Below, piece by piece: positions 1 to 64,000 of a stretch of 64,000 nucleotides of DNA (its first letter is position 1; each line of letters opens with the position of its first letter). The position numbers and the translations under genes were made by a program. The DNA lies in the NCBI GenBank assembly GCA_950097015.1, contig CATNEN010000003.1, positions 2,418,001 to 2,482,000 of the forward strand, given 5' to 3'. The notes under the pieces are model-generated. The model was not told the origin of the DNA. It worked only from the letters and a program-made list of their open reading frames with translations, and did no database searches. This stretch comes from Macrostomum hystrix (taxonomy: Eukaryota > Animalia > Platyhelminthes).

Positions 1-660
1 GCGGAAGAATGACTAGCTTCAAATAATCGGGATTCTCCAATCTAAGCCTAGTGTACATATGGGGTAGAGAAAATTAATGACTGGCTAGGGGGATTCCCGA
101 ATCTAAGCCTAGTGTACATATGGGGTAGAGAAATTTAATGACTGGCTAGGGGGATTCCCGAATCTAAGCCTAGTGTACATATGGGGTAGAGAAAATTCAT
201 GACTGGCTAGGGGGATTCCCGAATGTAAGTCTAGTGTACATATGAGGTTGAGAAAATTAATGACTGGCTAGGGGGATTCCCGAATCTAAGCCTAGTGTAC
301 ATATGGGGTAGAGAAAATTAATGACTGGCTAGGGGGATTCCCGAATCTAAGCCTAGTATACATATGGGGTAGAGAAAATTAATGACTGGCTAGGGGGATT
401 CCCGAATCTAAGCCTAGTGTACATATGGGGTAGAGAAAATTAATGACTGGCTAGGGGGATTCCCGAATCTAAGCCTAGTGTACATATGGGGTAGAGAAAA
501 TTAATGACTGGCTAGGGGGATTCCCGAATCTAAGCCTAGTATACATATGGGGTAGAGAAAATTAATGACTGGCTAGGGGGATTCCCCAATCTAAGCCTAG
601 TGTACATATGGATGATATGGTGTAGAGAAAGTTATTGACTGGCTAGGGTAATTCCCCAAT
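1..660. repeat. ~61-bp minisatellite in an ANKAR intron
   Basis: About 10 copies of gggattcccgaatctaagcctagtgtacatatggggtagagaaaattaatgactggctagg. Confidence 0.95.
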
Positions 661-733
661 TGACACGAAAATTTTAACGCAAGCACATACTTATAATTAA
701 GCTGAAAAAACTATAAAGTGAAAAGCAACTCAC

Positions 734-3700
734 CTGTGGACAAGATGGTGTTATGCCTGCGCACATTCACATCCATGGAGTTGTGCAACAGAAAAGTGAC
801 AATATGTGGCTTATTGTGCACAGCGGCGTGGTGAATTAGCGAGAGGCCGCTCTCGTCCTGCTTATTGAGCTCATTTTTGTGCTTTCGATACAACGAGAAG
901 AACATGGATTGCAGGCCGCGCTGAGCGCACAACTTCATGCCGGGTAGATTCTAAAAAAGAGAGAATACTACGATTAAAAAACACATCTAACTTCACAGAA
1001 GTATTTTTGCATGTATATTTTCACAAAGTACACTACTGTGAGTAGAAATACAAGAAAGTACTTTTAAAATTTTTATATTAGGACTAAAAATGATGTAACC
1101 GGCATGTTCGTTTTACAACGTATTTATCGGTCATTTAAAGACAAAAACTAAAAAACAATTCCTCTGCAGATAGATTTCTTAAACCTGTGAGTTTTCCCCT
1201 TCCAAAAATAGTGAGCTGAAAAGGGCGAACAACAGGCAGAGGATAAGGTGAGTTTACAAGTCAGAGGATTTGGAAAAAATTGTTGCTAGTATATTTAAAA
1301 TTGGCATGCGCAGCAACTTACTTAAAGTCAACATTTTCGCAGAAATTAATCTAAATAATAAGTCATAGATTCTATGAGTCATCAGTTACAAAGATTATTA
1401 AATTTGTTATAAGGTAGACAAAAGTAAAGTAAAGATATGCCATTTAACAGCTCATCAGTCAATAAATAGGCGATAATGCAACAAATATGAGCTTGTAGTA
1501 TTAGAAAATATGGGACAAGTGTTACGAAATCACATGAGATTGGGATTTGTGGAATAAAGTAATAGGATTTAGGGATTTTAGATAAGGATTAGATAATTTC
1601 GGATAAGTTTTATGGAACATAGGATGAGGATTAGGGAATATGGAATCATGATTGGGAAATGTAGGATTAGGAAAAGGGAATGTTGGATCAAGATTAAAGA
1701 ATGTGGGATCTATATCAGGAAATATGGGATTTTCGAATGGGGCTTAAAGAATGTGTAGTGGGGATTACGACTTAGGCAAGTGGAAATTGTATCATTAAGG
1801 GATATAACAAGATTTGCTATTATAAAATGCATAAAAAGCCGCAGCTTCACCTTGTGACACTTGATGGCCTTCTTCTGCCCGAAGAACTTCTTAAACTGGT
1901 CAAACAGCTGGGCCTCCTGCAGCGGCAGCTTCTTCTGCTGCAAAGCCTTCGCATTCTCCTCGTACATGGCCCGCACCCACTTTGGCTTCTGCGGCTGCTG
2001 AGGATAGAATGTCTCCAGCTGAATTGGGATCACGTAGTAACTGAGGGGAGAAACGGACGGGGAATGCAATTATATAGGCATAGATAGACATCAATCAAAG
2101 AACAATGGGTGAACTGAACTAAGATTCGGGATCAGAGAGTTGGGGATCAGAAGTTCGGGATTAGAGAACTGGGGATCAGAGAACTGGGGATCAGAGAGTT
2201 GGGGATCAGAGAGTTGGGGATCAGAGAGTTGGGGATCAGAGAGCTGGGGATCAGAGAGTTGAGGATCAAATAGTTGGGGATCAGAGAGTTGGGGATCAGA
2301 GAGCTGGGGATCAGAGAGTTGGGGATCAGAGAGTTAAAGATGAGATAGTTGGGGATCAGAGAGTTGGGGATCAGAGAGTTGGGGATCAGAGAGTTGGGGA
2401 TCGCAAACCTGCGCATATCGATCTCCACCGTGCCAACAGGATAGTGCTCTTGCGGTGCGGCATCCGGCCCTACTCTAGCTCGAATGTTGTCTGCCTCGCG
2501 TTCGATTTGTTCGCACAGGGGCCGGCTGACTTCGCGGTCGGCAGCCAGGGAGGTGGGCTCAGGTGTTTCAATGTCAAACGAAACCGAGCCGTGCAAATTG
2601 AAATAATGATTCGGTGGAAAGGCGAAATTCTTGCAGCGAAAATCTGGCCCAACAATTGTAGGCGGCAGTTCGCGCTCCGTTTTGACATCGTCGCCAATCA
2701 AAGGCGACAACAGGCAGGATAAATCTGGGATCCGCATTCGCTTCTTGATGCCAATGAAGAATGGGATTAGGAAGCTGGCGAGCTTGAGCAGCAGCAGGTT
2801 GCGGAGGCAGTGCTCGTTCTTGTCCAGGTGGGCGTGAATCGCGTCGGCTTGACGCTGAAGACGCGAATTGAGCAGCTCGTAACTGAAAGTTCCGAATTTG
2901 AGTTACGAATATTTCCGAATAACAAGAGCGAGAATTTTCCGAAACCGAATTTATTTTTGTTTCCGAAACCGAATTTCTTCTAGTTTCCGAAACCGAATTT
3001 CTTCTAGTTTCCGAAACCGAATTTGTTATAGTTTCCGAAACCGAATTTGTTATAGTTTCCGAAACCGAATTTGTTATAGCTTTTGAAACGAGTTTCTGAA
3101 ACCGAATTTTTTCTAGTTCCGGAAATCCAATTTATTTTTTTAATTATTTATTACGAACTTTTATGAATTTCTTTCTGTCTCCAAAACGAATTTCTTCTAA
3201 TTTCTGAAACATAATTTTTGCTTCTGACGAGGTTCTGTGTTTTTTGAAACCGAATTTCATGCGATTTCCGAAAAATATTAATTTTTCACTTTTTACGAAG
3301 ATCAGTGCAATAATTCGAATATAATGATAACTAATCATTTTGATTTTTGTTCTCAATCTTAACGCACCCTTCCTCGTCGATCTCCTCTTCCGTGAGAAGA
3401 ATCTGTGACATAACATTGAAATCGGCATCGACGAAGCTCATGTTTTTATAAGAATGCACCGTGCGCTGTCTCATTGTGAGGCACATCCGCATGCAGTCGG
3501 CCACGTCGGTGAAGGCTTTCCGCTCCTTGGCCAGCTTTGGATCGTTGACGTCCTCTTGGGGCAAACCCGAATAGACTGACTCCCAGCCTTGCTCCTGTGA
3601 TAGAGATTTCAGAAATAACGCTTTCAGGATGCAACACCTGTAAGATCTGGGATCAGCATTGGGATCTTGGAAATCAGGGGTCAGAACTAGGATCTTGGAA

Positions 3701-5604
3701 ATCTTGGATCAGGATCTTGGAAATGTGGGATCAGGATCTTGGAAATCTGGGATCAGGATCTTGGAAATCTGGGATCAGGATCTTGGAAATGTGGGATCAG
3801 GATCTTGGAAATCTGGGATCAGGATCTTTGAAATGTGGGATCAGGACTTGAATCTTAGAAATGCGGGATCAGAATCTTGGAAATCTGGGATCAGGATCTT
3901 TGAAATCTGGGATCAGGATCTTTGAAATGTGGGATCAGGACTTGAATCTTAGAAATGCGGGATCAGAATCTTGGAAATCTGGGATCAGGATCTTGGAAAT
4001 CTGGGATCAGGATCTTTGAAATGTAGGATCAGGATCTTTGAAATGTGGGATCAGGATCTTGGAAATGTGGGATCAGGATCTTTGAAATGTAGGATCAGGA
4101 TCTTGGAAATCTGGGATCAGGATCTTGGAAATGTGGGATCAGGATTAGGATCTTGGAAATCCGGGATCAAGATTAGGATCTTGGAAATGTAGGATCAGGA
4201 TTGGGATCTTGGAAATCAGTGGTTAGAATTGGGATCTTGGAAATGTGGGATCAGGATTAGGATCTTGGAAATGTGGGATCAGGATTGGGAGCTTGGAAAT
4301 CATGGGTCAGGATTGGGAGCTTGGAAATGTGGGATCAGGGTTGGGACCTTGGAAATCAGGGGTCGGGTTGAGGATCTTTGAAATCTGGGATAGCTAGACT
4401 AGCTAGATCATTTTTTTGATCTACCTGAGTGACATCAGTAAGTCCGGCAGCCAGAAACTCATTCAGAATGACCTTCAAAGTCTCCGGCTTCCCGGTCGCA
4501 CTATTAACCGCCATAGTTGATCGCCAACGCTCGGCAAATTTCACTCTCTTCTCCTTGGCCATGTGGGCGCCGTGCCATAGACTCTTGATCGCGCAGTCGA
4601 CAGCTAGCATTGTCTGGCCAATCTTGGTGTCGACGTAGGCTGGCGGTAGTTGGCAAGCGCAGGCTTGATCATAGTTAGTCTCCAAGGCCAGCTGGGGCCA
4701 TTGGTTGCAGCCGAAAATACCGATTGTTAGTTCGCGAATAATCTGGTGCACCTGAAATTATACAGTGTCATTAATACCTAAGGATTTAGCTATAAGGTTA
4801 GAGATCAAATAGGCAGATATTTATGGGATTGAGTAGAACTGAAACTGAAAGATGAGATGGGATAACTAGTTGGGTGAGATTGGAGAACTAGTTGGGTGAG
4901 ATTGGAGAACTAGTTGGGTGAGATTGGAGAACTAGTTGGGTGAGATTGGAGAACTAGTTGGGTGAGATTGGAGAACTAGTTGGGTGAGATTGGAGAACTA
5001 GTTGGGTGAGATTGGAGAACTAGTTGGGTGAGATTGGAGAACTAGTTGGGTGAGATTGGAGAACTAGTTGGGTGAGATTGGAGAACTAGTTGGGTGAGAT
5101 TGGAGAACTAGTTGGGTGAGATTGGAGAACTAGTTGGGTGAGATTGGAGAACTAGTTGGGTGAGATTGGAGAACTAGATAAGTGAGATTGGAGAACTAGT
5201 TGGATGAGATTGGATAAATAGGAGGCTGAGATGGGAGGATAAGATTGGTGAGATTGGAGGTTGAGAATATGAGATACAGAGCGTCTCTGGATTCGAACCT
5301 CCTTGAAATCCAGCGGCGCGTGCTGCCTGTCGGGCACTGGAAGCAGTACAAAGTGCATCGCAGGGTCAGCTAGGCTGGCACTGCTAACAATACCCAAAGG
5401 GTGCTCAATAGGCAATTTGAACTCAGGCGATAGGAGCCAATTGGAGCTGGTCCAGGCTAGCAGCTCCTGCTGTTCGTAGCGTTCTAATCGTTCAGAGAAT
5501 GCCGAAGCCATTCTACTGGCCTCCTGCATCTCGGAGTCGTCCTCAGCCGGAGCATCTGATCGTTTATCGGGGCCCTTGGCTGCTGCTGCCGCTAAGCTGC
5601 TCAT
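734..5604 (-). CDS. ANKAR: Ankyrin and armadillo repeat-containing protein (ANKAR-like), 5' part; continues off the left edge of the window
   Basis: Six phase-compatible GT-AG exons: 5604-5299, 4751-4425, 3594-3368, 2882-2409, 2040-1851, 950-734. The translation (…LDFKEVHQIIRELTIGIFGCNQWPQLALETNYDQACACQLPPAYVDTKIGQTML…LWHGAHMAKEKRVKFAERWR; ankyrin repeat DESGLSLIHHAAVHNKPHIVTFLL) matches the ANKAR N-terminus as I recall it. Confidence 0.88.
2125..2402. repeat. 15-bp minisatellite (ggggatcagagagtt), intronic
   Basis: Tandem copies start right next to the donor of exon 2882-2409. Confidence 0.95.
2935..3110. repeat. 24-bp minisatellite (ttccgaaaccgaatttgttatagt), intronic
   Basis: About 7 tandem copies. 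Confidence 0.9.
3645..4390. repeat. ~22-bp minisatellite (gggatcaggatcttggaaatct), intronic
   Basis: Tandem copies fill most of the intron 3595-4424. Confidence 0.95.
4865..5195. repeat. 22-bp minisatellite (aactagttgggtgagattggag), intronic
   Basis: About 14 near-perfect copies. Confidence 0.95.
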
Positions 5605-6495
5605 TCTGAGTTGGTTGGACTGAGCTGTAGAGAGATATTACAATCAATTTTTTTACTGAGGCTGCACTGAGAAATGAAACTTCTGTCTATGGCAAAGATC
5701 TAATAGTCTATGGTTGAACCCAGATATACTACTGAATAATAATCTGTCAATAATAACTGATACTGAAAACAGAAGAGAACTGTTAATTATTGATTCTTAA
5801 AAATCTCCAGCCTAAAAATATGTTCTAAAGAATTTAGGAAATTTTTGGATTGTTGGAAACTATAACTCATGTCTAGCAGTTTACACCAGAAGTGTCCAAT
5901 AGCAGATACCTTTATTTTTAACATACTAAGTAAACAAGTCTCTTGTTTTTTATATAATGAGGACTTCTCAATATTTTATTATATACAAATTCAATAATAT
6001 ATACCTTTAAGTACTTCAAGCAGATATATATTTAATTAACAACACAAGGCACTAAATGTCTATAGCTAATGCAGATACTTTTAAATATTTCTGTAATCCA
6101 TTCTCCTGCTTTAATGGCCTTAGAATTACTTACTATCAGCTTAAATTAGTACAAAAGTTTTGTCCTTTTAATGGATGTTTTAGGCCTAATACAATTTTTG
6201 TTACATAGTACTTTAACATAACCTGTCTATTGCCAACACCTATCAAATTATAGCCATTTTCTATAAATAAGTATAAGCTGTAATTGTAATTGTATAACTG
6301 TATTGTATAACTTGTAAACTTGTAAACTTCTAACTTATAAATTGTATAACTATAATTGTATAACTATAATTAGGAGCTTAGAGCATTTAGACAAAATATT
6401 CAATATGTCAATAGTCAAAATTTAAAAAGCTTTTTTAGCCCTGTACTATATATAGCTTTTTGCTGAAACCTTTAAATAAATAGTATTAATAATAA

Positions 6496-6971
6496 GGCAA
6501 TGTTCTAACTTCCGTTTGTTATATTATTTTTTTAATTTTAATTTGTGCCACATGTGCATTCTAAGTTTGAAAAAGTTGTGGTGACATGACTTTGCCGTGA
6601 CTTGACACTTGGATCTATGTCTATGGCAAAATCTGGCAAATATGGGGGAACAGGAAGCTAAGGCACAGAAATTCTGCAGCTGAAGATTTTGCGAAGGCCA
6701 AGCTGCGTCAAATGCATGACACGAGTGCTGCTCTATTTGAAAGCCACCTCGAAAAATTCTTATGGTGCCATCTATACCCCAAGAATAGCTTCGGTGCCCT
6801 CCTCAACTGGATTAGGCACTTACCTGGTTTGAAAGAAGAAAGACTAAGCAAGACTTTTCAGAACTGTCTGACCAAACTACAGACTTTTTGTTACCATTAA
6901 ACTTGTTTTTTGTTGTTATCTGTCATTTGCAAACAAAAAAATAATATAACGAACGGAAGTAAAACATTGCC
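6496..6971. mobile_element. MITE-like non-autonomous DNA transposon
   Basis: About 38-bp terminal inverted repeats: ggcaatgttctaacttccgtttgttatattatttttt (6496) and aaaaaaataatataacgaacggaagtaaaacattgcc (ends 6971). The flanks are AT-rich and the interior is non-coding. Confidence 0.75.
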
Positions 6972-8671
6972 ATTAATAAATTGCTAATAAGTAATGAAAC
7001 AATAGGCCTATAAGTATAATAAATAATTTTGATTTTATTACTGAATTTTAAGAGAATAGAAAAGTTAGATTAAAGTTATATGAAATAGTTAAGTAAATTA
7101 AAGACTGTTAAAACTAAACTTAAACTAAAGTAAAGGTTATGTTTATCAAAAAGGCAATGCCAAATCACAACATCAGCAAAAGCTTAAAAAGCGGCTATTT
7201 TTACTTTACCTCCATTTTAATAGGGATAATGACTAGATAGGATTTTAAACTATTGCTGTCAAACTAATGTCAAACTAATATTAGTGCTATTACAGTCTGT
7301 ATTACTATAGTAAACAGACTGAAACTGATACTCGACATTAAAATTTAGATTTTTTATTCTTTGATTTGTTTAATAAATGCACAAAAACTGGAAAATTGAC
7401 CTTAAAGAGTTGTCTGGACATGGACATTGGACAGGAGCCCAGACATAGGAGTAAGCAACTGCTAGGCCCATTGCAACAGTCACTGCATGGTATGGTTACC
7501 TTTAGCGCTATATGGATCTTATATACTGATACACCAGCGAAATACAAACTCACGATAAATAGAGAATAATAATATTTTAGGATTGATATTGAGTATGGCG
7601 AGTGTGGCAGCGTCGTCCGGCATAGCTTAAAGACTAAAATAAGTACTAAAAGTACAGTTTCTTTATATAAAGCAGAATTGAATAACTATCATATAAAGTT
7701 ATCTTTCAACACTGTTGACCAAAAAATAGAACAAGTCACTAAGCATGCATAACAAACAAGTATACACATTTCCATTCAAAGTTTCCACGAGACATTGGAA
7801 AAATTATTTCGTTGAAACTTGCACGCTACAAATATATTATTTTTGCTTAGATACGAGTGCTTGTTCCAAAAATTTTAGTTTTTGTTGTTATTCCTAGCAA
7901 TTTTATTAAAACAAAATATTTTTCTATAGACATTTCTAGCAATCTTAAGTCAGTTTTAGTTATATTTACTGTAAATTTACGGACTTGTACTAAAAAGCCC
8001 AAACGAGTAAAAGTTATCGGAACGCACGCTGATCCACTTCAATGCACAACATTCCAAATAATCGATACACTTGGGAAACCTATAATCTTAATGCCAACTT
8101 TATCCTTGCAGAGTTGCTTCGTCTAAAAGTGGAAAAAATTTACGTGTAAGTTAGCCAGTGTAGCATATAGCACATTTTGCTTTTGTGACTTAAAGTTGTA
8201 ATCTTGCGAATATTGTACTAGCAACTGTCCATTATGCACTCCTTTATTACCCAGAAAAATATGTAACCTTTGGTATACGACAGTACCACCAGTTATTTTC
8301 CTATTGCACGACAGCTCACCCGTCATCATGCAAAATGCGTATTTCAAAATTTTGAAGTTGAAAATAAAGCGACTGTAATACATAACCGATACTATACAAT
8401 TTCGATTATTTGTCATAGTTGTGCAATTACGTCATTACATCGTGTAACGCTTATTCTCGAAAACCGTGGAAAGCATATAAGGACAACACAGAAGATATAT
8501 TTATGAAAGAAAATTTATTCGACCGAAAATAATTTTACTGTTTTAAACAGAAATACTTAAGAAGTATAAAGTAGCTAGAATATACATAACTCTCGACGTG
8601 AAAGAACAATTATAATTGTTTTCTGTAATACAAATGTAACACAAGATCACAACTCGAAGTCCGATTGCGGA

Positions 8672-9021
8672 TTAGGAGAAGGCCTCGTGGTGGTACACGA
8701 ACTCTCCCAGCCCGCTGCCAACTCGCTTCAGCTGCGTGATGTGCGCAGAAAACTTGGCGATGGCCTCCAGCTGGTCCTGCAGGAACTCGCTCTCTAGAAA
8801 GTCCGTCAGCTGGGCATCCTCGTGCTTCGCGGCGATATTGTGCAGGTTCAGCAGGCTCTGGTTGACAACGCGCTCGAGCTGCAGAGCGTCCTCCATGGCC
8901 TCCAGTATGGATCCCCAGGCCTGCTTGCTGGGCTTGCTGACATTGTCCAGCACGACGGTGCCACCTCGCTGGTTGATGAGCTTCATCAGCTTCTCGGCAT
9001 GCTCCCGCTCCTCCTTGGATC
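8672..9021 (-). pseudogene. Ferritin heavy-chain-like, C-terminal two-thirds only (N-terminal exon not found in window)
   Basis: SKEEREHAEKLMKLINQRGG…MEDALQLERVVNQSLLNLH…DAQLTDFLESEFLQDQLEAI…LKRVGSGLGEFVY are typical ferritin motifs. There is an AG acceptor at 9022-9023, but upstream lies an RTE fragment instead of the helix-A exon. Confidence 0.75.
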
Positions 9022-9086
9022 CTGGTAGTAGGATGTAGGATGTAGGGTGTAGGATGCGAACAGCTCCAGGTTGACCTGTCACGGAC

Positions 9087-10181
9087 TACTACTATACTGC
9101 TACTATACTATCTACTAGTGGTCCTTGTGAAATTCACATACATACATTACACACATTTACACTGCCACAGAAGAAGGCAAAGAAAAAGGGGCGAGCATGG
9201 GGCGAAAGAGAAAAATGGGGAAAGAAAGGGGAAAAGTGAGAGCATGGCGGCAGTGTCAGAGCACTCTCCTCATGGCTCGCTCCCTGAAGGCAGCCGCAGC
9301 GTTGTTCCGGTCGATGACACCGGCATCAGCAAGCAGGCAGTCCACGTAACGGCGCGTCCTGGCCTGCCCCCGGCGCCAGGGGCCCCGCAGCGTGAGCAGC
9401 AGGACGTCCTGCACTGGTTCAGGGCAGTAGGCTTCCGCGTGGATCACGTGGCCCGCCAGCTGCAGCCGCCGCCGCCGGATGGTCTCGCTGGGTGGTCGCA
9501 GGCCAGCTCGTCGATAGAGGGCCGCGTTCGAGACGACCTCGGGGTAGGAGATGCCGAAGGCCGCGCGCAACAGGCTTCTACAGCGTCTCGGTCAGCGTCC
9601 ACGTCTCGGCGTTGTAGGTCAGGACGGTCTCGACCACCGCCTGAAACGGCCGAGACCTCAGGCGATCTGGCAGCGCGGCGCTCTGCAGAACAACCCGGAC
9701 TGAGCGGAAGGCCGCCCAAGCCAGGCCTCTGCGTCGCGCCAGGTCCTCCTGAACGCTGGGTACCAGCCCCGCCGAGGTACGTGAAACGCGTGCAGCGGGG
9801 TAGAGGGGCCGCGTGACTGTTTGCGCCGCGGCAGGTGATATTGGCAGGCAGCTCCGCTGGCACCGTCAGGACCTCCGTCTTGTCGGTGTTAACAACCAGG
9901 CCGACCGTAGCCGCTACCGCCACCAATCTGTCCAGCATCCGCTGGGCTCCATCCGCCGTAGAGGCCAGCAGCACCAGGTCGTCAGCGTAGCCCAGCAGCG
10001 ACAGTCTCTTCTCTGGATGGCGGCTGCTCGTGCGCCTGCACAGCATGAAGCCGTCGGCGTCGGATGGAAGCGCAGTCCGCAGCACCCAGTTGAGGACCAG
10101 CACGAACAAGAAGGGCGCTAGCGTGTCGCCCTGCAGCACTCCAGATGTTGTACTGAATGGGTCCGACAGCCCGTCGGGCGT
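9087..10181 (-). mobile_element. 5'-truncated, frameshifted non-LTR retrotransposon (RTE-like clade): RT and C-terminal region
   Basis: RT motifs GVLQGDTLAPFLF, YADDL, VGLVVNTDKTE and FTYLG are present. An RTE-type C-terminus (SNAALY…IRRRRLQLAGHV…RRGQARTRRYVD) is in another frame. A (TAG)-rich simple-repeat tail lies at about 9087-9118. Confidence 0.9.
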
Positions 10182-10578
10182 TCTTAGTATTCTTTAGGCG
10201 CATCAAAAGACTGTCCATGGACTGGAGTATAGCCGCCACATTCGCTTAAGTTTCTAACCCCAGCTATAAATACGAGTAATTAAGCGTCTCAGTTAAAAGA
10301 TTACTAAGAGAAAAAACTGCTGTGATTGCTTAGTCACACAATTTAGACACCAATTTTAGATCGGAGAAAATGTCTGTATTTTTCTTTCATCAATATTATT
10401 CTCAAATGCTATATACTGATGTCGATTAGCTCTTAATCAGAAATAGTTTGGTTTCGAAGAATGGTGCACTGAGTTATAGACAGGATTGATTGTATTTTTT
10501 ACAGTTATCAATCAGCAGGATACATTGCGACCTGTTGATGAGTTGTTAAAGTATAGGGCCAATCCAGAGTCCGACAGT

Positions 10579-10908
10579 TCAGTTCAAGACGCTGTTCAAA
10601 TGCCACCAGGCTTGCAGGGGTTCGCGAAGGCGCGTTCGCTTGTCCTTCGTGGTTCTCTCCTTGAAAAACTCCCCGAACTCAGTGCTGGATCGTTTGCTAA
10701 AGAATGGAAAGTAGATCTCGTGACCGTTCCAGGCGTCGGTTTGGCGTTTTACTAGACGCCTGTACAACTTGCCACGGGGAGCTGGAAGGCGCTGCTGCTG
10801 CTGATGATGATCATGATGGCCGCCACTTGTGGGTGCGGCCGATACAGTCACAGCGACGGCCACAGTTGCCACGAGAAGGCAAAAGTACACGGGATGCCGT
10901 GTCTTCAT
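10579..10908 (-). CDS. Secreted neuropeptide/prohormone-like precursor (109 aa)
   Basis: Hydrophobic signal peptide (VYFCLLVATVAVAVTVSA). Dibasic sites flank KR-QTDAWNGHEIYFPFFS-KR. A 5'UTR intron runs 10932-11033 (gtaag…ttttag), with a TATA box upstream. Confidence 0.7.
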   Translation of the reverse strand: MKTRHPVYFCLLVATVAVAVTVSAAPTSGGHHDHHQQQQRLPAPRGKLYRRLVKRQTDAWNGHEIYFPFFSKRSSTEFGEFFKERTTKDKRTRLREPLQAWWHLNSVLN

Positions 10909-11159
10909 TCTCGGATTTTATCGTTTCAGTTCTAAAATCGATTGAGATAAATAAAATAAGCATCGATACTACAATCAGTCTTCAGGCCCTTTTGATTATA
11001 AGTCAAGTTAGCCAAAAGACAACGGGAGCTTACCTGAGGAAATAACAAATTAACAATATTCCTTTGGGGTCGAAGAACTCGGGAGAAAAATGGAGAGAGC
11101 AGTTTTCGGGATAAGACTCCTCTAGCCAGTGGAATTTTCAACTCCCACGCAAGAATCAA

Positions 11160-11206
11160 TTTTATAACAGACAGTGGCAGGGCTGCAGGGTAGTCAGTGA
11201 GCCAAT
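11160..11206 (-). promoter_or_regulatory. Putative TATA box (TTATAAAA, 11167-11160) and CCAAT box (11202-11206) of the neuropeptide-like gene
   Basis: Both motifs lie about 130-170 bp upstream of the first donor at 11033, at plausible spacing. Confidence 0.45.
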
Positions 11207-11434
11207 AGAAATCAGCCTGGAGGTGTGTCAGAGTTCCATGTCTGAATTAATATTCTACGCTTCTAAATATTAACTACTTACATTCACATTTTAGCACAAA
11301 AATATATAAGCTCGCACACGGTCATCTGATCAGTCAACTTTACGTCCTCACTATGTTTATTGATTGGCAGCATTTTTTAAAGACATTTTTAGTGAGTCTC
11401 ATAGAATTCCCTCCCTATCTTTTCCCACAAACTC

Positions 11435-11622
11435 ACTCCGCCAGCCACCTCACTGCACCAGACACGCATTCCACCAGCCATCTCACTCCGCCAGCCACCT
11501 CACTGCACCAGCCACAACACTCCGCCAGCCACCTCACTCCGCCAGCCACCTCACTGCACCAGCCAAAACACTTCGCCAGCCACCTCACTGCACCAGCCAC
11601 CTCACTGCACCAGCCACCTCAC
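11435..11622. repeat. C-rich minisatellite (gccagccacctcactgcacca variants)
   Basis: Tandem degenerate copies. Confidence 0.85.
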
Positions 11623-12304
11623 TCTAGAGTTTTTTAACGAAGCGAACGAACGATATGTCGCTAAATACTTTGGTAGTCAAAGTAAACTACTAGTACAGCA
11701 CGTACGAACGCGTTCTCTAAGCTCTTTCTTGTTTTTTAGCAGAAACATCGAGAGAGAAAAAGTCGTCTCTCTGCCGAAATCAATACCATTTGAGGCTTTC
11801 CCTTTTACCTCAAATGGTCCATCGCTTGCTAAAAAAATAGAAGGACTCCACTCCACTCTAGCCCCCACGAGCGACTCCTACGCACAATGAGAAACAGCTG
11901 GGATAAATGGCTTCCACCCACGCAATCTTCGATCTCATTCTCCCCTGTCATCCCCACAGCCAAAAACAATCTCATTGGTGTGAAAATATATGCGACTATT
12001 CTTTCTATGGCAAATGGGTCATGATTAGATTTGTAGTGCTGCCTTACAGCCTGATTGCATTTTAAATGCTGAGCCATTCTCATTTGTAATTCGATAAAAC
12101 ACCGTGCTTCTGTGTTTGACCTCAGTTGAACCGCATCGATAATGCTCATGATAGAAGCTAATCATTGTACTCCTGGAAGATATTGAGTATTCAGGACAAA
12201 CAAAACCAAAAGGCAAAGAAATCAAGCAAATACGCTCGTAAATAAACAAATGACAAACAAACAAGAAAATAAACAAACAACCAAATCAAAAACAAAACGA
12301 ACAA

Positions 12305-12672
<368 letters not shown>

Positions 12673-12944
12673 AGAATTCTGCACTTCGCAGCACTGTACC
12701 CGCGCGTGGCCTTTAGACTGTACAAAGAAAGTTTTATCTGAGATTTTTAGCAAGAATACAGCGGCAAACAGAATATTTTGTTATCAGTTGAGCATTCTAG
12801 GCATTAAATATCTACCCCTGGGTTGCCAACATGCTTAAACTATTCTCTGATCAACTTTGCACTTTCACCGTCAGTGGCAACACCAGCAGAAGTTGCTCAT
12901 TTACCTAATTAACTGGCTAAAAGGTGGCCAAAGACTCTGTCTAG

Positions 12945-15297
12945 ATGCAAAGGACAGAGTTGATGCAGCAGCTGGAACTTGTAAGTTTGGCGTTAATAAT
13001 TTGTGATTGTGAGTGTGCTCAATTCCATTGTGAGTGAGTGTGCTCAATTCCATTGTGAGTGAGTGTGCTCAATTCCATTGTGAGTGAGTGTGCTCAATTC
13101 CATTGTAAGTGCGTGTTGCTCATTTCCATTGTGAGTGAGTGTGCTCATTTCCATTGTGAGTGAGTGTGCTCAATTCCATTGTGAGTGAGTGTGCTCAATT
13201 CCATTGTAAGTGCGTGTTGCTCATTTCCATTGTGAGTGAGTGTGCTCATTTCCATTTTGAGTGAGTGTGCTCAATTCCATTGTGAGTGCGTGTGCTCATT
13301 TCCATTGTGAGTGAGTGTGCTCAATTCCATTGTGAGTGAGTGTGCTCAATTCCATTGTGAGTGAGTGTGCTCATTTCCATTGTGAGTGAGTGTGCTCATT
13401 TCCATTGTGAGTGAGTGTGCTCAATTCCATTGTGAGTGAGTGTGCTCAATTCCATTGTGAGTGAGTGTGCTCATTTCCATTGTGAGTGAGTGTGCTCAAT
13501 TCCATTGTGAGTGCGTGTGCTCATTTCCATTGTGAGTGAGTGTGCTCAATTCCATTGTGAGTGAGTGTGCTCATTTCCATTGTGAGTGAGTGTGCTCATT
13601 TCCATTGTGAGTGAGTGTGCTCAATTCCATTGTGAGTGAGTGTGCTCAATTCCATTGTGAGTGAGTGTGCTCATTTCCATTGTGAGTGAGTGTGCTCATT
13701 TCCATTGTGAGTGAGTGTGCTCATTTCCATTGTGAGTGAGTGTGCTCATTTCCATTGTGAGTGCGTGTGCTCATTTCCATTGTGAGTGAGTGTGCTCATT
13801 TCCATTGTGAGTGAGTGTGCTCAATTCCATTGTGAGTGCGTGTGCTCAATTCCATTGTGAGTGAGTGTGCTCAATTCCATTGTGAGTGCGTGTGCTCATT
13901 TCCATTGTGAGTGAGTGTGCTCAATTCCATTGTGAGTGAGTGTGCTCAATTCCATTGTGAGTGAGTGTGCTCAATTCCATTGTGAGTGCGTGTTGCTCAA
14001 TTCCATTGTGAGTGAGTGTGCTCAATTCCATTGTGAGTGAGTGTGCTCAATTCCATTGTGAGTGCGTGTGCTCAATTCCATTGTGAGTGAGTGTGCTCAA
14101 TTCCATTGTGAGTGCGTGTGCTCAATTCCATTGTGAGTGAGTGTGCTTATTTCCATTGTGAGTGAGTGTGCTCATTTCCATTGTGAGTGAGTGTGCTCAA
14201 TTCCATTGTGAGTGAGTGTGCTCAATTCCATTGTGAGTGAGTGTGCTCATTTCCATTGTGAGTGAGTGTGCTCATTTCCATTGTGAGTGAGTGTGCTCAA
14301 TTCCATTGTGAGTGAGTGTGCTCAATTCCATTGTGAGTGAGTGTGCTCAATTCCATTGTGAGTGCGTGTGCTCAATTCCATTGTGAGTGAGTGTACTCAA
14401 TTCCATTGTGAGTCAGAGTGCTCAATTTCATTGTGAGTGCATGTGCTCAATTCCATTGTGAGTGCGTGTGCTCATCTCATTCTTCCAATTATTTTGTAGT
14501 CCACAGACTCAGCCGTCCAGGAGCTCTTGACCAACGGTCAGCCAGTCAATGGCCTGTGGGACATGATAAGAATTCAACTGCAACTGCAGCGGACTAAACT
14601 GAATGCCACAGAAATCTGTACAGACAAGATCAACATCATTGTTGTGTACGAGTATGCACTAATACCCGCTGTGAGTTGGTTTGCGCTGCATTTTGTAATG
14701 AATAGACTGTGGTCATAAGGTGGTTGGTGTTTATAGGCGTCTAATAGTCCATTGTTAAGGGTGGTTTGGGTATTGATGGATCATTTAGTATCATAGAGCT
14801 AATGCTCGTAAGTTGTTCATCTCACCAAGATATCAGCGATTCCTAATCTTCGTAACGCTCTGGTTTCTATCAGCCGAACCAGGATGGCTTCTTTAGTGGC
14901 ACGAACTAATAGATAATCCCTTTTGGTTGCTAAGGTCTCCGTTCAGCCTAAAAATCTTCTTGTGGGATTTTGATGTGGGCGGTGAGACAGATTTATCGAT
15001 AATCTTGGAGATAATCTAGCGCAGTGCCTCTCAAATTGATACAGCAGCGTCATCGTCTGTCTAAGTTCATTCTCCCTAAATTGCCTTCTCAAAATCTAAA
15101 GCAAGACAGGAAATATAAGGCCAGAGTGAAGACCATACGTATACCACAATTTTTTTACTTGGAATCAATTTGAACTTAAAGGGAAGTATTGGCAAATTAG
15201 GGACAATTTGCCAATTCGGGATAATATACTAGCTTCTGAAAATTTGCCAACTTTAGGGGTCTATTTGTTTACGAAAGCAAAAAGGTAATAAGCCATC

Positions 15298-15390
<93 letters not shown>

Positions 15391-18300
15391 GCACATCATT
15401 TCGTGACACTAGATATGCAGCCAGCGAGGAGGCAATTCTGCCCATTTCGCTGATTCCTGAGCACACACGCACACAGATACCGTACGCAGGTACACGCTCA
15501 CACACGTGTGTACGTATGCCCTGACATTCTCATCGCTAGGCAGTGTACACTCTCACTGTGCCTTGGAGGATGGCCCTCGGGGGTGTAAATTGCACGACAA
15601 TCCGCCAAGCCGAACCGCGGCTGAACCCCAAACAAATGTGGCCTCGCCGCGGAATCGAGCTCAGGGACCTTTGTGAGAGAGTCAAACGCGTTAACCGCTC
15701 TGCCACTCAACCTCCAAGTACGAGCTAATAAGCTAATTTAGTTTCTTAAACTCTCCTCTCTTAGTTGGGTAGTTGAGGATAAAATTAGCTCCTTGTCTGC
15801 TCATGGACAAAAACGATACCTAAAATTAAACTTAGCGAAAGTTTGCAAAAGTAAAAAACCGGAAGTGCACGAACTCAAGACTTTCGTTGTGAAGGCGGTA
15901 GAGTTTCTTCTTACATGAAAATCAGCTTCAATAATGACGGAAACATGCCAGGTCGAAGAAAATGGTTGGCTTTAGACGGCAACCAGGAAGACAGAGGTAG
16001 TTGTTGTCAGAGTCAACATGCGTGGATCCAGCAGACTGCACACAATTCTTAGCCTATTTTTAGAGGCGAGAAAAACGAAGAAAAAATGACTTACGATGAG
16101 TCTACAGATACTTTCGCAAAATTTGACTTACCAAAAAGCTATTAAAAGTCTAAGCGGTGGACGGCTAAGATTCGAACTTCTGACCTTCCTCCCGGTCGGG
16201 ATTCTGAAGCTCTAATCACCGAGGTATTGGTATTCAATTAAAGCATTCTGCGAGGTAGAATGCAATCTCAGTACTTTCGAGAAAAAACTATAGAGTAGAA
16301 TATAATAGAATAGAATGGAATGGAATGGAATGGAATAGAATAGAATATTACAGGATAGAATAGAATGCAATAGAATAGAATAGAATAGAATAGAATGGAA
16401 TGAAATAGAATATAATAGGATAGAATAGAATGGAATAGAATAGAATAAAATAGAATGAAATGGAATAGAATAGAATATAAAAGAATAGCGTATAATAGAG
16501 TAGAGTAGAATAGAATAGAAAGAATAGAATGGAATGGAATAGAACGGAATGGAATAGAATAGAATAGAATAGAATAGAATAGAATAGAATATAATAGGAT
16601 AGAATAGAATGGAATAGAATAGAAAGAGCTATTCCCACTCCTAACTATTCGATCTCTCTAAACACACAACAGGTAATTATGCTAATTATGGCCTGCTTGT
16701 CAATGCGACGCAAACGTTTCCTGCCGGACTTTTTGAACGGTCGACCCGGACTAGCGCAGTGAGTGTTGAGTCTCAGCTCTGAGAATTTATTGAGTAAAAG
16801 AGCTTCAAATCAAAGGCGAAAATCTCCCCCCCCATTTGTGCATTGTAGCCCGATGAACATCCTGGAGGATCGCAGCTTCCGGTTTTCCTACGCGCTGGCA
16901 TTTGGCATTGCGGCCCAGCTGTGTCACGATCTGCTTTTCGGTGATAGCGAGCTCTACAAACGGTACATCACTAGCCGGCCGGAGGGACAGTTTAAATTCC
17001 TGCACGGTGAGGCTAAAAACAGATTTTCTCGCGGTTGATGGGTTACGGCCAATCAGAAACATTTTACGGGTATGAGAAATTGAGGTTATTAGACTATCCA
17101 ATCAGAGACCTTCAGCACTTTTTACACTACACTGTTATCACCCAAATTTAAATTTTACAGTGATCTATCGAATTAGCGAGATCTGCCTATACTGCATAAT
17201 TATGTACCCGATCTTCATCACGATAACAAAGCGAAACATCCCGTTCTTCATCATGGGCACTCTGTACGTTTGGGGCCTGACGCTGATGTCGATTTTAAGA
17301 CTCGCCTGGCTGGACTGCGCGGCTCTTACATTGGTTCGAATTTCTTCATTTATTTATATATATTTAATCAATTGTTCTTTTGATCCGCAGAAATTTAGTA
17401 CTTAACAAAATGGACAACAAGGGTAGGGTAGGATCTTAAAGTAATCAATAGGTTAATAAAACCGACTCTAGCCTCTAGCCAATCAAAAAGGCGCCAGGGT
17501 AAGAAAAAATTGTAGGTTTTTTTCTTTTTCACGCTAGCCAATCAGGAAGATGAGAGGGTAAGAAGATATAATGTTACTACAGACTCGCGCCTCAGAAAAT
17601 CTGAAAATCAGCCAATCAGAAAACTACGGGGATAAGATATCAGAATAGTATAATACTAATGAGACTGTCAAAAGTCCTTTATTTGGCATGCACAAAATAA
17701 AGATGTCAAAAACATACCCTACTAAGTTTATACTGAGTTCACATGAGTTTTTTCTTGAAAAGAAAGAAATAAAAACCCAATTAGGTAACTTCTCTGGGAA
17801 GATTAATTAGGAAATTTCACCTCTCAAAAAAATGAAATAATTACAAAGGAAGATTTGAGCCAAAGACTGCTACAAGAGCAAAGTCAGTTATATATGCGAA
17901 GTCGTCATTTCGTGAGGTTATTATAGGGGCGAATAAAAACTAGAGGTCGCACTGAGTTCAAGCTTCTAATTAATCTGAACTTCATTAGAACCTATGAGGG
18001 AACGCTAGATTAAACTCCATAACAAAATAGAAGAGCCAATTTTAGAGCATCGACGTCACTAACGATTTGTAGGAGTCGCATCTGATCATAATTATCAAAT
18101 TTCTGCCGAGCATCTGTTGCATGGCGGGCCTGTCAGTGATATTTCCATATCGATTGGTTCAACTCACGCTGGGCCTGAACGCATCAATGCGTGTCAATAG
18201 GCAGGAGTATGTCTACCAGGTGGAGTACGTGCGGGATCTCATTACTGGAAGCGATCAAGACAGGTGAGTGTGTGTTGAATATTCTGAGCCACTTTCATTG

Positions 18301-21300
18301 GGCTAGACAAGTTTCGCTTCACTCAATCGTGATTTCAGTTTATCAAACATTTATCAGTTTAACTAAACCTTCATAAGAAAATTATCAACAGTCGACCCGC
18401 AGCCAGCGAGTAGGCAATTCTGCCCATTTCGCTGACTTCTGAACACAAACAGACAGATGAATTCACACAGGTGTGTACATCTGCCGTGACTTTCTCATCG
18501 TCAGGCAGTGTACACTCTCTCTGCGCCTCGATGTTGCCCCAAGCCGCCAAAGCCTCAACGATTCAGCAAATATCATCAATCATTCCCGTAGTATCATCAA
18601 TCATTCACACAATATCATCAATCATTCACTCAGTGTCATCAATCATTCAGTCAGTGTCATCAATCATTCACTCAGTGTCATCAATCATTCAGTCAGTATC
18701 ATCAATCATTCACTCAGTGTCATCAATAATTCACTCAGTGTCATCAATCATTCACTCAGTGTCATCAATCATTCAGTCAGTATCATCAATCATTCACTCA
18801 GTATCATCAATCATTCACTCAGTGTCATCAATAATTCACTCAGTGTCATCAATCATTCACTCAGTGTCATCAATAATTCACTCAGTGTCATCAATCATTC
18901 ACTCAGTGTCATCAATAATTCACTCAGTATCATCAATCATTCACTCAGTGTCATCAATCATTCAGTCAGTATCATCAATCATTCACTCAGTGTCATCAAT
19001 CATTCAGTCAGTGTCATCAATCATTCACTCAGTGTCATCAATCATTCAGTCAGTGTCATCAATCATTCACACAATATCATCAATCATTCACTCAGTGTCA
19101 TCAATCATTCAGTCAGTGTCATCAATCATTCACTCAGTGTCATCAATCATTCAGTCAGTATCATCAATCATTCACTCAGTGTCATCAATAATTCACTCAG
19201 TATCATCAATCATTCACTCAGTGTCATCAATCATTCAGTCAGTATCATCAATCATTCACTCAGTATCATCAATCATTCACTCAGTGGTCATCAATCATTC
19301 ACTCAGTATCATCAATCATTCACTCAGTGTCATCAATCATTCAGTCAGTATCATCAATCATTCACTCAGTGTCATCAATCATTCACTCAGTGTCATCAAT
19401 CATTCACTCAGTATCATCAATCATTCACTCAGTGTCATCAATCATTCACTCAGTATCATCAATCATTCACTCAGTATCATCAATCATTCACTCAGTGTCA
19501 TCAATCATTCACGCAGTATTATCATAATACGCAGTATTATCTAATATTTTCGCAAAAATTATATTCTTAAATGCAAAAGCATTGACCCAACATGCAATGG
19601 CATCACTCATTCCCATAACAATTGGCTATTAATTACCCAATATTATCAATAACCCTTAGAAATTCAATTTAAAAGTCACCCGAACAAGACAATTATTCGC
19701 AAATTCAATATTTCATTAGGAGTGGAATATTGTGTAGAGCTCAATTTTAATCCTCAAAATTCCTGCCAACAACCCGAAAGCACCAAGGAAGCCGGCAGTT
19801 CATTCAAGGAGAAGCTGAAAGAGGCCATCAGGGCCATCGGGTATCGGCGAAAGAATGGATTTCGTTATTCGCCTAGGATAATTTGCACCAGCACCGCCGT
19901 TGGCATTGTGACCTACATGGTGAGTTATCTGGCGTAGATGTAAATTCTAGTGGTAATTGTTATTTTTAATAAGGGCTCGGTGGCAGAGTGGCCTAACGCG
20001 TTTGCCTCTCGCACCAAGGTCCCTGAGCTCGATTCCGCGGCGAGGCCACATTCGTTTTGGGCGCAGCCTCGGAGAGAAGGCTTGTGGGCTTGTCGTGCAA
20101 TTTACACCCTCGAGGGCCAACCTCCAGGGCACATTGAGAGTGTACACTGCCTAGCGATGAGAATGTCAGGGCATACGTACACACGTGTGTGTGAGCGTGT
20201 GCCTGCGTACAGTATCTGTGTGCGTGTGTGCTCAGGAGTCAGAGAAATAGGCAGAATTGCCTCCTCGCTGGCTGCGGGTCTGGAGTCACCAAATGATGTG
20301 CCATTGCCCGCAGCCCTCCTGCAATTATTACTATTCCTGGTGATATTGTGTCAGGTGATATTGTGTCAGGTGATATTGTGTCAGGTGATATTGTGTCAGG
20401 TGATATTGTGTCAGGTGATATTGTGTCAGGTGATATTGTGTCAGGTGATATTGTGTCAGGTGATATTGTGTCAGGTGATATTGTGTCAGGTGATATTGTG
20501 TCAGGTGATATTGTGTCAGGTGATATTGTGTCAGGTGATATTGTGTCAGGTGATATTGTGTCAGATGATATTGTGTCAGGTGATATTGTGTCAGGTGATA
20601 TTGTGTCAGGTGATATTGTGTCAGGTGATACTGTGTCAGGTGATATTGTGTCAGATGATATTGTGTCAGGTGATATTGTGTCAGGTGATATTGTGTCAGG
20701 TGATATTATGTCAGGTGATATTGTGTCAGGTGATATTGTGTCGGGTAATATTGTGTCAGGTAATATTGTGTCAGGTGATATTGTGTCAGGTGATATTGTG
20801 TCAGGAAAATGTGAGATTATATCAGTTGAAATAATTTTTCTGGGTAAAGTGTCTCACATAAAAATGTGCCAAGTTTCGTGATTTAGGTAGGTCCATTCTC
20901 AAGCTCACCCCTAAACTGAAATGAAAATTCATCAGAACAGTTTACTTTGAAGACTGCGGTTGCAGACACAAATTGATTTTGTCTGTCAAACAAAATTGGC
21001 TGTCTAGTTTGCTAATTAATTGCCAATCTCAGCGAATTTCGTGCCAAAAAAATTATTTTCAATTCTCTTTCTTTTTATCATCAAACGACGATAGCAAAGA
21101 GTGCCTTAAGCTTTCAATTTTCGTTTCGTGACTTTGGCCTTTTCAATCGCGTTTCTCCTTAGAAGCAGCAGCGTTGATTTCCTCAACCAGATCAGTTTTG
21201 TGTTGGGAATTAATTTCGCTTGTTTATTTTCAGCTTCAAATTGGTGGGGCCCTGTGTGCGACAGGCGGCACAACTGCAGGTTTAGCGATAAGTGATTAAC

Positions 21301-24300
21301 AGTAGGACTACCTAACTATTTTGCCAACCGCTATTTTTTGGCAGCGCCCGAATGCTAACAGCGATGGGTGGTGACTGATTGGTTGACCTACTAGGCGATG
21401 GTGTCCTGTGGTTGAGCTGCGCCTAATATTTAAGCTTGATCAGTGAAATTATGAGAAATTCGCGTCAGGGTGTCCATAGTGGCCTAGTTCCACCTGTTGT
21501 AGCCCTTGAAGGTCCAGCAGTACGTCTAGATAAAGGTAGGTGACCACCGAAGACGGAGGTGATGCAGGCACACTCGGGTGACATGCTGATAAATTTTGAA
21601 GGCATGGCAAGGCCGCACTGAGGCGCAGTGCAAACTCGTGCATAGAGTTGTATGAAGTACACTAGCGCTGATGGGAAAAATCCGACCTTCGGCCAGAACC
21701 ATTGAATATCTCGACGGTCTGAAAAGCTGGCGACTTGGTTCTTGTTTCAGAAATTGTGCGAGAAAAAGTTCCTCCGTGTTCTGGAGCTTCGGTCGTGTGC
21801 TTGCGATGCTCCGTTCGGGTGCAGCCTTGGTAGTTCTATTGTTAAGAGGGTCGGACTTACGACTTGAAGGTCGAGGTTTCGATTCCCGACTACACAGGAA
21901 AAATTTGTGTCCTTTAGCTAGGCACTTAACTCTGCAATGTTTCAGCTCACCCAGCTGTTAAATGGGTACTAGCATTAGCTGGGCAATTGAGGGCGGGTGT
22001 GGCGTCCCCCCAGTCCATGGACTGAACTGCAGCCGTACGCAGCCTTCAGATGCGCCTTTTGACACAATAGGGGCAGGTGTAATACATCTTTATTGATATT
22101 AAAAAGAATAGCACAAAAATTGTTACGATGGAGTAGCGAATCGAACTCCAGACCTTTGATCCAAATATGAGGAAACATGATTTTATTCATAGTGCTTCTT
22201 TATAAATGCATACGCAGGTTCTGTACAGCATCATCAAGGAGGTGTTCTATTGGGTAAAACTGCTGACAGACATTCTAGACTTATTGGAGCGAATAATACG
22301 TGCCATCGGCATTGGAGCCGACACAATGCTGCAGGAGTTGAACGAGGCGCGGGTGTACATCCGGGTCTTCACTGGTGAGTGGCGCTGTGAGTGTCGATTT
22401 GTTTGGTCACAACTCAACAATCGGCAGAGAAGCAGAATTTCTTCCAAATTTTGCGTATCAAAAAATCCATATTTTTGCAGTCTGCTTTTTCATAAGCATC
22501 AGCCTGGTGCTGCTACTCAGTCTATGCAACGGAATCCTCATGATTCTGAACTACAGGTAAGGTGGACTTGAAGTTCTGTCTAGTGTGTTTCTTGCCAATA
22601 TTAGCTGGCTTGCTTAACACCCCAAGCAATGATATTCCCATCTTAGATCGAACATTCTGCAAATCTATCGCGGAGTCTACACCGGATTTCCAACAAGGAA
22701 GGAGCAGACTACTCAACCAACTTATCTGATTGTGAGCTCATATAGATTCATGTTTCGAAACTAACTACTTTCAGTAGGCATGAAAAAGTTAATCGAATTT
22801 CTTGGTTTACAGCTAAGCAACATACGCTACGGCGGTTATCAGATAGCGTTCACAGGCATTGGTGAGTGAAATTTTGCGGAAAGCAAATGTTCTGTTTTGT
22901 AACTCATCTGCTCTCGCTTAAAGTTTTAACAACATAAAAAATAATCTACTAGTGTAGGGAATCGAACTTCCGACCTCTAACAATTTATTAAATCTCCTAA
23001 ACTACCACAGATACTAAATACCTTATTTAGTATTTAGTATTTAGTATCCGTGCAAACTACTCAACTAATAAAAATGAAAATCCAGAACACGAGCTGAAAT
23101 TTTCCGCTTGTGAGAGATACAATTCAGACTACTGAGAACAGTAGAAAAGCAAGGACTTGGCTGCAAAACTCTCACATAACACTAAAAAATATCGCCATAA
23201 AAATGGCAAGCTTAAAAGATACTTCTGTGCACACTGAGAGTGGTGGGAGAGGACTGCGTGTGGCTATGGCTGACTGACGAAGGCAAACAAGCCAGAAACC
23301 GGTCTCGGTCTGCCAGCGCGAGGTTCGTTCCCCACTTTTAGTGTGTTACACCGCTCTCTTTGATGAAACAACTTCCTGAATCACAAAAATATCAGCATCG
23401 TCGAATGTTAATATTCACTGTTGAAATAAAATAACTGTTTATCCAAAATAATTGATGCCACGCACAAAATCTACAGGAATAATTGTACAGCTGGTTCTGG
23501 CCATGTTAGTTCTGCTGTTCGTGTCCTTGGTTCTGTTTGATCCGGTTGGTTTGAAAATCAGAGCCTGGTTTCTAGAGTTTCTCGAGTACTATTGGTGAGT
23601 AGTGGACTGTGGTATGATAGAATTTATTTAGTTTGAACGATATGAAGTTTAAAAATGATAAAATTCGTTACACAGGCCTCTGTCAGTGATCAGTGCAACT
23701 GTACTACTCGTTCAATTCCTATTAGTGAAGTTTGTATTCAACTCGTCATGTTCAACCAATGGCAATGTGGCTGTGGACAACAGGTAAAATTAATCAGCTT
23801 AGCGTAAAGCATGATATTTAGCTTTTGCGTTCGATCCAAATCTTTCGCACTGTCTATGGCATTTCTCGACTGAAACAGAGCTCAATCTGAGGATTAAAGT
23901 TAAGAGTTACAAGAATGCTCAATCTTTTAGAGGGAACTTTAGACCAACTAACTAACCAATTGAGACGAAAATTGGGTAAGATAAAGCATCAGATCCTTTG
24001 GTTAATGGGATCAGTTCTTCTACCCATCACGTGACATACGTATGTACACTCGTGACATCACGTGACATGCGTATGTACACTCGTGACATCACGTGACATA
24101 CAGAAGACACATACTTATCGTTGGTTCTTAATAGAGTAGTCTATGGTTCTTAATCGAGTATTCTGTTTCTTAACTGAGTAGTCTATGGTTCGTAATATAG
24201 TTATTCTATGGTATCGCAGTTCCGGACAACGCATATAGTACTGGTAGATAGCATCTGCGTGGACTTCTGATATTATAAAATGTCAGAACGCAAAAACCAT

Positions 24301-26280
24301 ATTTAATAAAATCGTTTCCTCAATGCAGGTCGTTTCCAACCAAATTCCGTCGTTCAAAATGATTTCAGAAATTTGTACTTCAACTGGGCCTACTTTATGT
24401 TCTACTTTAATGTCTTCTGGGGCCTCCTGACTGCCACGCTTCGCCTGTTGAAGTCGCTCGTCTTCACTGTCTGCTTCTTTAGCAGACTGGACTGGTGTCG
24501 TTTTCCGAAGCGATTCGAAGTTCTAGACGAAGGTACGTTGAAGTGATTAGCGGACTACCGGTCGACAAAATTCATTTTCTTTTCTACTCTATTTTTGTCA
24601 CCCAACGAAGGCTCCATGGCAGTGTGTAGTTTAATGAACAATAAAGACTGATATCAACATTAATTGGCCAATGCTAACATAAAAAAAATTCACCCATATA
24701 GAGATTCATTGCTTCAGCAATTTAAATAAAACGCAAAGATGCTTGTACAGTTTTAGATGCAAATGCTGTACAAACGATAAAATAAATATTTTATAATAGC
24801 TGCAGAAGGTGACACTAGACCCGCAGCCAGCGAGGAGGCAGTTCTGCCCATTCCGCTGACTCCTGAGTACACACACGGATACCGTTTTCAGGTACACGCT
24901 CACACAGGTGTGTACATCTGTACTAACATTCTCATCGCTAGACAGTGTACACTCTCACTGTGCCGTGGAGGTTGGTTCTCAAGGGCGCGAATTGCACGAT
25001 CACTAAATGAATGTGGCCTCACCGCGCAATCGAGCTCAGGGACCTTGGTGCGAGAGGCAAACACGTTAGACCGCTCTGACACTGACCCCCTATCGAACGA
25101 CGTAGGAAACAACTTCTTCAGTCTTCAGTCCATGTACAGGTATAAAATCAGAAGAGAACACTTCGTTATCGCTCGCAGGCTACTTCGCATACGTCGGCCT
25201 ACTCTACGTTGAGAACGCTCATACGAATCCAGTTCTGCGCACCTTCATCGGCGTAGTCCAAGAGGCTGTCCACGGTCGCGACAGAATCGGTACAAATCCG
25301 TTTGCAAAGCTGCGCAACACAGGTAACGTGGCCCAGGAGCAGACGGGACTGCAGCTACAGATGGTGGCTATTAACGAAGACGCCAGGAAACAGTTGCATG
25401 TGAGATCGCCGTCTCAAGCTGAGCTTCTGTCGGCTGATTCAATCATTTCGGAGAGTCTTCAGCGTCAGAGTTCCAGTGAGTTCTGTGCACTCTATGAATG
25501 GAGATTGAAAATGATTGCTAGATGAGGAGTCAGGTAGAGAGTGAGGGAGACAGGTAAAGACGTTGAGGGATACAGGTAAAGACAGTGAGGGAGGACAGGT
25601 AAAGACAGTGAGGGAGGACAGGTAAAGACAGTGAGGGATACAGGTAAAGACAGTGAGGGAGGACAGGTAAAGACAGTGAGGGAGGACCGGTAAAGACAGT
25701 GAGGGTTACAGGTAAAGACAGTGAGGGAGGACAGGTAAAGACGGTGAGGGATACAGGTAAAGACAGTGAGGGAGGACAGGTAAAGACAGTGAGGGTTACA
25801 GGTAAAGACAGTGAGGGAGGACAGGTAAAGACAGTGAGGGAGGACAGGTAAAGACAGTGAGGGATACAGGTAAAGACAGTGGGGAGGACAGGTAAAGACA
25901 GTGAGGGATACAGGTAGGTAGGAGGCAGGTATACATTAGTGAGGGAGACAAGTAAAGACAGTGAAGGACACAGGTATGCGGTTAGTGAGGCAAGTAGCTG
26001 TAGTATATAAAAAAGACAAGCAGCAAATCAGCCAATAAGCCCGTGTCCGCGCATTCTCCCCCCACATCCAGTGATTCGCAAGCGATCGCGAACCAGGTGG
26101 TTCCTGGCGCTGACGCTGGCCAATAACCCTGGCTTGCGGCAGCAGCGCTGGCACTACATGGCCCAATTTAATGCAGCCAGGAAGCGCAAGTCGGCCCAGA
26201 CTCTGCTAGGAGATGCCGACGCAGAAAGACTAGAGCAGGCGGCGGCTTCGGCGACGACTGTGTCCGAGTATACAGTTTGA
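12945..26280 (+). CDS. STRA6L: STRA6-like multi-pass membrane protein (STRA6/STRA6L retinol-binding-protein receptor family)
   Basis: Fifteen phase-compatible exons: 12945-12980, 14500-14670, 16673-16758, 16849-17006, 17161-17333, 18073-18263, 19781-19919, 22218-22374, 22481-22556, 22647-22731, 22813-22861, 23477-23594, 23676-23783, 24369-24532, 25179-25475 (alternative donor 25322), plus the terminal exon 26072-26280. Family motifs: GRPGLAHPMNIL…FSYALAFG, RYGGYQIAF, YFMFYFNVFWGL…SRLD, HTNPVLRTF, RTRWFLALTLANNPGL. The first exon is the least certain. Confidence 0.88.
13006..14475. repeat. 25-bp minisatellite (ttccattgtgagtgagtgtgctcaa) filling STRA6L intron 1
   Basis: About 58 tandem copies between the donor at 12981 and the acceptor at 14499. 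Confidence 0.97.
14700..14990 (-). mobile_element. Possible decayed Penelope-like GIY-YIG C-terminal fragment
   Basis: The minus strand reads LTAHI…LATKRDYLLVRATKEAILVR…INTQ across broken frames. This resembles the RxxKEAIxIR…PSLN end of Penelope ORFs, but the match is weak. Confidence 0.25.
15299..15712 (-). mobile_element. tRNA-derived SINE, family A, with (TTA)n tail at 15299-15388
   Basis: Reverse complement of the copy at 19973-20330. It has an A-box-like TGGCAGAGCGG, a B-box-like GAGCTCGATTCC and a microsatellite tail. Confidence 0.85.
16290..16624. repeat. (ATAGA/ATGGA)n pentanucleotide microsatellite
   Basis: Read directly from the sequence. Confidence 0.95.
18393..18535 (-). mobile_element. 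Partial SINE family A copy (3' body)
   Basis: gacccgcagccagcgagtaggcaattctgcccatttcgctgac…ggcagtgtacactctc matches the other family A copies. Confidence 0.75.
18570..19515. repeat. 21-bp minisatellite (tcatcaatcattcactcagtg), intronic
   Basis: About 45 copies. Confidence 0.97.
19973..20330 (+). mobile_element. tRNA-derived SINE, family A, near full-length
   Basis: tRNA-like head gggctcggtggcagagtggcctaacgcg…gagctcgattccgcggcg. The body is shared with copies at 15389, 18393, 24815 and 58203. Confidence 0.85.
20338..20805. repeat. 15-bp minisatellite (ggtgatattgtgtca), intronic
   Basis: About 31 copies, starting directly after the SINE. Confidence 0.97.
21820..22090 (+). mobile_element. tRNA-derived SINE, family B, with a CORE-like central domain
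   Basis: The head has the B-box ggtttcgattcc. It is followed by tgtgtcctttagctaggcacttaactctg…cagctcacccagctgttaaatgggtac, which resembles the CORE-SINE domain. A second copy lies at 58040-58194 (-). Confidence 0.65.
23268..23310 (+). ncRNA. Type I hammerhead ribozyme-like motif (variant with an A·A at the base of stem II), intronic and sense to STRA6L
   Basis: GGCTGA-CTGACGA-AGGC-aaacaa-GCCA-GAA-ACCGGT-C-TCGGTC. Stem I is GGCUGA/UCGGUC, the core is CUGACGA…GAAA…GUC, and stem III is the minimal palindrome ACCGGU. Confidence 0.6.
24815..25090 (-). mobile_element. tRNA-derived SINE family A copy (internally deleted)
   Basis: Reverse-complement match to 19973-20300. Confidence 0.8.
25530..25915. 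repeat. ~23-24-bp minisatellite (gacaggtaaagacagtgagggag), intronic
   Basis: About 16 copies in the last STRA6L intron. Confidence 0.95.
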
Positions 26281-27622
26281 AAACTGCTTCTTATCTCTTA
26301 ACTCTTATCTCCCCCTTTGACGCACCTCCCAATTGGTTCATCTCGTTTGATGAACGAATCGTCGTCACATCTGATTGGTGGGGGGTTAGTCACGTGATTA
26401 AGGCGCCGTTCTAAAAATAGCACATCTTGTTGGCCAATCGAATTTCGAAGGCTAGTTTTCCGCAGTTTCCTACGCAATGGAGACATTTTCTTGTAACGCA
26501 TTCTGTGTATATTTGCGATTTTTTAAGTATCCCAAAAGACTATTAATTGCGCGATAAAGCCTAGATAATAGTGTCTTCACTGATACCCACTTCAAGAATG
26601 TGTGCTTTGGCAGATACTCAAACAGTCGGTCTCTACCTCACCGTAGCCTCTACAGTCGAAACCCCACTTATAGTGAATTTTTCAGTCAATCGATCCAACA
26701 TAGTGAGTGTTTCAGTCGATACCAACACACATTGTGAGTGTTTCAGTCGATACTCATATATAGCCCGTGTTTTAGTCGATTCCACCTACCCATAATTTGG
26801 TCGTTACCAACGCATACGCTGCGCTTCAGTCGAATATACCCACGCATATACCGTTTTTCGTGATTGAATATGTCAGTGAATTTTAAGATACCAGTCTTTC
26901 TACTTAAGATCAACATGTAATTCTTGACTAAAATAACAATTTCACTTGTAAACAGTGAGATTTTCAACCTTTGCAATTTTATCCTACGAACTCGTAATTG
27001 AAAACTATTCAGCCTGTCACAATAGCATTGCTGCATATCGTGAAAACTTTCATCTCCATTTTGTAACTTTGGTTTTGGATAAAATGTTATAAAGGTTAAT
27101 TATTCAAAGCTTACTAATTGACATCCGCGTCACCCGAAGGAAAAACATAATTATTTAAACGTTTTTGAAAATAAATCAATGCATTTCACAACGACAACAT
27201 CGCACGCTTACTTATCCAAAAACAGACTTTGGGATAGATCTGTAGCTTAACCTTCTCTGAAAGTTTTATATTTTACAGAAACTCGCAACATACTACTGTC
27301 AGTATAATATCCATATACACATAAGTAGCAAAGATGCGGTACAATATGCAATCATGTAAGAAAATGAATAGTCAGTTACAGTTTAATGAAAAATGCCAAA
27401 TGCATAAACACATTTCTTCCTAATTATTCTAAGCTGTCTAATTTTTCATAATTGAAACATACAATTCTAATGGATGCCTCAGTGTCTGATTTAATTTTGC
27501 TATAGATGTTACACATCCTGATTGGACAGAAAAATTCCTTAAATTAATCAACATTGGATTTTTGTTAAGAAATCACCTCCGTTTTAAAATCCCTAAAAAA
27601 GCTACACCGAGTTCTGCTCTCC

Positions 27623-28858
27623 TCAGTCGTCATCATCGAACACGATGCGCGCCGGAGCTGCCGTGGCAGCCGCAGCCTGTCGCGCCTTCTGTTGACGCTT
27701 TGCCTGCCAAGACGGGTGCAGCTGCTCGGACTCCATTGTCGCCTGCTTGCTCCGACGCTCCTGAGCTTGAACTTCGCGGCGTCGCTTGCGCGACTGTCGC
27801 TCGCCGTGACGCGGCGCAGTCAGGGCATCGCCACCGTCTGTGGTGATGCGCTGGCCGCGATGCAAGCCGCGCTTCATCTCCATGGGTGGCACATCGATGG
27901 CGAACAGATCCGACCAGCCGTCGCCCATGTCTTCGCTTTTCTTGTCGTTATTTTTTACGACTGCTGCATCCTGTTGAACATCCGACTGCAGCGAATTTTG
28001 CACCTTAGCAACAGGTTTCTTTGCCTTAGCAACTGTTTTACTCGATTTATTAGCGTCTGACTCGGCGTCCTTAGCAACGTATTTACTAATTTTATTTCCA
28101 TCTGACTCGGAGGCCATAGAAACAACAATTTTAGGCGTCACTTTAGCAGACGATTTTGCTTCTTTAGGAGGAAATCGCGTCGTTGCTATGCCAACCAGAT
28201 CGGCGTCCATAGCAACGCTGAGACCGCGCTCGCCGGCGGTCTCTTTGCGAAATTCTAATAGAACAGATTCGAGACGGCGACGTCTTTCGGCTTCTTCTGC
28301 ACGATCAACATCCTCATCAATTTTCTGATTGTCCCTGTCGTCATCACCATTGCCGTCTTCGTCAGCCATGGCAGCTATCGCTTTTACAGAATCAGCCAGC
28401 AAATTGTTGGGCGCCCTCACTCTAGCCGGCAGCTTTTTCTTCTTCCATCTTCCGCCGGTGTTCTTGTACTGCATAAAGTACACCAGATCTCGCCAGTCTG
28501 AGTGACTAGCGCGGAATTTATTCACAAACTGACGAACTGGCCCAGTCTCAGCCAGTCTGGCTAATGCAAGACGCTCGGGCGTCACCGAACCAGACGCCGC
28601 TGATAGGAGCTGGTCTAGCGCAGCCTCGTGACCAAGAAGCTCCTTGCACAGAGTCTGCTGATTCCATTTGCGCAGCAGGCGCACCTGAGCCAATAGACGA
28701 TCTGCTCGTTCTACATTGTGAGCAATCTGAGCATCCGTGCCGCGTTTCTGCCTGAGACGTTTCATTCTGCGCAACATATCGCGACTTAGCTGGACTAAAC
28801 CGGCTTTAAGGGGTTTGCGCATCTGAACTAGCAGATTGTTCAATGCGGCTGGCTGCAT
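27623..28858 (-). CDS. SRFBP1: Serum response factor-binding protein 1 / Bud22-like ribosome biogenesis factor
   Basis: 411-aa single-exon ORF. The N-terminus LNNLLVQMRK…LRQKRGTDAQIAHNVERADRLL and the C-terminal Bud22 motif LHPSWQAKRQQK…RIVFDDDD match this family. Confidence 0.85.
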   Translation of the reverse strand: MQPAALNNLLVQMRKPLKAGLVQLSRDMLRRMKRLRQKRGTDAQIAHNVERADRLLAQVRLLRKWNQQTLCKELLGHEAALDQLLSAASGSVTPERLALARLAETGPVRQFVNKFRASHSDWRDLVYFMQYKNTGGRWKKKKLPARVRAPNNLLADSVKAIAAMADEDGNGDDDRDNQKIDEDVDRAEEAERRRRLESVLLEFRKETAGERGLSVAMDADLVGIATTRFPPKEAKSSAKVTPKIVVSMASESDGNKISKYVAKDAESDANKSSKTVAKAKKPVAKVQNSLQSDVQQDAAVVKNNDKKSEDMGDGWSDLFAIDVPPMEMKRGLHRGQRITTDGGDALTAPRHGERQSRKRRREVQAQERRSKQATMESEQLHPSWQAKRQQKARQAAAATAAPARIVFDDDD

Positions 28859-29821
28859 AGATGGCTCAGTGATGGCAAATAGAGAGCTACTGGTTGGCGC
28901 AGATTGTGTGCAGTTTGGCTGGGCATCGTGCTGCCCAGTGCTTGGCTCAGCCAGACCTGGTTCTAATTCAAAATTCTGAAAGTGTAAATACAGTATTACC
29001 TATTATATGCTGACTTATTACTTACTGATTATCTCCATGTCCATGAGCTAGCTTTTTGCTACAACTGCAGTAGGGTTGAAAGTTTTTATACCTACTTTTT
29101 TACTTTACCCTGATTATTTACAAGTAAAAACATGCAAATATACTTTTATGACAACCATTAGGCCCTAAAATTGTCAAAAGCTATGGCTATGGTCTATGTT
29201 TTCAAGACAATTGTATAGCTACCAAGTAGCTACCTATCTATAAACAAATGAAAATAATTAATTAACTATTTTAGGGATAGATAGCTAGCCAGACAAGTTT
29301 AGGATAGATAAACTGAATTATATATCCAAATACTATGTCAAGCTATTTCCACTTCTTCTGTTGCACCTGTATTTATGGCCAATGACTCTGGCCCAGTATA
29401 GGCATAATGCAGCTATTTAAATTTTTATATCCAAATTGGCAAAGATAATAAGACAAAGGCAAATATTAAGGCCTCTTTATCAGTAAAATGGTTGAAATTA
29501 AGATTAAACTTAAACTATAACTATTATACTAATTCATACACTGACTGTAAAAATAACAACAGCTATTTCCATAGTGACTGTACTAACAACAAAATGGCTA
29601 TTTATATGGTGACAATAATAAAAAAGTGTAGCATTTTTTTCTTGGACTTTCTAAGCCTCATATAGCCTTATATATAAAAATGATATGATGATGTATCATA
29701 TCAACCTAAGATTATATTGTTATAGGTTGATATCTTACTAATTGTTTGAAAAAAATTGCTTACTGAGATAGTTAAAGTTTATGTTTTAGGGTAGAAAAGA
29801 ATTAATTGTCTGGTACTTCCA

Positions 29822-30687
29822 TGTTGCCATGAAGCAACCTCTTAGTTATCAACCAAGCTGTATTAAATTTTTAGACTAATGACCCTGACAACTGATTTGC
29901 TTTCATCGCGATACATTTTGTATCTGAATGCACGCAATAAATTATGGCAGAGCTTATTCCCACAGTCCCGTGCCAATAATTTCAATTTTATCCACATGGA
30001 TCCATGCAAGATAATTTTCTGCTTATCCACATGGCAGCTTAGTATGAATAGGTCTAAAACTCTTTATATAAATATACCGTGTCGTTAATTTCAATTTTAT
30101 CCACATGGTTATATTTTTTGAAACGAGGCCCTTTCAGGTTTGAATGTTTTGTTGAACCCTCGAGCCAATAGATCAACAAAGTTGCCAGTGTGTTAAGACT
30201 GTGTTCTACATTTTGACTTACACATTCATTAACCAACATTAATGTCATCCTTTTTAATTATTGTAATAACAAATCACTAAATCTTTTGTCATCGTTATGT
30301 GTTTTGATTCAAATTGTATTGACTTAAAAAGTAAGAAGTCTATCAAAAAATTCATACGAGTCAACCAGCAGAATTCTAGTCAGCACCAAACTTGTCACAC
30401 ATATTATGATATTATCACACATCATTGTTATTATTTTACACTAGGCCTATGCATTGATAGTACAAGTACACTGATACACTATACTCTGAAGCAAAAGCCT
30501 TATGCTCAGAGAAGAATAGGTAGGGTAGGGACTTGAAAGTAGACCTATTCATACAAGCTGCCGTGTGAATAAGCAGAAAATTATGGACATGGATCCATGT
30601 GGATAAAATTGAAATTATCTGCATGGGACTGTGGGAATAAGCACTTCCATAAATCATATTGGCAATAGAGGTGGCATAGTGGCAACA
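29822..30687. mobile_element. Foldback/MITE-like element with long inverted arms
   Basis: 29941-30056 is the imperfect reverse complement of 30540-30652. An outer arm pair also matches (29822-29842 and 30667-30687). Confidence 0.75.
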
Positions 30688-33099
30688 AAAAATAATATCC
30701 AGTAATAATGTATTTACCCTATGGAGCCAAAAGGCATTCTTTTCAAATCATTCAATTAACTGTTTTTATAAAAATGTTCATTTCAAATCAATTTGACAAC
30801 TTGGAATTTCAACCACATCAATTGAATTTCTTGGCACTTAACAAACTGGGACTGCTTCTTGGGAACTTGTCTATGGCAAATTTTCAGTGTGGTGGAAATA
30901 AAAGCAAAATGGTTGACATCCTTGCCATTGTCTATGGCCAAAAGGGATGAGCTACTTAGTTGGAGAGGAAGTATTAGCATATCATGTGCATTCTACTGGC
31001 ACACTCTACTAATTGTCTGCTATTATTATTAACTAACACATTTTAAGTCGATTAACACCATGCCAGGAGCCCACCTGGCAGCACTGTCATTTATTGTGGA
31101 TCCAAACTCCCTTATTATTACCACTGCCCTGCTGATTTTTGACATGTGATCCTGCAGAATTTTGACACTCATCATATCATTTTTCCAGTTGTTTCTTACC
31201 CATTCTTTTAAAATGATTTTACAATGTTTTTGCATGAATTTTAAATGAAACTTTTTCAGAAAAACTGTTTAATAAATAATGATTTAAAAATAATGCCAGC
31301 CAAACAATGAATAAAATACATGTGATCTCACATGACAACACTTCAACAGAAACAGTAAAGCTAAGCATAGGGGGGCCTAATATGACAACATATTTAGCAA
31401 TTAGGATTTGTGGGTACTGTCTGATACATTTGTTTGTTTATTGTTGTCATTGTATAAATAACCATTTTGCTATGCATATGATCACTGTACAAAAACAAGT
31501 GCTTATGTTATAGTAGTATCATGTTCAATGCTAAATCTATATTTAGGTTAAACCAACAAAAGCTATATAATGTAAATACTAAGCCAATACTACAATATGT
31601 AGATGCACACTCTAGAAACTTTAAGCAAAGCTCAGTTGAAAAAATGTTGACATAAAATATTTTGTTTCTGCATATAAAACGTATGATAATATAGGTGACT
31701 TGGCTTAGTTCAATGAAAAGCAGAATAAAGAATGACACTGGCTACAGCATAAGCATTTGAGAGCAATTTGCAACGAATATAAATTAGCAGTTTTTAATAA
31801 GATACTACGCGAGTAAAGTTAACGGTATTGAATTAAAAAACCCAGGTTTAAAGCGGGAATTATAATGATGGATATATATCAAGTTAGCTCACCCTCCTTA
31901 AAGCCAGGCCTGTGTGTTTCAACGAGGATTTTTTAACGGTACTAAACTTTACGTAATGTAAATAATAACAAACGCTACCCAGCTTTTTTATCCAAAAAAA
32001 AAATAATACAAATTCTGTACCTTAGATTATACATTTTTACAAGCTACGCGTTCTATAACGAAATAAAGAAACAGTTTATTAACACGATATTAAAAAAATC
32101 AAAGAAATTATGTTTGTTATCGATTTAAGTGCTCTACCGTCATAAAAATGTTTTTTTCTCCTCCATCTAAGCTAGAAATTTGCTGTTATGTATTATTGGA
32201 TATATATAGCATAGCACAATTAGATAGGCTTTTTTGAAGGGTCAAGTGTGCTTTATTTCACCCACAAACTCTAGTCTTTCTCATTGTTTGGTCTTTGGGA
32301 TTGTTGGCAGGCCATTCAGCCTCAGGTTATTAGAAATGTTCAGTGACTGGGTTAATTTCTCTCTAAAAAGTTGTTGCATTTACTTTTCTTGTACTATGAA
32401 TAATACATACAAATAGCCAAAGTAATTAATTTAGTTCTAGGCAACTATTTATCTCTTATAGTTGTTTTTATACTTGCACATTGTTCTAAACAGCTTGATT
32501 AGGCAGTGCAAGTAGACTTTTGAAAAATGACTTCAATTTTAAAATAAATTTTCAGAATATAATGAGTCTTCTTGACATTTGAATTCTGACTTACTAGCCT
32601 ATTGCTTCTTGGTCTTAAGTAGCATTTATATCACAAATGTGGTCTCTTTGCTAAGGCTTTACAATAATTTGCCAAGTGCTTATTTATGGGTGTTTCAATG
32701 AATCAGAAGTCTCAGCCTCATTCAGAAAAAAGACAGTAAAAATTGAAAGAGTTTTTAACTTGAACCTTTTTCCTTTTTTGAAATTTTTTGTTCTTGCATT
32801 ATCTCATAAAATAGGATATGTTGATCAATTTATTCAACCTTTCTAAATAAAAAGAAACAAAAATAATACTTAGTTGACAATAAGTGCCAGTAGATAAGAA
32901 ATAGTTTACGTCAGTGAGCCATTTAATTTTCATAAATTACTGTTAATTGTATATTTATCTTTATATCTTAACATTTAAAATTGAGTTTATAAACACAATT
33001 CACTTGATTAAAAATTTGTTATTTGTTTCATTTTATTATTTTTTTCATGTTGATCTAGTATCTATTCACTATTGCAGCTATTGTAGCTAGCTTGGCCAA

Positions 33100-33396
33100 A
33101 TGCAAAACTCTGATGATAAACAACTACCTGCTCAGCCTCCTAAGCCACCAGCCCAGCAACAATTGCCTCCACCTCCTCCATCATCTGCACACTCCTACTA
33201 TACAAGCTACGTATCTAACTCATCTGCTAAGGTAGTGGCCAAGGGCAACAAAGGCTGGAATGATCCACCATTTGTAGAAGCCACTGCAAATCAATCGGCA
33301 GCAACAACAGCTGATGACAATAAACAACAAGATGGACTTGGTGAGGTGAAACTTTATAATCCCAATGACTATATTGCTGACAGCAAAAGTTCATGA
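33100..33396 (+). CDS. Small Pro-rich protein (98 aa) with an SRA1/Sec31-type GWNDPP motif
   Basis: A coding-like ORF in AT-rich DNA, with an upstream acceptor (ttgcag/ttgtag, about 33077-33086) and a downstream AATAAA at about 33480. It contains the motif KGNKGWNDPPF. Confidence 0.6.
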   Translation: MQNSDDKQLPAQPPKPPAQQQLPPPPPSSAHSYYTSYVSNSSAKVVAKGNKGWNDPPFVEATANQSAATTADDNKQQDGLGEVKLYNPNDYIADSKSS

Positions 33397-34100
33397 TTTT
33401 TTCTATTTATTAGTTTTTTAAATCATGTAATACTGCCTTTGTGTTTTTTTTCTGTCTGATTTTCACAGTTCCATTGACCAATAAATGTTATCTGGATAAT
33501 GTCTTTGTTAATATATTATAGATCTGTTTGCATATGTTGGTTAGTCTTACTTTTTTACTCTTACTGTTGCTATTTTTACTCAGTGCAATGTATAGAGTTA
33601 ATAATTAATAATTGACTAATATCTAAGCATCTGAATTAATATTTTGCTAGTTATACTAATTATTTCTTCTAATCCCTCTAATTCTACTATCTTCATTAAA
33701 ATGCTTCCATTTTTTGTTCTTTAAGTATCTAAAATTTAACTATATAGAAAGAAATGACTTATTCACTCATTTTAAAATATATATTTACAATGATTTTTAG
33801 CTACCTATGTTTGTCACGGATAAACTAGGTTTAATTATTTTACAATATCGGGCATTCTGCATTCATATTTGATATTTATTGACAGCTCAGGTTTAGTAAG
33901 AATAATGATTCAATGATTTTATGAATCTAAAAATGAATCAATTAAATACTTGTTGTAAGCTTAGGTTATTACTTCATCATAAAAATGGATAGTAGAACTA
34001 GAGCATATAACTGCTAAATTATAAACAGAAAAAAAATCAAGTAGGATGTACTGCAACTTCATGCTTTGCTGGCGTCTGATAACAGTGTGAACCGAAGCCT

Positions 34101-37100
34101 TTAGTCTGAGTAGTGCATTGCTGTAGCCTGCAGCTGCATCGGAGCGGAGGAGAACACTGCGATGATAGCAGTCATGCTAGCTATGATGCCCGCTATATTT
34201 AGCCCGAATGCCAAGTGACCGAACCGCTTGGCTTTTCTTCTCCACTCCGGGTCTGTGCGCTGGGTCCAGAGTCTGCGGGGTACGTTCGTTGAGAAGTTTT
34301 GAAAATTTTGAGGCGCGCGATCTAACGATTCTTGGAATCTAACGATTCTTGGAATCTAACGATTCTTGGAATCTAACAATTCTTGGAATCCAACGATTCT
34401 TGGAATCTAACAATTCTTGGAATCTAACGATTCTTGGAATCTAACGATTCTTGGAATCTAACAATTCTTGGAATCTAACAATTCTTGGAATCTAACAATT
34501 CTTGGAATCTAACAATTCTTGGAATCCAACGATTCTTGGACTCTCTGAAGTTATATACAAAATTAGGAATGACTCTTAACGTTCAGCACGGTTCCTTACA
34601 CTGTCAGCTAGTGTCTTTCATCGAAAATGCTAGCGATATTTATGTAATGCATTTTTTGGCCAGAAGCCAGAAGTTAAAGCAACAGACAGCATAAAGAGTG
34701 CAATCATACAGACCTATGCGATTTGACTGAAGCGCAAACTGCCATAGCTCCAAATAGTAGATTGATGCACAGCATCACCAGAATGGACATAATGAAGTAC
34801 GTCACCTCATTGTTATTCTCCATGTCTGTCAGTTGACTTCTTGACGGCAGAAGAGGCGGTGGTAGAGAATTTCCGTCTGTCAAAATGGTGGGCTTTCTAT
34901 AAAAGGTTAATTCTTTCGCTAGCTTTTTTACGGAGGAAAATACTAATTTACAAAGGATCAGTGGGGTGTCAGAGAGAGATCAGGGAAGTGTCAGAGAGAT
35001 CAGCGGGGTGTCAGAGAGAGATCAGTGAGGTGTCAGAGAGAGATCAGGGAAGTGTCAGAGAGATCAGCGGGGTGTCAGAGAGATCAGTGAGGTGTCAGAG
35101 AGAGATCAGTGAGGTGTCAGAGAGAGAGATCAGTGAGATGTCACCTCACTGAGAGATCAGTGAGGTGTCAGAGAGAGATCAGTGAGGTGTCAGAGAGAGA
35201 TCAGGGAAGTGTCAGAGAGATCAGCGGGGTGTCAGAGAGATCAGTGAGGTGTCAGAGAGAGATCAGTGAGGTGTCAGAGAGAGATCAGTGAGGTGTAAGA
35301 GAGAGATCAGTGAGGTGTCAGAGAGAGATCAGGGAAGTGTCAGAGAGAGATCAGTGAGGTGTCAGAGAGAGATCAGGGAAGTGTCAGAGAGAGATCAGAG
35401 AAGTGTCAGAGAGAGATCAGGGAAGTGTCAGAGAGATCAGGGAAGTGTCAGAGAGATCAGTGAGGTGTCAGAGAGAGATCAGGCAAGTGTCAGAGAGATC
35501 AGTGAGGTGTCAGAGAGAGATCAGGGAAGTGTCAGAGAGATCAGTGAGGTGTCAGAGAGAGATCAGGGAAGTGTCAGAGAGATCAGTGAGGTGTCAGCAA
35601 GAGACCAGTGAGGTATCAGAGAGAGAGAGATCAGTAATGCGTCACAAAGACTTTTAAGTTATGACTTCGGTGTAAGCTGAAGATTTTTCTGAAACATCAG
35701 AACCAAATTGCCATAACGTTGAGAAAGTCGATAAATTTAAACTCGATCGTACAAGAGTTACAAATGCATCAGACGAAAGGCAAATTGCAAAAGTGCAATT
35801 GGACTTTGGAGTTTGACCAGCGATAGGGAAATTTGAAACTCTGGCATTTTGCGAATCCTGCACGTGCAAGCTTGGTTGGTGATTAGGTGCTAATTCAATT
35901 TCGTAACTCATCATCAGAAACTGGTTGGCTGGTTTCAATGGGAAATGTAATTCGAAATACAATATGCTTGTTTGGGATAAACTTATCGAAAATCTACAAA
36001 CTACTACATACTAAACTCGATTTTCAGAATCGATCAGGGATTCCTAGAATCGATCAGGGATTCCTAGAATCGATCAGGGATTCCTAGAATCGTCCAGAGA
36101 TACCTGTTAGACAGAAGGATACCTGTTAGACAGAAGTATAACCCGTTAGACAGAATGATAACCTGTTAGACCGAAGGATAACCTGTTAGACAGAAGGATA
36201 ACCTGTTAGACAGAAGGATACCTGTTAGATAGAAAGATAACTGCTAGACAGAAGGATACCTGTTAGATTGTAGGATACCTGTTAGACAGAAGGATACCTG
36301 TTAGACAGAAGTATAACCTGTTAGACAGAAGGATACCTGTTAGACAGAAGGATACCTGTTAGACAGAAGGATACCTGTTAGATAGAAGGATACCTGTTAG
36401 ACAGAAGGATACCTGTTAGACAGAAGGATACCTGTTAGATAGAAGGATAACCTGTTAGACAGAAGGATAACCTGTTAGACAGAAGGATACCTGTTAGATA
36501 GAAAGATAACTGTTAGACAGAAGGATACCTGTTAGACAGAAGGATACCTGTTAGATAGAAGGATACCTGTTAGACAGAAGGATACATGTTAGACAGTAGG
36601 ATAACTGTTAGACAGAAGGATACCTGTTAGACAGAAGGATAACCTGTTAGATAGAAGGATACCTGTTAGATAGAAGGATACCTGTTAGACAGAAGTATAA
36701 CCTGTTAGACAGAATGATAACCTGTTAGACAGAAGGATAACCTGTTAGACAGAAGGATACCTGTTAGATAGAAAGATAACTGTTAGACAGAAGGATACCT
36801 GTTATATTGTAGGATACCTGTTAGACAGAAGGATACCTGTTAGACAGAAGTATAACCTGTTAGACAGAAGGATACCTGTTAGACAGAAGGATACCTGTTG
36901 GACAGAAGGATACCTGTTAGACAGAATGATAACCTGTTAGACAGAAGGATACCTGTTAGATAGAAGTATAACCTGTTAGATAGAAGGATAACCTGTTAGA
37001 CAGCATGATTAACTGTAGGATGGACACAAGTTAACTGTTCAACATACTATGCAAACTCACCTTTAATAATCAGAGTTTTCGTGTCTGGTACAGTTCCTAT

Positions 37101-37178
37101 CTTCGACTCAATTATCTTAGCCAATTTTGCTGAACTTCCAACGCCAAAATTTGTTATTGTAGATACTTTTATCTCCAT
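34101..37178 (-). CDS. CD225/dispanin (IFITM/PRRT-like) membrane protein
   Basis: Exons 34896-34714 and 34272-34101 splice in phase to give …YFIMSILVMLCINLLFGAMAVCASVKSHRLW…KAKRFGHLAFGLNIAGIIASMTAIIAVF…, the two-hydrophobic-segment CD225 pattern. A candidate first exon at 37178-37061 needs an unresolved intermediate exon; alternatively the start is the ATG at 34823. Confidence 0.7.
34320..34540. repeat. 17-bp minisatellite (tctaacgattcttggaa), intronic
   Basis: About 13 copies. Confidence 0.95.
34957..35635. repeat. ~21-bp minisatellite (gagagagatcagtgaggtgtca variants)
   Basis: Tandem copies. Confidence 0.95.
36026..37005. repeat. Short 20-bp array (36026-36090) followed by a 19-20-bp minisatellite (acctgttagacagaaggat)
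   Basis: About 45 copies of the second unit. Confidence 0.95.
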
Positions 37179-37667
37179 GACAACCACAGGCTTGATCAGA
37201 AGTGGCGTTTAAACTGTCTAGCAGTTCCTATTTTATAATTTAGCATTTCATTTAATATAATGTAAGTATCCGGAGTTTAACTAATGTGCGGTTCATTCAC
37301 AGGCTATTATACAACATGTAAAGTCATGCGCTATTCGCTGTAGAATATAAAGTTCGTCTCATTCTGTGACTCCTCATTCATTGGCCAGCGCCGTATATTT
37401 TTTAATTCGCTCTCTCTCTCTTTTAATCTATTCCGCAGCATATTTAAGCTGGCGAAAATCTAATTAGCATTATATGATATAATTAACTGCATTGAAATTG
37501 TCGCTCTGCCACTTCAAAGTACATCGCGTTGGGTGCATGCAGCAATCAGCTTCTCAAGTGCAAGTGGATTTATACGCGAAAATTGATTCCGTAGCAAAAC
37601 TATATTAATTAATTAGTATGCAATTTGGAGAAGCATTTGGTATTTGGTTACTTACCTCAAATATTTT

Positions 37668-37975
37668 TAGACACGTGAGTGTCCATTCAGACAGGTGAGT
37701 GTCGGCAAGGACAGGTGAGTGCCCTTTCAGACAGGTGAGTGTTTGTTCAGACAGGTGAGTGTTTGTTCAGACAGGTGAGTGTCTGTTCAGACAGGTGAGT
37801 GTTTGTTCAGACAGGTGAGTGTTTGTTCAGACAGGTGAGTGTCTGTTCAGACAGGTGAGTGTCTGTTCAGACAGGTGAGTGTCTGTTCAGACAGGTGAGT
37901 GTCTGTTCAGACAGGTGAGTGTCTGTTCAGACAGGTGAGTGTTTGTTCAGACAGGTGAGTGTTTTTTCAGACAAG
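37668..37975. repeat. 20-bp minisatellite (ttcagacaggtgagtgtctg)
   Basis: About 15 copies; a related array lies at 38626-38897. Confidence 0.95.
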
Positions 37976-38625
37976 TCCTTACCAAAATGTGAGCGACATC
38001 CTCACGAACAATGAGGCATTCATTATTATTATCTTAGCTTTATTAAATTACTGCTTTTCTTGACTGAAGAGATTCACTAAATAAACTATAAACTTAGCCG
38101 CGTAAAAACTATTTTTAGGAAAAAAATAGATCAAGGAAACGTATTTTGCTACTGAACAAGTAGCTTAAATTTCTCCACATTTCTGCTTCAGTTCTGTTTG
38201 CAACTGCGCCTAAAAGTTCAAATTCTTTTTTAGGACATTACAGTTTTGCATCACCAATATAAATTACTGAGAAATGATCAGAAAAAAATGTAGACATGGA
38301 ATGAATGTCTTAAAATGTGACAAGACGGCATTTCGGAAGTTTTTTATGTACATTTAATTAATTTAGATGACGTGTTCTTTACGTCTATCAATTGACAGAC
38401 AGTGTCTACATCGCAAAGCAAAAGTGCGCACTAAAGGCACTAATTCTATCTCGTTGACGTCATAACCTTTTTTATGGTGTCCTTATTTATAGCTTCATCG
38501 ATTCCTGTCAAGTCTTTTTGTAAAACAAAAACTTTCGACTACATTTTTCCTTCGCACCACCTGCCCTTTCGTGTGCCTAAAAATGGATTTATATCCTGAC
38601 AGAAAAAACACTTCGTAACTAGCCT

Positions 38626-38897
38626 TTCAGACAGGTGAGTGTCCATTCAGACAGGTGAGTGTCCATTCAGACAGGTGAGTGTCCGCTCAGACAGGTGAGT
38701 GTCTGCTCAGACAGGTGAGTGTCTGCTCAGACAGGTGAGTGTCTGCTCAGACAGGTGAGTGTCTGCTCAGACAGGTGAGTGTCTGCTCATACAGGTGAGT
38801 GTCTGCTCAGACAGGTGAGTGTCTGCTCAGACAGGTGAGTGTCCTTCCTTTTAGACAGAAGACAGAACAGTTAGGGTCCGCTCAGACAGGTGAGTGT
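38626..38897. repeat. 20-bp minisatellite (ctcagacaggtgagtgtctg)
   Basis: About 11 copies. Confidence 0.95.
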
Positions 38898-39976
38898 CAA
38901 CATTTATAGATCAGGAATAACCCTTCGTATAATTCGTTGGAGCAATGGAGCAACATGTGTGGTAAGTCATATCAAAATAAAGGCTTTGGATCAGCTGCTA
39001 ACAAAAAACGATCATCAATTTAACATGACCTCGGTATTTGTACAATAACTTTCGCCGAAAAATCCCAACCCTCATTTTGTCGCATTTGCGACATTTGATT
39101 GTACCCCAATCGTAAAGTGTAGCACCAACTGTTTTTGTACTGTTTTTGACTCAGGTCGATAACAGAGAAACCCCATACGGGTTTGTTGATCAGTCATACG
39201 GTAAGAAGCTCTGCACTAAGACCGGGATATACTTTTCATGTTTTCTCATTTTTACTTTTAGTGCTACTTATTATTAAGCAGTGAATTCACATGCCTCTGT
39301 ACGCATTGGGTGTAGATGGAAGAACTTCTGTATCATAAGCCTCAGTCGGCTCTACTTAATGGTAAGTCAGACCATTAAGGTGCGCTCAGTCAGGTGCGCT
39401 CTCGTCCACATTTGGTAAGAAATGTGAAGGTATGCGCTACGAACAGACGACCAAGCGTAGTGAATCAATGAGCTATTTTTAGATCCAGATTGCTGGTATG
39501 GATTTCCAGCTGGCTGGCTGGGTAAAATTTTCTTACCCCTGCACTAGACGAGAAACGTAGCGCCAAGTCTGCGATCAATAAAGTGTACACTCCCTGCAAC
39601 CCCCCGAAGCCTAATGTACATATGTGAGGAGGGTTGAAAACTCGTCGCGCTCACTAGAGAGAAAGAAGATAAGAGCTGTACAGTCAGAAAATCGCTTCCA
39701 TAGTCCAAGCATCAGCTGACTTGAGGCCGTAGGGTGGCGAAATTTTCCCAATACACAGTCAAGACGCGACCCCAACCGACGCGGAGTATATATGTATCTC
39801 TTGCCCATTCTACTTCTTTAAGCTAAGAGGTTTATTGTCAGTTTTAATTCTAAGGTCTTTTCTTAGAATTCGCTGCCTTTTATTCTACACATTTCTTCGC
39901 CACTCCTCGTTTAAATAAGGAGTTTATTCTAACTTTACTACTCAGTCAAAGAGAGCTAGCTCATTTATAAAATTAA

Positions 39977-40423
<447 letters not shown>

Positions 40424-42522
40424 TCTTAACGTTAAAATGAATTTATATTCGTTATCTGTAATTGAAATGGACCAATAATTTACTATAGTTTGCTAATTAA
40501 TTGTCTCATTGGAGGTTTTGGATTTAAACTATGGGATCGGATAAAAAGTCATTACGGTACGCCTGCCTGTTTTTTGTTCTGTTAATTTTAAATTAGCGCG
40601 AACTTCATTATCGTTAATTAAATATACATTTCCCGTGTCATTTAAAAAAGATCGGAATGCATACTTTATATGCATAGCTTATAAAGCAACTTGAAATTCT
40701 ATTGATTTTGCTATCTGTTCATAGTATTTGCTGTAGCATTATTGTGCTTTAATATCGACGCTTTTGCTGTTAATTCTTAAATTATGCGCGAAAATTAATT
40801 CCTCCGACTTATACTGTATTAACAAGCAATGTAAAACTTAGGCCAAGTGTCCTAAAATAGTATTGTCACCTGACTCACCTTAATATTTATATCCGTTGTG
40901 ATTAAATCGGTTTTACTGAACATCAGAAATAAATGTATTTAAAGTACTACTTATATTAGTTGCTTTAAAACATAGGCACCCTTTGATTATACTTTGTACT
41001 TGAAAATCTTGTACAATTGTACAGTTGTACTTGATAGATTGCCTTGAAAATCTCGAAGTTTTTCTAAAAGAGATTTTCTTGCACTTTACTAGATATTTAT
41101 ACAGATTTTTCTTGTGATGTTTACTAACATCTCAGTCATTTAAACTTTTAAATATAGTGTGGGTCTATATAACTATTCTCAGTTATATACTAATGATATT
41201 TAAATTTTATAAACTTTGTATTTAACGCGTTTTAGAGTAGGATTAAGGAATTAAAGCTTATAGCAGTTAATTTAAACAGATTGTTACTTTCTTGTCAGGC
41301 TTAGACACTCTTTTATTGGCATTGGTAATTACCGTATATGAATAATAAATATTGTCACATTTCCCAGTCCATGAGAAGAATTGTTACCGTCTTCTGCATT
41401 TTAAAACTCTCGAGAGCGTAACTACGTACATTGGTGAATATTCCTAGAAATATTGATTCTAGACATGGACTATAAAATATTTATTGATTCGGGCTTTACT
41501 AATAAACGTAGGCTTTTTTGAAACAGAATAATTGCTCTTAACTAAAATGCGTTAACACATTTCAATATAGATTGTGCATAACTTTCCTTCGCATGCTTAA
41601 TGTACAACCGAGTGCTTCAGTTAAAATCCCAGGAATCCCCCAGGTATCCCAACACGTGCACATATCACTTTTTCAAACATATTAAATTGACTGCCTATCA
41701 TGTGACATCTCTTATAAAAATATTTCAGTCTAGCCTAGCTAGGTGTAGAAAATAGGATGAAGTCGGCATCATTTAACAGCGGCAACAGAAACAAGAGACA
41801 GACAACGCTTGAATATATTTAATTCTCACAAAGAGATTTTTCAAAACTGCAAAATATGGACAAAATAAATTAAAGTTTAAACAAGCTGCGCGTGCATTTA
41901 AGCGATAGGCGAAACAGACTCGCCAAAGTAATTTTTGCGAGAGATTAGACATTTTTTGGAGGAAACTTTGACGCAAGACATATTTGTAGTATAATTTGCG
42001 TTTAATTGTACTGTCATGCCATTGAATCTTTTGTGACACTATAAAAAACGGAGTGGATGAAAAAAAACTAAACACTAACCATGCTTTTTCCGGTACAAAT
42101 TGTAAGTACGAGATAATTGTTCAGTGCGTTAATTTAGCTATCGAAAATTTCTTTCTGCTGCTACTATAAGTAGGCATACTATGCAAGTCGTAGGCATAAT
42201 TTATTTTCTGCGCTTAAGCTTTCACCATACAGTCATTTTTACTACACCACAGCCTGTTTAAGATATTTTTAATACTAGTTTTTTGCATTAGATTAATTGA
42301 TTAACAAAAATTGCTTCACATTTCCATTACACAAGAAAAGACAAGATAGCTCGCACATAACTTTTAATGACGTGGGTATCAGAAAATTTTACAGTTTTAG
42401 AAATGAAGTTAGAAATTAAGCAAAACAAACAGACGAAGGAGTTTACACGTTTAAGAGATGACGACAAAATAACGAAAGAATTAAAACATTGGGCACATTT
42501 TGAATTCCCCGCCTTAATTCAA

Positions 42523-42953
42523 GGCAGCAGGGAGGGTGGGGGGTAGCAGCGAGGGTGGGGGGCAGCAGGGAGGGTGGGGGGTAGCAGAGAGGGTGGGGGC
42601 AGCAGCGAGGGTGGGGGCAGCAGGGAGGGTGGGGGGCAGCAAGGAGGGTGGGTGGCTGCAGTGAGGGTGGGGGGCAGCAAGGAGGGTGGGTGGCTGCAGG
42701 GAGGGTGGGTGGCAGCAGCGAGGGTGGGGTGCAGCAGGGAGGGTGGGGGGCATCAGCGAGGGTGGGTGGCTGCAGGGAGGGTGGGGGGCAGCAAGGAGGG
42801 TGGGTGGCTGCAGTGAGGGTGGGGGGCAGCAAGGAGGGTGGGTGGCTGCAGGGAGGTTGGGGGGCAGCAAGGAGGGTGGGTGGCTGCAGTGAGGGTGGGG
42901 GGCAGCAAGGAGGGTGGGTGGCTGCAGGGAGGGTGGGGGGCAGCAAGGAGGGT
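42523..42953. repeat. G-rich minisatellite (gggagggtggggggcagcaaggagggtgggtggctgca) 3' of TFAP2
   Basis: Tandem degenerate copies. Confidence 0.9.
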
Positions 42954-43145
42954 TGATTATAATTTTCATATTTGCAATTAACAGTCGGGATTCTTAGAAA
43001 AGCAGAGTTTAAAATTTTTTTTCTAGGCAAAGCAGTGTACGAAAAAAACATAGCATTGCAAATTAGTCGAATAGTTAATTATTTTCGAATAGATTTACGA
43101 ATTGCAAGTAAATAGCTACATAGATGATACCATTTTGCAATGAAA

Positions 43146-46100
43146 TCATTTATCGTGATGCTTTCCTCCTGTCTGCGTATCTGATCCCATTTTTGCCATG
43201 CCGACTGACGTCGCCGAGCCGGACACCTCCCTGTCCAGAGACTTGATCATCTCGCTAAATATGCTCTGCAGCGCCGTGAAGGCTGACACCATGGCCGGGG
43301 CGCCGAAGCCGTGTGTGATGAGGCTGAAGTGAGTCAGGTGGCGCTGAATTCCGGCATCTAGGACAGCGTTTGGCCGAGTGTTGCACAATGGCGAGCGGTC
43401 TTTGTTGAGCATGTCCGTCACTTCTTGGAGTAGGCCCCTGAAGTTTGAGCACAGTTTTTTTTTCAATAACAACTAGGATTTTTCTTTTAGAAATATTGGA
43501 TACTAAAAAAGATAGGATCAAATGAAAATGGGATCATAAGAACATATGGGATCTTTCTTAAATATGGGATCTTTCCTGAATATGGGATCTTTCCTGAATA
43601 TGGGATCTTTCCTGAATATGGGATCTTTCCTGAATATGGGATCTTTCCTGAATATGGGATCTTTCCTGAATATGGGATCTTTCCTGAATATGGGATCTTT
43701 CCTGAATATGGGATCATTCCTGAATATGGAATCTTTCCTGAATATGGGATCTTTCCTGAATATGGGATCTTTCCTGAATATGGGATCTTTCCTGAATATG
43801 GGATCTTTCCTGAATATGGGATCTTTCCTGAATATGGGATCATTCCTGAATATGGAATCTTTCCTGAATATGGAATCTTTCCTGAATATGGGATCTTTCC
43901 TGAATATGGGATCTTTCCTGAATATGGGATCTTTCCTGAATATGGGATCTTTCCTGAATATGGGATCTTTCCTGAATATGGGATCTTTCCTGAATATCAT
44001 GGGATTTTCAAATCACTGGATTTTTCGTAAGTATGGGTTCTCGTCCATTTTAAGATCTCTCATAAATATGGGACTTTTAAAAAAGAATTTTGAGCAAAAT
44101 GAAGCAACTCACTTGGCGGCTACAATCGAACTCTTGCGGTGCTGTAGCTCGGCCGGGTCGGGACCGACGCCGCGGTTGAGAAAATCGGCGCAGGCTCGAG
44201 CTGGGAATTCCGTCTCGCACAGGTAGCTGAAGTCGCGGGCCAGCCTGACCGACTCACCTGACAAATTCAATGGGATCTAAATAGACAATGGGATCTAAAT
44301 AGACAATGGGATCTAAATAGACAATGGGATCTAAATAGACAATGGGATCTAAATAGACAATGGGATCTAAATAGACAATGGGATCTAAATAGACAATGGG
44401 ATCTAAATATACAATGGGATCTAAATAGACAATGGGATCTAAATAGACAATGGGATCTAAATAGACAGTAGAATAAATATACAATTAATGGAATCCTAAT
44501 AAATCATCAATGGGATTCTAAAAAGTCATTGATGGGATCTTAGTTAAGCATCTATGGGATCTTAATAAACAATCGATGGGATCCTAAAAAACCATCAACG
44601 AGATCTTAATAAACAATCGATGGGATCTTAATAAATAATCGATGGGATCTTAAAGAATCATCGATGGGATCTTAATAAAAAACCGATAAGATCTTAATAA
44701 AAAATCTATGGGATCTTAATAAATCTTCGATGAGATCAAACTAAACAATCAATGAAATTTTTACTAACCGTGGGATCTTTTGGAGGGAAAATGGTTTTTA
44801 TGTTACCGGGAATATTTGAACAGAAGCACTCTAAAACTCGGTCATGGATGGTGTTAGAGCGACCGAAAAACCGAATGATTGCTAAAACTTTCCTTTAACT
44901 TTGAGCATAGAAATGAGATAAAAATCTCGCAGCTGCCTTTTCGTCTTTAATTCTTTGTCCATAAGGGGCTAATTTCTACATGAAATCTCACGTTTCTTGA
45001 GTAATTCTCTTTCCAACACCCCAGCAACTCCAGTTATTCTCAACCACTCCCAAAGCAAGATTCTGGGAGACCATAAAACACGCGAACCCATAGAATATCC
45101 CTTTCTTTTAAGTTTTTATTCTCATTGTGAAAAAAGACGAGGAAATTTGATCATTGCTATCAGCATAATCGTATTAGCAGCCCATTTTAATATTTCTTGA
45201 AAATATCCCTTATGAAAAAAGCAGCTTTTTCGTTACCACGAGTCCTTGTTGCTAGGGGTGTGGGGTGCTGCTGAGAAGGTGACAGAAAATCTGCTTTTGG
45301 TGTAACTCAATCTCCCTGATCCTCTCAACTCTGGGGGTAGAGAAAGAGCAGTGGTGACTCATGTTCATCTCATCGTCATTTTACATGGCGTAGAATGTTT
45401 GAAAATTTCAGCAGAAAATTCTGGAAGCCTTACAATACAATACTATTGGACACATTGAGTATGAAAAATAATCTAGAACATGTGGCTTCTAAAAATAACT
45501 AAATTCTCACGTAGAACTACAATTCCTGTGTAGTCTTTCTTTTATTTTTCTAACCTTAACTGTCAAGCCTGTAATATACTATCTCTCGCCTGATCAGTCT
45601 AACATTACTCTATCGCCTCTCGCCCTTCTAAAGTCAAGATCCACTCGCCCAATCGCCTTCTCGCCTCATCTACTTTCCTTCTCGCCCTTTCCAAGTCTCT
45701 CCACTCGCCCTCTCGCCTTCTAAAGTCTCTCTACTCACCCTCTCGCATTCTCGCCCTCTCGCCCATCCAAAGTCTATCCTCTCGCCCTCTCGCCCATCCA
45801 AAGTCTATCCTCTCGCCTTCTCGCCCATCCAAAGTCTATCCTCTCGCCCTCTCGCCCATCCAAAGTCTATCCTCTCGCCCTCTCACCCATCCAAAGTCTA
45901 TCCTCTCGCCCTCTCGCCCATCCAAAGTCTATCCTCTCGCCCTCTCGCCCATTAAAAGTCTATCCTCTCGCCCTCTCGCCCATCCAAAGTCTATACTCTC
46001 GCCCTTTCGCCCATCCAAAGTCTATCCTCTCGCCCTCTCGCCCATTAAAAGTCCATCCTCTCGCCCCCCGCAGTCTCACCTTCAACCAGCGAAGTCAGCA

Positions 46101-47504
46101 GTGTCACGGTGGCAGCCTTTCGTCGGCCAGCTGGCAAATTCAGGCCGATTTTGTCCAGCTTGTCGCGCAACGATCTGCCGCCATTCTTGCTCTTGGCCCG
46201 ACGCAGAACACCGCCGAGAAGAGAGGCGTTTAGACACTCCGGCGGACTCAACCGGCGCTGAATTTCCGCCACCGTGACTTTGTACTTGGAGGTGCTGGAT
46301 AGTAGACTCAACCTGCCAGGCACTGAGCAGAACAGCTCCGATGGCGCGCCGAGACCAGCTCCTATCAGGATGTCTTTGGCTGCGGCGGCTGCGGCAGCTG
46401 CTGCGGCTGCGGCTGAATCAGAAGTTGATTTTGTGCGAATGCCTATTGATGATGGATTGATTGTGTCAGATGAGTGACTCTCAGATATGTCAGGTGAGTG
46501 ACTGTCAGATACTTGATTAAAAATTAACACTCACAAAACTCACTTCGTCTTGTTACGGCCTGGTCGGGTGACATGTACGAACTGTCCTCTAGACTGGACT
46601 GAAATTTATTTGTGGATTGAGTTGCAGAGATGCACATTTATTTTGTCTGCCACTGCCTGTGAATCTCCTCATTCTCCAGCCCCTTCATATTTCTCTTTAA
46701 TGTCTCATCTCTTTCATTTCTCATCTCTCCCCAGTCTCAACTCTCCCCTGTCTCATCTCTCTCCTGTCTCATCTCTCCCCTGTCTTATCTCTTCCTGTCT
46801 CATCCCCCCTGTCTCATATCTTCCTGTCTCATCTCTTCCTGTCTCATCTCTCCCCTGTCTCATCTCTCCCAAGTCTTATCTCTCCACTGTTTCATCTCTC
46901 CCCAGTCTCATCTCTCCCCGGTCTCATCTCTCTCCCCTGTCTCATCTCTCCCCTGTCTCATCTCTCTCCCCTGTCTCATCTCTCCCCTGTCTCATCTCTC
47001 CCCTGTCTCATCTCTCCCGTGTCTCTTCTCTCCCAAGTCTTATCTCTCCTCTGTTTCATCTCTTCCCGGTCTCATCTCTCCCCTGTCTCAAAAGCAAAAA
47101 GCTTACCTGGTTATCCAAGCTATGAACTGACAATCCGAGTCCAAGATGTTCCAGATGCTGCTGATGCTGCTGATGCTGTTGCAACTGCTGCTGCTGCTGA
47201 TGATGCTGAAGATGCTGCTGCTGCTGCTGTTGCTGTTGTTGATGCTGCTGCTGTTGCAGATCGTGTCTTCCACGAGCGGCCAGAGCGGCAGTGGCCACAG
47301 CGGCGGTCTGGTAGCCCCTGCAGCCGTGGGGATCAGCAGTTCCGTAGATTGAGCCGTAGCCAGCAGCGTTGGCGCTGGCAAACTGGTGCCAGGGATCGTG
47401 GAATTCGGCTGCTGACATCGAGTGCTGATGCGCGGCCTGGTGCGGGTGATGCGGGTAGGGCGGCGGAAAATATGGCGGTTGAAAGTCTGCCGGCGGCTGC
47501 TGCG

Positions 47505-47541
<37 letters not shown>

Positions 47542-50500
47542 AGGCGTCGTCGAGACAGCAGCCGCGGCAACCGCAGCAGCAGCAGCGGCAGAGGCTGAAT
47601 GATGATGAACGCCAACCGACGAGGACGAAGCTTGTGGTCCGCCAAAGCCGAGACATTGAAGGCTGTGAAGGTCACCGCTTCGGCGATCCTGTTTAGGGAA
47701 TTATTTGGTGGTTTTTGGATTTAGGTGTCCATCCTTAAAGACACAATGTCCATCCTCAAAGACACAATGTCCATCCTTAAAGACACAATGTCCATCCTCA
47801 AAGACACAGTGTCCATCCTCAAAGACACTATATTCATCCTCAAAGACACTATATTCACCCTAAAAGACACGATGTCCATCCTCAAAGACACAATGTCAAT
47901 CCTCAAAGACACGATGTCAATCCTCAAAGACACAGTGTCAATTCTTAAAGACACAATGTCCATCCTCAAAGACACAATGTCAATCCTCAAAGACACAGTG
48001 TCAATTCTTAAAGACACAATGTCCATCCTTAAAGACACAATGTCCATCCTCAAAGACACAATGTCAATTCTTAAAGACACAATGTCCATCCTCAAAGACA
48101 CAATGTCCATCCTTAAAGACACAATGTCCATCCTTAAAGACACAATGTCCATCCTCAAAGACACAATGTCCATCCTCAAAGACACAATGTCCATCCTTAA
48201 AGACACAATGTCCATCCTCAAAGACACAATGTCCATCCTCAAAGACACTATATTCACCCTAAAAGACACGATGTCCATCCTCAAAGACACAATGTCCATC
48301 CTCAAAGACACTATATTCACCCTAAAAGACACGATGTCCATCCTCAAAGACACAATGTCCATCCTCAAAGACACAATGTCAATTCTTAAAGACACAATGT
48401 CCATCCTTAAAGACACAATGTCCATCCTTAAAGACACAATGTCCATCCTCAAAGACACAATGTCCATCCTCAAAGACACTATATTCACCCTAAAAGACAC
48501 AATGTCCATCCTCAAAGACACAGTGTCCATCCTCAAAGACACTATATTCATCCTCAAAGACACTATATTCACCCTAAAAGACACAATGTCCATCCTCAAA
48601 GACACAGTGTCCATCCTCAAAGACACAGTGTCCATCCTCAAAGACACTATATTCATCCTCAAAGACACTATATTCACCCTAAAAGACACGATGTCCATCC
48701 TCAAAGACACAATGTCCATCCTCAAAGACACGATGTCCATCCTCAAAGACACAGTGTCCATCCTCAAAGACACTATATTCATCCTCAAAGAAACAATGTC
48801 CATCCTCAAAGACACTATATTCATCCTCAAAGACACAATGTCCATCCTCAAAGACACAATGTCAATCCTCAAAGACACGATGTCCATCCTCAAAGACACA
48901 GTGTCCATCCTCAAAGACACGATGTCCAGCCTTAAAGACACAATGTCCATCCTCAAAGACACAATGTGTATCCTCAAAGACACAGTGTCCATCCTCATAG
49001 ACACGATGTCCATCCTCAAAGACACAATGTCAATCCTCAAAGACACAGTGTCCATCCTCAAAGACACAATGTGTATCCTCAAAGACACAGTGTCCATCCT
49101 CATAGACACGATGTCCATCCTCAAAGACACAATGTCAATCCTCAAAGACACAGTGTCAATCCTCAAAGACACAGTGTCAATTCTTAAAGACACAATGTCC
49201 ATCCTCAAAGACACAATGTCAATCCTCAAAGACACAGTGTCAATTCTTAAAGACACAATGTCCATCCTTAAAGACACAATGTCCATCCTCAAAGACACAA
49301 TGTCAATTCTTAAAGACACAATGTCCATCCTCAAAGACACAATGTCCATCCTTAAAGACACAATGTCCATCCTTAAAGACACAATGTCCATCCTCAAAGA
49401 CACAATGTCCATCCTCAAAGACACAATGTCCATCCTTAAAGACACAATGTCCATCCTCAAAGACACAATGTCCATCCTCAAAGACACTATATTTACCCTA
49501 AAAGACACGATGTCCATCCTCAAAGACACAATGTCCATCCTCAAAGACACTATATTCACCCTAAAAGACACGATGTCCATCCTCAAAGACACAATGTCCA
49601 TCCTCAAAGACACAATGTCAATTCTTAAAGACACAATGTCCATCCTTAAAGACACAATGTCCATCCTTAAAGACACAATGTCCATCCTCAAAGACACAAT
49701 GTCCATCCTCAAAGACACTATATTCACCCTAAAAGACACAATGTCCATCCTCAAAGACACAATGTCCATCCTCAAAGACACAGTGTCCATCCTCAAAGAC
49801 ACAATGTCCATCCTCAAAGACACAGTGTCCATCCTCAAAGACACAATGTCCATCCTCAAAGACACAGTGTCCATCCTCAAAGACACAATGTCCATCCTCA
49901 AAGACACTATATTCATCCTCAAAGACACTATATTCATCCTCAAAGACACTATATTCACCCTAAAAGACACGATGTCCATCCTCAAAGACACAATGTCCAT
50001 CCTCAAAGACACAATGTCAATCCTCAAAGACACGATGTCCATCCTCAAAGACACAGTGTCCATCCTCAAAGACACGATGTCCAGCCTTAAAGACACAATG
50101 TCCATCCTCAAAGACACAATGTGTATCCTCAAAGACACAGTGTCCATCCTCATAGACACGATGTCAATCCTCAAAGACACAATTTCCAACCTCAAAGACA
50201 CAATGTCCATCCTTAAAGACACAATGTCCATCCTTAAAGACACAATGTCCATCCTCAAAGACACTATATTCACCCTAAAAGACACAATGTCCATCCTCAA
50301 AGACACAGTGTCCATCCTCAAAGACACTATATTCATCCTCAGAGACACTATATTCATCCTCAAAGAAACAATGTCCATCCTCAAAGACACTATATTCATC
50401 CTCAAAGACACTATATTCACCCTAAAAGACACGATGTCCATCCTCAAAGACACAATGTCCATCCTCAAAGACACAGTGTCCATCCTCAAAGACACTATAT

Positions 50501-52011
50501 TCATCCTCAAAGACACTATATTTACCCTAAAAGACACGATGTCCATCCTCAAAGACACAATGTCAATCCTCAAAGACACGATGTCAATCCTCAAAGACAC
50601 AGTGTCAATTCTTAAAGACACAATGTCCATCCTCAAAGACACAATGTCAATCCTCAAAGACACAGTGTCAATTCTTAAAGACACAATGTCCATCCTTAAA
50701 GACACAATGTCCATCCTCAAAGACACAATGTCAATTCTTAAAGACACAATGTCCATCCTCAAAGACACAATGTCCATCCTTAAAGACACAATGTCCATCC
50801 TTAAAGACACAATGTCCATCCTTAAAGACACGATGTCAATCCTCAAAGACACAATGTCAATCCTCAAAGACACGATGTCAATCCTCAAAGACACGATGTC
50901 CATCCTTAAAGACACGATGTCAATCCTCAAAGACACAATGTCAATCCTCAAAGACACGATGTCAATCCTCAAAGACACAATGTCCATCCTCAAAGACACA
51001 ATGTCAATTCTTAAAGACACAATGTCCATCCTCAAAGACACAATGTCCATCCTCAAAGACACAGTGCCCATCCTCAAAGACACAATGTCCATCCTCAAAG
51101 ACGCAATGTCCATCCTCAAAAACAGAATGTCCATCCTCAAAGACACAATGTCCATCCTCAAAGACACAATGTGTATCCTCAAAGACACAATGTCCATCCT
51201 CAAAGACACAATGTCCATCCTCAAAGACACAGTGCCCATCCTCAAAGACACAATGTCCATCCTCAAAGTCATAATGTCCATCCTCAAAACAGAATGTCCA
51301 CACTTACCTTCTCTCCATAATAGTGTTTATAGAAGCCGGATCCCTGAAAATTTCGAGAGTTTTCAAGGTTAATTGTATTTTTGATAGGCAATTCGCATAC
51401 TAACTACTTGCGACAAAACAAGATAAATAAGTAGTATAAGCTGGTCATGATGTGGATCTAATAAATGTCAAATTGGACGTATCTGAAAGCAGCCAATAAA
51501 ACAAAGCTTTTATAAATGTGACATATCCTAAAATGGGATATTTTAGCCTAATCTCTATGTAGTTAATTTCGTGATTAGAAATAACATCAAAGCAAGCTTT
51601 GAGTCCTTTGATGATATTCACAACCTTCTATATAGAGTTTGTTATACATTTAAATATTAAATCTAGCAGCCATCCTTAGTTTGATCCCAGTCTCAGCGGG
51701 ATCAGGCTCCCTATAATATCCCAATTGTACCCAGCATCAAAAATAGTATATGTAGAGACTGTTTGTCCGCTGTTTCCATTCCCTATAATTATCCACCTGT
51801 CCATATAAAAACTGCGAAGTTTGAGATGTTCAGAAGCTATACCATAAACATGACACCTCGATACAGGTTCACAAAATAAATTGAAATAGGGATAATTTTC
51901 CCAGCGGGGCTGTATATTACGTCCTAAATTTTCATGTCTTTAATACGGACGAAATTTGAGAAAGGTTAAACTCACCTGCCATCCATTTGAGTCGATTGCT
52001 AGAAAAGACAT
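43146..52011 (-). CDS. TFAP2: Transcription factor AP-2
   Basis: Exons: 52011-51976 ([12 protein letters not shown]), optional 51343-51308, 47688-47107 (DRRSGD…[11 protein letters not shown], polyQ), 46598-46544, 46442-46080 ([52 protein letters not shown]), 44257-44113 ([18 protein letters not shown]) and 43437-43146 ([12 protein letters not shown]). All phases are compatible. Confidence 0.95.
43543..43996. repeat. 18-bp minisatellite (atgggatctttcctgaat) in a TFAP2 intron
   Basis: About 25 copies. Confidence 0.97.
44269..44730. repeat. 18-bp minisatellite (aatgggatctaaatagac) with a degenerate continuation, in a TFAP2 intron
   Basis: About 11 clean copies next to the acceptor, followed by decayed gggatc units. 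Confidence 0.9.
45615..46070. repeat. 31-bp minisatellite (ctcgccctctcgcccatccaaagtctatcct) in a TFAP2 intron
   Basis: Tandem copies abut the donor at 46079. Confidence 0.9.
46700..47090. repeat. ~16-bp CT-rich minisatellite (tgtctcatctctcccc) in a TFAP2 intron
   Basis: Degenerate tandem copies. Confidence 0.85.
47725..51290. repeat. 21-bp minisatellite (atgtccatcctcaaagacaca), about 170 copies, in a TFAP2 intron
   Basis: Fills the intron between the donor at 51307 and the acceptor at 47689. Confidence 0.98.
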
Positions 52012-53483
52012 TTATTCGGACAATAAGGCTCGCACTTTTTATTTTAGAGGGCCGGACACTCTATTATATTGTCTATGGCCCGAGGACAGAACGATGTAAC
52101 AGGCCCTATAATAACAGACTCTATGCTGTTAAGTGTGGTGAGACTGTCTCACACAGGCCTTCAGGCTAGCTATGCACTGTGTTGCAGAATCTGTCTCAGG
52201 AACTCTCTCTCTGTTGCTTTAACCCGCGGCCAAAGTCTCTTCTTTTTTTCTCCCCACTGCTGTCTCTCTCTGTGTCTCTCTGTCTTAATTCTCTGTTGCT
52301 TCTGGGAATGTCGCGAGAAGACAAAAAAGAACAGAGCCTGCGGTGGGAGGGCTTCGAAAATTGTGTTTGAGGCCTCGGACTGACTGTGACAGTTGCCTTT
52401 GGCTGGTCGGAGATGCCAGAGCTCGGACAGCGGAACAAGGGCCCTCGGGTAGTTCCGCATCTCCTCCTTATCCCCTGCTTTGCTGGGCCGAATATTTTCT
52501 CTCCCATTTTCCCCCGCAGACACTGGATGGCTGGAGGGGGGAGCTTCAAGCGGAGACTGCAGCGGGGCTGCCGCGGACCTATAGAATTTGTCCGAGAGCG
52601 ATTTTCCCCCCAAACCCCAACCCCTCCTCCGCAGATCCCCGGAGCAAAATATCCCCCCTCCCATCACCATTTCCTTCTATTCCGCATCCTCTCCAAGATA
52701 GTTGCTTTGGTGGCTGCATGCGCTGCTTCAGGGCTATTAGCTTGGTATGGAGGGAGAATTTCGTGAGGATAAAAATCCCCGCCTAATACAGCATCTTCTA
52801 GTCTTGACTTTCTCTTCCTACAGAATTCAATTTTCTAGCCGTCAGCATATACTCGTCTCTAATAATATCCCATAATAGGAGATGGGTCATTTCCCTTCCC
52901 TCCCTACCAAGTTCCCCAGTTGGTTAATGCCCTCAGGGCACGTGAGAGAAAGTTACAGAGAGAGCGCAAAGTCTTTGGACTGCACAATTACATTAATATA
53001 TTTTGGTAGATTACATTTCGCCTATATAGACCCAGCCTTTATCCTTGTATAACTTGGAAACTGTCGGACCATTAGTGAATTTTTTAGCCCAAACACGTTC
53101 AGTTGCTATGCGCTGGGGTAGTAACAGGTTGAAATAACGAAAGAAAGAATAAGCTTTTGTGTCGCCATAAGATTTCGTGCCGGTTCAAATTATACAAAAA
53201 TTATTTATGGTAAACTTTGGCCAACTCAGAAATCGATAGTTTATAGCAACCATTTTTCGGACCAATATTATTTTCTGTTGCAATTTTTGCTTCAGGCGGT
53301 TTTGACTTTGTAAATTGCAGTTGATCTGTGTGCGCTTCAGGGGATCAATTAGCATTTGTTTTTTACCTCATATACGCGGCTGACGCGATGGGTTGAAGAT
53401 TATTGGCTTTACATGCCTCTGCCGAAAAACTATCATCTCTTTGCCTTATCTTTTGAGCTAATTGGACCGCTATCTGTTGACTG

Positions 53484-53995
53484 ATAGGGGTGTTATCTGT
53501 GGGCTAAGAGGGGTGCTATCTATGGGCTATGAGGGGTGCTATCTATGGGCTAAGAGGGGTGCTATCTATGGGCTAATAGGGGTGCTATCTATGGGCTAAT
53601 AGGGGTGCTATCTATGGGCTAATAGGGGTGCTATCTATGGGCTAATAGGGGTGCTATCTATGGGCTAAGAGGGATGCTATCTATGGGCTATGAGGGGTGC
53701 TATCTATGGGCTATGAGGGGTGCTATCTATGGGCTAATAGGGGTGCTATCTATGGGCTAATAGGGGTGCTATCTATGGGCTAAGAGGGGTGCTATCTATG
53801 GGCTAAGAGGGGTGCTATCTATGGGCTATGAGGGGTGCTATCTATGGGCTAAGAGGGGTGCTATCTATGGGCTAATAGGGGTGTTATCTGTGGGCTAAGA
53901 GGGGTGCTATCTATGGGCTATGAGGGGTGCTATCTATGGGCTAAGAGGGGTGCTATCTATGGGCTAAGAGGGGTGCTATCTGTGGGGCTAATAGG
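53484..53995. repeat. 23-bp minisatellite (gaggggtgctatctatgggctat)
   Basis: About 22 copies. Confidence 0.95.
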
Positions 53996-54576
53996 AGTGA
54001 TATTTATGGCATAAGTGACATATTATAGCTCTCGCCATGCGTGCCGAGTTTATTTTTCTGAATCTGAAAGGGGGAAAATTATGCAAATGCGAAAATCAAA
54101 CAGAATTTCGAATAAAATAACGGGACAAAGAACTCAAGAAAGTGTATGCGGAGACAAAGCTTCAAAAGGATGAAACTAAAATGTTTTGAGCACTGCAGAG
54201 ACTCAAGCAATTATCTCTATAATAGGCCAGCATCCGCCCCAATAGTCATTTCCACATAAAGCTTCATTGATGAATTTCCTTTGAATTTGAAATAGTCTTT
54301 CGCAAATACTGATTCCATTTTTAAAAGAAATTTCGGTAGACAAAAACTGCTGAAAATTCAAAGACAATTTGAGCATGCATTGACGACCATTTTGTTATAA
54401 ACAATACTCAATTTAACTTTATATTAAATTCTTTTTGGTCTTCAAACAAGCCAACTGCATGTCATTGTCTTCTGCTTTTCCATCAGATGTCACTTTGCCT
54501 TTCTATATTACATCCATCGCTTCATCCATCTGTTATGGATATATCACTGGCGTCACTCCCCGGCATTGGAGGTTCC

Positions 54577-54810
54577 TCCTCTCTCACCCTCTCTACTCCT
54601 CCCTTCTCAACTCTCTTCTCTTGCCTCTCTACTTCTCTCTCACCCTCTCTTACCCTCTCTCACCCTATCTACTCCTCCATTCTCTCCTCTCTTCTCTCGC
54701 CTCTCTACTTCTCTCTCACCCTCTCTCACCCTCTCTCACCCTCTCTCCCTCTCTCTCACCCTCTCTCACCCTCTCTCACCCTCTCCCACACTCTCTCACC
54801 CTCTCTCCTT
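54577..54810. repeat. CT-rich low-complexity repeat (ctctctcacc)n
   Basis: Read directly from the sequence. Confidence 0.85.
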
Positions 54811-56056
54811 TCACTTCCTAGTCTTCTCCCGTTTTTCGTCTGTCGATCGCTTTCTTATAACGAGGGTGCCACAAAAATAGCGTATTTTCATATTTTCCGA
54901 TGACATCTTCATCGAAAATTGTGTTTATTGCTTTGCCAAGAAAAATCTTTAATAGAAGCAGAATCTTATCTAAAATTTAGTTCTAATATTTGATGGATTA
55001 AAGGATTAAAGATTGCAACAAAACACGAAGCGCAATCCGAAAATATGAAGCTTTTTTGTTACAATTTGGACTAGACAATGAAGCCCAGTTATTTTGGCAA
55101 ACATCGAAACACTAACGCTGGAGGCAATGAGCCAGAACGAGATCGCACACTGCACCCCATCATCAGGAAGAGAGGATTATAGCCAACCAGATTTCTCGAT
55201 GCCTTGATGTTTAAGCCTCCCTATAAGCCCCAACAACAAGCCGACAACATCTCAAGTATGAAAGAGATATTTTTAAAAAGGGTAGATTATCAGCCACTGG
55301 CTTAACGCGTTTCTAATGACAACAACCAAATAAACTGTCAAACCATTTTCACAGATAAAGATTTTTTCTAATCGATAACACTGCATGGATAGGATAAGTT
55401 TCTGTTGGAATAAACCTTGCGGCTATTCATTTATAGTTGGGTTTTAGACAATTTTCGGCATAGAAATGCGACTGAATTATAATGAAGCACTGACTTAACA
55501 CTTCTCGATATTAGTTTTTTTGAAGTGCCGCAGCAGAATGTGTGAATAATATTATAGAAACGTAATATATCTGGCTAGTCCTCTGGGAGATAGACACTTA
55601 CATAGACAGCCACACACCGCGTGATTTCTATAGGCCAAAGATGCGAGGAAATGATAAAAAAGATAATTTCTCTTCTTCTATCTCTCCATAGATATAGCCC
55701 GTACATATACTGAAACACTTGGCAAAGTTTCTTGGAAAAAAGAGAAAGGGATTAACGTTATACAACTCAGCCTGCATGAGTATTGCATTGGTTGGGGGAT
55801 CTGGGAAGATAAAGGCTGTATAATCCCCAGCCCGCGGCAATTTCAAATCCCGCTATATAGAATAGAAATATACCAGATAGAGACTCAGCTGTGCAAGTGT
55901 GCAAGCGAGCAGACAGTAAGCACACAGCAATGCTAATTTCTGCATTATCCATCAGCTCTGTCTCTGATTCTCTGTCTTTCTCTTGATATGCGACAGAAAG
56001 AGGTAGAGAGACAATCAAATAGTGAACGGGATAGACTGTAGAAAAATTGACGATAC

Positions 56057-56635
56057 TAGAGAGAGGGTAAGAGAGTGAGAGAGGATGTGAGAGAGGATGA
56101 GAGAGTGTGAGAGAGGGTAAGAGAGTGTGAGAGAGGATGAGAGAATGTGAGAGAGGATGAGAGAATGTGAGAGAGGATGAGAGAATGTGAGAGAGGATGA
56201 GAGAGTGCGAGAGAGGATGAGAGAATGTGAGAGAGGATGAGAGAGTGCGAGAGAGGATGAGAGAGTGTGAAAGAGTGAGAGAGAGGATGAGAGAGAGTGA
56301 GAGAGTGCGAGAGAGGATGAGAGAGTGTGAAAGAGTGCGAGAGAGGATGAGAGAGTGTGAGAGAGTGAGAGAGTGCGAGAGAGGATGAGAGAGTGTGAGA
56401 GAGTGAGAGAGTGCGAGAGAGGATGAGAGAGTGTGAAAGAGTGCGAGAGAGGATGAGAGAGTGTGAGAGAGTGTGAGAGAGGATGAGAGAGGATGAGAGA
56501 GTGTGAAAGAGTGCGAGAGAGGATGAGAGAGTGTGAGAGAGTGAGAGAGTGTGAGAGTGGGTGAGAGTGTGAGAGAGGATGAGAGAGTGTGAGAGAGGGA
56601 CAGAGGGAGAGAGAGAGCGGGAGAGAGGAGAGAGG
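56057..56635. repeat. GA-rich repeat (gagaggatgagagagtgtga)n, left block
   Basis: Read directly from the sequence. Confidence 0.95.
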
Positions 56636-56723
56636 ACACTGCCCTTTGAATTAAAAAAATCAAATGTTGAAATTGCTTCCGATATGTATCGAAAAAATTG
56701 AAATCAGGATTCGACCCAAGGCA

Positions 56724-56766
56724 ACTCCAGACGCGTTTCGCTCTTATTGGAGCTCATCAGTAGAGT
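56724..56766 (-). ncRNA. Type I hammerhead ribozyme with a canonical core
   Basis: The minus strand reads ACTCTA-CTGATGA-GCTC-caataa-GAGC-GAA-ACGCGT-C-TGGAGT. Stem I is ACUCUA/UGGAGU, stem II is GCUC/GAGC, and stem III is the minimal palindrome ACGCGU. GUC cleavage is predicted between 56730 and 56729. Confidence 0.85.
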
Positions 56767-56937
56767 CCAGCCTAGCGCTCCAGCCTAGCGCTCTAGACTT
56801 TAGGCTATAGGCGCTTGTTCAAATCCAGCTTTCAATCTCAACATATCGTAATCGATTCGGCAGCGCCCCGCAAATCAATCCATACTCAGTCAACTCCGTG
56901 GCACTGACTCGGTCGTACGAGACGCCGGTGCTGGCCT

Positions 56938-57498
56938 GAGAGAGAGTGAGAGAGGAGAGAGAGTGAGAGAGTGTGAGAGAGGATGAGAGAGTGTGAGAGA
57001 GGATGAGAGAGTGTGAGAGAGGATGAGAGAGTGTGAGAGAGAGTTAGAGAGTGTGAGAGAGGATGAGAGAGTGTGAGAGAGAGTTAGAGAGTGTGAGAGA
57101 GGATGAGAGAGTGTGAGAGAGGATGAGAGAGTGTGAGAGAGAGTTAGAGAGTGTGAGAGAGGATGAGAGAGTGTGAGAGAGGGTGAGAGAGTGTGAGAGA
57201 GAGTTAGAGAGTGTAAGAGAGGATGAGAGAGTGTGAGAGAGGATGAGAGAGTGTGAGAGAGGATGAGAGAGTGTAAGAGAGGATGAGAGAGTGTGAGAGA
57301 GGATGAGAGAGTGTGAGAGAGGATGAGAGTGTGAGAGAGAGTTAGAGAGTGTGAGAGAGGATGAGAGAGTGTGAGAGAGGATGAGAGAGTGTGAGAGAGG
57401 ATGAGAGAGTGTGAGAGAGGATGAGAGAGTGTGAGAGAGGGTGAGAGAGTGTGAGAGAGGATGAGAGAGTGTGAGAGAGTGTGAGAGAGGGTGAGAGG
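56938..57498. repeat. GA-rich repeat (gagaggatgagagagtgtga)n, right block
   Basis: Same unit family as 56057-56635. Confidence 0.95.
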
Positions 57499-58039
57499 AA
57501 GCAGGATAAGGGGAGAGCCAGGATAGTTAGATAAGCTAAATAAATTCAGAAAGCAAGCAATGCTCAAAAAGATGATAAAAAGTAGCACAACAACTGCAGT
57601 GACCATTACCCCAACGATCATACGATTGTTTATAATAATATTTGATCAAGAAGTCGCGAGTGACTCCTAGATCACGTGGCTGCTAATCTAATTTTCTGTT
57701 TTACGCAACTCACCAAAAGAAACTTGACTTTGATTTTCCTCTTTACCATAAATGCACAATCAAGTGAAATGTTGTGTTTAGCTTTTTCTAAGTAGGTATT
57801 TGCGCAATTTCTCAAATTAGTTGCTATGCGTCCGTCGCGTGGGCAGTATAGCTGAATCCACACCCTCCCAATTAATCTAATTGAGATAAGACTTTCGATA
57901 TTTTGCTGTCATTATCTCATACCTTGTATCTCCTATTTTGTAAGACTGTTTCTTAGCAGGACTAAATAAGCAAAGCAACACGGGAACAACTTTGAGTATC
58001 AATTTGCTAAATTAATTCTCTACTCGACCCCACGCCGCT

Positions 58040-58194
58040 CGGGATAATCAATAATGCTGCTACCAATTTAACAGCTGGGTGAGCTGAAAAGCAAAGCAAT
58101 GCTAAAGCAGACAAATTGCTTCTGTGGAGTCGGGAATCGAACCACCGACCTTCAAGTTGTGCGTCGGACACTCTAACCACTAGGCTACAACTCC
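58040..58194 (-). mobile_element. tRNA-derived SINE family B copy
   Basis: The reverse complement reads ggagttgtagcctagtggttagagtgtccgacgcacaacttgaaggtcggtggttcgattcccgactcca…cagctcacccagctgttaaattgg, homologous to 21820-21970. Confidence 0.75.
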
Positions 58195-58202
58195 TTGTTG
58201 TC

Positions 58203-58415
58203 GGGGGTCGGTGGTAGAGCGTATATAGAGTTTGCCTATCGCACCGAGGTCCCTGAGCTCGATTCCGCGGCGAAAGTCGTGCCCTTAATTACCAACCCCC
58301 TAGTGAAAGTGTACACTGCCTGACGATGAGAAAGTCAGGACAGATGTACACACCAATAGTTAGCGTTTGCCTGCGTACGGTATCTGTGTGCGTGTGTGCT
58401 CAGGAGTGGCTGCGG
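58203..58415 (+). mobile_element. tRNA-derived SINE family A copy (internally deleted)
   Basis: gggggtcggtggtagagcg…gtccctgagctcgattccgcggcg…gtgtacactgcc…gtatctgtgtgcgtgtgtgctcaggagt matches family A. Confidence 0.8.
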
Positions 58416-59375
58416 TGTCAACAAGCCCAGCGTGTTTTTTTAGTAGCAGTAATAACACAGTAGCCTGTTTCTATTATAAGCATGGTATAGTGTCCAAAAT
58501 TCGTTATTATATCTACAGTATCCTACTGAAAATTAATTAAAACACAAAGCCATTCTTTAATAAGAAGAAAGGTGTCAACAAGTGGCCACCCACAGCCAAA
58601 TCGGACTGGCAAATCGGACAAAAGAAGCAATTGCGCATTTCACACTGACTAAAAAAAGAAGAAAATTGGTCAGTTCTCTTTTTGAAGAAGAAGACAAAGC
58701 TGACAGTCCCGCGGTATAAAAAAAGTCAAAATCTTATACCCACCTGTGAAGCATTTTGTATAATGTGTGCATTTGAAAATATTTTTTTTGTTTTTCAATT
58801 CGGCCTACAGAGAGGTCATAACAGCAGGTGTGTGCAGGCTTGGAATCTTAGGGATAAATGTATTTTTTTCGTGGAATTTATTTCAGAATTTTCTGGCTGG
58901 CAAATCGATCCAGCATCTGTTGCTTTCACAGAAGTCTACTAGCAATTTTCTTTATTTTTAGATAGAAAAAAAATCCAAGTTTTGCAGCAAATTACTTTTG
59001 AATTCCTAAATTATAATCCCTGTCTTCTTTCGTCCTATCTACAGAACAATTCGTTTGAATTTGTAGTGTATGGCAGACTAACAATGCAAAGGATTTCTAT
59101 TGAGGATATTCTCTTTGTAATCTTTTAGAAACCTGCCATTTTCTGCCGTATTATCTGCCTAGTTTCTTTTGTACTGCATATTCGCATCTGTTTAGTTCCC
59201 TAATAATATTTGTGAGAAATAAAATCCTCCTGTCAAGAGTACTCAATGCAGATTTGATAACAATGAGAATAATTCATTTTATCAGGTAAACCTGATGTGA
59301 GCATATGCTCATCAAAGTAGAAAAGGCTTGGGGGCTTTTCGCAAAACTACGCCCATGAGGGCTAAACCTCCGGTC

Positions 59376-59820
59376 CTATGGTTCTTAATAAAGTGGTTTA
59401 TTGTTCCTATTCGAGTAGTCTATAGTTCCTATTCGAGTAGTCTATGGTTCCTATTCGAGTAGTCTATAGTTCCTATTCGAGTAGTCTATGGTTCCTATTC
59501 GAGTAGTCTATGGTTCCTATTCGAGTAGTCTATGGTTCCTATTCGAGTAGTCTATGGTTCCTAATAGAGTAGTCTATGGTTCCTAATAGAGTAGTCTATG
59601 GTTCCTATTCGAGTAGTCTATGGTTCCTATTCGAGTAGTCTATGGTTCCTAATAGAGTGGTCTATAGTTCCTATTCGAGTAGTCTATGGTTACTAATCGA
59701 GTAGTCTATGGTTCCTATTCGAGTAGTCTATGGTTCCTAATCGAGTAGTCTATGGTTCCTAATAGAGTGGTCTATAGTTCCTATTCGAGTAGTCTATGGT
59801 TCCTAATAGAGTAGTCTATG
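59376..59820. repeat. 22-bp minisatellite (tagtctatggttcctattcgag)
   Basis: About 20 copies; a short related array lies at about 24122-24210. Confidence 0.95.
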
Positions 59821-61674
59821 GCTTCTAAATGGAACGTTACCTTTCTGAACTTAAACACAGTTCCAACACTTTTTACCATAGACAACCTCTAACTGCATTC
59901 TATGTACTTGTATAAGAATATAAAGCCAGTTCGTAAAATCTATGGACACTTTTGACCATAGAATGTTTTCCATTTTTTTCTAAAATGCAAAGCAGCTTTT
60001 GTTAACTAGATTGCATAGTTACAATTACTGCTCCGATTATTTTATTGTTATATAAAAAGGATTTTAAATTCTAAGATTTTAATCTAATTTAACACTTGGG
60101 CCAAATTAAATATCGATTTTATTTAAATTCCATTCGATACAAAGTCAGTACTCGTCGTAGGCTTGACATATACATTGAACATGAAGACAAGTTTGGACAA
60201 GTTTGCACAGTAGCAGCAGCAGCAGCAGCGGCAGCAGCAGCAGCTACAGACGGCAAAGGAATCGAATACTGCCCAGGGGGCGGACGGTAAAGGAAATCAA
60301 AGATATCTATGTATATACTGACAATCAGTGCAAGTCGATTCAAATTTTTCGCATACAATGGCTGAGCTTATCTTTAGAGAAAATGAAAATCAAAGTTGAC
60401 AAGGACCCAACGCCGGTTAGAAATCGAATCTAATCATTATTTTTAGTGGTCTTTGCAACAGAGAGCTGATATAGTTAGGATGGGCGTGGCTCGACATATC
60501 ATGTAATATTCTTAGACCGCTTTTTATATTAAATAAAGTTGAGCTTACTACTTGAATAAATAATTATGGGTGTTTATCGCGTCCGCTAGATGTATACAGC
60601 TATATCACATTGTATGAAATGACACTGCCTATAAGATACGGTCGATCGTGATTTTGAGAACACTTGATCTACTTTGAGCACAGTTTTCCGGATTAGTTTG
60701 AGATCAGTTTTGAGGATCATTGAGTACAGTTTTAGGGATAATTTTAGTACAGTTTTGAGATCATTGAGAACAGTGTTGGGTATGATTCGAGTACAGTTTC
60801 GTGATAATTTAAGTGCAGTTATCTTCTTGTTTTTACGACTAATATCTTTATTAAAAGAATTTATTTAATCATTTTGATTAGAAGTTAAGTAGGCAGAGAT
60901 TAATAATAATAAACACATATCTCGAAAAACTAATACCGACCCTTCCTAGAACTCAAATCATGTGTTTAACATAAAACAAAGCACAAATCAATAATAAATT
61001 ATCTAAAAATTTGTCATTTGGTGAACGCAAAAAAATTCCTTCTTTAGAGCCCGAAGCTAAAAAACTAGAGCGAAAAATGTAAGACATTTCATTTTACAGC
61101 CTCGAAAATCGACTAGCGCCCCCAACTCTCTGTCTCTCTAAATATATTATCCCCAGCATAATAGCTATAGGATCCCAATCCTCATGGGAGATGCAAATTA
61201 AAGCAGACACTCTACATAATCTACATTTCTTAGGCGGAGAATAGGAAAGTGTGAATAATTTCATACAAGTAATTGGCCATCCTAGAGACCCCACTTCATT
61301 TGACCGGAGGGCAATGACTGCTCCGAGATGATGCCTGGACAACCTCCATTGAATTGTCGACGTCGCCATCCTTCGCGAGACAAAGTTTTCAGGCGTGAAA
61401 TTTTGTTTAATCGACCGACTGGGGATTGGAGAAATTTGTGGAATAACAATGGTTAGAAAATTGGTTTTTGAGTTCCGAAATGACCAATGGATGTCGATTG
61501 GATTCAACAAACCGTGAATTCATCGACTGGAATAACTGTCACAGCTGAGACAACTCAGGCGGTACTGGTTCCAGCTGCAGTGCCTCATTTCTGTAAGAAT
61601 TTGCTGCTATTGTGTTGCCTGCTTCCGCTACAACTGGTTTTCTGATAGGAAACTAATTGCTCAACTGTACAATA

Positions 61675-63378
61675 CGAATCCGAAACTCTACCGAATCCGA
61701 AACTGTACCGAATCCGAAACTCTACCGAATCCGAAACTGTACCGAATCCGAAACTGCACCGAATCCGAAACTGTACCGAATCCGAAACTCTACCGAATCC
61801 GAAACTGTACCGAATCCGAAACTCTACCGAATCCGAAACTGTAACGAATCCGAAACTGTACCGAATCCGAAACTGTACCGAATCCGAAACTCTACCGAAT
61901 CCGAAACTGTACCGAATCCGAAACTCTACCGAATCCGTAACTGTACCGAATCCGAAACTGCACCGAATCCGAAACTCTACCGAATCCGAAACTGTACCGA
62001 ATCCGAAACTGTACCGAATCCGAAACTCTACCGAATCCGAAACTGTAACGAATCCGAAACTGTACCGAATCCGAAACTGTACCGAATCCGAAACTGCACC
62101 GAATCCGAAACTGTACCGAATCCGAAGCTGTACCGAATCCGAAACTCTACCGAATCCGAAACTGTACCGAATCCGAAACTGTACCGAATCCGAAACTGTA
62201 CCGAATCCGAAACTCTACCGAATCCGAAACTGTACCGAATCCGAAACTCTACCGAATCCGAAACTCTACCGAATCCGAATCTATACCGAATCCGAAACTG
62301 TACCGAATCCGAAACTGTACCGAATCCGAAACTATACCGAATCCGAAACAATACCGAATCCGAAACTATACCGAATCCGAAGCTATACCGAATCCGAAAC
62401 TATACCGAATCCGAAACTGTACCGAATCCGAAACTATACCGAATCCGAAACTGTAACGAATCATAAACTGTACCGAATCCGAAACCGTACCGAATCCGAA
62501 ACTCTACCGAATCCGAAACTGTACCGAATCCGAAGCTATACCGAATCCGAAACTCTACCGAATCCGAAACTATACCGAATCTGAAACTGTACCGAATCCG
62601 AAACAATACCGAATCCGAAACTATACCGAATCCGAAGCTATACCGAATCCGAAACTATACCGAATCCGAAACTATACCGAATCCGAAACTATACCGAATC
62701 CGAAACTATACCGAATCCGAAGCTATACCGAATCCGAAACTATACCGAATCCGAAACTATACCGAATCCGAAACTATACCGAATCCGAAGCTATACCGAA
62801 TCCGAAGCTATACCGAATCCGAAACTCTACCGAATCCGAAGCTATACCGAATCCGAAACTATACCGAAACCGAAACAATACCGAATCCGAAACTATACCG
62901 AAACCGAAACAATACCGAATCCGAAACTATACCGAATCCGAAACTATACCGAATCCGAAGCTATACCGAATCCGAAGCTATACCGAATCCGAAACTCTAC
63001 CGAATCCGAAGCTATACCGAATCCGAAACTATACCGAAACCGAAACAATACCGAATCCGAAACTATACCGAATCCGAAACTATACCGAATCCGAAACTGT
63101 ACCGAATCCGAAACAATACCGAATCCGAAACTCTACCGAATCCAAAGCTATACCGAATCCGAAACTATACCGAATCCGAAGCTATACCGAATCCGAAGCC
63201 ATACCGAATCCAAAGCTATACCGAATCCAAAACTATACCGAATCCGAAACTATACCGAATCCGAAACTATACCGAATCCGAAACTATACCGAATCCGAAA
63301 CTATACCGAATCCGAAGCTATACCGAATCCGAAGATATACCGAATCCGAAACTCTACCGAATCCGAAACTCTACCGAA
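61675..63378. repeat. 17-bp minisatellite (ccgaatccgaaactgta)
   Basis: About 100 copies. Confidence 0.98.
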
Positions 63379-63767
63379 CTTGAAACTGTACTTAAACTGA
63401 AACTGTAACTTTGCCGAATCGGAATCTTGTACATTTCAGATTAGGCTTGTTTATTTAAGAAATTCAAATATATTTTGCTCGAAAATTTCGCTAACTAGAA
63501 AAACTACTTAAAAGAGAATAAATTTTGTGAACAATGCTTGGCTTTCTACTTGCAGTAGTGTTTTGAAGTTTGCCGTCTTTTTGTAAGTAAATAAAAAGAA
63601 TTGAAAACGATTAAAAACTCAATGCTTCATATTGGGAACGCTAAATCTGTTTGATACTAAATAGAGCTTTAGCAAAGTAGATGAGGCATATATGTTTGCA
63701 AAATATTTGACTGGTATAGTGATACTGTTCCAGACACCCAACTATCTGCCATGATCACATCATCTCC

Positions 63768-64000
63768 TGACACCCACTGTCTTATCAGACACCCCACTCT
63801 CTTATCAGACACCCCACTGTCTTATCAGACACCCCACTGTCTTATCAGACACCCCACTGTCTTATCAGACACCCCACTGTCTTATCAGACACCCCACTGT
63901 CTTATCAGACACCCCACTCTCTTATCAGACACCCCACTGTCTTATCAGACACCCCACTGTCTTATCAGACACCCCACTGTCTTATCAGACACCCCACTCT
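63768..64000. repeat. 20-bp minisatellite (cttatcagacaccccactgt), runs off the right edge
   Basis: About 12 copies. Confidence 0.97.

Follow-up and report, generated by a model that had tools for sequence, protein, structure and literature searches.

A hammerhead-bearing, non-coding repeat family of Macrostomum hystrix with Penelope-type insertions in CT-rich repeats

Hammerhead-bearing retroelements and the locus in M. hystrix

Animal non-LTR retrozymes are non-coding elements of 170-400 nt that contain canonical type I hammerheads and form self-paired circular RNAs (Cervera & de la Pena 2020, PMC7229834). The units of newt satellite 2 and of the axolotl retrozyme measure 331 and 353 nt, respectively (PMC7229834). 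Hammerheads with a helix III of only 1-2 bp and a small palindromic loop are active as dimers (PMC4209133). Penelope-like elements leave a characteristic signature upon insertion, consisting of 5' truncation, partial tandems termed pseudo-LTRs, target-site duplications of variable length and a bias for simple repeats (Craig et al. 2021, PMC8557442). Non-autonomous Penelope derivatives share 3' ends (PMC8557442), and a recent study argues that retrozymes are themselves such derivatives (Li et al. 2026, bioRxiv 10.64898/2026.07.22.740005).

The window analysed here is a 64,000-nt stretch of the M. hystrix genome (contig CATNEN010000003.1, positions 2,418,001 to 2,482,000). A sequence-only reading of this stretch had described an island between two blocks of a GA repeat, with a hammerhead ribozyme on its minus strand, as a non-coding, mobile, retrozyme- or Penelope-like element that targets microsatellites. 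We examined the island together with its relatives in the genome (220 Mb in 42 contigs). Elsewhere in the window, an SRFBP1-like gene was closest to protein clusters in which arthropods predominate. The island is quite probably the body of an old copy within a young family of non-coding, non-autonomous, Penelope-dependent non-LTR elements of the retrozyme type. The family belongs to a known kind of element and adds no new category.

Several features are held in common with metazoan retrozymes. The unit is non-coding, measures ~330 nt and contains a single type I hammerhead of the canonical form, whose helices I and II have 6 and 4 bp and whose very small, palindromic helix III makes dimers the expected active form. 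The predicted RNA is highly self-paired, and Penelope-like elements coexist in the genome. Unlike metazoan retrozymes, the copies in M. hystrix are mostly dispersed and span 0.5-1.6 units, which is a poor fit to the tandem definition. The GC content is ~50% as opposed to less than 45%, and a dedicated CT-rich tail, a strict CT-repeat target and long target-site duplications further set the family apart.

With Penelope-like elements the family shares 5' truncation, pseudo-LTR tandems, variable target-site duplications, simple-repeat bias and a hammerhead situated ~140-170 nt from the 3' end. The differences lie in the lack of a coding body, in the target (CT-rich mini- and microsatellites here, but (TA)n, (CA)n and (C)n in PMC8557442) and in the hammerhead itself, which is canonical in this family and a minimal variant in L056, a Penelope copy of the same genome. 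No autonomous partner sharing the tail was found when two Penelope 3' regions were compared.

The hammerhead motif and the insertion in the window

The features of the window copy are collected in Table 1. Each part of the hammerhead that had been listed from the letters was found where it had been placed on the minus strand: the intact core with CUGAUGA, GAAA and the cleavage triplet GUC, the 4-bp stem II with loop CAAUAA, the palindromic stem III ACGCGU, and the extension of stem I over the UGG/U internal loop into AGGC/GCCU. The 6 bp of helix I include one G-U pair, and four more pairs follow beyond the 3 x 1 internal loop. Helix II, of 4 bp, starts with a G-C pair and is closed by an A-rich hexaloop. 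ACGCGU is a perfect 6-nt palindrome and allows a helix III of at most 2 bp. Helix I and helix II agree with the form described in PMC4209133 (6 bp; 4 bp with G10.1-C11.1; loop and bulge elements), and loop 2 presumably makes a tertiary contact with the internal loop of stem I. Judged by its sequence, the hammerhead is of the canonical metazoan type I form and not the minimal Penelope variant. The earlier description of a minimal hammerhead typical of Penelope-like elements was thus correct as to type I and the palindromic stem III, but not as to minimal form, given the 6-bp helix I and 4-bp helix II.

Table 1. Features of the hammerhead-bearing insertion and its surroundings (positions in the window)
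Feature	Position	Strand	Basis or remark
Whole insertion, 399 nt = 1.19 units	56591-56989	-	BLAST of the window against the unrolled unit
Downstream target, 20-nt GA/CT-rich minisatellite	56059-56590	.	TRF
CT-rich 3' tail with family-diagnostic CCCGC, merging into the target repeat	56591-56639	-	family comparison
T6 run just past the 3' arm	56692-56697	-	
3' arm of the long hairpin with the hammerhead at its tip	56698-56722	-	sequence and fold
B-box-like 11-mer within the 3' arm, GGGTCGAATCC in the window and GGTTCGAATCC in the family	56707-56717	-	
Type I hammerhead ribozyme motif, 55 nt	56719-56773	-	sequence and Hammerhead_HH9 match
Helix I 3' strand UGGAGU	56729-56724	-	followed by U, then by GCCU at 56722-56719
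C17	56730	-	sequence; predicted cleavage 56730/56729
Palindrome ACGCGU (mini helix III)	56736-56731	-	sequence
GAAA	56739-56736	-	sequence
Helix II GCUC/GAGC and loop 2 CAAUAA	56753-56740	-	sequence
Catalytic core strand CUGAUGA (C3-A9)	56760-56754	-	sequence; invariant in 36/36 aligned copies
Helix Ia ACUCUA	56766-56761	-	sequence; pairs with UGGAGU
Internal loop UGG	56769-56767	-	sequence; opposite strand is U
Helix Ib 5' strand AGGC	56773-56770	-	sequence
13-nt tandem duplication (GAGCGCTAGGCTG x2)	56768-56793	-	TRF; alignment
Degenerate A-box-like stretch; the family has TAGCCTAATGG	56796-56807	-	
5' arm of the long hairpin	56810-56835	-	sequence and fold
Upstream CT-rich stretch, aligning to the tail of the preceding unit (partial-tandem, pseudo-LTR-like start)	56938-56989	-	BLAST
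Upstream target, similar 20-nt GA/CT-rich minisatellite	56990-57497	.	TRF

The statistical support for the motif depends on how much of it is included. The composite pattern CTGATGA-N(8-30)-GAAACGCGTC was found at a single place in the window and was absent from 100 dinucleotide shuffles. The looser core CTGANGA...GAAA was found six times against 6.0 expected, which is the level of chance; the weight of the evidence therefore rests on the helices and on conservation in the family. Across 36 aligned copies the hammerhead core was unchanged, except for a single C17-to-G. Outside the core, the internal loop strand is UGG in the window copy and UAG in the family, and loop 2 varies among CAAUAA, CAAAAA and CAACAA.

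A covariance-model scan, which the sequence-only reading had proposed as a check, gave a divided result. No match was obtained anywhere in the 64-kb window at Rfam gathering thresholds. In E-value mode, Hammerhead_HH9 (RF02275, a conserved amniote intronic hammerhead) was the best covariance-model match and aligned over its full length with 34.5 bits and an E-value of 3.7e-7, below its gathering score of 52. Younger copies reached 38.7-42.1 bits, still less than 52. These scores remain under the threshold because loop 3 is missing, which is the sole gap in the HH9 alignment. Helix II and loop 2 read GCUC-CAAUAA-GAGC here and GCUC-CAAAAA-GAGC in HH9. The latter differs in its helix III, which has 3 bp and a loop of 5 nt, and in being a single-copy intronic hammerhead, not a repeat. 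A metagenome scan with the 36-nt hammerhead pattern returned 0 matches.

The sizes of helices and loops also agree with the layout of the Schistosoma Sm-alpha/Sj-alpha hammerheads (PMC2770079), as had been suggested for loop 2 and stem I: a 6-bp helix Ia, an asymmetric internal loop, a 4-bp helix Ib, a 4-bp helix II and an A-rich hexaloop. Unit size is similar and A- and B-box-like motifs are present in both, the two being set side by side by layout and not by sequence. Unlike in Sm-alpha/Sj-alpha, helix III has no real loop in M. hystrix, the boxes flank the hammerhead, and the resemblance to a tRNA fails standard detectors.

The ~298-nt island had been taken for the whole element, and in this respect the earlier description needed correction. 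Since the insertion has the larger extent given in Table 1, the island leaves out the 51-nt CT-rich tail. The insertion is 91% identical to the young copy L002, and its upstream part, to 56989, is probably a piece of the tail of the preceding unit. In this old copy the stretch from 56938 to 56989 is not cleanly separable from the target satellite; younger copies show the diagnostic tail upstream. The 13-nt tandem duplication, which repeats the 5' strand of helix Ib, is private to the window copy in the alignment of copies. TRF called 20-nt GA/CT minisatellites on both sides (56059-56627 and 56937-57497, each with a 20-nt period), as expected of an island that splits two blocks of one GA repeat, and the inverted repeat described in the flanks of the hammerhead pairs in the minimum-energy fold of the island.

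The repeat family, its insertions and its predicted RNA

The spacing of 336 nt at loci with two hammerheads defines the length of the unit: a body of 285 nt is followed by a CT-rich tail of 51 nt that includes the diagnostic CCCGC, and then the body begins again. As a non-coding unit with a single type I hammerhead, it lies within the size range of retrozymes (about 150-450 nt). At least 49 matches to the island were present in the genome. The exact hammerhead pattern was found at 73 genomic sites, compared to 0 for the reversed-pattern control, and the exact 23-mer just 3' of the cleavage site in 80 copies; a first look with the 3' 95 nt gave 133 candidates. Copies were dispersed over at least 25 contigs and among unrelated repeats. 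By these counts there are 73-133 copies. Most are dispersed insertions of 0.5-1.6 units and not tandem arrays; none was an array of three or more units, the longest of 50 mapped insertions measuring 1.58 units. Two hammerheads 323-336 nt apart occurred at a few loci only (L015, L016 and L020, the last at C25:3259677-3260043). At another locus, L031, truncated copies were later multiplied at the DNA level by a 2.28-kb segmental tandem duplication.

Pairwise identity among copies was 97-98.7%, and 30 copies differed from the majority sequence at about 1.3% per site. The window copy was the most diverged, with ~94% identity to the others. By these sequence distances the family is young and the window copy is its oldest member. 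The unit contains no ORF: read as a trimer, it is free of stops for at most 74 aa, in agreement with the non-coding nature ascribed to the island. Mutations among copies were neutral-looking singletons, with no hypermutability at CpG sites. The hammerhead core carried one change against ~5 expected, a deficit that was not significant (permutation P = 0.054), and an argument from a protected core was dropped for this reason. No informative compensatory changes were found among the 36 aligned copies, as the copies are too alike for covariation to be informative. Near-identical pieces were also present in public sequences of two further organisms.

We mapped 50 insertions on the unrolled unit. 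In 49 of the 50, the 3' end fell within the CT tail, at unit positions 317-336 (the last 20 nt). The 5' starts were scattered. Twenty insertions were 5'-truncated, with lengths of 0.51-0.93 units, and the remaining 30 were longer than the unit (1.05-1.58 units) and entered the tail, sometimes also the 3' body, of a preceding unit. Hot spots of 5' starts were located at ~289, where the tail starts, and at 154-164, where CTCTA immediately precedes CUGAUGA. Each of these sites is CT-rich, and microhomology to the CT-rich target was seen at the junctions.

At least one flank reached 85% pyrimidine or more on the sense strand of the element in 42 of 50 insertions, compared to 0.6-0.8% (~0.7%) of 80-nt segments on a given strand of the 64-kb window. 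Purine-rich flanks on the element strand were found in 0 of the 50. Orientation was constant, the CT strand of the target always running parallel to the sense strand of the element. The flanking repeats varied by locus (10-mers, 17-20-mers and others). The proposed targeting of microsatellites was thus upheld, with minisatellites included. As the flanking repeats run on at both sides, they are older than the insertions.

Unambiguous target-site duplications were read at two insertions that border on unique DNA. At L007 the duplication is ~80 bp long, with two differences between its copies; at L054 it is ~140 bp long, and the 5' junction has CTGAT microhomology. Duplications were unreadable at the other insertions because the targets are tandem repeats. 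The anatomy of the mapped insertions shows retrotransposition in which the 3' end is fixed, the 5' end is truncated or extends into a partial tandem, and the target is cut in a staggered fashion. Mobility, previously proposed for the island, is evident from the 73-133 copies, the truncations, the common 3' end and the two duplications. Shared 3' ends, graded truncation at the 5' side, partial head-to-tail tandems, duplications of variable length and simple-repeat bias together make up all of the Penelope insertion hallmarks of PMC8557442, and the hammerhead fits the metazoan dimer-type form (PMC4209133, PMC7229834); the retrozyme- or Penelope-like character claimed for the island accordingly held.

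The sense RNA, taken from cleavage site to cleavage site as a monomer, was predicted to form a rod (-112.7 kcal/mol, z = -3.29), and none of 100 shuffles was as stable. It is thus highly self-paired in the predicted fold, as retrozyme RNAs are. The fold of the antisense strand was unremarkable (z = -1.15). As there is almost no helix III, cleavage is expected mainly as a dimer between two units. RNAcofold placed a dimer of two hammerheads 5.8 kcal/mol below two monomers; as the true double hammerhead forms by kissing, which lies outside what nested folding can describe, this value is no evidence for the dimer form.

Most copies (77/80) continue through the predicted cleavage site, indicating that the templates were mostly uncleaved or religated. 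A base other than C directly precedes the 3'-side 23-mer in 2 of 80 copies. One is L007, whose 5' end is the nucleotide right after C17, preceded by a few untemplated bases; the other, at C2:7353327, has T instead of C before the 23-mer and may start there too. These two sites are a hint of self-cleavage in vivo and no proof of it. On the model of dimeric cleavage, release of a 336-nt monomer could occur only from the few loci with two hammerheads (e.g. L020 and L015). Circularisation by tRNA ligase is plausible by analogy with described retrozymes (PMC7229834). The sequence was present in 15 public runs, none of which is on record as RNA; the four examined were contigs of uncertain type, which attest to presence only and show neither ends nor strand nor back-joins.

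Candidate Penelope partners, proposed mode of spread and rival explanations

A protein search with a reverse-transcriptase-thumb/GIY-YIG fragment gave at least 134 Penelope reverse-transcriptase/endonuclease matches in the genome. A Pfam GIY-YIG search identified two Penelope endonuclease fragments, and some of the genomic Penelope ORFs had open frames of 666-750 aa, such as the 666- and 750-aa frames at C8:2492698-2496918. On the reading of a non-autonomous, Penelope-dependent element, an RNA longer than one unit, either multimeric or circular, would be reverse-transcribed in trans by such a Penelope-like reverse transcriptase/GIY-YIG endonuclease. The endonuclease would nick the GA-rich strand of the target, and the nicked strand would anneal to the CU-rich tail of the RNA and prime cDNA synthesis. 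The 5' junction would be closed where the cDNA first meets a CT-rich microhomology, often CTCTC, CTCTA or CTGAT; sealing of this kind would explain why the lengths cluster at ~1.14 and ~1.5 units, with longer insertions being rare. A distant second nick would yield target-site duplications that vary in length and are sometimes long. Multimeric transcripts would be cut down to unit length by the hammerhead, with adjacent units forming the dimer, and a cellular ligase might then circularise the products.

The family offers a clean, young (~1.3% diverged), ribozyme-bearing non-autonomous retroelement whose insertion anatomy can be read directly. It is a natural system for asking how Penelope-type enzymes choose simple repeats, through recognition of target DNA or through base-pairing between the RNA tail and the target, whether the template is a multimeric or a circular RNA, and what a dimer-type hammerhead contributes.

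Other origins were weighed against this reading. A chance hammerhead-like motif within a satellite island duplicated at the DNA level, with no RNA intermediate, is scarcely credible. DNA-level duplication did multiply truncated copies at L031, and the loose core pattern is present in the window at chance frequency, but the full motif was absent from shuffles and from the reversed-pattern control. Dispersal over at least 25 contigs and unrelated repeats, a common 3' end, graded 5' truncation and target-site duplications are a form of insertion anatomy that contradicts the satellite reading. It is also very unlikely that the copies represent no more than the 3' ends (pseudo-LTR tails) left by 5' truncation of an autonomous Penelope-like element. 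Such an origin would suit the strong 5' truncation of Penelope insertions and the hammerheads near their 3' ends (PMC8557442), but where an insertion passes the 5' end of the unit, as 30 of 50 do, it continues only into a preceding unit, with its CT tail and 3' body. Upstream of that end there was always another unit and never other sequence in these over-length insertions, and none of the 134 Penelope matches lay within 10 kb of a copy (73 hammerhead sites and 80 23-mer sites).

The remaining rival is a tRNA-derived Pol III SINE of the Sm-alpha type, in which the hammerhead lies between A and B boxes at the position of the anticodon loop and a Pol III RNA is retrotransposed. Sm-alpha carries Pol III boxes. 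Sm-alpha and Sj-alpha are SINE-like elements with hammerheads (PMC2770079). In young copies of the M. hystrix family, TAGCCTAATGG matches the A-box consensus TRGCNNAGTGG at 10 of 11 positions. An exact 11/11 B-box, GGTTCGAATCC, follows ~69 nt downstream of this A-box-like motif, where 0.04 matches would be expected in 3.3 kb, and a T6 run comes 9 nt after the B-box. Both boxes are mutated in the window copy, however, and within the rod the B-box-like arm pairs with its own complement, so that either strand resembles a B-box. In nearly all copies, the stretch from the B-box-like motif to the CT tail contains first a T6 and later a T5 run, and a transcript would thus not be free of terminators; with T runs upstream of the universal CT tail, a Pol III transcript would usually stop before the part needed for insertion. 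ARAGORN found no tRNA at default settings, and at 80% stringency with introns allowed it gave weak models on both strands. The Rfam tRNA model matched nothing on the sense strand and scored 15 bits (E 2.8) on the antisense strand, and no genuine tRNA gene with a matching D-arm and T-loop was found in the genome. These results do not support a tRNA origin. As the tRNA detectors were negative or weak and the T runs precede the tail, we rank the Pol III SINE as a minority rival and consider it unlikely.

A combination of the two schemes is doubtful: a unit with an Sm-alpha-like tRNA promoter, and with the hammerhead at the anticodon-loop position, may have been captured by Penelope-type machinery, the CU-rich tail choosing the site by pairing with the GA strand of CT/GA minisatellites. 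If true, this would amount to an RNA-guided, repeat-specific integration system that extends repeat arrays via very long target-site duplications.

We also compared the 3' regions of two Penelope copies, L055 and L056, with the unit; nothing was common to them beyond CT-rich DNA and the hammerhead core. L056 ends in a minimal Penelope hammerhead, which likewise terminates in GAAACGCGUC; its helix I is short, and its long helix II is preceded by an unpaired base. This copy adjoins a different 20-nt repeat.

Element copies at two further loci

The five 5'-truncated copies of the element at L031, a locus of the same genome, were separated by spacings that alternated between approximately 1589 and 685 bp. 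These copies result from a 2.28-kb DNA-level tandem duplication containing two insertions, and not from retrotransposition. At a second locus, L048, a tRNA-like or SINE-like sequence was observed in reversed orientation approximately 100 nt upstream of a truncated element copy; it includes the complement of the GGTTCGATTCC T-loop box and abuts the 5' end of the element insertion.

Possible reverse transcriptase sources and other hammerheads

Penelope-like sequences elsewhere in the genome are listed in the table. The truncated ORF at L056 encodes a reverse-transcriptase thumb and a GIY-YIG endonuclease domain, and its 3' UTR contains a minimal hammerhead (CUGAAGA-U-GGCUAGUUUUAGCC-GAAACGCGUC) followed directly by an array of the 20-nt unit ATCCACARCAATCCAACAGA. 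L056 belongs to another, second family of Penelope elements, and the repeat that adjoins it is a different one. The endonuclease fragment at L055 has a CxxxCxxC motif upstream of GIY-YIG, and the inverted pair on contig C8 is a candidate for intact autonomous elements. Within the window, the YADD motif of reverse transcriptases occurs in a fragmentary ORF (...LGYADDLVLLA...). This ORF is probably the remnant of a non-LTR (LINE-type) retrotransposon, so that reverse transcriptase in this genome could come from such a source as well. The window also holds a second hammerhead, of the minimal form, whose helix III is the palindrome ACCGGU and which is unrelated to the hammerhead of the element.

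Features of the window and of other loci in the genome (G000:Cn, contig n)
Feature	Location	Strand	Detail
Element copies	L031 (G000:C38:21519000-21528999)		n=5, 5'-truncated
Truncated element copy	L048 (G000:C25:8227701-8233731)		
Penelope-like ORF, 5'-truncated	L056:865-2100 = G000:C33:1846951-1848186		313 aa open
Neptune-like Penelope endonuclease fragment	L055:1090-2019 = G000:C39:105298-106227		310 aa open
Penelope-like matches, inverted pair	G000:C8:2492698-2496918		666 aa and 750 aa open
Minimal hammerhead	window 23262-23312	+	GGCUGA-CUGACGA-AGGCAAACAAGCCA-GAAA-CCGG-UC-UCGGUC
ORF fragment, YADD motif	window 9444-10139	-	
Minisatellite arrays	window 47721-51372; 18471-19570; 20348-20881; 43518-44226; 59376-59821; 61657-62466		59376-59821, 22-nt array

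Element sequence in other samples

Among public sequencing runs X9, X10, X14 and X15, near-identical pieces of the element were present in runs labelled as two other organisms and, at a low share, in freshwater and sediment metagenomes. One of the pieces from the labelled organisms is a contig of 157 nt that mismatches at only one position. Therefore, either close relatives share the element family, or those samples contain DNA of the animal itself.

Minisatellite arrays of the window

Long minisatellite arrays were unusually abundant in the window, including one of 3.6 kb with a period of approximately 30 nt. Spurious long ORFs arise from these arrays on both strands.
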